Shown: positions 1-64,000 of the stretch, piece after piece | Numbering within the stretch: position 1 is the stretch's first letter | Layout of the letters: each line of letters starts with the position of its first letter | Assembly (NCBI RefSeq): GCF_003334355.1 | Contig: NZ_QOWP01000003.1 | DNA length: 64,000 nt | DNA from: Escherichia coli | GTDB lineage: Bacteria; Pseudomonadota; Gammaproteobacteria; Enterobacterales; Enterobacteriaceae | Reading direction: 5' to 3' (one strand) | The notes under the pieces: model-generated | The model's database searches: none | Seen by the model: the letters and a program-made list of their open reading frames with translations, nothing else | Told to the model about the DNA's origin: nothing | Position numbers and translations under genes: made by a program

Positions 1-12126: not shown

Positions 12127-13542
12127 TTATTCGTCGTCGTACTGCGGCCCCGCATAGTTGTCGAAGCGCGACCATTGACCGTTAAAGGTCAGGCGTACCG
12201 TCCCGATTGGGCCGTTACGTTGTTTACCGATAATAATTTCCGCGATGCCTTTTAAATCACTGTTTTCGTGATACACCTCATCACGATAGATAAACATGAT
12301 CAAGTCCGCATCCTGCTCGATAGAGCCAGATTCACGCAGGTCGGAGTTGACCGGGCGTTTGTCGGCACGTTGTTCCAGAGAACGGTTCAACTGGGACAGC
12401 GCCACCACCGGCACGTTCAGTTCTTTCGCCAGTGCTTTCAGCGAGCGAGAGATTTCTGCAATTTCCAGCGTACGGTTATCGGAAAGCGCCGGTACGCGCA
12501 TCAGTTGCAGGTAGTCGATCATGATAAGCCCGATGCCGCCGTGTTCACGGGCAATACGGCGTGCGCGGGAACGCACTTCCGTTGGCGTCAGGCCGGAGGA
12601 GTCATCGATATAGATATTGCGTTTTTCGAGCAAAATACCCATGGTGCCGGAAATGCGCGCCCAGTCTTCATCATCGAGCTGCCCGGTACGGATTTTAGTC
12701 TGGTCAACGCGCGACAGCGACGCCAGAGAACGCATCATAATCTGTTCTGAAGGCATCTCCAGCGAGAAGATAAGTACTGGTTTATCCTGCAACATCGCCG
12801 CGTTTTCGACGAGGTTCATCGCAAATGTTGTTTTACCCATCGACGGACGCGCGGCGACGATGATCAAATCCGACGGCTGCAAGCCAGCGGTTTTTTTGTT
12901 GAGATCGTCATAACCGGTGTTTACTCCGGTAACGCCATCGTGTGGCTGCTGAAACAACTGCTCAATACGCGCCACGGTTGCGTCGAGCACATCGGCGATG
13001 TTCTTCGGCCCTTCGTCTTTGTTTGCACGACTTTCGGCAATTTTAAAGACGCGGGATTCAGCAAGGTCCAGCAGATCTTCGCTGGTACGCCCCTGCGGAT
13101 CAAAACCGGCTTCAGCAATCTCATTCGCAACCGAGATCATCTCACGGACAACGGCACGTTCACGCACGATGTCAGCATAAGCACTGATGTTCGCCGCACT
13201 TGGCGTATTTTTTGACAGCTCTGCCAGATAAGCAAAACCACCGACGCTATCGAGTTGCCCCTGGCGTTCCAGCGATTCCGCAAGAGTAATTAGATCGATA
13301 GGGCTACCGCTTTCCTGCAAACGCGCCATTTCAGTAAAGATATGACGGTGTGGGCGGGTGTAAAAATCGTCTGCTACCACACGCTCGGCTACATCATCCC
13401 AGCGTTCGTTATCTAGCATTAAACCGCCCAACACCGACTGCTCCGCTTCGATCGAGTGCGGAGGCACTTTCAGCCCGGCAACTTGTGGATCGCGTTCGCG
13501 GGGTTCAGCCTGCTGTTTGTTGAAGGGTTTATTTCCTGCCAT
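12127..13542 (-). CDS. dnaB: Replicative DNA helicase DnaB
   Basis: ORF track 471 aa MAGNKPFNKQQAEPRERDPQVAGLKVPPHSIEAEQSVLGGLMLDNERWDDV... Confidence 0.98.
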   Translation of the reverse strand: MAGNKPFNKQQAEPRERDPQVAGLKVPPHSIEAEQSVLGGLMLDNERWDDVAERVVADDFYTRPHRHIFTEMARLQESGSPIDLITLAESLERQGQLDSVGGFAYLAELSKNTPSAANISAYADIVRERAVVREMISVANEIAEAGFDPQGRTSEDLLDLAESRVFKIAESRANKDEGPKNIADVLDATVARIEQLFQQPHDGVTGVNTGYDDLNKKTAGLQPSDLIIVAARPSMGKTTFAMNLVENAAMLQDKPVLIFSLEMPSEQIMMRSLASLSRVDQTKIRTGQLDDEDWARISGTMGILLEKRNIYIDDSSGLTPTEVRSRARRIAREHGGIGLIMIDYLQLMRVPALSDNRTLEIAEISRSLKALAKELNVPVVALSQLNRSLEQRADKRPVNSDLRESGSIEQDADLIMFIYRDEVYHENSDLKGIAEIIIGKQRNGPIGTVRLTFNGQWSRFDNYAGPQYDDE

Positions 13543-13624
13543 AGTGAATGGAGTTACCGAGATAAAGAATGGGTCGAAACTTTACCATATGAAGCAGACC
13601 CTGACGATACGTTCTGGAGGACAC

Positions 13625-14608
13625 ATGGCAACACGAATTGAATTTCACAAGCACGGTGGCCCGGAAGTACTTCAAGCCGTAGAGTTCACTCCTGCCGATC
13701 CGGCGGAGAATGAAATCCAGGTCGAAAATAAAGCCATCGGCATCAATTTTATCGACACATATATCCGCAGCGGCCTTTACCCGCCGCCATCGCTACCCAG
13801 CGGATTAGGCACCGAAGCAGCAGGCATCGTGAGTAAAGTCGGCAGTGGTGTAAAGCATATTAAGGCAGGCGATCGTGTAGTCTATGCGCAGTCGGCGTTA
13901 GGCGCTTACAGCTCTGTGCATAACATTATTGCGGATAAAGCGGCGATTCTGCCTGCGGCAATTTCTTTTGAGCAAGCTGCGGCATCCTTCCTGAAAGGCT
14001 TAACGGTTTATTATCTGCTGCGCAAAACCTATGAAATTAAACCCGATGAGCAGTTCCTGTTCCACGCAGCAGCTGGCGGCGTTGGCTTGATTGCCTGCCA
14101 GTGGGCAAAAGCCCTGGGCGCGAAACTTATCGGCACCGTAGGAACCGCGCAAAAAGCGCAGAGCGCGCTAAAAGCGGGCGCGTGGCAGGTTATTAACTAT
14201 CGTGAAGAGAATCTGGTCGAGCGGTTAAAAGAGATCACCGGCGGTAAGAAAGTGCGCGTGGTGTACGATTCCGTGGGCAGAGACACCTGGGAACGGTCGC
14301 TGGATTGCCTGCAACGCCGCGGCTTAATGGTGAGTTTTGGCAACTCATCAGGTGCGGTTACCGGTGTGAACTTAGGCATTCTCAATCAGAAAGGCTCGTT
14401 GTATGTGACACGCCCTTCCCTGCAAGGCTATATCACCACGCGGGAGGAATTAACCGAGGCCAGTAATGAACTGTTCTCTTTGATTGCCAGCGGTGTGATT
14501 AAGGTCGATGTCGCCGAGCAGCAGAAATATCCGCTGAAGGATGCGCAGCGTGCGCATGAAATTCTGGAAAGCCGGGCAACGCAAGGTTCCAGCCTGTTGA
14601 TTCCATAA
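13625..14608 (+). CDS. qorA: NADPH:quinone oxidoreductase
   Basis: ORF track frame 13517..14608; start at internal MATRIEFHKHGGPEVLQAVEF (ATG 13625), 327 aa. Confidence 0.93.
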   Translation: MATRIEFHKHGGPEVLQAVEFTPADPAENEIQVENKAIGINFIDTYIRSGLYPPPSLPSGLGTEAAGIVSKVGSGVKHIKAGDRVVYAQSALGAYSSVHNIIADKAAILPAAISFEQAAASFLKGLTVYYLLRKTYEIKPDEQFLFHAAAGGVGLIACQWAKALGAKLIGTVGTAQKAQSALKAGAWQVINYREENLVERLKEITGGKKVRVVYDSVGRDTWERSLDCLQRRGLMVSFGNSSGAVTGVNLGILNQKGSLYVTRPSLQGYITTREELTEASNELFSLIASGVIKVDVAEQQKYPLKDAQRAHEILESRATQGSSLLIP

Positions 14609-14616
14609 AAGAAATA

Positions 14617-14646
14617 GGGCTTCCACCTGGGAAGCCCTTTCTTTTT
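14617..14646 (+). terminator. Rho-independent terminator after qorA (gggcttcc-acct-gggaagccc + T-run)
   Basis: Hairpin plus T-run read in sequence. Confidence 0.75.
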
Positions 14647-14773
14647 ATAGTTCGGCTGTATGTAGGGTACAGCACGATGAATCTGTTAGAGGCGCAATAG
14701 TGACAGATTTGATTATCAATTCCTATTTTGTTCTAAGGATAAAACCTTAGGTTGTGATCATCCGCACAATCCC

Positions 14774-15016
14774 TTAGTAACGCCAGCGGTCATAACGCTG
14801 ATATTTCGGCACTTTTGGTGCTTTAATCGCCTTAATAACCCACACCACCGCAATCGCCAGTAGTAACCACGGCAGCAACTTAATCATCAATGCCAGCATA
14901 CCGCCGAGGAACATAATGGCCGTCGCCACAACCAGCGCGGCGATAATGCCCAGCAACGAAACGCCGGTGACCATCAGCATGACAAAAAAGCCAATCACAA
15001 AAAGTAGTTCCAGCAT
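14774..15016 (-). CDS. pspG: Phage-shock protein G (small membrane protein)
   Basis: ORF track frame 14774..15226; start at internal MLELLFVIGFFVMLMVTGVSLLGIIAAL... (80 aa). Confidence 0.9.
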   Translation of the reverse strand: MLELLFVIGFFVMLMVTGVSLLGIIAALVVATAIMFLGGMLALMIKLLPWLLLAIAVVWVIKAIKAPKVPKYQRYDRWRY

Positions 15017-15044
15017 GATGCACTCCCAAATATGAAATCTCTTG

Positions 15045-15072
15045 CTGGCATTACAAGAATCATGCCAAAAAT
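15045..15072 (-). promoter_or_regulatory. Candidate sigma-54 promoter for pspG (minus-strand TGGCATG-N4-TTGTA)
   Basis: Reverse complement of 15051..15070 reads ttttggcatgattcttgtaa, matching the -24 GG / -12 (T)TG(C) pattern about 30 nt upstream of the pspG start. Confidence 0.5.
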
Positions 15073-15149
15073 AATCTATTGATTTAACAGCAAAACGCCC
15101 CGCGACGGTGCGCAGGGCGTGGTGAATTTGACTATTTTTTGGTGAAAAG

Positions 15150-16193
15150 TTAACGCTTATCCGCCACCAGTTTGAGCGCGTGTTCCAGCACATTAATGTC
15201 TGCACCCGCTTTATGGGCATTTTCACTTAAATAACGCCGCCACTGCCGCGCGCCAGGAATACCCTGGAACAAGCCCAACATATGCCGGGTAATATGACCG
15301 AGATACGTCCCCTGGCTGAGTTCACGCTCAATGTACGGATACATGGCGCGCACTACCGCCACCGGATCGGCATCGATATCCGAGGAACCAAAGATCTCCC
15401 GGTCTACCGCCGCCAGAATACCCGGATTCTGATACGCCTCGCGCCCGACCATCACGCCATCCATATGTTGCAGGTGTGCTTTGGCCTCTTCCAGCGACTT
15501 GATACCACCGTTAATCGACATTGTCAGATGCGGAAAGTCACGCTTCAGTTGATACACACGCGGATAATCGAGCGGCGGGATCTCACGGTTTTCTTTCGGA
15601 CTTAACCCCGAAAGCCAGGCTTTACGTGCATGGATGATGAACATCTCACACTCGCCTTTGCCGGAAACGGTGTTGATGAAATCGCAGAGAAATTCATAGC
15701 TGTCCTGGTCGTCGATGCCAATACGCGTTTTCACCGTCACCGGAATCGACACCACATCGCGCATCGCTTTCACGCAGTCGGCAACCAGCTGCGCATTACC
15801 CATCAGACACGCACCAAACATGCCGTTCTGCACCCGGTCAGACGGGCAGCCGACATTCAGGTTGATCTCATCATATCCACGCGCTTCTGCCAGCTTCGCA
15901 CACTGTGCCAGCGCCGCCGGATCGCTACCGCCGAGTTGCAACGCTACCGGATGTTCTTCTTCACTGTACGCCAGGTAATCACCTTTACCGTGAATAATCG
16001 CCCCTGTGGTCACCATTTCGGTATACAGCAACGTATTGCGGGAAAGCAGACGCAAGAAATAGCGGCAATGTCTGTCCGTCCAGTCGAGCATTGGTGCAAC
16101 GCTAAACCGACCACTCCAGTGAACGTCAGTTTTTTCAGGCATTGCGCTGGTTTGGTTGATTTTTTGCATTTCAGAATTACCGTGCATTTTCAA
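15150..16193 (-). CDS. dusA: tRNA-dihydrouridine synthase A
   Basis: ORF track 347 aa with conserved Dus motifs (...[12 protein letters not shown]...NLNVGCP...). Confidence 0.93.
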
Positions 16194-16480
16194 ATGTAGA
16201 GATTATTTTATCGATATATCATGGGGTTATGTTATTCAGCATCACTGTTCAGGAGGCTCAATAACGGGGTACTATACCATAACAACAGGAAGCGCCTGTC
16301 TCATTGCAAAAGAAAATTGAGATCCTCTCAAGGCATGAAGCTCTCACGAAGTGATGGAAATAATCTTATTAGCCGTTAGCTTTGTTAAGGCCAATGATAA
16401 ACAATCCAGGTTCGACGATAAATAAAAATCACACATTAAACTCCGGTGATATCTCTCCCTGCTAATAGCACTGATAGAGA

Positions 16481-16513
16481 AAAAAAGAACCCAATAAGCA
16501 TTGGGTTCTTTTA
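16481..16513. terminator. Bidirectional hairpin terminator downstream of yjbM (A7-gaacccaat-aagc-attgggttc-T4)
   Basis: Hairpin flanked by A-run and T-run read in sequence. Confidence 0.65.
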
Positions 16514-16549
16514 TGTAATGCCTTCCATACCATCGAAGAACTTCACATA

Positions 16550-17296
16550 TTATTTCTCCGATTTAACCCCGAATAAATCATAAATTAATTTAGAAGTGTC
16601 TGTATATATTTTAATCTTTTCCTTTGAGTTTGGGTCAAACGACTTAGCAAAGTCAATTAATTTCGGTGCAGCATCTCGCATTTTGCTTAAAATATCAGGG
16701 GCGAGCTTTCCTTCATTCACCAGATGTGACATCTTATCCAGATAGCCATCAAAATTCATTTCTCCCCCATCTGCCAGACGCTTCATCTCTCCCAGGTACT
16801 TCTTCATATCACGTTGAGATAACTCTTCAAACTGAGCTGTCAGATAGTTCTCATTATCATCATTAATATTCACTTTTTCTGCTCCTGCTAAATCTGTGTA
16901 GGCACTAGAGTATGAAAGTGAAATCAACAGCGAAGCGAATAATTTTAAGCTGTTGTCATCATATTCCTGACATGCATTAACAAACGTTAAAAAACCAGAA
17001 CCTATTGCTTGCAAATGTATATTCGCTAAAGGTTCATTATCTTTAGATTCCTCATAAAAAAGCTGAACCGTGGAGGGAAGGCCATTCTTGGTTTCTACAT
17101 CAAAAGTATATCGTTCTATGGGCGTTGCATCTTTATTATCCTCAGGATTACATATACTATTAATCGCAAAATGAAAAATAGCCCGATCAACAACTGATGC
17201 AATAAATTCACGATCGTTTAATTCCTCATCAGTGCAATCTCCAATATACTTATTAACCCACTCTTTGAGATTAGTTATTTGCTCAATTAAAAACAC
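16550..17296 (-). CDS. yjbM: Uncharacterised protein YjbM (AT-rich gene)
   Basis: ORF track 248 aa [31 protein letters not shown]...; no recognisable domain. Confidence 0.8.
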
Positions 17297-17571
17297 ATTT
17301 TTTTACGTGCATGCCATAAATTATGAGTGATTCTTTGAATAAACAAATCTATTTTTGCAATAATTATATCCCGATGACGCAGCGCTGAATAATCAATAGA
17401 CTTACCATATATATTATTTAATTTATCTTTGATTGTACCTCTATTATCTAATTTATCGTTGGTTGCATCTATAGTATCTAATTTATCTTTGGTTGCATCT
17501 TTATTATCGAATTGATTTGAATTGAGTGTTTTATTAAAGTATCCAGTTGCACCGGGTATTATCTTCAACAT
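17287..17571 (-). CDS. yjbL: Uncharacterised small protein YjbL with internal charged repeats; overlaps yjbM start by 10 nt
   Basis: ORF track 94 aa; DNA 17400..17520 contains an imperfect ~30-nt tandem repeat encoding D-x-T-K/N-DKLD units. Confidence 0.7.
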
Positions 17572-17889
17572 GATTCATCTACCTTTTTTGTCGTACCGTG
17601 TCCTCCTTATAAGTGTTTTGCCATCTGGTAACTATCAAAAATCGCTCATAATTTTCTGAACTACAGGTATGCGAACAACCCCAGTTAAATAAATAGCGAG
17701 TTAACTTGAAGCAATTTATTTAAAAATGAATTATTAATTATTATCGTGTTGATAATGGTACGACCAGGCAACACAACACCTTACGTACAAAACAGAAAAG
17801 CAACATTACGGCAACAATAAGGGTTCTCGGTGTTTTTCCTGGAACATGGTAAAGTAAGGACATTCTTAACCCCCACTTTGAGGTGCCCG

Positions 17890-18405
17890 ATGGAAAAGAC
17901 CACAACGCAGGAGTTATTAGCGCAGGCTGAAAAAATCTGCGCGCAGCGTAATGTGCGCCTGACCCCACAGCGCCTGGAAGTGTTGCGCCTGATGAGTCTG
18001 CAGGATGGCGCTATCAGCGCTTATGATCTGCTTGATTTGCTGCGCGAAGCTGAACCGCAAGCCAAGCCGCCAACGGTTTATCGCGCGCTGGATTTTCTGC
18101 TTGAGCAAGGTTTTGTGCATAAGGTGGAATCCACCAACAGTTATGTGCTCTGCCATCTGTTCGACCAGCCCACCCATACGTCAGCTATGTTTATTTGCGA
18201 TCGCTGCGGCGCGGTGAAAGAAGAATGTGCAGAAGGCGTGGAAGACATCATGCATACGCTGGCGGCAAAAATGGGGTTTGCCCTGCGGCATAATGTGATT
18301 GAAGCACATGGGCTCTGTGCGGCATGCGTGGAAGTGGAAGCGTGTCGTCATCCTGAACAGTGCCAGCATGATCACTCTGTGCAGGTGAAAAAGAAACCGC
18401 GTTAA
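17890..18405 (+). CDS. zur: Zinc uptake regulator Zur (Fur family)
   Basis: ORF track frame 17830..18405; start at internal MEKTTTQELLAQAEKICAQRNVRLTPQRLEVL... (171 aa). Confidence 0.95.
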   Translation: MEKTTTQELLAQAEKICAQRNVRLTPQRLEVLRLMSLQDGAISAYDLLDLLREAEPQAKPPTVYRALDFLLEQGFVHKVESTNSYVLCHLFDQPTHTSAMFICDRCGAVKEECAEGVEDIMHTLAAKMGFALRHNVIEAHGLCAACVEVEACRHPEQCQHDHSVQVKKKPR

Positions 18406-18446
18406 GAGGGCGTACATCCTTGTACACGTCGGGCAGGAGGGATTAA

Positions 18447-18656
18447 TTACCAGCGATATTCATTGCGGGTTTCCCAATCCACGACCTCTTTTTCTGCCTG
18501 ATCTTTCTGATAACCATAACGTTCCTGGATTTTACCGACCAGTTGATCACGTTTACCTTCAATGATCGTCATATCATCATCGGTCAGTTTGCCCCATTGC
18601 TCTTTCACTTTACCTTTAAACTGTTTCCAGTTACCGCCGGCTTCATCTTTATTCAT
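18447..18656 (-). CDS. yjbJ: Stress-induced small protein YjbJ (CsbD family)
   Basis: ORF track 71 aa; MNKDEAGGNWKQFKGKVKEQWGKLTDDDMT... Confidence 0.9.
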   Translation of the reverse strand: MNKDEAGGNWKQFKGKVKEQWGKLTDDDMTIIEGKRDQLVGKIQERYGYQKDQAEKEVVDWETRNEYRW

Positions 18657-18771
18657 AATCAAGACCTCATCGTTAGGTTGTGAATGAGAGTACGTTCACT
18701 TTTCTTCTGAACGTGAGATTAAGTGTAGTCAGCAATTTGGCTTAGGATAATTTATTCAGAATTTTTAACCG

Positions 18772-20151
18772 TCACGTTGCGGCAAACCAGGTACCGTTAC
18801 GCCAGTGACGCCGCCAGATAGCCGCCAGAGAAAGCCCGCGCAACGCCAGAAAGACGGTTAATGCCAGCCACAAACCATGATTACCCAGCCACGGCAGCGT
18901 AAGGAGCGTCAGCGCAAAACCTGCGGCGGCCACCGCCATACTGTTACGCATTTCGGCGGCACGCGTTGCGCCTATAAACATGCCGTCCAGCAGATAACAC
19001 CAGACGCCAACCAACGGCAAAATCACCTGCCAGATAAGATAGCGGTCAGCCAGCTGCTGAATCTGGGTTAACGACGTCAGCAACGCAATGATGTGTTCCC
19101 CTGCCAGCAAATAAACCACCGAAAACAGTAACGCTACAATCCCCGACTGGCGGCACGCTGCCCGCCATACATCCAGCAACTGGCTACCGTCGCGCGCACC
19201 GTATGCCTGACCGGAGTGCGCTTCAACCGCGTAGGCAAAACCATCAAGCGCATAGGCGGTAAAGGTGAGTAGCGTCATCAGAACCGCGTTAACAGCGATA
19301 ATGTCACTCCCCAGTCGCGCACCAAGTACGGTGATCGCGCCGAAACAGAGTTGCAACAACAGCGAACGCAGCATGATATCGCGGTTAAGCGCCAGCAAGC
19401 GACGGAAGTTTCCTCGCCAGGCAGTTTTCAGCATTTCGCCGGAAATTCCGCGTAGTTTGAGGATTTTACGCACCATTAGCAGACCAATCAGCAATGTTGC
19501 ATATTCCGCAATAACCGTCGCCAGCGCCGCGCCCTGCATGTTCATATGCAGCCCCATCACTAGCCAGACATCCAGCACAATGTTGAGGATATTGCCGACC
19601 ACTAACAAAATTACTGGCGCACGGGCATATTGCACGCCGAGTAACCAACCGAGTAATACCAGATTCGCCAGCGACGCCGGTGCGCTTAACCAGCGGATTT
19701 CAAGAAAGCGCCGCGCCTGTTCCAGGACTGCTTCACTACCGCCAACAATATGCAGAGCCAGATCGATAATCGGTGTACGCAGCAGCGCAATTAACGCCCC
19801 AGCCCCCAACGCCAACAGCAACGGTTGCACCAGCGCACGGGCTAATGCCTGAGGATTTTTGGCACCATAAGCCTGCGCAGTCAGCCCGGTGGTGCTCATG
19901 CGTAAAAACAGCAACAGCATAAAGAGAAAGCTGGTCGCCGTTGCACCAACCGCCACGCCGCCCAAATAAACCGGGCTATCAAGATGACCAATTACCGCCG
20001 TATCGACCAGTCCCAGCAACGGAACGGTGATATTGGAGAAAATCATGGGTAAGGCGAGATGCCAGAGTGCTTTATCAGATGAAGTGAGGAATGCCATGCA
20101 GACAAGCCTGATGAAGAGAGATGAAAAACAAACCGCGACGCCTGGCGGCAT
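18772..20151 (-). CDS. dinF: DNA-damage-inducible MATE-family transporter DinF (start codon uncertain)
   Basis: ORF track 459 aa multi-TM protein immediately downstream of lexA. Confidence 0.9.
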   Translation of the reverse strand: MPPGVAVCFSSLFIRLVCMAFLTSSDKALWHLALPMIFSNITVPLLGLVDTAVIGHLDSPVYLGGVAVGATATSFLFMLLLFLRMSTTGLTAQAYGAKNPQALARALVQPLLLALGAGALIALLRTPIIDLALHIVGGSEAVLEQARRFLEIRWLSAPASLANLVLLGWLLGVQYARAPVILLVVGNILNIVLDVWLVMGLHMNMQGAALATVIAEYATLLIGLLMVRKILKLRGISGEMLKTAWRGNFRRLLALNRDIMLRSLLLQLCFGAITVLGARLGSDIIAVNAVLMTLLTFTAYALDGFAYAVEAHSGQAYGARDGSQLLDVWRAACRQSGIVALLFSVVYLLAGEHIIALLTSLTQIQQLADRYLIWQVILPLVGVWCYLLDGMFIGATRAAEMRNSMAVAAAGFALTLLTLPWLGNHGLWLALTVFLALRGLSLAAIWRRHWRNGTWFAAT

Positions 20152-20169
20152 CGCGGTCTCAGAGATATG

Positions 20170-20778
20170 TTACAGCCAGTCGCCGTTGCGAATAACCCCA
20201 ACCGCCAGCCCTTCAATGGTGAAGCTCTGCTGACGAAGGTCAACGACAATTGGTTTAAACTCGCTATTTTCTGGCAACAGTTCGACTTTATTGCCCTGTT
20301 TTTTCAGGCGCTTAACGGTAACTTCGTCATCAATACGTGCGACAACGACCTGACCGTTACGTACATCCTGAGTTTTATGCACTGCCAGCAAGTCACCATC
20401 CATAATTCCGATATCTTTCATCGACATCCCGCTGACGCGCAGCAGGAAATCAGCATTCGGCTTGAACAAGGAAGGATCGACCTGATAATGACCTTCAATA
20501 TGCTGTTGCGCCAGAAGCGGTTCACCGGCAGCCACACGACCTACCAGCGGCAACCCTTCTTCCTCTTCCTGCAACAGACGAATCCCGCGTGATGCGCCGG
20601 AAACAATTTCAATAACGCCTTTGCGTGCCAGCGCCTTCAGATGTTCTTCAGCCGCGTTTGGGGAACGGAACCCCAAACGCTGCGCGATTTCCGCACGCGT
20701 CGGCGGCATACCTGTCTGGCTGATGTGATCACGGATGAGATCAAACACCTCTTGTTGCCTGGCCGTTAACGCTTTCAT
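20170..20778 (-). CDS. lexA: LexA SOS repressor
   Basis: ORF track 202 aa [54 protein letters not shown]... Confidence 0.98.
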
Positions 20779-20786
20779 TCCGCCCC

Positions 20787-20823
20787 CTGGGTGTATATAC
20801 AGTTATGCTGTGAGTATATACAG
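20787..20823 (-). promoter_or_regulatory. Two tandem LexA boxes in the lexA promoter (minus-strand ctgtatatactcacag and ctgtatatacacccag)
   Basis: Both CTGT-N8-(A/C)CAG motifs read directly upstream of the lexA start. Confidence 0.88.
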
Positions 20824-20887
20824 CAAAAGGCGATTTTGGAACCATAAACTGCACAATAAACCAGAGATTTATCGAAATCTGGAAGGG

Positions 20888-21256
20888 TTATCCAAAATGC
20901 GACCATAACAGGATGCACCAGGTTATCACGGCGACGATAATCGCAATCAGCACCGCGGCGGATCCCATATCTTTAGCGCGTCCGGAAAGCTCATGGTATT
21001 CAGAGCCAATTCGGTCAACCACTGCTTCGATGGCGCTATTGAGGATTTCCACAATCATCACCAGCATCACGGAGCTGATAAGCAGCACGCGGGTAATTGC
21101 GTCCACATCCAGCCAGCAGGCGATGACCACCGCCAACAATACCGCTACGCCTTCCTGACGGAATGCCGCTTCGTTGATCCATGCAGCGCGTAAACCTTTC
21201 CAGGAATAGCCAGCAGCTTTGATAATTCGGGTGAATCCAGTGGTATTATTGGCCAT
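20888..21256 (-). CDS. dgkA: Diacylglycerol kinase
   Basis: ORF track 122 aa MANNTTGFTRIIKAAGYSWKGLRAAWINEAAFRQEG... Confidence 0.96.
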   Translation of the reverse strand: MANNTTGFTRIIKAAGYSWKGLRAAWINEAAFRQEGVAVLLAVVIACWLDVDAITRVLLISSVMLVMIVEILNSAIEAVVDRIGSEYHELSGRAKDMGSAAVLIAIIVAVITWCILLWSHFG

Positions 21257-21426
21257 TGAAAGAACCTTTTTACATTATGAGCGTCAATATCAGTGTACCG
21301 TTAAATCCGATGATTCGGGTTTGCGTAACGCCGCGCGAAACATGAGCGGATACCACAGAATTTCCCATGACTTTCTGCTATCCTTGCCGCGCATTTGCAT
21401 TATTAACCAGAGGCTTTACATCGTTT

Positions 21427-37155: not shown

Positions 37156-37566
37156 TTACTCCCGCTTCAGCCGTTTCGAATTACACAGCCACAGGGTGAT
37201 CACCAGTAACAGGATCGCAGCCGAGTAGATCAACACATCCAGTGGCGATTTATGATCGACGATGATCAAGCGCACAATGGCGGTGATCCCAATATAGACA
37301 AAGTAACGTAGCGGGAAGTGAAAACCGGACTGAAAGTACTTCACAATCAGCGCGATAAATTCGAAATAGAGAAAGTAAACCACCAGTCCTTCTACCAGCT
37401 CATATTTGCTGGTTTGTTCTGGCGCGAACAGCACATCAGCCAGATGCACCGTTTCTTTGCCGAGGAAGACAACCAAAATCAGGCCGAGGCACAGCAGGCC
37501 AAGATTGAGTACGGTCTGCAAAATGGTGGAGATAAACTCCACGCGCGGACGAGAGAGTGACGTCAT
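37156..37566 (-). CDS. psiE: Phosphate-starvation-inducible protein PsiE
   Basis: ORF track 136 aa [47 protein letters not shown]... Confidence 0.93.
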
Positions 37567-37680
37567 AGCAGTACCTCCTTCACAGTGGCGAGCTTCCTGT
37601 ATAACGCAAAAATGTGACGGAGATCTATATTTTTTGTGTATGTTTTGTTCAACCTGGATTTGGAGCGCGCCTCCACCAAA

Positions 37681-37735
37681 GCCGGATATACCTACCCGTA
37701 GGCCGGATAAGCCGCGCCTGGCGGCGCATCCGGCA
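37681..37735. repeat. REP element upstream of psiE
   Basis: gccggatatacc...gtaggccggataagccgcgcctggcggcgcatccggc. Confidence 0.7.
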
Positions 37736-37835
37736 AGACAAACCGCACCAAAGCCGGTAATTCAAAAATCACCCATTCAGGTGATTCCCAGCCACCAGCA
37801 ATGCGCGAAAAATCGACAATGTTCCTCTGGAACAA

Positions 37836-38114
37836 ATGAAACGTAACCTGATAAAGGTGGTAAAAATGAAGCCTTATTTTGCTGCTTTGATGTTATCAGT
37901 CTCTGTTCTTCCTGCTTATGCTGGTCCGCTCGGTACTGCTGATAAAGCCGACCTACCGCAAAGCAATGTCTCCAGCCCAATGATGGCCCAGTCGCTCAGG
38001 CAACCAGACCTGCAACCGATATCGACGGACAGGAAGACAGAATGTTTTCGCCTTTACACACCAGATCGCAAACCGGGAGTGAACTGCGTTCCTGATGGCT
38101 CGACAGGCCATTAA
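37836..38114 (+). CDS. yjbT: Small putative secreted protein YjbT (signal-peptide-like N-terminus; start may be ATG at 37866)
   Basis: ORF track 92 aa MKRNLIKVVKMKPYFAALMLSVSVLPAYAGPLGTADK... Confidence 0.6.
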   Translation: MKRNLIKVVKMKPYFAALMLSVSVLPAYAGPLGTADKADLPQSNVSSPMMAQSLRQPDLQPISTDRKTECFRLYTPDRKPGVNCVPDGSTGH

Positions 38115-38160
38115 GAATGAAGGTGCCAGTGAGTGCGAAAACTGGCACCTTTCCCATGAC

Positions 38161-40257
38161 TTAGCGGAAATTGACGCTACGGTCGCTGGTCATGTCATAC
38201 AACTGGAACTTACGCCCAAGTTGCTGACCACCGTCACGCGTCAGCGGCGTCCAGCCAATCGCCGCACGGCTGCGTGTCGGGCCAGACGAGAAGAGATCCA
38301 ACGGTACCGAGACATACACGCCTTTGGTGAAGTCCCCTTCGCCGTACTCCTCTTTCGAAACATTAGTGATCGTGGCATAGCCACCCACCACCACGCCGCT
38401 ATCAAAGCGTTTGGCGATCTCCAGCGTGCCGCCTTTATCCCCTGCCAGATACTGCCCGACGCTGGCTTTAACTAACACATCCTGAGCGAAAGATGGCGTC
38501 CAGTAGGCGGTCAGATGTCCGGTTTTCACGCTGTAGTCGGTGAATTTCATCATATCTTTTGCACTACGCCAGTCGCGCTGTTTAACGTAGTTGGCATCCA
38601 GACCAAACGCCCAGTTGCTGTCCAGCGGGCGATACAACACTTCTGCCCCCGCACCGCCAAACATGGTTTCGAGATAACCACCGTAGACCTGACCGTAGAA
38701 GCCGTTGCCCAGATGCTGGAAGTAGTTGGCTTGCAGGTTATTCACATAGACATCGTTCTGCACATACTCGCGCATATGGGTACGCACGCGCGGTAAGTGC
38801 GAGTCCTGCGGAGGATTAGTGTAGTTAAACTTGTCGTAGTTGTTGGCAAGATTTGCAAACAGGCTGCCGGTGGTCAGCAGATGGTCCGTCAGCCACAAAT
38901 CTGCCGTTCCCATCACGCCCAGCTGATACATGTAAAAGTTTTCCGGGCCACCGACCGACTGGTTCAGCACCGGATCGATATGGAAATCAAAGCGTGATTT
39001 GTCGATATACCAGCCCTGCTCGGTGGACTGCGGAACCACTGGCTCGACGCGTTTTTGCGCCAGCGTCGTTTCGTGGCCCAACGGCTCTCCGGCGAGATGA
39101 TTTTTCAGGCTGGCGACATCGGTTTCCGTCGTCACCTGCGGCATGTTAAGGCGATTTTCCGTAATGCGGATCGTTTTGATCCCATCCGGCAGATCGTTCA
39201 TCACGATCCGATTCGCACGGATGATCCCTTCGCGCGAATCACGATATTTCACCTGCTCGCCGGTAACATACAGCGTATCGCCTTTCGCCTGGATCTGTGG
39301 ATCGGCAAGTCCAGCATTGTATTTCAACAGCGTTAACTGATTCGCCACCACCGAATGCTGCAAAATGGCATCCTGCGGCTGCGGTTGATATTGCGGGCGG
39401 GCGTTATCGTTGTAAGACGGGCGCAGATCGTTAAAGTTGGTGCGCAACGTAACGCCAAACATAAAGGTGTTGCCACGTTCATAGCTAAGGTTAACGTCGG
39501 CCCAATCGGTAACGCGATAAATCGCACCGACGTTAAACTTACTTTTTTGCTCCAGCTTCCCGGCAAAATCCTGCTGATAATTATTGCCTTCATACTCCAG
39601 TTTCAGGCGCAGCGGTTGCCAGGGCGTCTGGTATTCCACGCCGCCAAACAGTGAGGCAGGACCGTGGAACATCTGGCTACCGTCGATAGATCCCGCCTGT
39701 TTGTAGCTGTTATCGCGATAGCAATATTTATCACTGGCTGAACAGAGCGGATTTTTCACATTACCGCTGGTGCCCAAATATCCCCAGCCCAGGCCGAGCG
39801 TAAAATCGAACGGCCCCCAGGCTTTGCTGGCAACAAGATATTCCGCATCAAACAGCCCCGTACCGCCGATATCCCGCGCACCAACCGCCACTTGCGGCAG
39901 CCAGTAACTCTCTTCCCACAAACGCAGTTTGAGATCGAAGGCTTTATCTTTATACGTTTGATCGCCAGAGAACGCTTCGACGCTGCTGTACTGCCGGGTG
40001 CGCACGTCGGTGTAGCGCAGCGTTGTTTCCAGCCACGGGAAGAGTTGCACTGAAGCTGAGTAATAACGGTACTGATCGTTATCGCGATAGTTCAGGCTCA
40101 ACTCCCCTTCCCGCGCCATGCGTGCGGTGGGCGTTTGTAATAATCCTACGCCACCGAAATCCGACTGCGACGGGCCAATGGGCGCAGGATATGTTTCGCC
40201 GTAGCAAGCCATGCTAATGCCCAGCGCCAGTAAGCTAAGCAGATGTCTTTTTTTCAT
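38161..40257 (-). CDS. yjbH: YjbH, putative outer-membrane protein of the yjbEFGH exopolysaccharide-associated operon
   Basis: ORF track 698 aa with signal peptide [20 protein letters not shown]. Confidence 0.9.
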
Positions 40258-40994
40258 TATTGGGGTATCCGCTGCGTCAGAGTCTGAAGAATGTCGGCGT
40301 TAAGGGCATCAGGCGTCTCACTCCAGACGGAGTCCGCGAGGCCAACATAAATAATGCTGCCGGGCATCGGCTCTACGTGACGCTTGTTCCAGTAAGCCAC
40401 CGGCGCTTTTTGCGTGCGTCCGTCCGGGTAAACCACCCACGCGTAGCTGCGATCCGCACCGCTAAGCAGGTTCTGCCCGGAGAGATAGCTCGCCACGTCG
40501 CGACCTGGAGTGAATGGCTGCTTGCCAGGACGGCTGATAAGCCCGAACAGCGTGACCGTGGACGGTGGTGGCCCGACCCACAGCGTGTAGTTGCCCTGCA
40601 ACGGTGGGTTACCGCGTTCGGCAACGCGGACGATATCAGGATCAAGATTGATTTTTTGCCTGCCCGTCACTTTCAACGCCTGAATTTGCTGGCGTAAGGC
40701 GTTAATCGCGGCGGCATCGTCGGCGCTGGAATCTGCAGCCAGTTCTGCCAGCCGTGTCAGCAACGCCTGCTGCTGCCGCAATGCTGCCGCCGTTGCCAGC
40801 TCTTCGCTAATCACCGCACCGGGCCACCAGCTGTTTGCCAGCCGCGGTTGGCCTACCAGATCGATTAAATGCTCTGCGCCCGTTAGCGTTTTGGCCTCAC
40901 TGCTGCCATTGCTGAACACCTTGACGGTTCCTGCCGCGAAGACCGATGACGCTCCCACACTCAAAAGCAACGCGACAAAAGTTTGTTTAATCAT
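40257..40994 (-). CDS. yjbG: YjbG, periplasmic protein of yjbEFGH operon; stop overlaps yjbH start (TAATG)
   Basis: ORF track frame 40257..41090; start at internal [22 protein letters not shown] signal peptide. Confidence 0.85.
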
Positions 40995-41659
40995 TGTTTT
41001 GCCGCCTTGATGAGAGTGGTTTTCACCGGGAAATAATCCGCGCCGAGATACTGTTCCGACTGGCGAATTTGCCCTACGCTGTCGATCCAATAGCGGTTAT
41101 GCCAGCGCGCCTGGTCGGTGGAGACTTCTTCGTCCAGCACGCGAACCGGGGTTTCATCGCTGCCGACTTTGACGGTATCGGTACCATTCCATTTGAAGAC
41201 TGATCGTGCGGTGGCGTAGCGTACCTGCTGGTACTTGGTCCAGCCCATCGTGCGCGTCCAGCTTGCGCCATCAACGATTTGTGCGGGTTTAATCAGCGGG
41301 TCGGCAGCAAGGTTATTCACTTCAATCAGGTTGTCGCCGCCGAGCAGAGTCTTCACCAGACGGCCATGTTGGGTAACGAGAGTAGCCTGATCCTGAGTGA
41401 CCCATTTTTGTTGTCCGTCTTCAGCGAAGGCCAGCACCACAAATAACTGCGGCCCGCCATTAAGCTGCATGTACTGGCTGGCGTAGGGCATATTTTGAAT
41501 ATCATCATCCGTCAGCTGTACGCCTGGCGGGCCGAACAGACTGTCCCACAGTGAATTGCCCAGCTCTTTAGTCGTGGCTGAACAGGCCTGTAATAGCAGG
41601 CAGATAAGAATGAGTGCAGGTCGCTTCACGACTCTTCTCCAGAGGGGCAGAATAACCAC
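40991..41659 (-). CDS. yjbF: YjbF, putative lipoprotein of yjbEFGH operon (true start may be internal); 4-nt overlap with yjbG start
   Basis: ORF track 222 aa with lipobox-like LLQAC near N-terminus. Confidence 0.85.
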   Translation of the reverse strand: MVILPLWRRVVKRPALILICLLLQACSATTKELGNSLWDSLFGPPGVQLTDDDIQNMPYASQYMQLNGGPQLFVVLAFAEDGQQKWVTQDQATLVTQHGRLVKTLLGGDNLIEVNNLAADPLIKPAQIVDGASWTRTMGWTKYQQVRYATARSVFKWNGTDTVKVGSDETPVRVLDEEVSTDQARWHNRYWIDSVGQIRQSEQYLGADYFPVKTTLIKAAKQ

Positions 41660-41742
41660 ACCGGAGTGTGGTTATGGTAAATCCCTTCATACTTCAAGCC
41701 ACAGATGCAATGACTCAAATTATTTTGGGGATACATACTTTA

Positions 41743-41985
41743 TTACTGGGTACTGGTGGTCGTGGTTGTGGTGGTCCCGGTATTAGAACCATCACCGCCA
41801 CCGGTTGCCGCGAGCGCGACACCCACCGCCGAGCTTACGGTGCTGACGCTGGTCGCGGAGGAACTCCCCGCCGAAACCGACGTTGCTGCCGACCCTGCCG
41901 CTTCGCCCACCTGTACAGGTGCAGCCCACGCAGAAGTCGCCGCAAGCGCAGATATGGCAAAAATGCCATACAGAACTTTTTTCAT
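41743..41985 (-). CDS. yjbE: YjbE, small secreted Ser/Thr/Gly-rich low-complexity protein
   Basis: ORF track 80 aa [46 protein letters not shown]...[10 protein letters not shown]. Confidence 0.85.
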
Positions 41986-42293
41986 AACAATTTCCCTTCA
42001 TTGAATGAATGGAGATTTACCCAAAAACATTTCGGGCGGGATCGAGTATACACAACTAAAGCATGCGAATTACGGCGCGGGGAATTAGCGATGGCGTTTT
42101 AGGATAATTGGAATGAATATCAAATATAAGTTTCAACTTATATTTAAATAACAATAAAAATCATAAACTTAAAATAAAAACAAAAGCAATTAATCTGCGT
42201 ATTTTCCGAAATAAACAACGATTAAAAATCTATTTTAGGATTAACCTCATGGTATGATTTCCGTTAAATCACAGACAAGGGGATTTATCTGAT

Positions 42294-42326
42294 AAAAAAA
42301 TGCCGACATAACGTCGGCATTGTTAT
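42294..42326. terminator. Bidirectional hairpin terminator (A7-tgccgacataacgtcggca-ttgtt) in the pgi/yjbE intergenic region
   Basis: Hairpin flanked by A-run and T-rich sequence. Confidence 0.6.
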
Positions 42327-42393
42327 TAAGGTTATTTAATCAATCGTGCTATGTATTAATTGCCGAATACGATGTACATATCGGCATCGACCT

Positions 42394-42470
42394 GTAGGCC
42401 TGATAAGACGCGACCGCGTCGCATCAGGCATCGGTTGCCGGATGCGGCGTGAACGCCTTATCCGGCCTAC
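42394..42470. repeat. REP/BIME elements downstream of pgi
   Basis: gtaggcctgataagacgcg...gcgtcgcatcaggc and gccggatgcggcgtgaacgccttatccggcctac. Confidence 0.8.
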
Positions 42471-42483
42471 ATATCGACGATGA

Positions 42484-44133
42484 TTAACCGCGCCACGCTT
42501 TATAGCGGTTAATCAGACCATTGGTCGAGCTATCGTGGCTGCTGATTTCTTTATCATCTTTCAGCTCTGGCAGAATACGGTTCGCCAGCTGTTTACCCAG
42601 TTCCACGCCCCACTGGTCGAAGGTGAAGATGTTCAGGATCACGCCCTGAGTAAAGATTTTGTGCTCATACAGCGCAATCAACGCACCCAGGCTGAACGGA
42701 GTGATTTCACGCAGCAGGATGGAGTTGGTCGGGCGGTTACCTTCGAATACTTTGAACGGCACCACGTAGTCAAGCGTTGCCGGATCTTTACCCTGATCAC
42801 GATATTCCTGCTCAACCACTTCGCGGGATTTACCAAACGCCAGCGCTTCGGTCTGGGCGAAGAAGTTAGACAGCAGTTTCTGGTGATGATCAGAGAGCGG
42901 GTTATGGGTGATAGCCGGAGCGATGAAATCGCACGGTACCATTTTGGTTCCCTGGTGGATCAGCTGGTAGAACGCGTGCTGACCGTTAGTGCCTGGTTCA
43001 CCCCAGATAATCGGGCCAGTCTGGTAATCCACAACGTTACCGTTACGGTCAACATACTTACCGTTGGACTCCATATTGCCCTGCTGGAAGTACGCCGCGA
43101 AACGGTGCATATACTGGTCATACGGCAGAATCGCTTCAGTTTCCGCACCAAAGAAATTGTTGTACCAGATGCCAATCAGCGCCAGCAGTACAGGCAGGTT
43201 TTTCTCGGCAGGCGTGGTGGAGAAATGCTTGTCCATCGCGTGTGCGCCGGAAAGCAGTTCAACGAAGTTATCAAAGCCGATGGAGAGAACAATCGACAGG
43301 CCAATCGCTGACCACAAAGAGTAACGGCCGCCAACCCAGTCCCAGAACTCGAACATGTTGGCAGTATCAATACCAAACTCGCCAACGGCTTTGGCATTGG
43401 TGGAAAGCGCCGCAAAGTGTTTTGCAACGTGTTTTTCATCACCTGCCGCTTTCAGGAACCAGTCACGCGCGCTATGGGCGTTGGTCATAGTTTCCTGAGT
43501 GGTGAAGGTTTTAGATGCTACCAGGAACAGCGTGGTTTCCGGGTTTACTTTTTTCAGCACTTCCGCGATGTGAGTCCCATCGACGTTAGAAACAAAGTGC
43601 ATGTTCAGGTGGTTTTTGTACGGACGCAGAGCTTCGGTCACCATGTATGGGCCGAGGTCAGAACCGCCGATCCCGATGTTCACTACGTCAGTGATTGCTT
43701 TGCCGGTATAACCTTTCCACTCACCGGAAATAATCGCTTCTGAGAAGGTTTTCATCTTCTCCAGCACCGCGTTGACTTCCGGCATTACGTCTTTGCCATC
43801 AACCAAAATCGGGGTATTGCTACGGTTACGCAGCGCTACGTGCAGCACGGCGCGGTTTTCAGTGCGGTTGATCTTCTCGCCAGAGAACATCGACTTAATC
43901 GCGCCCGCCAGATCGCACTCTTTCGCCAGATCCTGTAATTTCGCCAGCGTCTCTTCAGTGATGCGGTTTTTGGAGTAATCCACCAGCATCTGATCGTCGA
44001 AGGTTGCGGAGAACTTAGAAAAACGATCGCCGTCTTTAGCAAAAAGATCGGCGATCGTAACGTCTTTCATTTCATCGAAGTGTTTCTGTAGTGCCTGCCA
44101 GGCAGCGGTCTGCGTTGGATTGATGTTTTTCAT
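42484..44133 (-). CDS. pgi: Glucose-6-phosphate isomerase
   Basis: ORF track frame 42484..44139; [41 protein letters not shown]... (549 aa). Confidence 0.98.
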
Positions 44134-44369
44134 TAGCAATACTCTTCTGATTTTGAGAATTGTGACTTTGGAAGATTGTAGCGCCAGTCACAGAAAAATG
44201 TGATGGTTTTAGTGCCGTTAGCGTAATGTTGAGTGTAAACCCTTAGCGCAGTGAAGCATTTATTAGCTGAACTACTGACCGCCAGGAGTGGATGAAAAAT
44301 CCGCATGACCCCATCGTTGACAACCGCCCCGCTCACCCTTTATTTATAAATGTACTACCTGCGCTAGCG

Positions 44370-44657
44370 CAGGCCAGAAGAGGCGCGTTGCCCAAGTAAC
44401 GGTGTTGGAGGAGCCAGTCCTGTGATAACACCTGAGGGGGTGCATCGCCGAGGTGATTGAACGGCTGGCCACGTTCATCATCGGCTACAGGGGCTGAATC
44501 CCCTGGGTTGTCACCAGAAGCGTTCGCAGTCGGGCGTTTCGCAAGTGGTGGAGCACTTCTGGGTGAAAATAGTAGCGAAGTATCGCTCTGCGCCCACCCG
44601 TCTTCCGCTCTTCCCTTGTGCCAAGGCTGAAAATGGATCCCCTGACACGAGGTAGTT
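44370..44657 (+). promoter_or_regulatory. lysC 5' leader containing the lysine riboswitch (L-box)
   Basis: Long structured leader directly upstream of lysC; recognised by position and conserved segments (gaggcgcg..., ...ggtgcatcgccgaggtg...). Confidence 0.75.
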
Positions 44658-46007
44658 ATGTCTGAAATTGTTGTCTCCAAATTTGGCGGTACCAGCGTAG
44701 CTGATTTTGACGCCATGAACCGCAGCGCTGATATTGTGCTTTCTGATGCCAACGTGCGTTTAGTTGTCCTCTCGGCTTCTGCTGGTATCACTAATCTGCT
44801 GGTCGCTTTAGCTGAAGGACTGGAACCTGGCGAGCGATTCGAAAAACTCGACGCTATCCGCAACATCCAGTTTGCCATTCTGGAACGTCTGCGTTACCCG
44901 AACGTTATCCGTGAAGAGATTGAACGTCTGCTGGAGAACATTACTGTTCTGGCAGAAGCGGCGGCGCTGGCAACGTCTCCGGCGCTGACAGATGAGCTGG
45001 TCAGCCACGGCGAGCTGATGTCGACCCTGCTGTTTGTTGAGATCCTGCGCGAACGCGATGTTCAGGCACAGTGGTTTGATGTACGTAAAGTGATGCGTAC
45101 CAACGACCGATTTGGTCGTGCAGAGCCAGATATAGCCGCGCTGGCGGAACTGGCCGCGCTGCAGCTGCTCCCACGTCTCAATGAAGGCTTAGTGATCACC
45201 CAGGGATTTATCGGTAGCGAAAATAAAGGTCGTACAACGACGCTTGGCCGTGGAGGCAGCGATTATACGGCAGCCTTGCTGGCGGAGGCTTTACACGCAT
45301 CTCGTGTTGATATCTGGACCGACGTCCCGGGCATCTACACCACCGATCCACGCGTAGTTTCCGCAGCAAAACGCATTGATGAAATCGCGTTTGCCGAAGC
45401 GGCAGAGATGGCAACTTTTGGTGCAAAAGTACTGCATCCGGCAACGTTGCTACCCGCAGTACGCAGCGATATCCCGGTCTTTGTCGGCTCCAGCAAAGAC
45501 CCACGCGCAGGTGGTACGCTGGTGTGCAATAAAACTGAAAATCCGCCGCTGTTCCGCGCTCTGGCGCTTCGTCGCAATCAGACTCTGCTCACTTTGCACA
45601 GCCTGAATATGCTGCATTCTCGCGGTTTCCTCGCGGAAGTTTTCGGCATCCTCGCGCGGCATAATATTTCGGTAGACTTAATCACCACGTCAGAAGTGAG
45701 CGTGGCATTAACCCTTGATACCACCGGTTCAACCTCCACTGGCGATACGTTGCTGACGCAATCTCTGCTGATGGAGCTTTCCGCACTGTGTCGGGTGGAG
45801 GTGGAAGAAGGTCTGGCGCTGGTCGCGTTGATTGGCAATGACCTGTCAAAAGCCTGCGGCGTTGGCAAAGAGGTATTCGGCGTACTGGAACCGTTCAACA
45901 TTCGCATGATTTGTTATGGCGCATCCAGCCATAACCTGTGCTTCCTGGTGCCCGGCGAAGATGCCGAGCAGGTGGTGCAAAAACTGCATAGTAATTTGTT
46001 TGAGTAA
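44658..46007 (+). CDS. lysC: Lysine-sensitive aspartokinase III
   Basis: ORF track 449 aa MSEIVVSKFGGTSVADFDAMNRSADIVLSDANVRLVVLSASAGITNLLVALAEG... Confidence 0.98.
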   Translation: MSEIVVSKFGGTSVADFDAMNRSADIVLSDANVRLVVLSASAGITNLLVALAEGLEPGERFEKLDAIRNIQFAILERLRYPNVIREEIERLLENITVLAEAAALATSPALTDELVSHGELMSTLLFVEILRERDVQAQWFDVRKVMRTNDRFGRAEPDIAALAELAALQLLPRLNEGLVITQGFIGSENKGRTTTLGRGGSDYTAALLAEALHASRVDIWTDVPGIYTTDPRVVSAAKRIDEIAFAEAAEMATFGAKVLHPATLLPAVRSDIPVFVGSSKDPRAGGTLVCNKTENPPLFRALALRRNQTLLTLHSLNMLHSRGFLAEVFGILARHNISVDLITTSEVSVALTLDTTGSTSTGDTLLTQSLLMELSALCRVEVEEGLALVALIGNDLSKACGVGKEVFGVLEPFNIRMICYGASSHNLCFLVPGEDAEQVVQKLHSNLFE

Positions 46008-46259
46008 ATACTGTATGGCCTGGAAGCTATATTTCGGGCCGTATTGATTTTCTTGTCACTATGCTCATCAATAAACGAGCCTGTACTCTGTTAACCAGCG
46101 TCTTTATCGGAGAATAATTGCCTTTAATTTTTTTATCTGCATCTCTAATTAATTATCGAAAGAGATAAATAGTTAAGAGAAGGCAAAATGAATATTATCA
46201 GTTCTGCTCGCAAACGAATTCCCGTACACTGAACTCTCTGGCTCACTGAGGGCACCATC

Positions 46260-46532
46260 ATGGCACTCCCCCGTATTACCCAAAAAGAGATGACTGAACG
46301 CGAGCAGCGTGAACTTAAAACACTGCTGGATCGGGCGCGGATTGCGCATGGTCGCGTATTGACCAACTCCGAAACCAACAGCATTAAGAAAGATTACATC
46401 GATAAATTAATGGTTGAGCGTGAGGCTGAAGCGAAAAAAGCCCGCCAGTTGAAGAAAAAGCAGGCTTATAAACCGGATCCTGAAGCGTCATTTAGCTGGT
46501 CAGCAAATACGTCGACGCGCGGCAGGCGCTAA
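46260..46532 (+). CDS. yjbD: Uncharacterised protein YjbD (DUF3811)
   Basis: ORF track 90 aa MALPRITQKEMTEREQRELKTLLDRARIAHGRVLTNSETNS... Confidence 0.85.
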   Translation: MALPRITQKEMTEREQRELKTLLDRARIAHGRVLTNSETNSIKKDYIDKLMVEREAEAKKARQLKKKQAYKPDPEASFSWSANTSTRGRR

Positions 46533-46664
46533 TCCACAATCAACGCCTGAGATTTTCACTCGTCAGTGTGAACACAATTTTCCCCTCACCCTAACCCTTT
46601 TCCCGAAGGGGCGAGGGGACTGTCCGGGCACTTTTGGGCCGTTTTCATCAGTCTGAGGCGTTAA

Positions 46665-47537
46665 TCAGCGCCCCTTCTTTTTACGCCCCGGCGAGGTAAA
46701 ACGCTTACCGTTGGACGCCGGGCGACCGCCTTTTTCCGCCGTTTTTTCCATCTTAACGACTGGACGTTTGATGCCCGCTGTTTTCGGTTTGGCCTTCGCT
46801 TTAGGTTTTACCTCGGAAGAGGAATTTTCAATGAGCTTAAAGAGGTCGATTAACTCATCGTCGGTTAAATCGCGCCATTCCCCCAGCGGAATGCCGCTTA
46901 AGCTAACGTTCATGATGCGCGTGCGTTCCAGCTTTTTCACTTCATAGCCGAAATGCTCGCACATGCGCCGGATCTGACGGTTCAGCCCCTGCACCAGGGT
47001 AATGCGGAAGACAAACGGCGCTTCTTTTTTAACTTTGCACTTTTTGGTCACTGTCCCGAGGATTGGCACCCCCGCACTCATGCCGCGAATAAACTCCTCG
47101 GTAATCGGTTTATCGACCGTCACCAGATACTCTTTCTCATGATCATTGCCAGCACGCAGGATCTTATTCACCAGATCGCCGTGATTGGTGAGGAAAATCA
47201 GCCCCTGGGAGTCTTTATCCAGGCGGCCAATCGGGAACACGCGTTTGCTGTGGTTAACGAAATCGACAATGTTATCGCGCTCGCCATCTTCGGTGGTGCT
47301 TACAATACCAACGGGCTTGTTCAGGGCGATAAGTACCAAATCTTCGGCTTCCCGAGGTTCAATCAACTGACCGTTTACTTTCACAACGTCGCCGGGTTTC
47401 ACCTGATCGCCAATGGTGGCTCGCTTGCCATTAAGGAACACATTGCCTTGCTCGATATAGCGATCCGCTTCGCGGCGTGAGCAAATTCCGCTTTCGCTGA
47501 TGTATTTATTTAAACGGACTGATGAGTCGGGCAGCAT
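46665..47537 (-). CDS. rluF: 23S rRNA pseudouridine synthase RluF
   Basis: ORF track 290 aa with S4 domain and RluA-type catalytic core (...[22 protein letters not shown]...). Confidence 0.95.
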
Positions 47538-47748
47538 AAATTCTCCTGTAAAAAACGGAATATACCGTACCTTTGGGTTGATAAAAAATAGTCATGAGCG
47601 AACTATTTGTTATTTCCATTGGCTTGAATTCGTTACCTGCTCAAATCACTTTCCAGAAGCAATGTGCGACATCGTGAGCCATGTCAGTAAGTGGTTAAAT
47701 TCGCAGTGGTAGCATGCCTCCCGTGATTTCTTACTAACCGGAGAAGTA

Positions 47749-48438
47749 ATGGAACTGCTTTTATTGAGTAACTCGACGCTGCCGGGTAAAGCCTGGCTGG
47801 AACATGCACTGCCGCTAATTGCTGAACAGTTGCAGGGTCGCCGCTCAGCGGTGTTTATCCCTTTCGCTGGCGTAACGCAGACCTGGGATGATTACACAGC
47901 GAAAACGGCTGCGGTTCTCGCTCCGCTGGGTGTTTCTGTCACCGGTATTCATAGCGTTGTCGATCCCGTTGCCGCGATTGAAAATGCTGAGATCGTGATT
48001 GTCGGCGGCGGGAATACTTTCCAGTTGCTGAAACAGTGCCGCGAGCGCGGGCTGCTGGCACCAATTACTGACGTGGTTAAACGTGGCGCTCTGTATATTG
48101 GCTGGAGCGCAGGCGCTAACCTTGCTTGCCCAACTATTCGTACCACCAACGATATGCCGATTGTCGATCCGCAAGGTTTCGATGCGCTAAATCTGTTCCC
48201 GCTGCAAATCAACCCGCACTTCACCAACGCGCTGCCGGAAGGCCATAAAGGTGAAACCCGTGAGCAGCGTATTCGCGAACTGCTGGTCGTCGCGCCAGAA
48301 CTGACGATTATTGGTCTACCGGAAGGTAACTGGATCACAGTGAGTAAAGGTCACGCTACGCTGGGTGGCCCGAACACCACTTATGTGTTTAAGGCTGGTG
48401 AAGAAGCGGTTCCGCTGGAAGCTGGTCACCGTTTTTAA
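47749..48438 (+). CDS. pepE: Peptidase E (alpha-aspartyl dipeptidase)
   Basis: ORF track 229 aa [42 protein letters not shown]... Confidence 0.95.
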
Positions 48439-48444
48439 GTGAAT

Positions 48445-48515
48445 TGCCGGATGCATGATCCGGCATCTTGTTCATAGTGCCTGATGCGACGCTTGACGCG
48501 TCTTATCAGGCCTAC
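48445..48515. repeat. Hairpin (tgccggatgcatgatccggca) plus REP element between pepE and yjbB
   Basis: Palindromes read directly; REP-type unit gcctgatgcgacgc...gcgtcttatcaggcctac. Confidence 0.65.
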
Positions 48516-48528
48516 AGGATTCACAATA

Positions 48529-64000: not shown

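Follow-up and report, generated by a model that had tools for sequence, protein, structure and literature searches.

[quoted passage not shown] Papers citing that study relay that pspG transcription strictly requires rpoN and the hydrolysis of ATP by its activator and also, at second hand, that it depends on pspF and IHF. The promoter of pspG has been known since 2004, and its rediscovery yields nothing new. [quoted passage not shown]

The occupancy of this promoter by sigma-54 has been mapped in two species. Bonocora et al. used ChIP-seq in E. coli and identified a site, OS40, with a fold-above-threshold value of 15 that was assigned to pspG (b4050); its 17-mer is identical to the one described below (PMC4591121). 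For OS40, the predicted start is listed 25 nt away from pspG, and the site is flagged as experimentally confirmed in EcoCyc. In the same study, overexpression of sigma-54 raised pspG, one of only five responding genes with upstream intergenic sites, and the control of pspG was ascribed to PspF (PMC4591121). In Salmonella, the pspG site TGGCATGATTTTTGTAAG was enriched 39-fold in a sigma-54 ChIP-chip experiment, and a microarray with a promiscuous activator showed pspG up only 1.4-fold (PMC3844500). A gSELEX screen with reconstituted RpoN holoenzyme placed a peak between dusA and pspG (PMC8743547).

PspF binds the upstream activating sequences (UASs) of both pspA and pspG, with pspG described as having one UAS, and the two promoters differ in induction, ∼100-fold for pspA and ∼20-fold for pspG (PMC3709507). 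When PpspG was deleted, both the dynamics of PspF and the basal expression of pspA changed (PMC3709507). In vitro, an 88-nt probe of the E. coli pspG promoter formed sigma-54 open complexes with PspF(1-275) and supported abortive synthesis, and the −12 and −24 elements of pspA and pspG were reported to be identical (PMC4641871). The binding of sigma-54 in vivo and in vitro, the binding of PspF and the PspF-dependent open complexes are taken here from this literature.

The locus was analyzed within a stretch of 64,000 nucleotides of E. coli DNA, referred to as the window. An earlier note, made from the letters of the window, had proposed a sigma-54 type promoter for pspG on the minus strand at 15040-15075. 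The sequence, its geometry, its rank among window positions, its conservation and the presence of a UAS and an IHF core were established in the present analysis. The features around the site are as follows, in the order in which the minus strand is transcribed.

15150..16187, minus strand: dusA, encoding tRNA dihydrouridine synthase A; stop codon at 15152..15150; its terminator lies within the regulatory region of pspG
15140..15146, minus strand (−105): candidate extra TTCACCA half-site, directly past the dusA stop and 20 bp ahead of the right UAS half
15119..15134, minus strand (−93..−78): PspF enhancer (UAS) TAGTCAAATTCACCAC, an imperfect palindrome of the TGGTSAAWTTSACCA type
15095..15120, minus strand (about −79..−54): dusA intrinsic terminator hairpin from a terminator scan, with a 10-bp stem, a 6-nt loop and then a TTTTG tail
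15072..15084, minus strand (−43..−31): predicted IHF core AATCAATAGATTA, an exact match to WATCAANNNNTTR
15052..15068, minus strand: sigma-54 core promoter TTGGCATGATTCTTGTA, a 17-mer read from the sequence
15040..15042, minus strand: predicted +1, ∼15041 with ±1 nt, from the −24/−12 geometry; 25 nt before the pspG ATG
15017..15039, minus strand: pspG 5′ leader, with the Shine-Dalgarno GGGAG at 15027..15023; the GGGAG block is conserved in the spacer alignment
14774..15016, minus strand: pspG coding sequence, 80 aa, envelope stress response protein PspG, from the list of open reading frames and the RefSeq and K-12 annotations; ATG at 15016

The regulatory region is densely packed. The spacer between dusA and pspG measures 133 bp (15017-15149), in agreement with the earlier placement of the element within 135 bp of the dusA stop, and it holds a half-site, the UAS, the dusA terminator, the IHF site, the −24/−12 promoter and a 25-nt leader. 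The identity of the downstream gene as pspG was confirmed by the profile match of the 80-aa open reading frame to the PspG equivalog TIGR02975 (phageshock_pspG), with 90.1 bits versus a cutoff of 53.7, and by the RefSeq annotation. Mapping to K-12 MG1655 assigned dusA to b4049, pspG to b4050, the small RNA pspH to b4758 and qorA to b4051. The dusA-pspG-qorA arrangement was found in 5,426 of 5,426 complete E. coli genomes, using an 801-bp query around the site at an identity of at least 95%, and the 115-bp regulatory stretch likewise matched all 5,426. Upstream of dusA, the window carries two open reading frames at 16550-17571 on the minus strand that correspond to K-12 yjbM (DUF2713) and yjbL, both of which are uncharacterised.

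Compared with K-12, the element in the window is the same as pspGp of pspG/yjbO (b4050), with the identical 17-mer and the same 25 nt to the ATG. Between the stops of dusA and qorA (561 bp), the window departs from K-12 MG1655 at two positions only, both outside the functional cores. Position 15135, one base 5′ of the UAS, is A in the window and G in K-12, and position 15022, just past the Shine-Dalgarno, is T in the window and A in K-12. The window therefore carries a strain-level allele of pspGp only, with no functional difference.

The core promoter lies in a 20-mer, ttttggcatgattcttgtaa, which is read on the minus strand from 15070 to 15051 within 15040-15075. Its 3′ end is 34 nt before the pspG ATG, which fits the ‘about 30 nt’ that had been estimated for its distance from the pspG start. 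Promoters of the sigma-54 class carry GG at −24 and GC at −12 within TGGCAC-N5-TTGCW, at a fixed spacing of one turn. In the window, the −24 element is TGGCA, with GG at 15066/15065 (−25/−24), and the −12 element is TTGT, with G15054 and T15053 forming a GT at −13/−12. The offset from GG to the G(C/T) dinucleotide is the canonical 10 bp, and the spacing in TGGCATG-ATTC-TTGTA is exact for the class. The earlier reading of a −24 GG / −12 TG(C) element is thus correct for the spacing and for the GG at −24, but the −12 dinucleotide is off consensus, GT instead of GC, a deviation that is shared with pspA. A real sigma-54 promoter with an off-consensus −12 element had in this way been identified from the raw sequence alone. 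Transcription probably starts at ∼15041, as judged from this geometry, and the predicted +1 agrees with the distance of 25 listed for OS40 (PMC4591121) and with the mapping of K-12 coordinates.

A search with a bare sigma-54 consensus is weak evidence and not significant by itself. The 16-mer consensus TGGCACGNNNNTTGCW, allowing up to two mismatches, gave 9 matches in the window versus 14.9 expected, and a stricter degenerate sigma-54 pattern gave one match versus 0.43 expected. Since such plain counts are at the level of chance and could not judge the site, a leave-out matrix was used instead, built from the 41 other intergenic sites in sense orientation that Bonocora et al. published in 2015, with the pspG site left out (PMC4591121). 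With this matrix, the pspG site ranked first of 127,968 window positions, with 17.1 bits, above the training-set median of 15.7 bits and the runner-up in the window at 14.4 bits. Sites scoring as high are expected at about 0.33 per simulated 64-kb window, and the chance expectation would fall to roughly 3 × 10−4 once the correct strand and a location in the 133-bp spacer before pspG are required. The runner-up, CTGGCGCGTAAGCTGCA, is a sigma-54-like motif at 6380-6396 on the plus strand that lies within uvrA in sense orientation; when the main text of PMC4591121 was searched, neither this sequence nor ‘uvrA’ turned up.

For comparison, 80 pspG loci were collected from 80 species-level genomes, ranging from Escherichia to Yersinia, Rahnella, Biostraticola and Brenneria, which gave 79 distinct promoter regions. 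The promoter motif is near-invariant over these 79 orthologous regions and its flanks diverge. The −24 box TGGCAYG was found in 77 and the −12 box TTGTA in 74 of the 79 regions, each across more than 15 genera. The off-consensus GT at −12 is therefore itself conserved across species, and Huvet et al. reported that it is likewise conserved in pspA promoters (PMC3041696). The whole arrangement of UAS, IHF site and promoter is retained even in Yersinia, Rahnella and Brenneria. Use of the distant genera as independent genomic contexts was considered and rejected: dusA-pspG-qor synteny holds throughout, though the spacers have strongly diverged. Conservation, together with the published binding data, removed the doubt about the site.

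The pspG promoter of Salmonella Typhimurium (STM4244) is an orthologous sigma-54-bound site in the same dusA-pspG synteny. Its sequence, TGGCATGATTTTTGTAAG, departs from that of the window at a single base, which lies between the −24 and −12 elements. In the sampled S. enterica arizonae and diarizonae, the leaders are longer and the motif lies 84-85 nt before the ATG. Leader length is variable in general, with predicted values of 25 nt in E. coli, ∼59 nt in Salmonella arizonae/diarizonae, 83-106 nt in Brenneria and ∼180 nt in Yersinia vastinensis. The UAS-IHF-promoter module is intact in all of these variable-leader loci (L014, L031, L076, L079 and L081).

A few orthologous promoters deviate from the common motif (among loci L025, L051, L060, L069, L078 and L031). 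Citrobacter werkmanii carries TGTCAT at −24. At −12, TTGAA was found in Entomohabitans, Trabulsiella guamensis and Biostraticola, TTGGA in one metagenome-assembled genome of the Enterobacteriaceae, and the consensus-like TTGCT in S. enterica subsp. diarizonae. These deviating promoters could be weakened or retuned.

Activators of the sigma-54 class bind UASs about 80-150 bp upstream, and the palindrome in the window lies at −93..−78. The search for PspF UAS palindromes suggested in the earlier note was thus productive: TAGTCAAATTCACCAC fits the palindrome TGGTSAAWTTSACCA better than any other site in the window, with one mismatch, and it matches the PspF enhancer at pspA. The UAS is strongly conserved across genera in the spacer alignment, and in Brenneria it is a perfect palindrome, TTAGTC-N5-GACTAA. 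A matrix of the 16-mer core was built from non-Escherichia pspG loci only and applied to the K-12 puuE-pspF-pspA locus. The two adjacent pspA UAS sites ranked first and second of ∼6,000 positions, at −126..−111 and −106..−91 relative to the start of pspA, and both also scored on the reverse strand. The site at −106..−91, TAGTGTAATTCGCTAA, is the known PspF enhancer, whose sequence has been given as TAGTGTAATTCGCTAACT (PMC4987338), and TAGTCAAATTCACCAC agrees with TAGTGTAATTCGCTAACT at 12 of 16 positions. A longer 24-mer matrix, which took in the arm of the terminator, was overfitted to the pspG orthologues, missed the pspA UAS and was discarded.

The pspG and pspA promoters share much of their design. 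In E. coli, pspAp carries the same TTGGCAYG-N4-TTGTA including the unusual GT at −12, PspF palindromic UASs of the same type, an IHF core between UAS and promoter, and right half-sites that are 20 bp apart, as at pspG. They differ in the number of complete UASs: pspA has two full palindromes at −126..−91, whereas pspG has one at −93..−78 and an upstream half-site only. The IHF core lies at −60 in pspA and at −43 in pspG, and the leader measures 41 nt in pspA and 25 nt in pspG. Paired half-sites at −105/−85 or −106/−86 were found in 52 of the 79 distinct promoter regions, about two thirds, and their 20-bp spacing is the same as that of the pspA UAS pair (−120/−100).

Downstream of the UAS, the predicted IHF core is one of 8 exact matches to WATCAANNNNTTR in the window, versus 2.9 expected. 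Its position is well conserved, with the core present at no or one mismatch in 69 of the 79 distinct promoter regions and starting at −43 or −44 in 72 of them. The conserved site and the activation by IHF that Lloyd et al. are said to have reported in 2004 suggest that IHF plays a role at the pspG promoter. Between the UAS and the IHF site lies the dusA terminator, a feature that sets pspG apart from pspA; its left arm adjoins the right half of the UAS. The terminator folds as RNA with −19.1 kcal/mol (z = −2.5) and shows compensatory double changes in 8 of its 10 pairs among 48 sequences. Because its sequence varies among genera and the pairing is kept, it is a real dusA terminator located inside the enhancer-promoter loop.

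Taken together, the element is pspGp, the sigma-54 (RpoN)-dependent, PspF-activated promoter of monocistronic pspG, with a probability of roughly 97%. The proposal of a sigma-54 type promoter in this interval is borne out by the 17-mer at 15068..15052, its first rank with the leave-out matrix and its identity to ChIP-seq site OS40. The accompanying suggestion of PspF-dependent control of pspG also holds, given the attribution to PspF in PMC4591121 and the presence of the UAS palindrome. No substantive counter-evidence to this reading was encountered; the GT at −12 and the non-significant plain consensus search are noted.

In the mechanism, sigma-54 RNA polymerase binds the −24 TGGCA and −12 TTGT elements as a closed complex that is unable to open alone. 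The AAA+ enhancer-binding protein PspF occupies the palindromic UAS at −93..−78, and IHF at −43..−31 would bend the DNA such that the PspF hexamer contacts sigma-54. Hydrolysis of ATP by PspF then opens the promoter, with transcription expected to start ∼25 nt before the pspG ATG. In unstressed cells, PspA keeps PspF inactive. Stress at the inner membrane, such as mislocalised secretins or loss of the proton-motive force, frees PspF, and pspG is induced together with pspABCDE.

Other explanations of the motif were weighed against this reading. It could be a functionless, chance resemblance to the sigma-54 consensus, as the 16-mer count below expectation (9 versus 14.9) and the ∼0.33 equally scoring sites per 64 kb would allow. 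However, the site ranks first, in the correct orientation and within the 133-bp spacer before a psp gene, it is near-invariant in 79 orthologous regions with divergent flanks, and sigma-54 binds it in vivo in both E. coli (PMC4591121) and Salmonella (PMC3844500), which makes chance a negligible prospect. Another alternative is a real but silent or poised sigma-54 site, as many intragenic sigma-54 sites are, with pspG mRNA arising mainly from dusA read-through or from a sigma-70 promoter. Bonocora et al. stress that many sigma-54 binding sites are transcriptionally inactive (PMC4591121), and dusA points the same way as pspG from just 133 bp away. Against read-through stands the strong, covariation-supported dusA terminator between dusA and the promoter, and a search for a sigma-70-like promoter on the pspG strand found none. 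In addition, the silent-site explanation conflicts with the response of pspG as one of only five such genes to sigma-54 overexpression (PMC4591121), with the activity of the promoter in vitro with PspF (PMC4641871) and with its ∼20-fold induction (PMC3709507), and it is considered very unlikely.

A further alternative concerns the activator rather than the promoter. NtrC, alone or beside PspF, could activate pspG and tie it to nitrogen status, and an NtrC gSELEX target with 58% peak intensity has indeed been reported in the dusA/pspG spacer (PMC8743547). The PspF half-site CACCA also resembles the NtrC half-site GCACCA, and this likeness might explain cross-binding of NtrC in vitro. The conserved element matches the PspF enhancer instead, and pspG is assigned solely to PspF in the literature (PMC4591121, PMC3041696). 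A search for NtrC-type palindromes gave, in the spacer, only a match with three mismatches on the terminator stem, and 25 matches in the window versus 31 expected. Control by NtrC is thus held to be extremely improbable, and PspF is retained as the activator of pspGp.

The 3′ end of the pspG transcript leads to a second regulatory feature, a small RNA located downstream of the coding sequence.

14607..14717, minus strand: PspH small RNA, mapped from K-12 b4758; it overlaps the pspG 3′ UTR

PspH ends at the bidirectional pspG/qorA terminator, whose stem lies at 14638..14616, and it is more conserved than its surroundings, with long runs at least 95% identical among 74 distinct sequences. PspH is an Hfq-dependent RNA; Melamed et al. 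showed that it sponges Spot 42 and stated that it may have its own promoter (PMC5145812). An Rfam scan of 12000-18000 gave nothing above noise and no match for PspH; the scan placed two matches on the pspG/qorA terminator, at 20-21 bits versus a gathering score of 50. On the minus strand, a terminator scan found no intrinsic terminator from the pspG stop to PspH, and the sole candidate with a strong stem up to qorA is the pspG/qorA terminator itself. Because no terminator separates pspG and PspH, transcripts initiated by sigma-54 and PspF must carry PspH. Of all that was observed at this locus, the link to PspH is the only thread of some research value. It is conceivable, though less likely than not, that the pspG enhancer is bipartite, consisting of TTCACCA and the UAS, and that envelope stress reaches the carbon metabolism controlled by Spot 42 through processing of the pspG mRNA 3′ end to PspH.

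Follow-up and report, generated by a model that had tools for sequence, protein, structure and literature searches.

yjbL and yjbM of Escherichia coli are two halves of one DUF2713 gene, split by contraction of a poly(A) tract and located in a probable mobile-element remnant at dusA

Homopolymer-tract frameshift pseudogenes and phase-variable contingency genes are known from several bacteria, e.g., Haemophilus and Neisseria. In such contingency genes, function is lost through a one-base change in a mononucleotide run of the coding sequence, a change that is seen repeatedly in the population and that a single base can undo. Some type III secretion effectors, in turn, are encoded at the ends of prophages or within AT-rich islets. 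A further described system is the 5' end of dusA, which is the integration site of islands and prophages encoding DusA-associated integrases (Farrugia et al. 2015, PMC4482086). The locus compared with these systems lies between dusA and zur in the window, i.e., the whole stretch of 64,000 nucleotides of E. coli contig NZ_QOWP01000003.1 (assembly GCF_003334355.1) that was analyzed. It contains two minus-strand ORFs, yjbL (94 aa, ATG start) and yjbM (248 aa, GTG start), which overlap by 10 nt, exactly as given in the original prediction (Table 1).

Comparison with intact alleles showed that yjbL and yjbM are two halves of one DUF2713 gene, split by contraction of a poly(A) tract from A8 to A7, and thus not a small repeat-containing protein coupled to a larger partner, as had been proposed. 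The junction reads CGT-A7-TG in the window and CGT-A8-TG in the intact alleles, and in a DNA alignment of the alleles the A-run is the sole frame-changing difference. Because the contraction (codons 90-92) shifts the frame, the first 91 codons soon run into a stop (yjbL), and the other 249 make up an ORF of their own (yjbM). Addition of one A to the window gene yields a 340-aa ORF without an internal stop, colinear with the intact proteins of 318-340 aa, and its translation reproduces the junction sequence of these proteins. In RefSeq, the identical 1022-nt span of strain 720632 (99.9% identical) is annotated as one "DUF2713 family protein, frameshifted", and PGAP likewise reports the same span as one frameshifted pseudogene in K-12 and as an intact CDS in other genomes. 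The intact form is represented by protein-database clusters of 340 aa (1,491 members), 330 aa (1,591 members) and 328 aa (2,579 members).

Table 1. Features of the DUF2713 locus and of the adjacent part of dusA (window positions).
Feature	Position	Strand	Remarks
DUF2713-family gene, single, frameshifted	16550..17571	-	340 codons if one A is added
5' ORF "yjbL", 94 aa	17287..17571	-	gene codons 1-91, then M-C-F out of frame, then a stop
3' ORF "yjbM", 248 aa	16550..17296	-	in intact alleles this GTG codes for Val of ...K-N-V-F...
Poly(A) tract A7, frameshift site	17298..17304	-	A8 in intact alleles of the same class
30-nt in-frame tandem repeat, variable copy number	17406..17513	-	codes for 10-residue units, disordered N-terminal region (predicted)
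Hairpin resembling a terminator, with a T-run after it, downstream of the gene	16483..16512	-	13-bp perfect inverted repeat
AT-rich region upstream, common to the gene and divergent zur	17572..17822	.	zur-side islet edge at 17822/17823
Islet-specific spacer, gene terminator to dusA start	16194..16482	.	no counterpart in the empty-site strain
Element-type replacement dusA 5' end, first ~32 codons	16098..16193	-	82-84% nucleotide identity to attP-adjacent phage segment
Conserved dusA segment APMLDWT, attachment core of dusA-specific integrases	16077..16097	-	limit of similarity to both empty-site strains and phage attP flanks

A functional module, in which the small repeat protein is translationally coupled to the larger one via the 10-nt overlap, is very improbable. 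The geometry of the overlap, with the GTG placed 8 nt before the upstream stop, would permit termination-reinitiation, both ORFs are open in 14/14 A7 alleles, and yjbLM is listed as a two-gene operon (PMC12218254, PMC3946193). However, intact single-ORF orthologues occupy the same locus, and the putative yjbM start is a plain valine codon of the intact frame, with no Shine-Dalgarno sequence upstream of the GTG at 17296. The ATG annotated as the yjbM start in K-12, located 13 codons downstream of this GTG, is GAG in the window allele, i.e., the start is not conserved. In published K-12 data, yjbM is listed without a Shine-Dalgarno sequence, and the abundance of YjbM is 0.002 ppm, essentially undetected (PMC9841429). 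Moreover, the break cuts a conserved core: the most conserved residues flank it on both sides (invariant K73 and W86 upstream, L118 and F133 downstream), and in an AF2 model (pTM 0.73) it is predicted to sit in a loop that joins helix 61-83 to helix 92-111. Neither of the ORFs nor the repaired protein matched any NCBIfam model, PADLOC gave only a chance-level HerA match (E = 0.023 over 44 residues), and no known toxin, antitoxin or defence protein model was recognized by either. The reading as halves of one gene corrects the treatment of yjbL and yjbM as separate genes or a two-gene operon, which persists in the K-12 reference and derived papers, and it explains the near-absence of the protein in K-12 experiments. 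Strains suited to functional work are intact A8 carriers or O157:H7, which has an intact allele.

Slippage on A-runs is a known mechanism in E. coli, and the A7 tract might be a programmed -1 frameshift or transcriptional slippage site, from which A7 strains would make both a short and a full-length product. Exactly the A8 protein would result if tRNA-Lys slipped by -1 on AAA-AAA or if RNA polymerase inserted an extra A; A7 is also commoner than A8 in this allele class, and the A7 alleles bear no secondary lesions. Nevertheless, we regard such recoding as quite improbable: the in-frame context, U-AAA-AAA-A, is not a canonical X-XXY-YYZ heptamer, no Shine-Dalgarno-like stimulator is found upstream, an A7 tract is short for efficient transcriptional slippage, the orthologues are ordinary uninterrupted ORFs, some without any A-run, and the abundance of the protein in K-12 is about nil. 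A stimulatory RNA structure was rejected as a candidate, the RNA around the site being less structured than shuffled controls (z = +1.37).

The presence of the locus and the state of its junction were surveyed in 5,426 complete E. coli genomes. The exact A7 split was found in 2,236 of them and the exact A8 tract in 932, i.e., the population contains a tract-length polymorphism that shifts the reading frame; roughly 800 genomes have other junction types (4/4 sampled were intact), and in 1,043 the islet is absent (empty site). All 14 frameshifted alleles that were examined (the window allele and 13 others) read CGT-A7-TG and are otherwise undamaged, with both halves open and the ORF restorable by one added A. 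Among the five A8 alleles sampled, four are intact and one (L030) is broken by a separate G8 to G9 lesion. In other allele classes the junction has no pure A-tract of this kind (GA7, ATCA5, GATAATAA). Homopolymer indels are a typical error of some long-read assemblies, and some of the A7 or A8 calls from such assemblies could be of this origin; still, that the missing A is merely a sequencing or assembly error in a truly intact gene is next to inconceivable, given that the same A7 occurs in K-12 and in the 2,236 complete genomes, and that the exact 248-aa product is encoded on at least 1,000 independent contigs.

On the allele tree, A7 occupies at least three separate positions, interleaved with A8, which implies either a repeated origin by slippage or spread by recombination. 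The same pattern, with at least three transitions, would be expected if the poly(A) tract (poly(G) in some alleles) were kept as a reversible ON/OFF switch of a costly accessory protein, this strain being in the OFF state. The G8 to G9 lesion of the A8 allele L030, the fact that every OFF allele is repairable by one base, the in-frame variable-number repeat and the very deep allelic lineages of the gene all fit such a contingency locus. We nonetheless consider it unlikely. The gene shares with the Haemophilus and Neisseria genes described above the one-base loss, its recurrence and the repair by one base, but, unlike their tracts, that of DUF2713 is only 7-8 nt long and is missing from other allele classes; eight bases are few for classical phase variation in mismatch-repair-proficient E. 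coli; and recombination, of which mosaic flanks were seen, could account for the interleaving of A7 and A8. The pN/pS values also hint at relaxed constraint in the A7 clades (0.62-0.76 vs. 0.41 for intact alleles), although they are neither clearly neutral nor clearly different; dN/dS and pN/pS taken together, calculated from few changes, span 0.62-0.98 for the A7 clades and 0.24-0.5 for the intact alleles and did not set the two groups apart as a sign of pseudogene status. As both halves are open, residual function or reversible switching of the A7 alleles may nevertheless occur.

The ~30-nt tandem repeat noticed earlier in the small ORF was recovered by Tandem Repeats Finder (period 30 nt, 3.6 copies, 80% matches, score 146). 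We judged it to be real because its copy number varies among alleles: those with one, two or three ten-residue units encode proteins of 318/320, 328/330 and 338/340 aa, respectively. As originally stated, the locus is present in K-12, but the window allele is not that of K-12: the two share 92.9% identity over 1.75 kb and differ by one more repeat unit in the window and a 6-nt indel.

The claim that neither protein has a recognizable domain did not hold, the larger ORF being a member of Pfam family DUF2713 (PF10897; E = 1e-143). In the repaired protein, the C-terminal 236 residues (105-340) cover the whole model (positions 2-235 of 235; E = 1.3e-143), and PF10897 is present in all of its database relatives. 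For the yjbL and yjbM halves, matches were obtained to PHROG 29005 and 28007, two families of unknown function. Both the 235-position Pfam model and these two families thus cover fragments only, as annotated in K-12-like genomes, whereas the natural unit is a protein of 318-340 aa, whose conserved core begins ~40 residues upstream of the Pfam model. Residues 1-62, which include the repeat, are predicted to be disordered (pLDDT <50 over residues 15-44), and the following core to be helical/beta, starting with a helix at 61-83 that carries the family-invariant K73; the invariant W86 follows. Another AF2 model, built from close alleles only (pLDDT 59), was set aside as too poor. The remote-homology search proposed at the outset thus placed the protein in the DUF2713 family and yielded no fold relatives: Foldseek searches of AFDB50 with both AF2 models returned only the DUF2713 family itself, and a profile search of PDB sequences gave no match. 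Apart from a few metagenomic sequences, no relatives were found beyond E. coli and Shigella, and scans of the genome contigs with the two groups of distant homologues gave no relative. The "plasmid" matches turned out to be mislabelled chromosomes.

The gene lies in an AT-rich islet. GC content is 0.27-0.39 between ~16200 and 17850, compared with 0.50-0.57 in dusA and zur, in agreement with the earlier impression of a sharp compositional contrast. For the islet segment 16194-17822 the value is 0.347, against a mean of 0.504 (sd 0.05) for the whole window, and only 6 of 624 windows of the same size are as low. The hairpin downstream of the gene is kept even beside the most divergent alleles, and the deep allelic divergence of the DUF2713 gene, which is often lost, is limited to the coding sequence. 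A sigma-70 promoter for yjbLM was mapped by SELEX within the K-12 equivalent of the upstream region (PMC3946193). The same region corresponds to a K-12 "promoter island" bound by H-NS, and the zur/yjbL region of K-12 is listed as occupied by H-NS in every ChIP study and as associated with putative foreign genes (PMC3661553); the H-NS silencing foreseen in the original prediction is thus supported. The spacer between the gene terminator and dusA presumably holds the present dusA promoter. It had no match in the phage collection, and nothing above noise was detected with Rfam across 15900-18100.

One edge of the islet (~16098-17822) falls within dusA, at the attachment core, and the islet takes the place of the ancestral dusA 5' end and promoter, which bears out the suggested horizontal acquisition; on the other side, the window is again similar to the empty-site strain from 17823 on. 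The dusA 5' end of the window matches that of phages mEp460 (where it lies beside the integrase), PhiR40_1, 1720a-02, Lys8385Vzw and SKA5, and the phage counterpart of the N-terminal peptide encoded in the window is MHDNPEIQKTNQTSVMPEKTGAYWSSRFSIAPMLD. A short DusA N-terminus, ...PA(Y/H)RFSIAPM, is found instead in empty-site E. coli as well as in Salmonella and other Enterobacterales. In the sampled genomes, strains with this ancestral short dusA 5' end lack the islet; its presence was tied to the element-type dusA 5' end through these genomes and through complementary counts. A parallel case was found in S. houtenae. The locus therefore resembles the mEp460-type dusA elements in (i) the islet edge at the conserved core, (ii) the phage-like dusA 5' end and (iii) the existence of an empty site. 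It differs from them in its size (1.7 kb) and in lacking an integrase, a second att site, a displaced dusA fragment and other element genes: no ORF for a DusA-associated tyrosine integrase is present between dusA and zur, even when up to 3 mismatches are allowed, the window contains a single copy of the core and thus no attL/attR 21-bp pair, and no trace of the ancestral dusA 5' fragment was seen in the islet. As there is no integrase between dusA and zur, we call the islet a remnant and not an element. In relatives, a later element is inserted at the dusA core, which indicates that the attachment core is still usable.

We infer, with good support, that the islet is an integrase-less remnant of an element that integrated into the 5' end of dusA. 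Such an element would have supplied the present first 32 codons of dusA together with the promoter, and the DUF2713 gene would, most simply, have arrived as its cargo. The status of cargo is deduced from position, since no phage carries a DUF2713 homologue (tblastn, phage collection) or the spacer DNA. In this strain, the locus would then be an H-NS-silenced pseudogene that gives little or no full-length protein, save by rare slippage on A7. Taken as a whole, an A7-frameshifted DUF2713 gene within an integrase-less mobile-element remnant at dusA is in our opinion a very probable explanation of the locus. An origin from a dusA element gives a specific way in which an AT-rich islet bound by H-NS could be acquired; neither it nor the split gene alters the view of any major system. 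We did not find in the literature a mobile-element source described for the first 32 dusA codons and promoter of K-12-type strains.

As regards the intact protein, our best guess, in which we have little confidence, is an accessory factor that is dispensable, comes from a mobile element and acts on a host or on phage. A bolder and rather doubtful proposal is that the DUF2713 protein is still a functional, strain-variable accessory factor (effector-like or phage-directed) brought by the mobile element, whose deep lineages are kept by balancing or diversifying selection and whose expression is toggled on an evolutionary time scale by slippage in coding homopolymers. If true, K-12 and this strain, with their "two genes", would carry a switch in its OFF phase instead of a dead gene.

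There is also a resemblance, and only a resemblance, to type III secretion effectors: the DUF2713 gene is AT-rich, H-NS-bound, often a pseudogene and linked to mobile-element remnants, and the protein has a disordered (as predicted) N-terminus rich in Ser, Thr and Asn. In contrast to effector genes, it has no chaperone or secretion-system gene nearby, and the protein shows no sequence or fold similarity to known effectors. The product of yjbI, encoded in the same window, we take to belong to the SopA family, and a PipB2/SopD2-like pentapeptide protein is encoded at a distance of 1.4 kb from one distant homologue (P0154). No paper was found in a literature search for DUF2713; most literature on "yjbM" concerns an unrelated alarmone synthetase of Bacillus subtilis.

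The two ORFs designated 'yjbL' and 'yjbM' overlap by 10 nt within a segment bordered by dusA and zur, beyond which lie qor and pspG at one end and yjbJ and dinF at the other end. The overlapping pair, the AT-rich trough and the tandem repeat of the original prediction were borne out by the ORF listing, the GC profile and Tandem Repeats Finder: the GC content is 0.27-0.39 across positions ~16200-17850 vs 0.50-0.57 in the flanking genes, and the mean value of this islet is 0.347, compared with 0.504 (sd 0.05) for the window. A 13-bp perfect hairpin and a T-run are located 3' of the 'yjbM' stop codon.

Features of the dusA-zur islet, of comparison loci (L) and of other regions of the window (window positions unless a locus is named)
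Feature	Coordinates	Strand	Description
'yjbL' ORF	17287..17571	minus	94 aa; ATG start (ORF listing)
'yjbM' ORF	16550..17296	minus	248 aa; GTG start (ORF listing)
Tandem repeat	17406-17513		unit 30 nt; 3.6 copies; 80% matches (Tandem Repeats Finder)
dusA	15150..16193	minus	one flank of the ORF pair
dusA attachment core	16077-16097	minus	intact in the window
zur	~17890..18405	plus	other flank of the ORF pair
105-nt dusA fragment	L001 1434-1538; L011, L012, L014 134-238		
Pentapeptide-repeat neighbour	L017 3842-4777	minus	311 aa; SopD2-like N-terminal region (GFWDRFCDLF motif); ADLRH repeats
aphA	8180-8425	minus	class B acid phosphatase
AT-rich ORF	8785-9210	plus	141 aa; no NCBIfam match
SopA-family pentapeptide-repeat ORF	25610-26992	minus	460 aa; NF007264, 1060 bits
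Further AT-rich islet	~54600-57300		GC ~0.36

The locus represents an orphan-family gene split by a frameshift, and automatic annotation had already flagged it as a pseudogene. In RefSeq the whole span is a single 'DUF2713 family protein, frameshifted' in both K-12 and strain 720632, where it comprises the same 1022 nt as window positions 16550-17571. Megablast of positions 16150-17900 against 5,426 complete E. coli genomes gave 99.9% identity with strain 720632 and 92.9% with K-12, so the window allele differs from that of the K-12 locus with which it had been equated. Uninterrupted CDSs occupy the same locus in strains HYM1 (318 aa), EC15 (340 aa), MEI003 (330 aa), VE-V10-F (338 aa), O157:H7 FRIK944 (318 aa) and AF10 (334 aa). 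DNA alignment of the alleles revealed a homopolymer as the sole frame-changing difference: CGT-AAAAAAA-TG in frameshifted alleles and CGT-AAAAAAAA-TG in intact alleles of the same class (CGT-GAAAAAAA-TG, AGT-ATCAAAAA-TG or AGT-GATAATAA-TG in other intact classes). Addition of one A to the window sequence yields a 340-codon ORF with exactly the junction peptide seen in the intact proteins. Among the protein database clusters are intact ones of 340 aa (1,491 members), 330 aa (1,591) and 328 aa (2,579), as well as clusters of the fragments; the named matches are all from E. coli except one partial entry labelled Klebsiella pneumoniae, and structure-database and cluster look-ups added Shigella members. 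Neither product had been credited with a recognizable domain, but the Pfam DUF2713 model (235 positions) matches the repaired protein, covering residues 105-340 only; the K-12 YjbM fragment evidently served as the basis of the model.

A whole-library profile search detected a few distant relatives (20-25% identity, 303-426 aa, all metagenomic), and the joint alignment with them contains four invariant residues, two in the 'YjbL' part (K73 and W86) and two in the 'YjbM' part (L118 and F133). In the AlphaFold model derived from this alignment (pLDDT 73, pTM 0.73), residues 1-62, including the repeats, are disordered, and residues 61-340 fold into a single helical/beta body. The predicted loop (88-93) that joins helix 61-83 to helix 92-111 contains the frameshift; the break is not a domain boundary. 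With intact single-CDS orthologues at the same locus and invariant residues on both sides of the break, the proposal of a translationally coupled two-protein module is not supported. The translation signals also argue against it: no Shine-Dalgarno sequence precedes the downstream ORF, its GTG corresponds to Val in the intact reading frame, the K-12 yjbM ATG, 13 codons past this GTG, is GAG in the window allele, and the YjbM abundance in a published table is 0.002 ppm (no SD given; PMC9841429). The intact protein would be regained through -1 slippage at the A-run or through insertion of an extra A by RNA polymerase, but programmed recoding is unlikely, given that the in-frame context is U-AAA-AAA-A with no upstream stimulator, that the RNA around the A-run has weaker folding than its shuffled counterparts (z = +1.37), and that the orthologues are ordinary ORFs.

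Coverage of the islet reaches at least 80% in 4,044 of the 5,426 complete genomes, and 1,043 have a complete empty site in which dusA abuts zur. The junction class of the window occurs in 3,248 genomes, with exact matches to the frameshifted A7 state in 2,236 and to the intact A8 state in 932 (42- and 43-nt queries from the invariant junction flanks). All 14 A7 alleles analyzed in detail gave the full ORF upon addition of one A and contained no other lesion. Assembly error as the source of the missing A is ruled out by the presence of the exact 248-aa window ORF on at least 1,000 contigs. In strain 503025 (L030 855-1878) the poly(A) tract is A8, and the frame is broken instead by a G8-to-G9 expansion at approximately gene position 806, which is either a second homopolymer lesion in this gene or an artefact of assembly. 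In a neighbour-joining tree, A7 is found in the K-12 clade, L011 and the clade of the window, all of which have relatives with A8, a spread implying at least three transitions, or recombination. The main rival to simple inactivation, a slow mutational ON/OFF switch at the DUF2713 gene, is in our estimate improbable. The dN/dS ratio is 0.24-0.5 between intact alleles vs 0.68-0.98 within A7 clades, and pN/pS is 0.41 vs 0.62-0.76, both being weak tests based on few changes; their direction fits relaxed constraint but proves nothing.

The islet is most probably the relic of a dusA-targeting element that had so far gone unremarked, an origin that ties the suspected horizontal acquisition to a specific mechanism. 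In strain Eco-15, which carries the empty site, the dusA-zur gap is only 155 nt. Similarity between the window and Eco-15 resumes at 17823 on the zur side and, on the other side, inside dusA at CC(A/G)ATGCT(C/T)GACTGGACGGACAGACATTGCCG (~16077-16097), upstream of which the DusA N-termini are unrelated (30 residues in the window vs MPAESHTVYPAYRFSI in Eco-15). This position is the attachment site of DusA-associated integrases, and elements inserted there bring a replacement dusA 5' end (Farrugia et al., 2015; PMC4482086). The dusA 5' end of the window (16084-16190) shares 82-84% identity with the attP-adjacent segment of dusA-integrating phages, namely PhiR40_1, 1720a-02, Lys8385Vzw, SKA5 and mEp460; in the last of these the segment encodes MHDNPEIQKTNQTSVMPEKTGAYWSSRFSIAPMLD and lies directly beside the integrase gene. 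The short DusA N-terminus occurs in outgroups, for instance in Salmonella Infantis (MQPETQSSAFPAYRFSIAPM) and in fragments from Escherichia sp., Erwinia, Pantoea and Plesiomonas, which indicates that the Eco-15 state is ancestral and that the dusA 5' end of K-12 and the window most probably derives from a mobile element. The islet contains no integrase, second att copy or displaced ancestral dusA fragment, and no DUF2713 homologue was found in any phage of the collection searched; we therefore infer from gene position that the DUF2713 gene was cargo of the dusA element. A literature search found no paper linking dusA integrases with yjbL.

The attachment core is still active, since a later element has inserted at the same core in strains 720632, RM8082, O157:H7 FRIK944 and SMN197SH3, placing a 105-nt dusA 5' fragment beside the DUF2713 gene. 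The end of this element in 720632 carries PrtN-family and YafO-toxin genes. S. enterica houtenae (L022) has a long, element-type DusA N-terminus and a foreign Zn-dependent alcohol dehydrogenase gene between dusA and STM4242, and S. Infantis (L023) has the short N-terminus with no insert upstream of dusA; the former looks like an independent, parallel case of a stranded dusA-element remnant.

The K-12 zur/yjbL region is counted among 78 'promoter islands'; every ChIP data set records H-NS binding there, and the region is linked to genes of predicted foreign origin (PMC3661553). These records support the presumed H-NS silencing for the orthologous locus. A sigma-70 promoter of yjbLM was mapped by genomic SELEX (PMC3946193).

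Remote-homology and structure searches with the DUF2713 protein reached no functional family: NCBIfam, PADLOC and the PDB sequence profile gave nothing, Foldseek matches were limited to the DUF2713 family itself, and PHROGs returned only two families of unknown function, one per half. Three deep allele classes were distinguished, with coding identity of 68-70% (dS about 0.65-0.77) and flanks of 95-99%. In L004 (1901-2857) and L016 (600-1604), divergence from window positions 16550-17571 extends from codon 2 to the stop codon, a coding-only pattern pointing to either cassette-like replacement of alleles or balancing selection over the long term. These deep classes, the disordered N-terminus with 1-3 copies of a 10-residue repeat, and the frequent inactivation or absence of the gene suggest an accessory factor interacting with something variable. 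All distant homologues are AT-rich relative to their own contigs (~50% GC). One lies 1.4 kb from a pentapeptide-repeat protein with sub-threshold matches to PipB/PipB2 and the SopD2 N-terminus and a WEK(I/M)xxFF-like motif, others among IS fragments. By sequence this 311-aa neighbour looks like PipB2, a weak lead towards an effector-like role for the DUF2713 protein. Also near it are a KfrA_N plasmid gene and a fragment of a group II intron.

The SopA-family ORF of the window, a type III effector-like relic, matches profile positions 53-512 of 512 and thus lacks the first ~52 residues; it sits in the islet whose GC content is the lowest in the window (~0.33), 8 kb from the DUF2713 gene. The aphA gene contains an apparent premature stop (8279-8281), at a position presumably occupied by Trp in K-12.

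What the first reader, a model, noticed from the sequence alone, without database searches (positions are those of the whole stretch)
38161..41985. yjbEFGH operon with translational coupling and a low-complexity secreted protein
Four co-oriented genes show TAATG and ATGA stop/start overlaps (yjbG/yjbH at 40257, yjbF/yjbG at 40991..40994). They are led by yjbE, an 80-aa secreted protein that is almost entirely Ser/Thr/Gly/Ala and ends in T7-S-T-Q. A long AT-rich region (41986..42300) lies upstream. The operon is known but its biochemistry is still poorly defined; YjbE composition suggests a heavily modified or structural extracellular peptide.
Basis: partly seen in the sequence, partly recalled or inferred. 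Interest (0 to 1): 0.25.

Follow-up and report, generated by a model that had tools for sequence, protein, structure and literature searches.

The report
Known E. coli yjbEFGH envelope operon

Summary
The window is E. coli chromosome. On the minus strand lie yjbE (41743-41985), yjbF (40991-41629, GTG start), yjbG (40257-40994) and yjbH (38161-40257), between pgi and psiE/xylE, exactly as RefSeq annotates them. The ATGA (yjbF/yjbG) and TAATG (yjbG/yjbH) overlaps, the Ser/Thr/Gly/Ala-rich 80-aa YjbE ending in T7-S-T-Q, and the 31% GC upstream region are all real.

None of it is new. The operon was described in 2007. It is Rcs-activated and is a paralogue of gfcABCD. The overlaps, the coupling idea and the "modified Ser/Thr-rich first protein" idea were published for gfc in 2021.

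Such overlaps are common: 11 of 42 co-directional gene pairs in 50 kb of this window. Here, though, they are conserved in 69-74 of 81 related loci, as is the GTG start of yjbF.

What I add:
- The YjbE tail is under purifying selection: one identical 21-aa tail has 33 different DNA encodings.
- The yjbE-yjbF spacer carries a hairpin, TAACCACAC-N4-GTGTGGTTATT, that is invariant across Enterobacterales. I found no published description of it.
- The AT-rich region holds an RcsB-box-like site and an Rfam STnc430 match.

Verdict: already known, low interest.

The parts
42299..42321 (.). pgi intrinsic terminator hairpin (AATGCCGACGTTATGTCGGCATT + T-run). It marks the upstream boundary of the yjbE regulatory region and also forms the 3' end of the Rfam STnc430 match on the + strand.
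   Evidence: terminator scan; Rfam alignment
41986..42300 (-). AT-rich pgi-yjbE intergenic/regulatory region. GC is 30.8% overall; the lowest 120 nt (42116..42235) are 17.5% GC.
42236..42249 (-). Candidate RcsB/RcsAB box TGAGGTTAATCCTA. It has one mismatch to the pseudopalindromic RcsB box TN(G/A)GAN4TC(T/C)NA and is conserved across genera. It lies about 190 bp upstream of the -10 element. A second 1-mismatch site lies at 42279..42292.
   Evidence: box consensus from PMC7913699. Binding was not tested.
42045..42050 (-). Conserved -10-like hexamer TATACT within the invariant block TGTGTATACTCG. This is the inferred yjbE promoter.
   Evidence: footprint over 53 distinct upstream sequences. The sigma-70 consensus scan did not call it, as expected for an activator-dependent promoter. 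The transcription start site is not known to me.
41986..42015 (-). Conserved 5'UTR block TCTCCATTCATTCAATGAAGGGAAATTGTT containing the yjbE Shine-Dalgarno sequence (GAAGGGA, 41993..41999). It can fold into a small hairpin that pairs the SD.
   Evidence: There is no covariation because the block is nearly invariant.
41743..41985 (-). yjbE: 80-aa precursor with a Sec-type signal peptide (cleavage predicted after AWA21), a low-complexity S/T/G/A/V body, and the conserved C-terminal core [29 protein letters not shown].
   Evidence: (PF11106, 5.5e-33, full length)
41652..41675 (-). Hairpin AUAACCACAC-UCCG-GUGUGGUUAU in the 113-nt yjbE-yjbF spacer. It is 10 bp, dG -14.8 kcal/mol, z = -5.3, and ends 22 nt before the yjbF GTG. 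The stem is invariant in 73 of 81 related loci.
40991..41629 (-). yjbF: 212-aa outer-membrane lipoprotein precursor (lipobox LLQAC, Ser at +2), GfcB paralogue. It has a GTG start preceded by GGAGAA.
   Evidence: 2IN5, E 1.3e-42; PF11102; 38% id to GfcB; GTG start in 80/81 loci
40257..40994 (-). yjbG: 245-aa periplasmic GfcC-family protein. Its start overlaps the yjbF stop (ATGA).
   Evidence: 3P42, E 2e-54; PF20616+PF06251; 42% id to GfcC
38161..40257 (-). yjbH: 698-aa outer-membrane protein of the YjbH/GfcD family. Its start overlaps the yjbG stop (TAATG). My model shows about 12 N-terminal strands, a central alpha/beta domain and about 12 C-terminal strands.
   Evidence: PF06082, 9e-271; 65% id to GfcD; AF2, pLDDT 65.7; weak Foldseek matches to LptD, AlgE, PelBC, FapF
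38121..38150 (.). Hairpin AGGTGCCAGT-N10-ACTGGCACCT just after the yjbH stop, between yjbH and the convergent 92-aa periplasmic-protein gene (37836..38114, +). It is the probable operon end / bidirectional terminator and has a weak T-run.
   Evidence: fold -23.5 kcal/mol for the 66-nt segment. The terminator scan did not call it.

Best explanation
This is the core-genome yjbEFGH operon of E. coli, a paralogue of the gfcABCD module of the group 4 capsule operon.

All four products are exported to the envelope:
- YjbE is a small Sec-exported low-complexity protein.
- YjbF is a GfcB-like outer-membrane lipoprotein.
- YjbG is a GfcC-like periplasmic protein.
- YjbH is a GfcD-like double-beta-barrel outer-membrane protein.

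The operon has no glycosyltransferase, flippase or polymerase. It is therefore best read as an outer-membrane export or anchoring module for a surface glycan made elsewhere, not as a biosynthetic locus. By analogy with GfcB/C/D, YjbF/G/H probably form one outer-membrane complex (inferred).

Expression logic read from the sequence:
1. An activator-dependent promoter sits in an AT-rich region. Literature shows the operon is RcsA-RcsB dependent and induced by envelope and osmotic stress.
2. yjbE is translated on its own.
3. A deeply conserved hairpin in the spacer probably acts as a leaky terminator, pause site or mRNA-stabilising structure (inferred).
4. yjbF starts at a conserved weak GTG.
5. 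yjbG and yjbH are translationally coupled to yjbF through ATGA and TAATG overlaps. This would tie F:G:H production together and let YjbE be made in a different amount (inferred).

YjbE's invariant C-terminal [10 protein letters not shown]7-STQ tail is a functional protein motif. It could be a recognition or modification site, or a segment that threads into YjbH (speculative).
For: Identity:
- 100% DNA identity to annotated E. coli genomes; the locus is in 5414/5426 genomes.
- RefSeq coordinates are identical to the ORFs.
- Full-length Pfam matches for all four proteins, with no other domains.
- YjbF matches 2IN5 (YmcC/GfcB) at E 1e-42 and YjbG matches 3P42 (GfcC) at E 2e-54.
- Identity to the K-12 Gfc paralogues: F/B 38%, G/C 42%, H/D 65%.

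Same geometry in gfc: 4-nt and 1-nt overlaps, a 106-nt spacer with a hairpin, and a GTG start.

Conservation over 81 loci: G/H 1-nt overlap in 74, F/G 4-nt overlap in 69, GTG start in 80. A signal-peptide plus S/T/G/A-rich small ORF lies upstream in all but three loci (two Chimaeribacter loci and one truncated locus).

YjbE tail: an identical 21-aa tail in 44 loci is encoded by 33 different DNA sequences.

Hairpin: it is invariant in 73/81 loci. Within Enterobacteriaceae the loops vary only as UNCG (TTCG, TCCG, TGCG, TACG). dG is -14.8 kcal/mol and z is -5.3. A canonical U-run follows it in Pantoea and Sodalis.

YjbH: the AF2 model gives roughly 12 strands, an alpha/beta domain and roughly 12 strands.

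Literature:
- Rcs/RcsA dependence and co-induction of all four genes: PMC5461412, PMC3599342 (log2 fold change 5.7, 5.7, 4.3, 5.2), PMC5105897.
- GfcB/C/D assemble at the outer membrane, and the overlaps were noted there: PMC8592465.
- Double-barrel YjbH/GfcD family: PMC8346858, PMC9603273.
- Lateral-gate model: PMC11494523.
- yjbF and yjbE-yjbF IS1 mutants alter colanic-acid anchoring and the Rcs state: PMC8117528.
Against: - No experiment here shows coupling, complex formation, YjbE export or YjbE modification.
- In E. coli the hairpin lacks a canonical U-tract (tail UCUGCCCC), and the terminator scan did not call it. All four genes are induced to similar extents (PMC3599342), so it is not a strong terminator.
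- The stem is invariant, so it gives essentially no covariation support.
- I found no 3'-end mapping data for this locus.
- The classical literature describes yjbEFGH as 'producing' a distinct exopolysaccharide (EPS) of unknown structure, which my export-module reading reinterprets.
- YjbE and GfcA show no significant sequence similarity beyond the signal peptide.
- The YjbH model is only of medium confidence (pLDDT 65.7) and its Foldseek TM-scores are low.
Confidence: 0.85

Rival explanations
1. YjbE is not an extracellular, heavily modified peptide. It is a small membrane- or complex-embedded subunit. After signal-peptide cleavage, the conserved Gly/Ala/Val segment inserts into a membrane or into the YjbH barrel or lateral gate, with the poly-Thr tail as a short anchor or plug.
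For: Distant homologues and GfcA-type proteins carry a clearly TM-like segment at the same position. The 19-residue Kyte-Doolittle maximum is 2.0-2.3 in Pantoea, Erwinia, Sodalis and GfcA (alignment). RefSeq names GfcA 'threonine-rich inner membrane protein'. AF2 weakly predicts a helix over residues 45-62. The most conserved part of YjbE is this segment plus the tail, not the S/T-rich body.
Against: In E. coli YjbE the segment is short and only weakly hydrophobic (maximum 1.24). The AF2 model has low confidence (pLDDT 53). There are no localisation data.
Confidence: 0.3
2. yjbEFGH is a self-contained locus that synthesises its own distinct exopolysaccharide. This is the classical reading of the 2007 paper.
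For: Literature reports that over-expression alters colony morphology and EPS, and that uronic-acid-containing material depends on yjb in Salmonella (PMC5461412, citing Ferrieres 2007).
Against: None of the four proteins has a glycosyltransferase, polymerase, flippase or sugar-nucleotide domain. Each is fully covered by a GfcA-D/YjbE-H type family. The paralogous gfcABCD acts on O-antigen made elsewhere (PMC8592465). The polymer has never been defined (PMC5461412, PMC11494523).
Confidence: 0.1
3. yjbE acts mainly as a cis-regulatory leader ORF. Translation of its Thr-rich end would modulate the downstream hairpin (thr-operon-like attenuation) and so control yjbFGH.
For: There is a run of Thr codons at the very end of the ORF. 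In most genera the hairpin begins about 20 nt after the stop codon, within reach of a terminating ribosome. In some genera the hairpin is followed by a U-run.
Against: YjbE has a conserved Sec signal peptide and conserved non-Thr residues ([17 protein letters not shown]). No alternative anti-terminator pairing is evident. In E. coli a roughly 50-nt insertion separates the stop codon from the hairpin, yet the element is retained. The Thr codons used are mixed, common ones.
Confidence: 0.05
4. The invariant inverted repeat in the spacer works at the DNA level, as an operator for a dimeric regulator or a mobile-element or recombination site, rather than as an RNA hairpin.
For: It is a perfect 10-bp palindrome whose stem sequence never changes, which is unusual for a purely structural RNA. 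The spacer is prone to insertions: REP-like insertions in Citrobacter, IS1 in E. coli, and 24 E. coli genomes with an interrupted spacer.
Against: Within Enterobacteriaceae the loop changes only at the N of UNCG. In two distant clades it is GNRA (GUGA, GCAA), as expected for a stable RNA tetraloop. A U-rich tail follows it on the transcribed strand. The gfc-type operons have a different hairpin at the same place. The motif occurs only once in the 64-kb window.
Confidence: 0.07

Closest known systems
[quoted passage not shown]
   Same: Same gene order and almost the same sizes: 80/101, 212/214, 245/248 and 698/698 aa. Identity is 38% for F/B, 42% for G/C and 65% for H/D. The junctions match: an ATGA overlap, a 1-nt overlap, a GTG start of the lipoprotein gene, and a roughly 110-nt spacer with a hairpin after the small first gene. 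The first protein has the same layout: signal peptide, T/S/G/A-rich region, hydrophobic G/A/V segment, acidic/Gly patch, poly-Thr, then a terminal R or Q.
   Different: yjbEFGH has no linked wza/wzb/wzc-type genes (gfcE-etp-etk); the convergent neighbour is a small periplasmic-protein gene. YjbE and GfcA are not detectably similar in sequence beyond the signal peptide. The spacer hairpin has a different sequence. yjb is Rcs-regulated and present in essentially all E. coli. The substrate of gfc is O-antigen capsule; that of yjb is undefined (literature).
Vibrio orf1-wbfDCB / wbfB-C-D and Aeromonas gfcABCD loci (literature only)
   Same: They are reported as homologous four-gene modules linked to capsule or EPS production, with 1-4 bp overlaps (PMC8592465).
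   Different: I did not examine them. My genome scan returned only Enterobacterales.
Outer-membrane polymer and lipid exporters with beta-barrels: LptD (lateral gate), PgaA/AlgE/BcsC/PelB porins, and the FapF amyloid secretion barrel
   Same: The YjbH model is a multi-strand outer-membrane beta-barrel protein. Foldseek lists LptD, AlgE, PelBC and FapF among its hits. Published fold recognition and AlphaFold models assign a FapF-like N-terminal barrel and a PgaA-like C-terminal barrel with a lateral opening (PMC9603273, PMC11494523).
   Different: YjbH has two barrels in one chain with a central globular domain. My structural matches are weak (TM 0.13-0.19 on the query; 0.37-0.43 on FapF). There is no sequence-level match to any solved structure.
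Intra-operon hairpins that set differential expression (leaky intrinsic terminators or 3'-end stabilisers)
   Same: A stable stem-loop with a UNCG tetraloop and a U-rich tail lies between a highly conserved first cistron and the rest of the operon.
   Different: The stem sequence is invariant rather than covarying. In E. coli the U-tract is poor. Function was not tested, and I found no published description.

Membership tests
E. coli yjbEFGH operon (orthologue of K-12 b4026-b4029) | Four co-oriented genes yjbE-F-G-H between pgi and psiE/xylE | tested here: met
   RefSeq annotation of a 100%-identical genome has the same coordinates and neighbours.
E. coli yjbEFGH operon (orthologue of K-12 b4026-b4029) | Each product is a full-length match to its name-giving Pfam family (PF11106, PF11102, PF20616+PF06251, PF06082) | tested here: met
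   E-values are 5.5e-33, 7.7e-63, 8.4e-50/1.9e-42 and 9.1e-271, with essentially full model coverage. NCBIfam gave no hit.
E. coli yjbEFGH operon (orthologue of K-12 b4026-b4029) | Transcribed as one unit and activated by the Rcs phosphorelay (RcsA-RcsB) | tested here: inconclusive
   Sequence gives only candidates. A conserved RcsB-box-like site at 42236..42249 has 1 mismatch, and there is a conserved -10-like block. Co-induction and Rcs dependence come from the literature (PMC3599342, PMC5105897, PMC5461412); the primary 2007 paper was not held.
GfcB/GfcC/GfcD-type outer-membrane module | GfcB-like lipoprotein: lipobox plus the fold of 2IN5 | tested here: met
   The sequence LLQAC|S gives a lipobox. 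The phmmer match to 2IN5 covers residues 28-210 at E 1.3e-42. Acylation itself was not tested.
GfcB/GfcC/GfcD-type outer-membrane module | GfcC-like periplasmic protein (two beta-grasp/SLBB-like domains plus a C-terminal helix, 3P42) | tested here: met
   The phmmer match to 3P42 covers residues 20-245 at E 2e-54. Both Pfam GfcC N- and C-domains are present.
GfcB/GfcC/GfcD-type outer-membrane module | GfcD/YjbH double beta-barrel (about 12 strands, a central domain, then about 12-13 strands) | tested here: met
   The AF2 model has 12 strands at 52-272, an alpha/beta domain at 301-389 and 12 long strands at 423-650, but only at pLDDT 65.7 / pTM 0.56. Identity to GfcD is 65%. This agrees with PMC8346858, PMC9603273 and PMC11494523.
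GfcB/GfcC/GfcD-type outer-membrane module | The three proteins form a physical complex at the outer membrane | not testable with these tools
   This was shown for GfcB/C/D only (PMC8592465).
Translationally coupled gene pairs | The stop codon of the upstream gene overlaps or abuts the start codon of the downstream gene | tested here: met
   ATGA at 40991..40994 and TAATG at 40257. They are conserved in 69/81 and 74/81 loci.
Translationally coupled gene pairs | Downstream translation depends on upstream translation | not testable with these tools
   This needs reporter fusions with premature stops or separated cistrons.
Intrinsic (Rho-independent) terminator, considered for the yjbE-yjbF hairpin | A G+C-containing stem-loop immediately followed by a U-run | tested here: not met
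   The stem is good (10 bp, -14.8 kcal/mol). In E. coli the tail is UCUGCCCC and the scan did not call it. The criterion is met in Pantoea, Sodalis and Biostraticola (UUAUUUUUUG). I therefore describe it as terminator-like or stabiliser-like, not as a proven terminator.
   By inspection only: MKK, a hydrophobic core, then AWA|AP, conserved in all homologues. No predictor tool was available.
   There is no evidence either way. The literature only speculates (PMC8592465, PMC9603273).

The most novel reading that the evidence does not exclude
There are two linked ideas.

1. The invariant spacer hairpin may be a sequence-specific RNA regulatory element. It could be a factor-dependent leaky terminator or processing site, or the terminator of a yjbE-3'-derived small RNA. 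In either case it would set the YjbE:YjbFGH ratio.

2. The invariant YjbE tail ([10 protein letters not shown]7-STQ) may be the recognition or attachment site through which a glycan is primed on, or handed to, a protein carrier. That carrier would be threaded through the FapF-like barrel of YjbH. This would be a protein-anchored surface polysaccharide pathway in enterobacteria.
Probability: 0.15. Interest if true: 0.55.

Novelty: already known. Interest (0 to 1): 0.15.

Why it matters
As a finding it is ordinary: a named, annotated, core E. coli operon whose gene overlaps and odd first protein are already in print.

It still marks an open question. What the widespread YjbH/GfcD double-barrel family and its three partner proteins actually move across, or anchor in, the outer membrane is unknown. 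So is the role of the small Thr-rich first protein.

The comparative details gathered here give concrete, cheap mutational targets for anyone working on that question:
- the protein-level constraint on the poly-Thr tail;
- the conserved GTG start of yjbF;
- the conserved gene overlaps;
- the invariant spacer hairpin.

They do not change the classification of the locus.

Tried and rejected
- NCBIfam scan of all five local proteins: no hits. Pfam was used instead.
- Word-indexed homologue search with YjbE returned mostly frameshifted or truncated variants and was uninformative about distant relatives. It was replaced by a genome-contig scan seeded with YjbH/GfcD.
- Tests of YjbE-GfcA homology failed. 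BLASTP gave E = 65. hhalign of the two classes aligned only the signal peptide. The relationship therefore rests on synteny and architecture only.
- AF2 of YjbE gave no confident fold (pLDDT 53).
- Foldseek of the YjbH model against PDB gave only generic outer-membrane barrel hits with low TM-scores. I did not run further fold searches.
- Rfam has no family for the spacer hairpin or the 5'UTR. The weak isrH hit (16 bits, E 0.29) at 41683..41729 was rejected as chance.
- RNAalifold on the hairpin gave no useful covariation because the stem is invariant. The two 'compensatory' pairs come from two gfc-type sequences with an uncertain alignment.
- Term-seq / 3'-end data: the eLife 2021 supplements do not list yjbE or yjbF, and two other papers have no held supplements.
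- Ferrieres 2007 and Ionescu & Belkin 2009 are not held. The cap on papers was reached before I could read the gfcA mutant paper PMC3853201.
- The idea that the T7 run is a slippage-prone, length-variable tract was rejected. Codons are mixed ACC/ACA/ACG/ACT and the length is fixed across genera.

Full report
**What is there.** The window is E. coli chromosome. Positions 37800-42500 match E. coli strain 720632 at 100%. At least 80% of that segment is present in 5414 of 5426 complete E. coli genomes. RefSeq annotates the same ORFs that the mechanical ORF list gives. On the minus strand these are:
- pgi (42484-44133)
- yjbE (41743-41985)
- yjbF (40991-41629)
- yjbG (40257-40994)
- yjbH (38161-40257)

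They are followed by a convergent 92-aa periplasmic-protein gene (37836-38114), psiE and xylE.

**Checking the observation.** All sequence statements hold.
- yjbF/yjbG share ATGA at 40991-40994.
- yjbG/yjbH share the A of TAATG at 40257.
- YjbE is 80 aa and ends [11 protein letters not shown].
- S+T+G+A make up 69% of the YjbE precursor and 76% of the predicted mature protein.
- Positions 41986-42300 are 30.8% GC against 50.4% for the window. Only 2.3% of equal-sized windows are this low, in six regions of the window.

Two refinements are needed. First, the yjbE-yjbF junction is a 113-nt spacer, not an overlap. Second, yjbF starts at GTG 41629, not at the first in-frame start codon (41659).

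Overlaps of this kind are common. In window 1-50000, 11 of 42 co-directional annotated pairs overlap by 4 or 1 nt, mostly in a prophage. A single instance therefore means little.

**Protein identities.** Each product is a full-length match to its eponymous Pfam family and to nothing else: YjbE PF11106; YjbF PF11102; YjbG PF20616+PF06251; YjbH PF06082 at 9e-271.
- YjbF matches the solved YmcC/GfcB structure 2IN5 (E 1e-42).
- YjbG matches GfcC 3P42 (E 2e-54).
- YjbE and YjbH have no solved relatives by sequence.

Against the K-12 gfc operon, identities are 38% (F/B), 42% (G/C) and 65% (H/D). YjbE versus GfcA is not significant. A profile-profile comparison of the two small-protein classes aligns only the signal peptide.

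My AF2 model of YjbH (pLDDT 65.7, pTM 0.56) shows 12 strands (52-272), an alpha/beta domain (301-389) and 12 long strands (423-650). This agrees with the published double-barrel description (PMC8346858, PMC9603273, PMC11494523). Foldseek gives only weak generic outer-membrane barrel matches, including LptD, AlgE, PelBC and FapF. YjbE alone gives no confident fold.

No glycosyltransferase, polymerase or flippase domain is present. The operon therefore looks like an outer-membrane handling module rather than a synthesis locus.

**Comparative anatomy.** A genome scan seeded with a YjbH/GfcD alignment gave 80 Enterobacterales loci with 62-99% identity. I combined these with the window and K-12 gfc.
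- The G/H 1-nt overlap is present in 74 of 81 loci.
- The F/G 4-nt overlap is present in 69 of 81 (a 1-nt overlap in 8 more).
- The lipoprotein gene starts with GTG in 80 of 81.
- A small ORF with a signal peptide and S/T/G/A-rich composition precedes it in all but two Chimaeribacter loci and one truncated locus.

The K-12 gfc operon has the same geometry. The overlaps are therefore maintained, which supports the translational-coupling idea already published for gfcB-C-D and homologous operons (PMC8592465) but does not prove it.

**YjbE.** The C-terminal 29 residues [29 protein letters not shown] are almost invariant across genera, whereas the body varies. In 44 loci an identical 21-aa tail is encoded by 33 different DNA sequences, and every codon shows synonymous variants. 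The poly-Thr run is therefore a constrained protein motif, not a slippery repeat.

GfcA-type and intermediate (Pantoea, Erwinia, Sodalis, Rahnella) proteins share the same layout: signal peptide, T/S/G/A-rich region, hydrophobic G/A/V segment, acidic/Gly patch, poly-Thr, then a terminal R or Q. In those proteins the hydrophobic segment is TM-like (Kyte-Doolittle 2.0-2.3). In E. coli YjbE it is weak (1.24).

**The yjbE-yjbF spacer.** It contains a 10-bp hairpin AUAACCACAC-UCCG-GUGUGGUUAU at 41652-41675. Its dG is -14.8 kcal/mol with z = -5.3, and it occurs only once in the window.
- The motif TAACCACAC-N4-GTGTGGTTATT is invariant in 73 of 81 loci, out to Sodalis, Biostraticola and Rahnella, while the flanks diverge.
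- It usually ends 21-26 nt before the GTG start of yjbF.
- Loops are TTCG (58 loci), TCCG, TGCG and TACG, which are all UNCG. Distant clades have GUGA and GCAA (GNRA) and a few other loops.
- In Pantoea and Sodalis a clean U-run follows. In E. coli the tail is poor, and the terminator scan did not call it.
- gfc-type operons have a different hairpin plus a T-run at the same place.

I read this as an RNA element: a leaky terminator, pause site or stabiliser that separates yjbE expression from yjbFGH. The invariance of the stem is not explained by structure alone. All four genes are co-induced to similar degrees (PMC3599342), so it does not block read-through. I found no description of it in Rfam or in searchable papers.

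The spacer is also an insertion site.
- Several Citrobacter and Enterobacter loci carry REP-like inserts.
- E. coli and its closest relative E. whittamii, and with a related but shorter insert two Citrobacter loci, carry extra sequence (about 50 nt in E. coli) between the yjbE stop and the hairpin.
- In strain H2, IS1 sits with a 9-bp duplication on the yjbF start codon. This resembles the laboratory-evolved mutants of PMC8117528.
- 24 of 5426 genomes have an interrupted spacer.

**Upstream region.** Footprinting over 53 distinct sequences shows three conserved features.
- An invariant block TGTGTATACTCG, giving a -10-like TATACT at 42045-42050.
- An invariant 5'UTR/SD block (41986-42015) that can pair the Shine-Dalgarno sequence.
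- A conserved TGAGGTTAATCCTAAAA at 42236-42249. It is one mismatch from the RcsB box of PMC7913699 and fits the core of the RcsAB box.

The last site lies inside a full-length Rfam STnc430 match on the opposite strand (42182-42331, 79 bits against a gathering score of 47). That match ends on the pgi terminator hairpin and has a sigma-70-like promoter 7 nt upstream of its start. I cannot say whether the conservation serves the box, the sRNA or both.

**Comparison and verdict.** This is the known yjbEFGH operon. According to the literature it is RcsA-RcsB activated, induced by osmotic and envelope stress, and linked to an undefined EPS and to colanic-acid anchoring (PMC5461412, PMC3599342, PMC5105897, PMC8117528). 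Its mechanistic hints were already published for the gfc paralogue. Novelty: already known. The conserved hairpin, the conserved GTG start and the constrained YjbE tail are small additions that suggest experiments, not a new kind of system.

Noticed in passing
window 42182..42331 (+ strand): There is a full-length Rfam match to the enterobacterial sRNA family STnc430 (79 bits against a gathering score of 47). It lies inside the AT-rich pgi-yjbE intergenic region, antisense to the yjbE upstream region. It ends on the pgi terminator hairpin. A sigma-70-like promoter (ATAACA-16-TAAAAT, 42148..42175) ends 7 nt before its start. Its conserved core UUUUAGGAUUAACCUCA is the reverse complement of the RcsB-box-like site.
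   Followed up: partly
window 42397..42467 and 37701..37793: These are REP/BIME-type elements. The first, just downstream of pgi, matches Rfam naRNA4 at 79.5 bits. The second, between psiE and the 92-aa periplasmic-protein gene, is a weak match (29 bits). It overlaps a 47-aa RefSeq 'hypothetical protein' (37692..37835) that therefore looks like a doubtful gene call.
   Followed up: no
L003 (E. coli strain H2, NZ_CP010163.1) 4331..5220; equivalent to window 41626..41634: An IS1A copy (777 bp including the 9-bp target duplication GAGTCGTGA) is inserted exactly on the yjbF start codon. It separates yjbF from its Shine-Dalgarno sequence and from yjbE. This is the same class of mutation that arose in sedimentation-resistant laboratory-evolved strains (PMC8117528). 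In the 5426-genome set, 24 genomes have an interrupted yjbE-yjbF spacer and a few carry insertions of 15-73 bp.
   Followed up: partly
window 41986..42015 (- strand): The nearly invariant yjbE 5'UTR block can form a small hairpin (CCAUUCAU/AUGAAGGG) that pairs the yjbE Shine-Dalgarno sequence. This is a possible translational control point. There is no covariation to test it.
   Followed up: partly
window 1..about 16300: A lambdoid prophage remnant (Q antiterminator, RusA, Rha, KilA-N, YmfL/T/K, YfdP-R genes) has an IS3-family element inserted into its KilA-N gene (3072..4285). It abuts a truncated tRNA-dihydrouridine synthase fragment (16174..16278). That fits integration into dusA, a known integration hot spot (from my own knowledge).
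   Followed up: no
L005, L007, L013, L015, L019, L024, L030, L035, L058, L065 (yjbE-yjbF spacers): In several Citrobacter, Enterobacter and Pseudenterobacter genomes a roughly 55-nt REP-like palindromic element (…GCCGGGTAAGCG…CCCGGCAA…) is inserted between the conserved hairpin and the yjbF ribosome-binding site. In E. coli and its closest relative, the extra sequence lies upstream of the hairpin instead. The hairpin itself is untouched in every case.
   Followed up: partly
L075, L078 (Chimaeribacter): These yjbFGH-like loci lack both the small S/T-rich upstream ORF and the conserved hairpin, and the F/G junction has a 5-nt gap. They may be natural 'E-less' variants that could show what YjbE is needed for.
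   Followed up: no
window 25701..27279 and 16641..17662: RefSeq marks a frameshifted SopA-family gene and a frameshifted DUF2713 gene as pseudogenes. The first lies in one of the six most AT-rich stretches of the window.
   Followed up: no

Follow-up and report, generated by a model that had tools for sequence, protein, structure and literature searches.

The lysC leader of Escherichia coli: a full-length lysine riboswitch with a terminator-less expression platform that fits translational, RNase E and Rho control

The window, that is, the whole 64,000-nucleotide stretch of DNA that was analysed, is part of the Escherichia coli chromosome and contains on its + strand an open reading frame of 449 amino acids (44658-46007), the product of which matched the NCBIfam model NF006570, 'lysine-sensitive aspartokinase 3', with 767.9 bits. 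Upstream of the leader of this gene, lysC, lies pgi in divergent orientation. The initial annotation had described a long leader of about 300 nt before lysC, delimited as 44370-44657, and had recognised it as the lysine riboswitch of that gene. The length was borne out, the leader measuring 306 nt on the + strand, and the bounds coincide with the first base matched by Rfam and the base preceding the ATG; the transcript, however, starts 18 nt further upstream, at 44352. From 5' to 3', the leader comprises a hairpin region of 18 nt, the aptamer and an expression platform of 91 nt. The features of the promoter and the 5' end, together with the controlled gene, are as follows.

44290-44322, + strand: conserved block up to and including the -35 element (alignment of relatives)
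44317-44322, + strand: lysC promoter -35 element, TTGACA (spacing to the transcription start; kept in relatives)
44340-44347, + strand: -10 region, TTATTTAT, exact hexamer uncertain (17-18 nt after the -35 element and 5-6 nt before the transcription start)
44352, + strand: transcription start site, +1 G (numbering of PMC10946432)
44358-44373, + strand: 5'-terminal hairpin CCUGCG-CUAG-CGCAGG, +7 to +22 (predicted folds)
44658-46007, + strand: lysC, lysine-sensitive aspartokinase III (open reading frame; NF006570 match)

The start site was placed by the numbering of Ghosh et al. 2024 RNA (PMC10946432), in which the leader is counted from the transcription start and G309 is the G of the AUG. This placement is corroborated by the published Rho stops G349, U354-357 and A364, since these fall on matching bases of the window (g, tttt and a at 44700, 44705-08 and 44715, respectively). 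The promoter was positioned by this published start together with conservation; a simple sigma-70 consensus scan did not flag the lysC promoter, its -10 region being missed because an A at position 2 or a T at position 6 is absent. Within the -10 region, TTTATTTATAAAT was found to be conserved across most of the aligned relatives. The block at 44290-44322 is nearly invariant between E. coli, Kluyvera, four Citrobacter species, Superficieibacter and Enterobacter sp. ENT03, including those leaders that have no aptamer (described below), and is a candidate binding site for a promoter-level regulator, perhaps ArgP. The 5'-terminal hairpin is a perfect 16-bp palindrome at the DNA level and was predicted in all folds but the one in which P1 was forbidden; in Kluyvera its stem is kept and its loop is different.

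A covariance-model scan with the Rfam Lysine family (RF00168), the check proposed in the initial annotation, was positive, with an untruncated match to 44370-44566 on the + strand (99.5 bits, the gathering score being 30 bits; E 3.1e-25) that spans model positions 1-182 of 182. The 3' end of this match lies 91 nt upstream of lysC on the same strand, that is, in the 5' leader, and the identical 197 nt carry the label 'riboswitch' in the RefSeq annotation of E. coli genomes. The designation of all of 44370-44657 as riboswitch hence stands for 44370-44566 as the ligand-sensing aptamer, with the remainder, 44567-44657, forming the expression platform, on which the initial annotation had been silent. 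A 561-nt query round the leader was found in every one of 5426 complete E. coli genomes at an identity of 95% or more and in 5421 of these at 99% or above, the leader sequence being 100% identical in several complete genomes. The aptamer is composed of the following elements.

44370-44566, + strand: lysine riboswitch aptamer (RF00168)
44375-80 with 44556-61, + strand: P1 (covariance-model alignment)
44385-93 with 44440-48, + strand: P2 (covariance-model alignment)
44400-07 with 44426-33, + strand: P2b (covariance-model alignment)
44413-44418, + strand: L2 strand of the kissing loop, GCCAGU (6-bp complementarity to L3)
44452-63 with 44472-82, + strand: P3 (covariance-model alignment)
44464-44469, + strand: L3 strand of the kissing loop, GCUGGC (6-bp complementarity to L2)
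44483-93 with 44500-09, + strand: P4 (covariance-model alignment)
44511-17 with 44545-51, + strand: P5 (covariance-model alignment)
44517-44540, + strand: distal P5 extension, a 10-bp hairpin (18-nt insertion relative to the Rfam consensus in the covariance-model alignment)

All six helix segments of the family are present in the window, with 47 of the 51 modelled pairs being canonical. In an alignment of 25 Enterobacterales lysC leaders, extending from the aptamer start to the AUG, the Rfam structure was paired in 90% of cells, as opposed to 42-47% when it was slid along the alignment, and compensatory changes were found at 22 pairs (105 cells), values reached in none of 500 shuffles. This covariation is carried by P2, P2b and P3, whereas P1 and P5 are invariant across the 25 leaders, so that covariation is uninformative for these two helices; such invariance is to be expected, because their strands must also fit the alternative structure described below. 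The core junction motifs AGAGGNGC, CGCCGA, UGUCAC and GGUGGAG are invariant or nearly so in the same alignment and agree with the Rfam consensus. The P2 internal loop agrees with it also, and the K-turn and loop-E motifs are covered by this agreement implicitly only.

The L2-L3 tertiary pairing is unscored by the covariance model. Among relatives, 19 distinct L2-L3 duplexes with coordinated changes were found, the duplex covarying between genera from CCAG/CUGG to CCGUA/UACGG and UCCGUUU/AAACGGG. It is this cross-genus covariation that supports the kissing loop, and not a per-sequence shuffle test, which is weak for such short loops. The distal extension of P5 is likewise an element of the relatives' leaders: each of its 10 pairs shows a compensatory change somewhere in the 25 leaders, and 78.6% of its cells are paired, in comparison with 34-50% when slid. 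Crystal structures of the Thermotoga maritima asd lysine riboswitch, reportedly those of Serganov and of Garst, both from 2008, are said to show P1-P5 arranged round a five-way junction with an L2-L3 kissing loop; both the junction and the kissing loop are encountered in the window. The P5 extension of the window, conserved and covarying in the Enterobacterales, is an insertion with respect to the Rfam consensus.

Minimum-energy folding of the whole leader did not recover the aptamer, and its z-score was only -1.87. The whole-leader folds contain long-range pairs that are implausible during transcription. Failure of folding to find the aptamer is to be anticipated where a ligand and tertiary contacts contribute to the stability of an RNA, and the folds are treated here as weak evidence; the whole-leader fold was used solely to spot a recurring local stem in the platform.

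The leader is a full member of RF00168 in which every testable defining feature of the family was found. Its identification as the lysine riboswitch of lysC, advanced in the initial annotation, is upheld by the full-length model match, the RefSeq label, the covariation of its helices and of L2-L3, and the literature (PMC10946432; PMC5499598). It is, moreover, the E. coli K-12 lysC riboswitch itself, an element already known: no difference from the K-12 element was detected, and the published G309, G349, U354-357, A364, the RNase E Site1 at 250-253 and the rut site at about position 240 all land on fitting bases or features of the window (PMC10946432; PMC5499598, Bastet et al. 2017 NAR). As experimental papers on this same leader exist (PMC10946432; PMC5499598), its earlier description as expected and well characterised was apt. 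Direct binding of L-lysine by the lysC leader has been reported (PMC10946432).

It might still be asked if the leader is a decayed and non-functional relic, of the kind seen upstream of an aspartokinase paralog, given that remnants and complete deletions are known in relatives. We regard this as extremely improbable, in view of the score of the aptamer, 99.5 bits for a match to the complete model, the invariance of all its core junction motifs, the identity of at least 99% in 5421 of 5426 E. coli genomes, and a lysine response that has been demonstrated experimentally (PMC10946432).

Between the aptamer and the start codon, the expression platform and the sites mapped within and beyond it are arranged as follows.

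44567-44657, + strand: expression platform (91 nt between aptamer and ATG)
44541-44565, + strand: anti-sequester (anti-P1) stem, 5' strand, which includes the P5 and P1 3' strands (unconstrained and P1-forbidden folds)
44570-44590, + strand: small hairpin within the loop closed by the anti-sequester stem (predicted in all folds)
44587-44627, + strand: C-rich, G-poor tract, the rut region, +236 to +276 (base composition)
44595-44619, + strand: anti-sequester stem, 3' strand (folds; pairing in relatives)
44601-44604, + strand: RNase E cleavage Site1, UCUU, +250 to +253 (positions of PMC10946432, mapped via the transcription start)
44614-44620, + strand: Shine-Dalgarno (SD)-sequester helix, 5' strand, CCUUGUG (pairs with 44646-52)
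44646-44652, + strand: SD-sequester helix, 3' strand, CACGAGG, which holds the SD sequence GAGG at 44649-52 (folds; conservation)
44660, + strand: G309 pause and Rho/NusG termination point, the G of AUG (PMC10946432, mapped)
44700, 44705-08 and 44715, + strand: further Rho stops (PMC10946432, mapped)

In a terminator scan, 44567-44657 proved free of intrinsic terminators on the + strand; the only terminator-like sites in the scanned region were at 44103-17 (+ strand, outside the leader) and 44587-74 (- strand). An alternative to be considered is transcription attenuation as known from Bacillus subtilis lysC, where an intrinsic terminator hairpin is able to form once lysine has bound. The aptamer class is indeed identical, and the B. 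subtilis lysC L box shares with the window the aptamer family, the five-helix junction and the class of gene controlled. A Bacillus-type mechanism is nonetheless excluded in practical terms, and we give it next to no credence, because no terminator-like combination of stem and U-tract occurs on the + strand in the interval from aptamer to ATG; in addition, the platform ends in a helix that pairs with the SD sequence. Whereas the L box acts via an intrinsic terminator (PMC10946432), the window has none and shows SD sequestration, RNase E and Rho elements instead.

The platform contains two helices, which are conserved and mutually exclusive. The first is the anti-sequester stem, formed between 44541-65 and 44595-619, with a predicted energy of about -24.5 kcal/mol as an isolated duplex. 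Its pairing was kept in 93.3% of cells in the 25 leaders, as against 47-72% when slid, a margin that is inflated by the derivation of the helix from the window sequence, and only four double changes, each in a single cell, were found; support for the stem thus comes in the main from conservation, its covariation being weak. An anti-P1 stem that hides RNase E sites is named in the published model (PMC10946432). The small hairpin that it encloses (44570-44590) is variable and poorly alignable among relatives.

The second helix is that between CCUUGUG and CACGAGG, in which the SD sequence is paired. CCCTGACACGAGGT was found to be conserved across the Enterobacterales, well beyond what an SD sequence requires, and the 7-bp helix was 96% paired in the 25 leaders, without covariation. 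A second alignment added six aptamer-less leaders and twelve leaders of an aspartokinase paralog to the 25 riboswitch leaders, with 39 distinct leaders being scored; in these, the helix was 93.8% paired. The pair 44618-44648 is G-C in 24 leaders, A-U in 12 and G-U in 2, and Kluyvera carries an uncompensated A-C mismatch at this pair. As A-U is confined to the paralog clade, the change probably represents a single evolutionary event.

A local hairpin, CCUUG/CAAGG (44614-18 with 44622-26), was considered as another partner of the sequester strand and was rejected: it was 88% paired in the riboswitch leaders and 78% in the wider alignment, showed no compensatory change and was broken at 44618 in 13 leaders. 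Transient formation of this hairpin is possible. The SD-sequester helix is preferred because the local hairpin became the weaker of the two once the aptamer-less and paralog leaders had been added.

The anti-sequester stem shares bases both with P5 and P1 (44545-51 and 44556-61) and with the sequester strand (44614-19). As its 3' strand, 44595-619, takes in RNase E Site1 and runs into the CCUUGUG of the SD-sequester helix, the structures are mutually exclusive. We infer the base-pair registers given above for both platform helices.

The C-rich tract at 44587-44627 is the only stretch of the leader in which C exceeds G in such a bubble, with a peak of 50% C and 17% G at +246 to +256. It coincides with the published rut region and with RNase E Site1; the rut (Rho loading) site has been located at about position 240 (PMC10946432). 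Site1 is defined by the DeltaSite1 construct, in which positions 250-253 are deleted, and is credited in PMC10946432 to Caron et al. 2012 PNAS. One of its bases, U44603, is invariant in the 25 leaders. Work on the same leader has described SD sequestration, RNase E cleavage and lysine-enhanced Rho/NusG termination at G309, with a ChIP Rho termination score of 6.1 for the lysC leader (PMC10946432; PMC5499598). The dependence on lysine, cleavage by RNase E, termination by Rho and the transcription start are taken from the literature, their positions having been mapped onto the window, and the sequence elements described here agree with the published model, in which the leader acts at three levels, namely translation, mRNA decay by RNase E and termination by Rho.

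These elements can be combined into the following scheme. At low lysine, P1 would be open and the 3' strands of P5 and P1 (44541-65) would pair with 44595-619; the resulting anti-sequester stem would leave the SD sequence (44649-52) free and keep the C-rich tract and the RNase E and Rho sites double-stranded, such that lysC would be transcribed and translated and its mRNA would be stable. When lysine is bound, P1 (44375-80 with 44556-61) would close and free 44595-619, whereupon CCUUGUG (44614-20) would pair with CACGAGG (44646-52) and block ribosome binding. The C-rich strand thereby exposed would be cut by RNase E at Site1 (44601-04), and would load Rho, with NusG, leading to termination at the start codon (44660) and inside the open reading frame.

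A rival scheme would be that of a purely translational riboswitch, in which lysine only hides the SD sequence and the drop in mRNA reflects passive decay, or Rho termination of an mRNA that is no longer translated. The SD-sequester helix is the best-supported element of the platform in our analysis, and part of the Rho effect has been attributed to lost translation and is thus indirect (PMC10946432), both of which would suit this scheme. The C-rich tract and RNase E Site1, however, sit within the very strand that the anti-sequester stem buries, and the in vitro and DeltaSite1 results argue otherwise. A purely translational mode of action is accordingly given only a slight chance of being the correct one. 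The 306-nt lysC 5' leader at 44352-44657 is instead almost certainly composed of a lysine aptamer and a 91-nt terminator-less platform, with an anti-sequester/SD-sequester switch and control by RNase E and Rho.

Such an arrangement resembles that of the E. coli thiC, thiM and ribB riboswitches, which, like lysC, have a translational platform with a C-rich rut whose accessibility is set by the state of the switch, and in which transcription pauses or terminates at the start codon (PMC5499598; PMC5234074). These three differ from lysC in their ligands and aptamers, and in lysC the switch also has the direct effect of laying open RNase E sites, which is termed 'nucleolytic repression' (PMC10946432). 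As a textbook regulatory RNA that is annotated in every E. coli genome and has been dissected experimentally, the leader matters little in itself; the useful product is a coordinate map, for annotators, of the transcription start, helices, switching strands, RNase E site, rut tract and Rho stops.

The distribution of the aptamer was assessed by scanning species-representative genomes with a DNA pattern back-translated from the LysC N-terminus, which retrieved at least 120 gammaproteobacterial loci, 59 of which were subjected to Rfam scans. A hand-made regular expression for the aptamer core had proved too strict, missing E. albertii and most Vibrio, and was replaced by the Rfam scans and a benchmarked nhmmer profile. 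Among the 59 loci scanned, a Lysine riboswitch was found upstream of lysC in 25 Enterobacterales leaders (24 complete and one truncated), and also in Vibrio, Pseudoalteromonas, Rheinheimera, Shewanella, Alishewanella and Haemophilus. The presence of the riboswitch in these genera beyond the Enterobacterales indicates that it is ancestral for gammaproteobacterial lysC.

There were several instances of lysC leaders in which the aptamer was not detected. The leaders of four Citrobacter species, Superficieibacter electus and Enterobacter sp. ENT03 gave no Lysine match at the gathering threshold, and that of C. werkmanii gave none even at E <= 1. All six are without a block of about 228 nt (window positions ~44374-44601), with identical end points, and keep the promoter and the SD hairpin; they measure 79-89 nt, and the SD-sequester helix dominates the predicted fold in five of the six. 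No Lysine match was obtained in the lysC upstream regions of Yersinia artesiana, Photorhabdus, Xenorhabdus, Providencia, a few Vibrio and Succinivibrio. Matches to V_AS5 in Yersinia and Enterobacter loci were considered as an alternative leader RNA and dismissed, most likely being ERIC repeat insertions; the aligned sequence contains what we take to be the ERIC PCR primer sequences.

In one comparative paper, the system is described as well conserved in the Enterobacterales and losses are unmentioned, and no paper combining 'lysine riboswitch' with 'Citrobacter' was found among the literature searched. Given this view of good conservation, the aptamer deletions and absences, together with the remnant upstream of the paralog, could interest those who study riboswitch evolution.

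The paralog in question is a second aspartokinase, 62% identical to LysC, the gene for which adjoins those of a diaminobutyrate transaminase and decarboxylase (diaminobutyrate/diaminopropane). Its leader is homologous to that of lysC and keeps P3-, P4- and P5-like hairpins as well as the SD hairpin, but is without P1, the AGAGG core and the anti-sequester region; no covariance-model match to it was obtained even at E <= 10. Judged from its sequence, this leader appears to be the remnant of a decayed riboswitch.

The SD-proximal hairpin module (44614-44652) is almost unchanged in the aptamer-less lysC leaders of Citrobacter, Superficieibacter and Enterobacter sp. ENT03, and the remnant leader of the paralog retains it as well, a base pair having changed there in a compensatory manner. 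It is conceivable, though in our estimation rather unlikely, that this module is an autonomous regulatory element with a function of its own, to which the aptamer is a modular add-on that the Enterobacterales have repeatedly discarded. Were this so, the hairpin might, for example, damp translation constitutively or serve as the target of another factor, and this would apply to the E. coli leader as well. In E. coli itself, a natural disruption of the aptamer was observed in one blood isolate, in which IS1 is inserted in the 3' strand of P1.

Comparison of the lysC leaders revealed that a block of approximately 228 nt, the counterpart of window 44374-44601, was cleanly absent from those of four Citrobacter species, Superficieibacter electus and Enterobacter sp. 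ENT03, with identical deletion end points in 6/6 leaders. The missing block holds the whole lysine aptamer, together with the 5' strand of the anti-sequester stem and the first C-rich segment, and alignment demonstrated that the promoter and the SD-sequester hairpin were retained in all of these leaders (n=6). The Lysine covariance model returned no match at the gathering threshold in any of the six, nor in a scan of the L007 leader at E<=1. The leaders, with L-numbers denoting loci around lysC-type genes in the genomes of relatives, were as follows.

Aptamer-less lysC leaders identified by alignment
L007:3710-4057, + strand, aptamer-less leader
L016:7254-7600, + strand, aptamer-less leader
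L052:2313-2759, + strand, aptamer-less leader
L110, L012 and L075, further aptamer-less leaders, in the oriented coordinates of the leader alignment

A block ending in ...GGATGAAAAATCCGCATGACCCCATCGTTGACA (window 44290-44322), directly upstream of and including the -35 element, was found to be nearly invariant across all aligned relatives, including those with aptamer-less leaders, and is a candidate for a site at which lysine would control the promoter, possibly through ArgP, reportedly a promoter-level regulator of lysC. Downstream of this block, CCTGCGCTAGCGCAGG forms a perfect 16-bp palindrome at window 44358-44373 (+7 to +22 of the leader), outside the coordinates of the initial annotation, and is predicted to fold as a 5'-terminal hairpin. 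The stem of this hairpin was kept in Kluyvera with a different loop, and a diverged form was present in the aptamer-less leaders.

A second, paralogous aspartokinase shares 62% identity with LysC, has the N-terminus MTRIYP..VVAKFGG and was encoded divergently from diaminobutyrate transaminase and decarboxylase genes at the loci listed here.

Loci encoding the second aspartokinase
L008, L010, L015, L025, L046, L070, L076, L079, L082, L100 and L109
L074, gene at 4114-5475

The leader of this paralog is a decayed remnant of the lysC leader. It retained hairpins resembling P3, P4 and P5, as well as the SD hairpin, in which a compensatory G-C to A-U change had occurred, and was devoid of P1, the AGAGG core and the anti-sequester. 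A covariance model match at E<=10 was obtained in none of the five paralog leaders scanned (L008, L015, L025, L070 and L109).

In Pantoea sp. Nvir, a stink-bug symbiont, the nhmmer profile of the aptamer sequence aligned with the lysC leader from end to end (69 bits), yet the Rfam covariance model gave no match even at E<=10; this leader may represent a riboswitch in structural decay in a symbiont genome.

L121 (Pantoea sp. Nvir), approximately 140-335 nt 5' of the K codon of lysC, nhmmer profile match

In E. coli EECO1006 (NZ_CP090319.1), a human blood isolate, an IS1 element with a target-site duplication was situated within the 3' strand of P1, inserted at the equivalent of window ~44554-44562, such that the aptamer was separated by about 0.77 kb from the expression platform and lysC.

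The lysine aptamer was present in most other Gammaproteobacteria of the locus set. Using Rfam where scanned, or a benchmarked nhmmer profile, it was not found upstream of lysC in Yersinia artesiana (L049), Photorhabdus (L006, L021, L062, L065, L069 and L104), Xenorhabdus (L081), Providencia (L114), L115, Vibrio (L027, L033 and L087) or Succinivibrio (L050). Lineage-specific insertions in the riboswitch were also evident in the alignments, one of 25 Enterobacterales leaders and one extended with aptamer-less and paralog leaders, in which the P5 loop was longer by about 65 nt in Klebsiella sp. and by about 25 nt in Cedecea. In many genera, the two SD-sequester strands were additionally separated by a hairpin of variable form that appears to covary; E. 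coli has no such hairpin.

Examples of riboswitches with P5-loop insertions in the two alignments
L014:9129-9390, Klebsiella
L043:5747-5968, Cedecea

Within the E. coli genome collection, the lysC leader region also occurred as a copy on one plasmid, and in NZ_CP020025.1 only 91% of the 561-nt query was present, split over two places. Elsewhere, about 612 nt lying in the espL4 region of NZ_CP148116.1 were absent from the window at 56543/56544.

L052, L110 and L012 carried insertions of ~100 nt ahead of the lysC promoter. Sub-threshold Rfam matches to V_AS5 ('Vibrio RNA AS5') were obtained at two loci.

L049:3085-3209, - strand, V_AS5 match
L015:6139-6261, - strand, V_AS5 match

Rfam V_AS5 appears to correspond to ERIC repeats, because sequences that we take to be those of the ERIC PCR primers were recognised inside these matches; the pgi-lysC intergenic region of several relatives contains ERIC-like insertions.

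Three tandem, identical naRNA4/REP units of ~78 nt, spaced at 98 nt, occupied window 58763-59036 (- strand) between aceK (56947-58683) and aceA (59062-60381), an array apparently one 98-nt repeat period longer in the window than in NZ_CP148116.1. Single naRNA4/REP matches and an sRNA match were located as follows.

28498-28568, - strand, naRNA4/REP match, malM-lamB intergenic region
32726-32796, - strand, naRNA4/REP match, malE-malF intergenic region
42397-42467, - strand, naRNA4/REP match, pgi-yjbE intergenic region
42182-42331, + strand, STnc430 sRNA match (Rfam, 79 bits), in the gap separating yjbE from the pgi 3' end

STnc430 also adjoined pgi in loci of Citrobacter, Enterobacter, Kluyvera, Pseudocitrobacter and Superficieibacter (56-138 bits).

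What the first reader, a model, noticed from the sequence alone, without database searches (positions are those of the whole stretch)
46575..46625. Nested GC-rich hairpin between yjbD and rluF
tcccctcaccctaacccttttcccgaaggggcgagggga forms a 7-bp outer stem (tcccctc/gagggga) enclosing a smaller inner stem. It lies between convergent yjbD and rluF and is not followed by a clear T-run, so it may be a stabilising 3' structure, a protein-binding site or a small repeat-family member rather than a simple terminator.
Basis: seen in the sequence. Interest (0 to 1): 0.2.

Follow-up and report, generated by a model that had tools for sequence, protein, structure and literature searches.

The report
Decayed BoxC repeat capping yjbD mRNA
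The hairpin is a slightly decayed copy of a known E. coli intergenic repeat (BoxC, also called PIT or TMECO), carried on a 132-base insertion that only about a third of E. coli strains have, and published RNA 3'-end mapping shows that yjbD transcripts end right at its base; it is real but largely ordinary.

Summary
The hairpin lies at 46581-46619, between convergent yjbD and rluF, with no T-run after it. Its folding energy alone is only modestly unusual (z about -2).

It is a repeat-family member. On the minus strand it reads CCCTCGCCCC-TTC-GGGAAAAGGG-TTA-GGGTGAGGGG. That is the published BoxC/PIT/TMECO motif with two G-to-A changes in the middle block, so it fails the strict consensus and is absent from the published MG1655 lists.

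The whole 132-bp spacer (46533-46664) is a derived insertion:
- It is present in 1,770 of 5,426 complete E. coli genomes.
- It is absent from most E. coli and from Salmonella, Klebsiella, Yokenella and Enterobacter, where the two stop codons abut or overlap.
- About 190 genomes carry an allele with the intact motif at the same junctions.
- One genome shows exact loss between the 10-bp flanking direct repeats.

Published Term-seq data place an RNA 3' end at window 46621, 2 nt after the stem. A Rho-dependent termination region lies downstream. The hairpin therefore most likely acts as a 3'-exonuclease barrier for yjbD mRNA.

Interest is low to moderate.

The parts
46533..46664 (.). 132-bp strain-variable insertion that makes up the entire yjbD-rluF spacer
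   Evidence: Present in 1,770 of 5,426 complete E. coli genomes. O157:H7 and Nissle (EcN) have a 0-bp spacer. Salmonella, Yokenella, Klebsiella and Enterobacter have abutting or overlapping stop codons.
46525..46534 (+). Left flanking direct repeat GGCGCTAATC, containing the yjbD stop codon TAA at 46530-46532
   Evidence: Read from the sequence. It is 9/10 identical to the right copy, 132 bp away.
46657..46666 (+). Right flanking direct repeat GGCGTTAATC, overlapping the rluF stop codon (TCA at 46665-46667)
   Evidence: One genome (Z1323PEC0010) has exactly GGCGCTAATCAGCGCC, meaning loss of one repeat plus the 122 bp between them.
46581..46619 (+). The reported nested hairpin, on the C-rich strand (yjbD-sense RNA)
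   Evidence: The two K-12 mutations lie in its loop, so the intact allele gives the same fold and the same -19.7 kcal/mol.
46583..46617 (-). Degenerate BoxC/PIT/TMECO core. Block 1 is CCCTCGCCC (46609-17). Block 2 is GGAAAAGGG in place of GGGNGAGGG (46595-03). Block 3 is GGGTGAGGG (46583-91).
   Evidence: 2 mismatches to the consensus, 0 expected by chance; the strict regular expression fails here but matches the allele in strain 2013C-4974. Consensus and the 23 listed copies come from PMC4666352.
46621..46621 (+). Mapped steady-state RNA 3' end (MG1655 4231270, minus strand), 2 nt after the stem
   Evidence: Adams et al. 2021 supp. file 1, LB OD 0.4, mean 42,362.8 reads. The coordinate mapping was verified; the window is identical to MG1655 over 1,701 nt.
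46620..46656 (+). 'Tail' shared by long-form family copies (ACTGTCCGGGCAC...CATCAGTCTGA)
   Evidence: Conserved in the fimH-gntP, yihS-yihR, alx-sstT, ppc-argE and flgF-flgG copies. It also aligns with copies in Pseudomonas sp. dw_612.
46562..46575 (+). Left arm GTCAGTGTGAACAC, shared with the ppc-argE copy and resembling the Pseudomonas left arm
   Evidence: BLAST homology to other copies starts at query position 25-30. This is a weak resemblance.
46542..46552 (+). Left arm AACGCCTGAGA of an inverted repeat; its partner TCTGAGGCGTT lies at 46652-46662 (10 of 11 complementary)
   Evidence: Pairs in the 132-nt fold. It was not found as a conserved feature of other copies.
46657..46682 (+). Terminator-like hairpin GGCGTTAATCAGCGCC followed by CCTTCTTTTT. 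This is the ancestral stop-codon hairpin, rebuilt at the right junction.
   Evidence: The same hairpin plus T-run is present at empty sites and in Enterobacter and Salmonella. No Term-seq 3' end is listed there.
46582..46604 (-). Potential G-quadruplex GGGAAAAGGGTTAGGGTGAGGGG
   Evidence: This and 46608-46638 (+) are the only two (G3+N1-7)x4 motifs in the 64-kb window.
46800..46800 (+). Best-scoring coordinate of a Rho-dependent termination region for yjbD-sense transcripts (MG1655 4231091, minus strand)
   Evidence: Adams et al. 2021 supp. file 2: Rho score 4.27, p = 2.8e-13, measured in 800-nt windows and therefore low resolution.

Best explanation
The hairpin is the core of a mutated copy of the BoxC (also PIT, TMECO or HPG1) intergenic repeat. 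The copy sits on a 132-bp insertion that entered the hairpin spanning the abutting stop codons of yjbD and rluF, in the lineage leading to K-12-like E. coli.

The 'nested' look comes from the family's three-block design: two tandem CCCTCNCCC-type blocks plus one inverted block. In this copy the outer and inverted blocks pair, and the mutated middle block is left in the loop.

Functionally, the yjbD-sense RNA hairpin most likely works as a 3'-to-5' exonuclease barrier. In this model yjbD transcripts read through it, are terminated by Rho further downstream inside antisense rluF, and are trimmed back to the base of the stem. That leaves the stable 3' end seen at 46621.

Shown: family identity, the insertion polymorphism, the derived state, and the mapped 3' end.
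Inferred: trimming rather than termination, and any effect on yjbD mRNA stability.

Confidence is about 0.95 for identity and origin and about 0.6 for the 3'-end-protecting role.
For: Identity:
- 2 mismatches to the TMECO consensus, 0 expected by chance.
- 82-88% identity over about 80 nt to listed family members at fimH-gntP, yihS-yihR and alx-sstT.
- The allele at the same junctions in strain 2013C-4974 matches the strict consensus.

Insertion:
- Present in 1,770 of 5,426 genomes.
- Empty site in O157 and EcN.
- Outgroup genera have abutting or overlapping stop codons.
- Flanked by a 9/10 direct repeat of 10 bp, with one exact-loss genome.

3' end:
- Term-seq 3' end 2 nt after the stem.
- No U-tract.
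- Stable stem, -19.7 kcal/mol.
- Rho-termination region downstream.
- This is the signature Dar & Sorek 2018 describe for Rho-terminated transcripts protected from PNPase and RNase II (PMC6061677 abstract).
- Other BoxC-type hairpins also carry Term-seq 3' ends at or just after the stem: 3781065+ (lldD), 3959467-, 847200- and 632098+.
Against: - The 3' end is listed in only one of three growth conditions (LB OD 0.4). Its read count is about twice the lowest minus-strand value seen in the part of the table read here.
- The Rho call uses 800-nt windows, so it does not show that these particular transcripts pass the hairpin.
- No exonuclease-mutant or half-life data were available.
- Two thirds of E. 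coli strains and all outgroups examined lack the element, so any role is dispensable and probably incidental.
- Folding energy is only about 2 sd better than shuffles.
Confidence: 0.65

Rival explanations
1. Functionless relic. The element is a decaying selfish or neutral repeat insertion. The hairpin and the 3' end at its base have no consequence for yjbD or rluF expression.
For: - Absent from 3,656 of 5,426 E. coli genomes and from all four outgroup genera.
- The core motif is mutated in the K-12 allele.
- The insert diverges at 11 of 132 positions, against 4 of 273 (yjbD) and 12 of 400 (rluF) in the flanks.
- The ancestral stop-codon hairpin plus T-run is still present downstream.
Against: A discrete RNA 3' end does map to the stem base, so the structure has at least a molecular effect on the transcript. 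This rival differs from the best explanation only in whether that effect matters.
Confidence: 0.2
2. DNA-level non-B structure. The G-rich strand forms an intrastrand triplex or a G-quadruplex that stalls replication or repair, making the locus unstable, as proposed for the family.
For: - Canonical family members form triplexes in vitro and sit in hypervariable loci (PMC4666352).
- A G4-hairpin-duplex switch has been proposed for the same motif (PMC5100583).
- This locus is an indel polymorphism with a fast-diverging insert.
- The only two G-quadruplex motifs in 64 kb lie in this element.
Against: - The K-12 copy has lost 2 of the G residues in the block that must serve as the central strand of the triplex. 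Block 1:block 2 Watson-Crick pairs drop from 8 of 9 to 6 of 9 (read from the sequence).
- In vivo DMS footprinting did not detect the triplex even for a canonical copy.
- The K-12 allele is at least 99% identical across 1,579 genomes, so it is stable on that timescale.
Confidence: 0.1
3. Intrinsic (possibly bidirectional) terminator for the convergent yjbD and rluF genes.
For: A GC-rich hairpin between convergent genes, with an RNA 3' end 2 nt after the stem on the yjbD strand.
Against: - No U-tract on either strand. The stem is followed by CUGUCC on + and AAAAUUG on -.
- The terminator scan does not call it.
- No 3' end is listed for the rluF strand near it.
- Rho-dependent regions exist downstream on both strands.
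- PIT elements showed no terminator activity in earlier reporter tests.
Confidence: 0.05
4. Binding site for a specific protein, by analogy with IHF or gyrase binding at REP/BIME elements.
For: Only the strong sequence conservation of the motif across copies and taxa.
Against: The papers read here describe no binding protein. No test was possible with these tools.
Confidence: 0.03

Closest known systems
BoxC / PIT element / TMECO / HPG1: four names for one E. coli intergenic repeat (Bergler 1992 and Bachellier 1996 as cited; Hoyne and Maher 2000; Holder et al. 2015, PMC4666352; Kaplan et al. 2016, PMC5100583)
   Same: - Same three-block sequence, with the type-A TTA loop and the 'mm' G in block 1.
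- Intergenic, with about 80 nt of homology to listed copies.
- Sits in a strain-variable spot.
- Its allele in other strains is a perfect member.
   Different: - Two G-to-A changes in the middle block break the strict TMECO consensus and the HPG1 21-mer.
- It is therefore in neither published MG1655 list.
- Its triplex potential should be reduced.
Protective 3' stem-loops of Rho-terminated transcripts (Dar & Sorek 2018, PMC6061677)
   Same: A stable stem-loop without a U-tract, a steady-state 3' end immediately downstream, and a Rho-dependent region further on.
   Different: Protection from PNPase or RNase II, and Rho-dependence of this exact transcript, have not been shown. Here the structure was supplied by a repeat insertion rather than evolving in place.
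REP/BIME elements acting as mRNA 3' stabilisers
   Same: A GC-rich palindromic intergenic repeat, often between convergent genes, that can define 3' ends. At ppc-argE a BoxC allele and REP alleles occupy the same site.
   Different: The sequence is unrelated and the copy number far lower (about 20-30 copies of this family). No RAYT transposase or binding protein is known for it.
MITE / REPIN-type miniature mobile elements
   Same: Multicopy, a filled versus empty site polymorphism, a flanking direct repeat at this locus, and a long palindromic unit in Pseudomonas sp. dw_612.
   Different: There are no consistent target-site duplications or ends at three other E. coli loci, and no associated transposase has been identified.

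Membership tests
TMECO sensu stricto (Holder et al. 2015) | Matches CCCTCNCCC-N3-6-GGGNGAGGG-N3-GGGNGAGGG | tested here: not met
   The regular expression finds 0 matches in the window on either strand. This copy has 2 mismatches, both in block 2. The allele at the same site in strain 2013C-4974 matches.
BoxC / PIT repeat family (by descent and similarity) | Sequence homology to accepted members beyond the core motif | tested here: met
   82-88% identity over 77-95 nt to the fimH-gntP (#23), yihS-yihR (#21), alx-sstT (#13) and ppc-argE copies. The fabI-upstream copy (#9) shares the core.
BoxC / PIT repeat family (by descent and similarity) | Intergenic location with multiple copies per genome | tested here: met
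   It lies between two CDSs. Related matches occur at a median of 18 places per E. coli genome at E<=10. There is only one copy in this window.
BoxC / PIT repeat family (by descent and similarity) | G-rich strand folds into an intrastrand purine-motif triplex | not testable with these tools
   Read from the sequence only: the central block loses 2 G residues, so block 1:block 2 pairing falls from 8 of 9 to 6 of 9. Nearest-neighbour folding cannot model triplexes.
HPG1 G-quadruplex group (Kaplan et al. 2016) | At most 1 difference from GGGAGAGGGTTAGGGTGAGGG | tested here: not met
   The copy here is GGGAAAAGGGTTAGGGTGAGGG, which has more than one difference. It still fits the generic (G3+N1-7)x4 pattern.
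Protective 3' stem-loop of Rho-terminated transcripts | Energetically stable stem-loop not followed by a U-rich stretch | tested here: met
   -19.7 kcal/mol, followed by CUGUCCGGGCAC.
Protective 3' stem-loop of Rho-terminated transcripts | Steady-state RNA 3' end immediately downstream of the stem | tested here: met
   Published Term-seq 3' end at 46621, 2 nt after the last paired base.
Protective 3' stem-loop of Rho-terminated transcripts | The transcript is Rho-terminated downstream | tested here: inconclusive
   The best coordinate of the Rho region lies 179 nt downstream (score 4.27), but it is derived from 800-nt windows.
Protective 3' stem-loop of Rho-terminated transcripts | The 3' end depends on PNPase or RNase II trimming | not testable with these tools
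   No exonuclease-mutant data could be reached. The Dar & Sorek supplement is not held.
Intrinsic terminator | U-tract within a few nt of a GC-rich stem | tested here: not met
MITE / REPIN | Target-site duplication and defined ends recurring at independent insertions | tested here: inconclusive
   There is a 9/10 direct repeat of 10 bp here. At the ppc-argE, fimH-gntP and yihS-yihR sites the element replaces other sequence without a clean duplication.
MITE / REPIN | A cognate transposase sharing the ends | not tested
Holder et al. report no association with mobile elements.

The most novel reading that the evidence does not exclude
BoxC/TMECO motifs may not be free-standing structure motifs. 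They may be the arms of a REPIN- or MITE-like miniature mobile element.

In Pseudomonas sp. dw_612 the unit is a palindrome of about 180-220 bp. A type-A motif and a type-B motif form inverted arms around a conserved centre of about 95 nt. The E. coli long-form copies, including this 132-bp insertion with its flanking direct repeat, would then be half or decayed units of the same element.

On this reading, the hairpins routinely end up defining the 3' ends of Rho-terminated mRNAs, as REP elements do.
Probability: 0.25. Interest if true: 0.5.

Novelty: new member of a known kind. Interest (0 to 1): 0.25.

Why it matters
For this locus, very little. It explains a K-12 intergenic hairpin as a decayed copy of a repeat first described in 1992. 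It also shows that K-12's yjbD-rluF spacer is a recent insertion between genes that otherwise touch.

Three points go slightly beyond that:
- Published searches for this family used strict motifs and miss mutated copies such as this one.
- Reporter assays had found no promoter or terminator activity for these elements. Here, Term-seq 3' ends sit at the base of this and at least four other BoxC-type hairpins. That suggests a concrete and testable molecular effect: 3'-end protection of Rho-terminated transcripts.
- The filled allele, the empty allele and the one exact-loss allele offer a natural isogenic-like series for testing it.

Tried and rejected
- **Rfam.** A search of the region at E<=10 gave only noise, with the best hit an antizyme frameshift element at 18 bits against a gathering threshold of 40. 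A Pseudomonas copy gave the same.
- **More copies in the window.** None were found with up to 3 mismatches.
- **Simple terminator.** Rejected, because there is no U-tract and the scan does not call it.
- **Donor locus for the insert.** Megablast finds the 132 bp at a single place per genome. An exact 22-mer from its unique left part has no match in 100,044 species-representative genomes.
- **Clean transposition signature.** Filled and empty alleles at ppc-argE, fimH-gntP and yihS-yihR show replacement rather than insertion plus duplication. The MITE reading is therefore kept only as the novel case.
- **Plasmid association.** The one 'plasmid' hit examined carries a chromosomal flg operon.
- **Literature.** No paper holds both yjbD and rluF. 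The locus names are absent from the Holder supplement and the Kaplan main text. The supplements of Dar & Sorek and of the 3'-UTR Term-seq paper are not held.
- **Full tally of BoxC copies with Term-seq ends.** Not completed, because the supplement search shows only two passages per term.

Full report
**Observation**

The window is identical to E. coli K-12 MG1655 over the 1,701 nt checked here. It carries lysC (44658-46007, +), yjbD (46260-46532, +; DUF3811), rluF (46665-47537, -) and pepE.

The quoted 39-mer lies at 46581-46619.
- a 7-bp outer stem (46581-87 with 46613-19);
- an A/C mismatch;
- a 4-bp inner stem;
- -19.7 kcal/mol on the + strand and -23.0 on the - strand.

Against dinucleotide shuffles this is only modestly unusual. 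RNA z = -2.0 and -2.5, and DNA z = -1.3 to -2.0. Nothing U-rich follows the stem, and the terminator scan does not call it. Rfam has no family for it.

**What it is**

The window holds no second copy. A sensitive BLAST of the 132-bp spacer against 5,426 complete E. coli genomes, however, finds a median of 18 matching places per genome. The shared part corresponds to window 46578-46657, at 82-88% identity.

The copies fetched lie in the ppc-argE, fimH-gntP, yihS-yihR and alx-sstT spacers and align well. The literature identifies the family under four names:
- BoxC: listed as 56 bp and 32 copies in E. coli (PMC2267715);
- PIT elements;
- TMECO: consensus CCCTCNCCC-N3-6-GGGNGAGGG-N3-GGGNGAGGG, with 23 copies tabulated for MG1655 (PMC4666352);
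- the G-quadruplex groups HPG1 and HPG2 (PMC5100583).

The fimH-gntP, yihS-yihR, alx-sstT and fabI-upstream copies are entries 23, 21, 12+13 and 9 of the TMECO table. I confirmed entry 9 directly.

On the minus strand the finding reads CCCTCGCCCC-TTC-GGGAAAAGGG-TTA-GGGTGAGGGG. This is the commonest variant, 'type A mm', with two G-to-A changes in the middle block. It has 2 mismatches to the consensus where none would be expected by chance. It fails the strict pattern. It is absent from the TMECO table, and the locus is not named in the HPG1/HPG2 paper.

The 'nested' appearance follows from the three-block design. Blocks 1 and 3 pair, and block 2 sits in the loop. The intact allele gives the same yjbD-strand RNA fold and energy.

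**The spacer is an insertion**

- Only 1,770 of 5,426 genomes contain the 132 bp. All 5,426 contain the flanks, and in the rest the region is exactly 132 bp shorter.
- In O157:H7 and Nissle (EcN) the yjbD stop TGA is followed directly by the rluF stop TTA, with the annotated CDSs abutting.
- Salmonella, Yokenella and Klebsiella overlap the stops (TTAA). Enterobacter has the same TGATTA as most E. coli. The empty state is therefore ancestral.
- The insert is bounded by GGCGCTAATC (46525-34) and GGCGTTAATC (46657-66).
- 1,579 genomes carry the K-12 allele at 99% identity or better.
- About 190 genomes carry a second allele at the same junctions (O121 RM8352 and 2013C-4974, for example). Its core matches the strict consensus.
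- The two alleles differ at 11 of 132 positions. The flanks differ at 4 of 273 (yjbD) and 12 of 400 (rluF).
- Exactly one genome (Z1323PEC0010, with K-12-type YjbD) has GGCGCTAATCAGCGCC. This is loss of one repeat plus the intervening 122 bp.

How the insertion arose remains unclear. The duplicated TAATC is the reverse complement of the ancestral hairpin loop.

**What it does**

Adams et al. 2021 (PMC7815308) list a curated Term-seq 3' end at MG1655 4231270, minus strand. It was found in LB at OD 0.4, with a mean of 42,362.8 reads, and the flanking sequence given is exactly this element. The coordinate maps to window 46621 on the yjbD strand, 2 nt after the last paired base.

The same study's bicyclomycin experiment gives two Rho-dependent termination regions:
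- best coordinate 4231091 (-), which is window 46800 (+), score 4.27;
- best coordinate 4231569 (+), which is window 46322 (-), score 3.15.

These use 800-nt windows, so their resolution is low.

Dar & Sorek 2018 describe this pattern for Rho-terminated E. coli transcripts: a stable stem-loop, no U-tract, a precise 3' end just after it, and Rho action downstream. They attribute it to protection from PNPase and RNase II.

Other BoxC-type hairpins also carry Term-seq ends at or shortly after the stem:
- 3781065+, the lldD primary 3' end, at the equivalent GGGGAC|N position;
- 3959467-;
- 847200-;
- 632098+.

I therefore favour a 3'-exonuclease barrier that fixes the yjbD mRNA end. The role is probably incidental, because most strains lack the element. 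The ancestral stop-codon hairpin plus T-run survives at 46657-46682, but no 3' end is listed there.

**Rivals**

- Intrinsic terminator: unlikely. There is no U-tract, earlier reporter tests of the family were negative, and there is no end on the rluF strand.
- Triplex or G-quadruplex DNA: proposed for the family. The K-12 copy has lost two G residues in the central block, and even canonical copies gave no in vivo triplex footprint. The element does hold the only two G-quadruplex motifs in 64 kb.
- Neutral relic: this remains a serious alternative for biological significance.

**Wider family, seen in passing**

In Pseudomonas sp. dw_612 it is part of a palindromic unit of about 180-220 bp, with type-A and type-B motifs as inverted arms. 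The first 45 nt or so after motif A align with the E. coli 'tail' at 46620-46656.

At three other E. coli loci the element replaces other sequence without a clean duplication. At ppc-argE it alternates with REP/BIME alleles. A mobile-element reading is therefore possible but unproven.

**Verdict**

This is a real structure that belongs to a known family, as a previously unlisted degenerate copy. It has a plausible and partly documented role in defining an RNA 3' end. Interest is low to moderate.

Noticed in passing
window 46582-46604 (-) and 46608-46638 (+): These are the only two canonical G-quadruplex motifs, (G3+N1-7)x4, in the whole 64-kb window, and both lie inside the 132-bp insertion.
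   Followed up: partly
window 46525-46534 and 46657-46672; L001, L002, L013-L017: The ancestral site is a hairpin spanning both stop codons: GGCGC-TGATTA-GCGCC followed by a T-run, with TTAA overlap in Salmonella, Klebsiella and Yokenella. Filled alleles carry the loop in reverse-complement form (TAATC) on both sides of the insert. One genome of 5,426 has the 'flipped' empty site.
   Followed up: partly
L012 398-529 (strain 2013C-4974) against window 46533-46664: The two alleles of the insert differ at 8.3% of positions, while the flanking genes differ at 1.5-3%. The cause could be relaxed constraint, local hypermutation or gene conversion.
   Followed up: no
L005, L018, L019 (ppc-argE spacer): The same breakpoints hold one of three alternatives in different strains: a long BoxC element (285 genomes), one REP, or two REPs forming a BIME.
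   Followed up: partly
L039-L068, L139-L141 (Pseudomonas sp. dw_612): More than 30 copies of a palindromic unit of about 180-220 bp. Its arms are a type-A and a type-B motif plus about 20 nt of outer inverted repeat, around a conserved centre of about 95 nt. The part after motif A aligns with the E. coli tail. It has no Rfam match and is intergenic in L061.
   Followed up: partly
L024-L143 (GTDB species representatives): An exact 22-nt non-coding motif is shared by Alpha-, Beta-, Gamma- and Deltaproteobacteria, Verrucomicrobia, Chloroflexi-like and archaeal MAGs.
   Followed up: no
MG1655 3781065+, 3959467-, 847200-, 632098+ (Adams et al. 2021, supp. file 1): Other BoxC-type hairpins also have curated Term-seq 3' ends at or within about 10 nt of the stem base, in both orientations. 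I did not complete a full tally.
   Followed up: partly
L011 2886-2920, minus strand (MG1655 about 1,351,385-1,351,419): The ycjD stop codon and its last codons lie inside a partial BoxC copy, CCCTCTCCC-TGA-AAGAGCGAGGGGGCAGACCGAG.
   Followed up: no
L004 (strain NIPH17_0036): yjbD is annotated as a truncated pseudogene, rluF is shortened, and a slipin gene replaces lysC upstream. A rearrangement breakpoint therefore lies at this locus.
   Followed up: no
L022 (record NZ_CP074792.1, labelled plasmid p94_0962-1): A 155-kb 'plasmid' record begins with the chromosomal flgC-flgI operon and has a BoxC copy between flgF and flgG. This may be a misassembly or a chromosome fragment.
   Followed up: no
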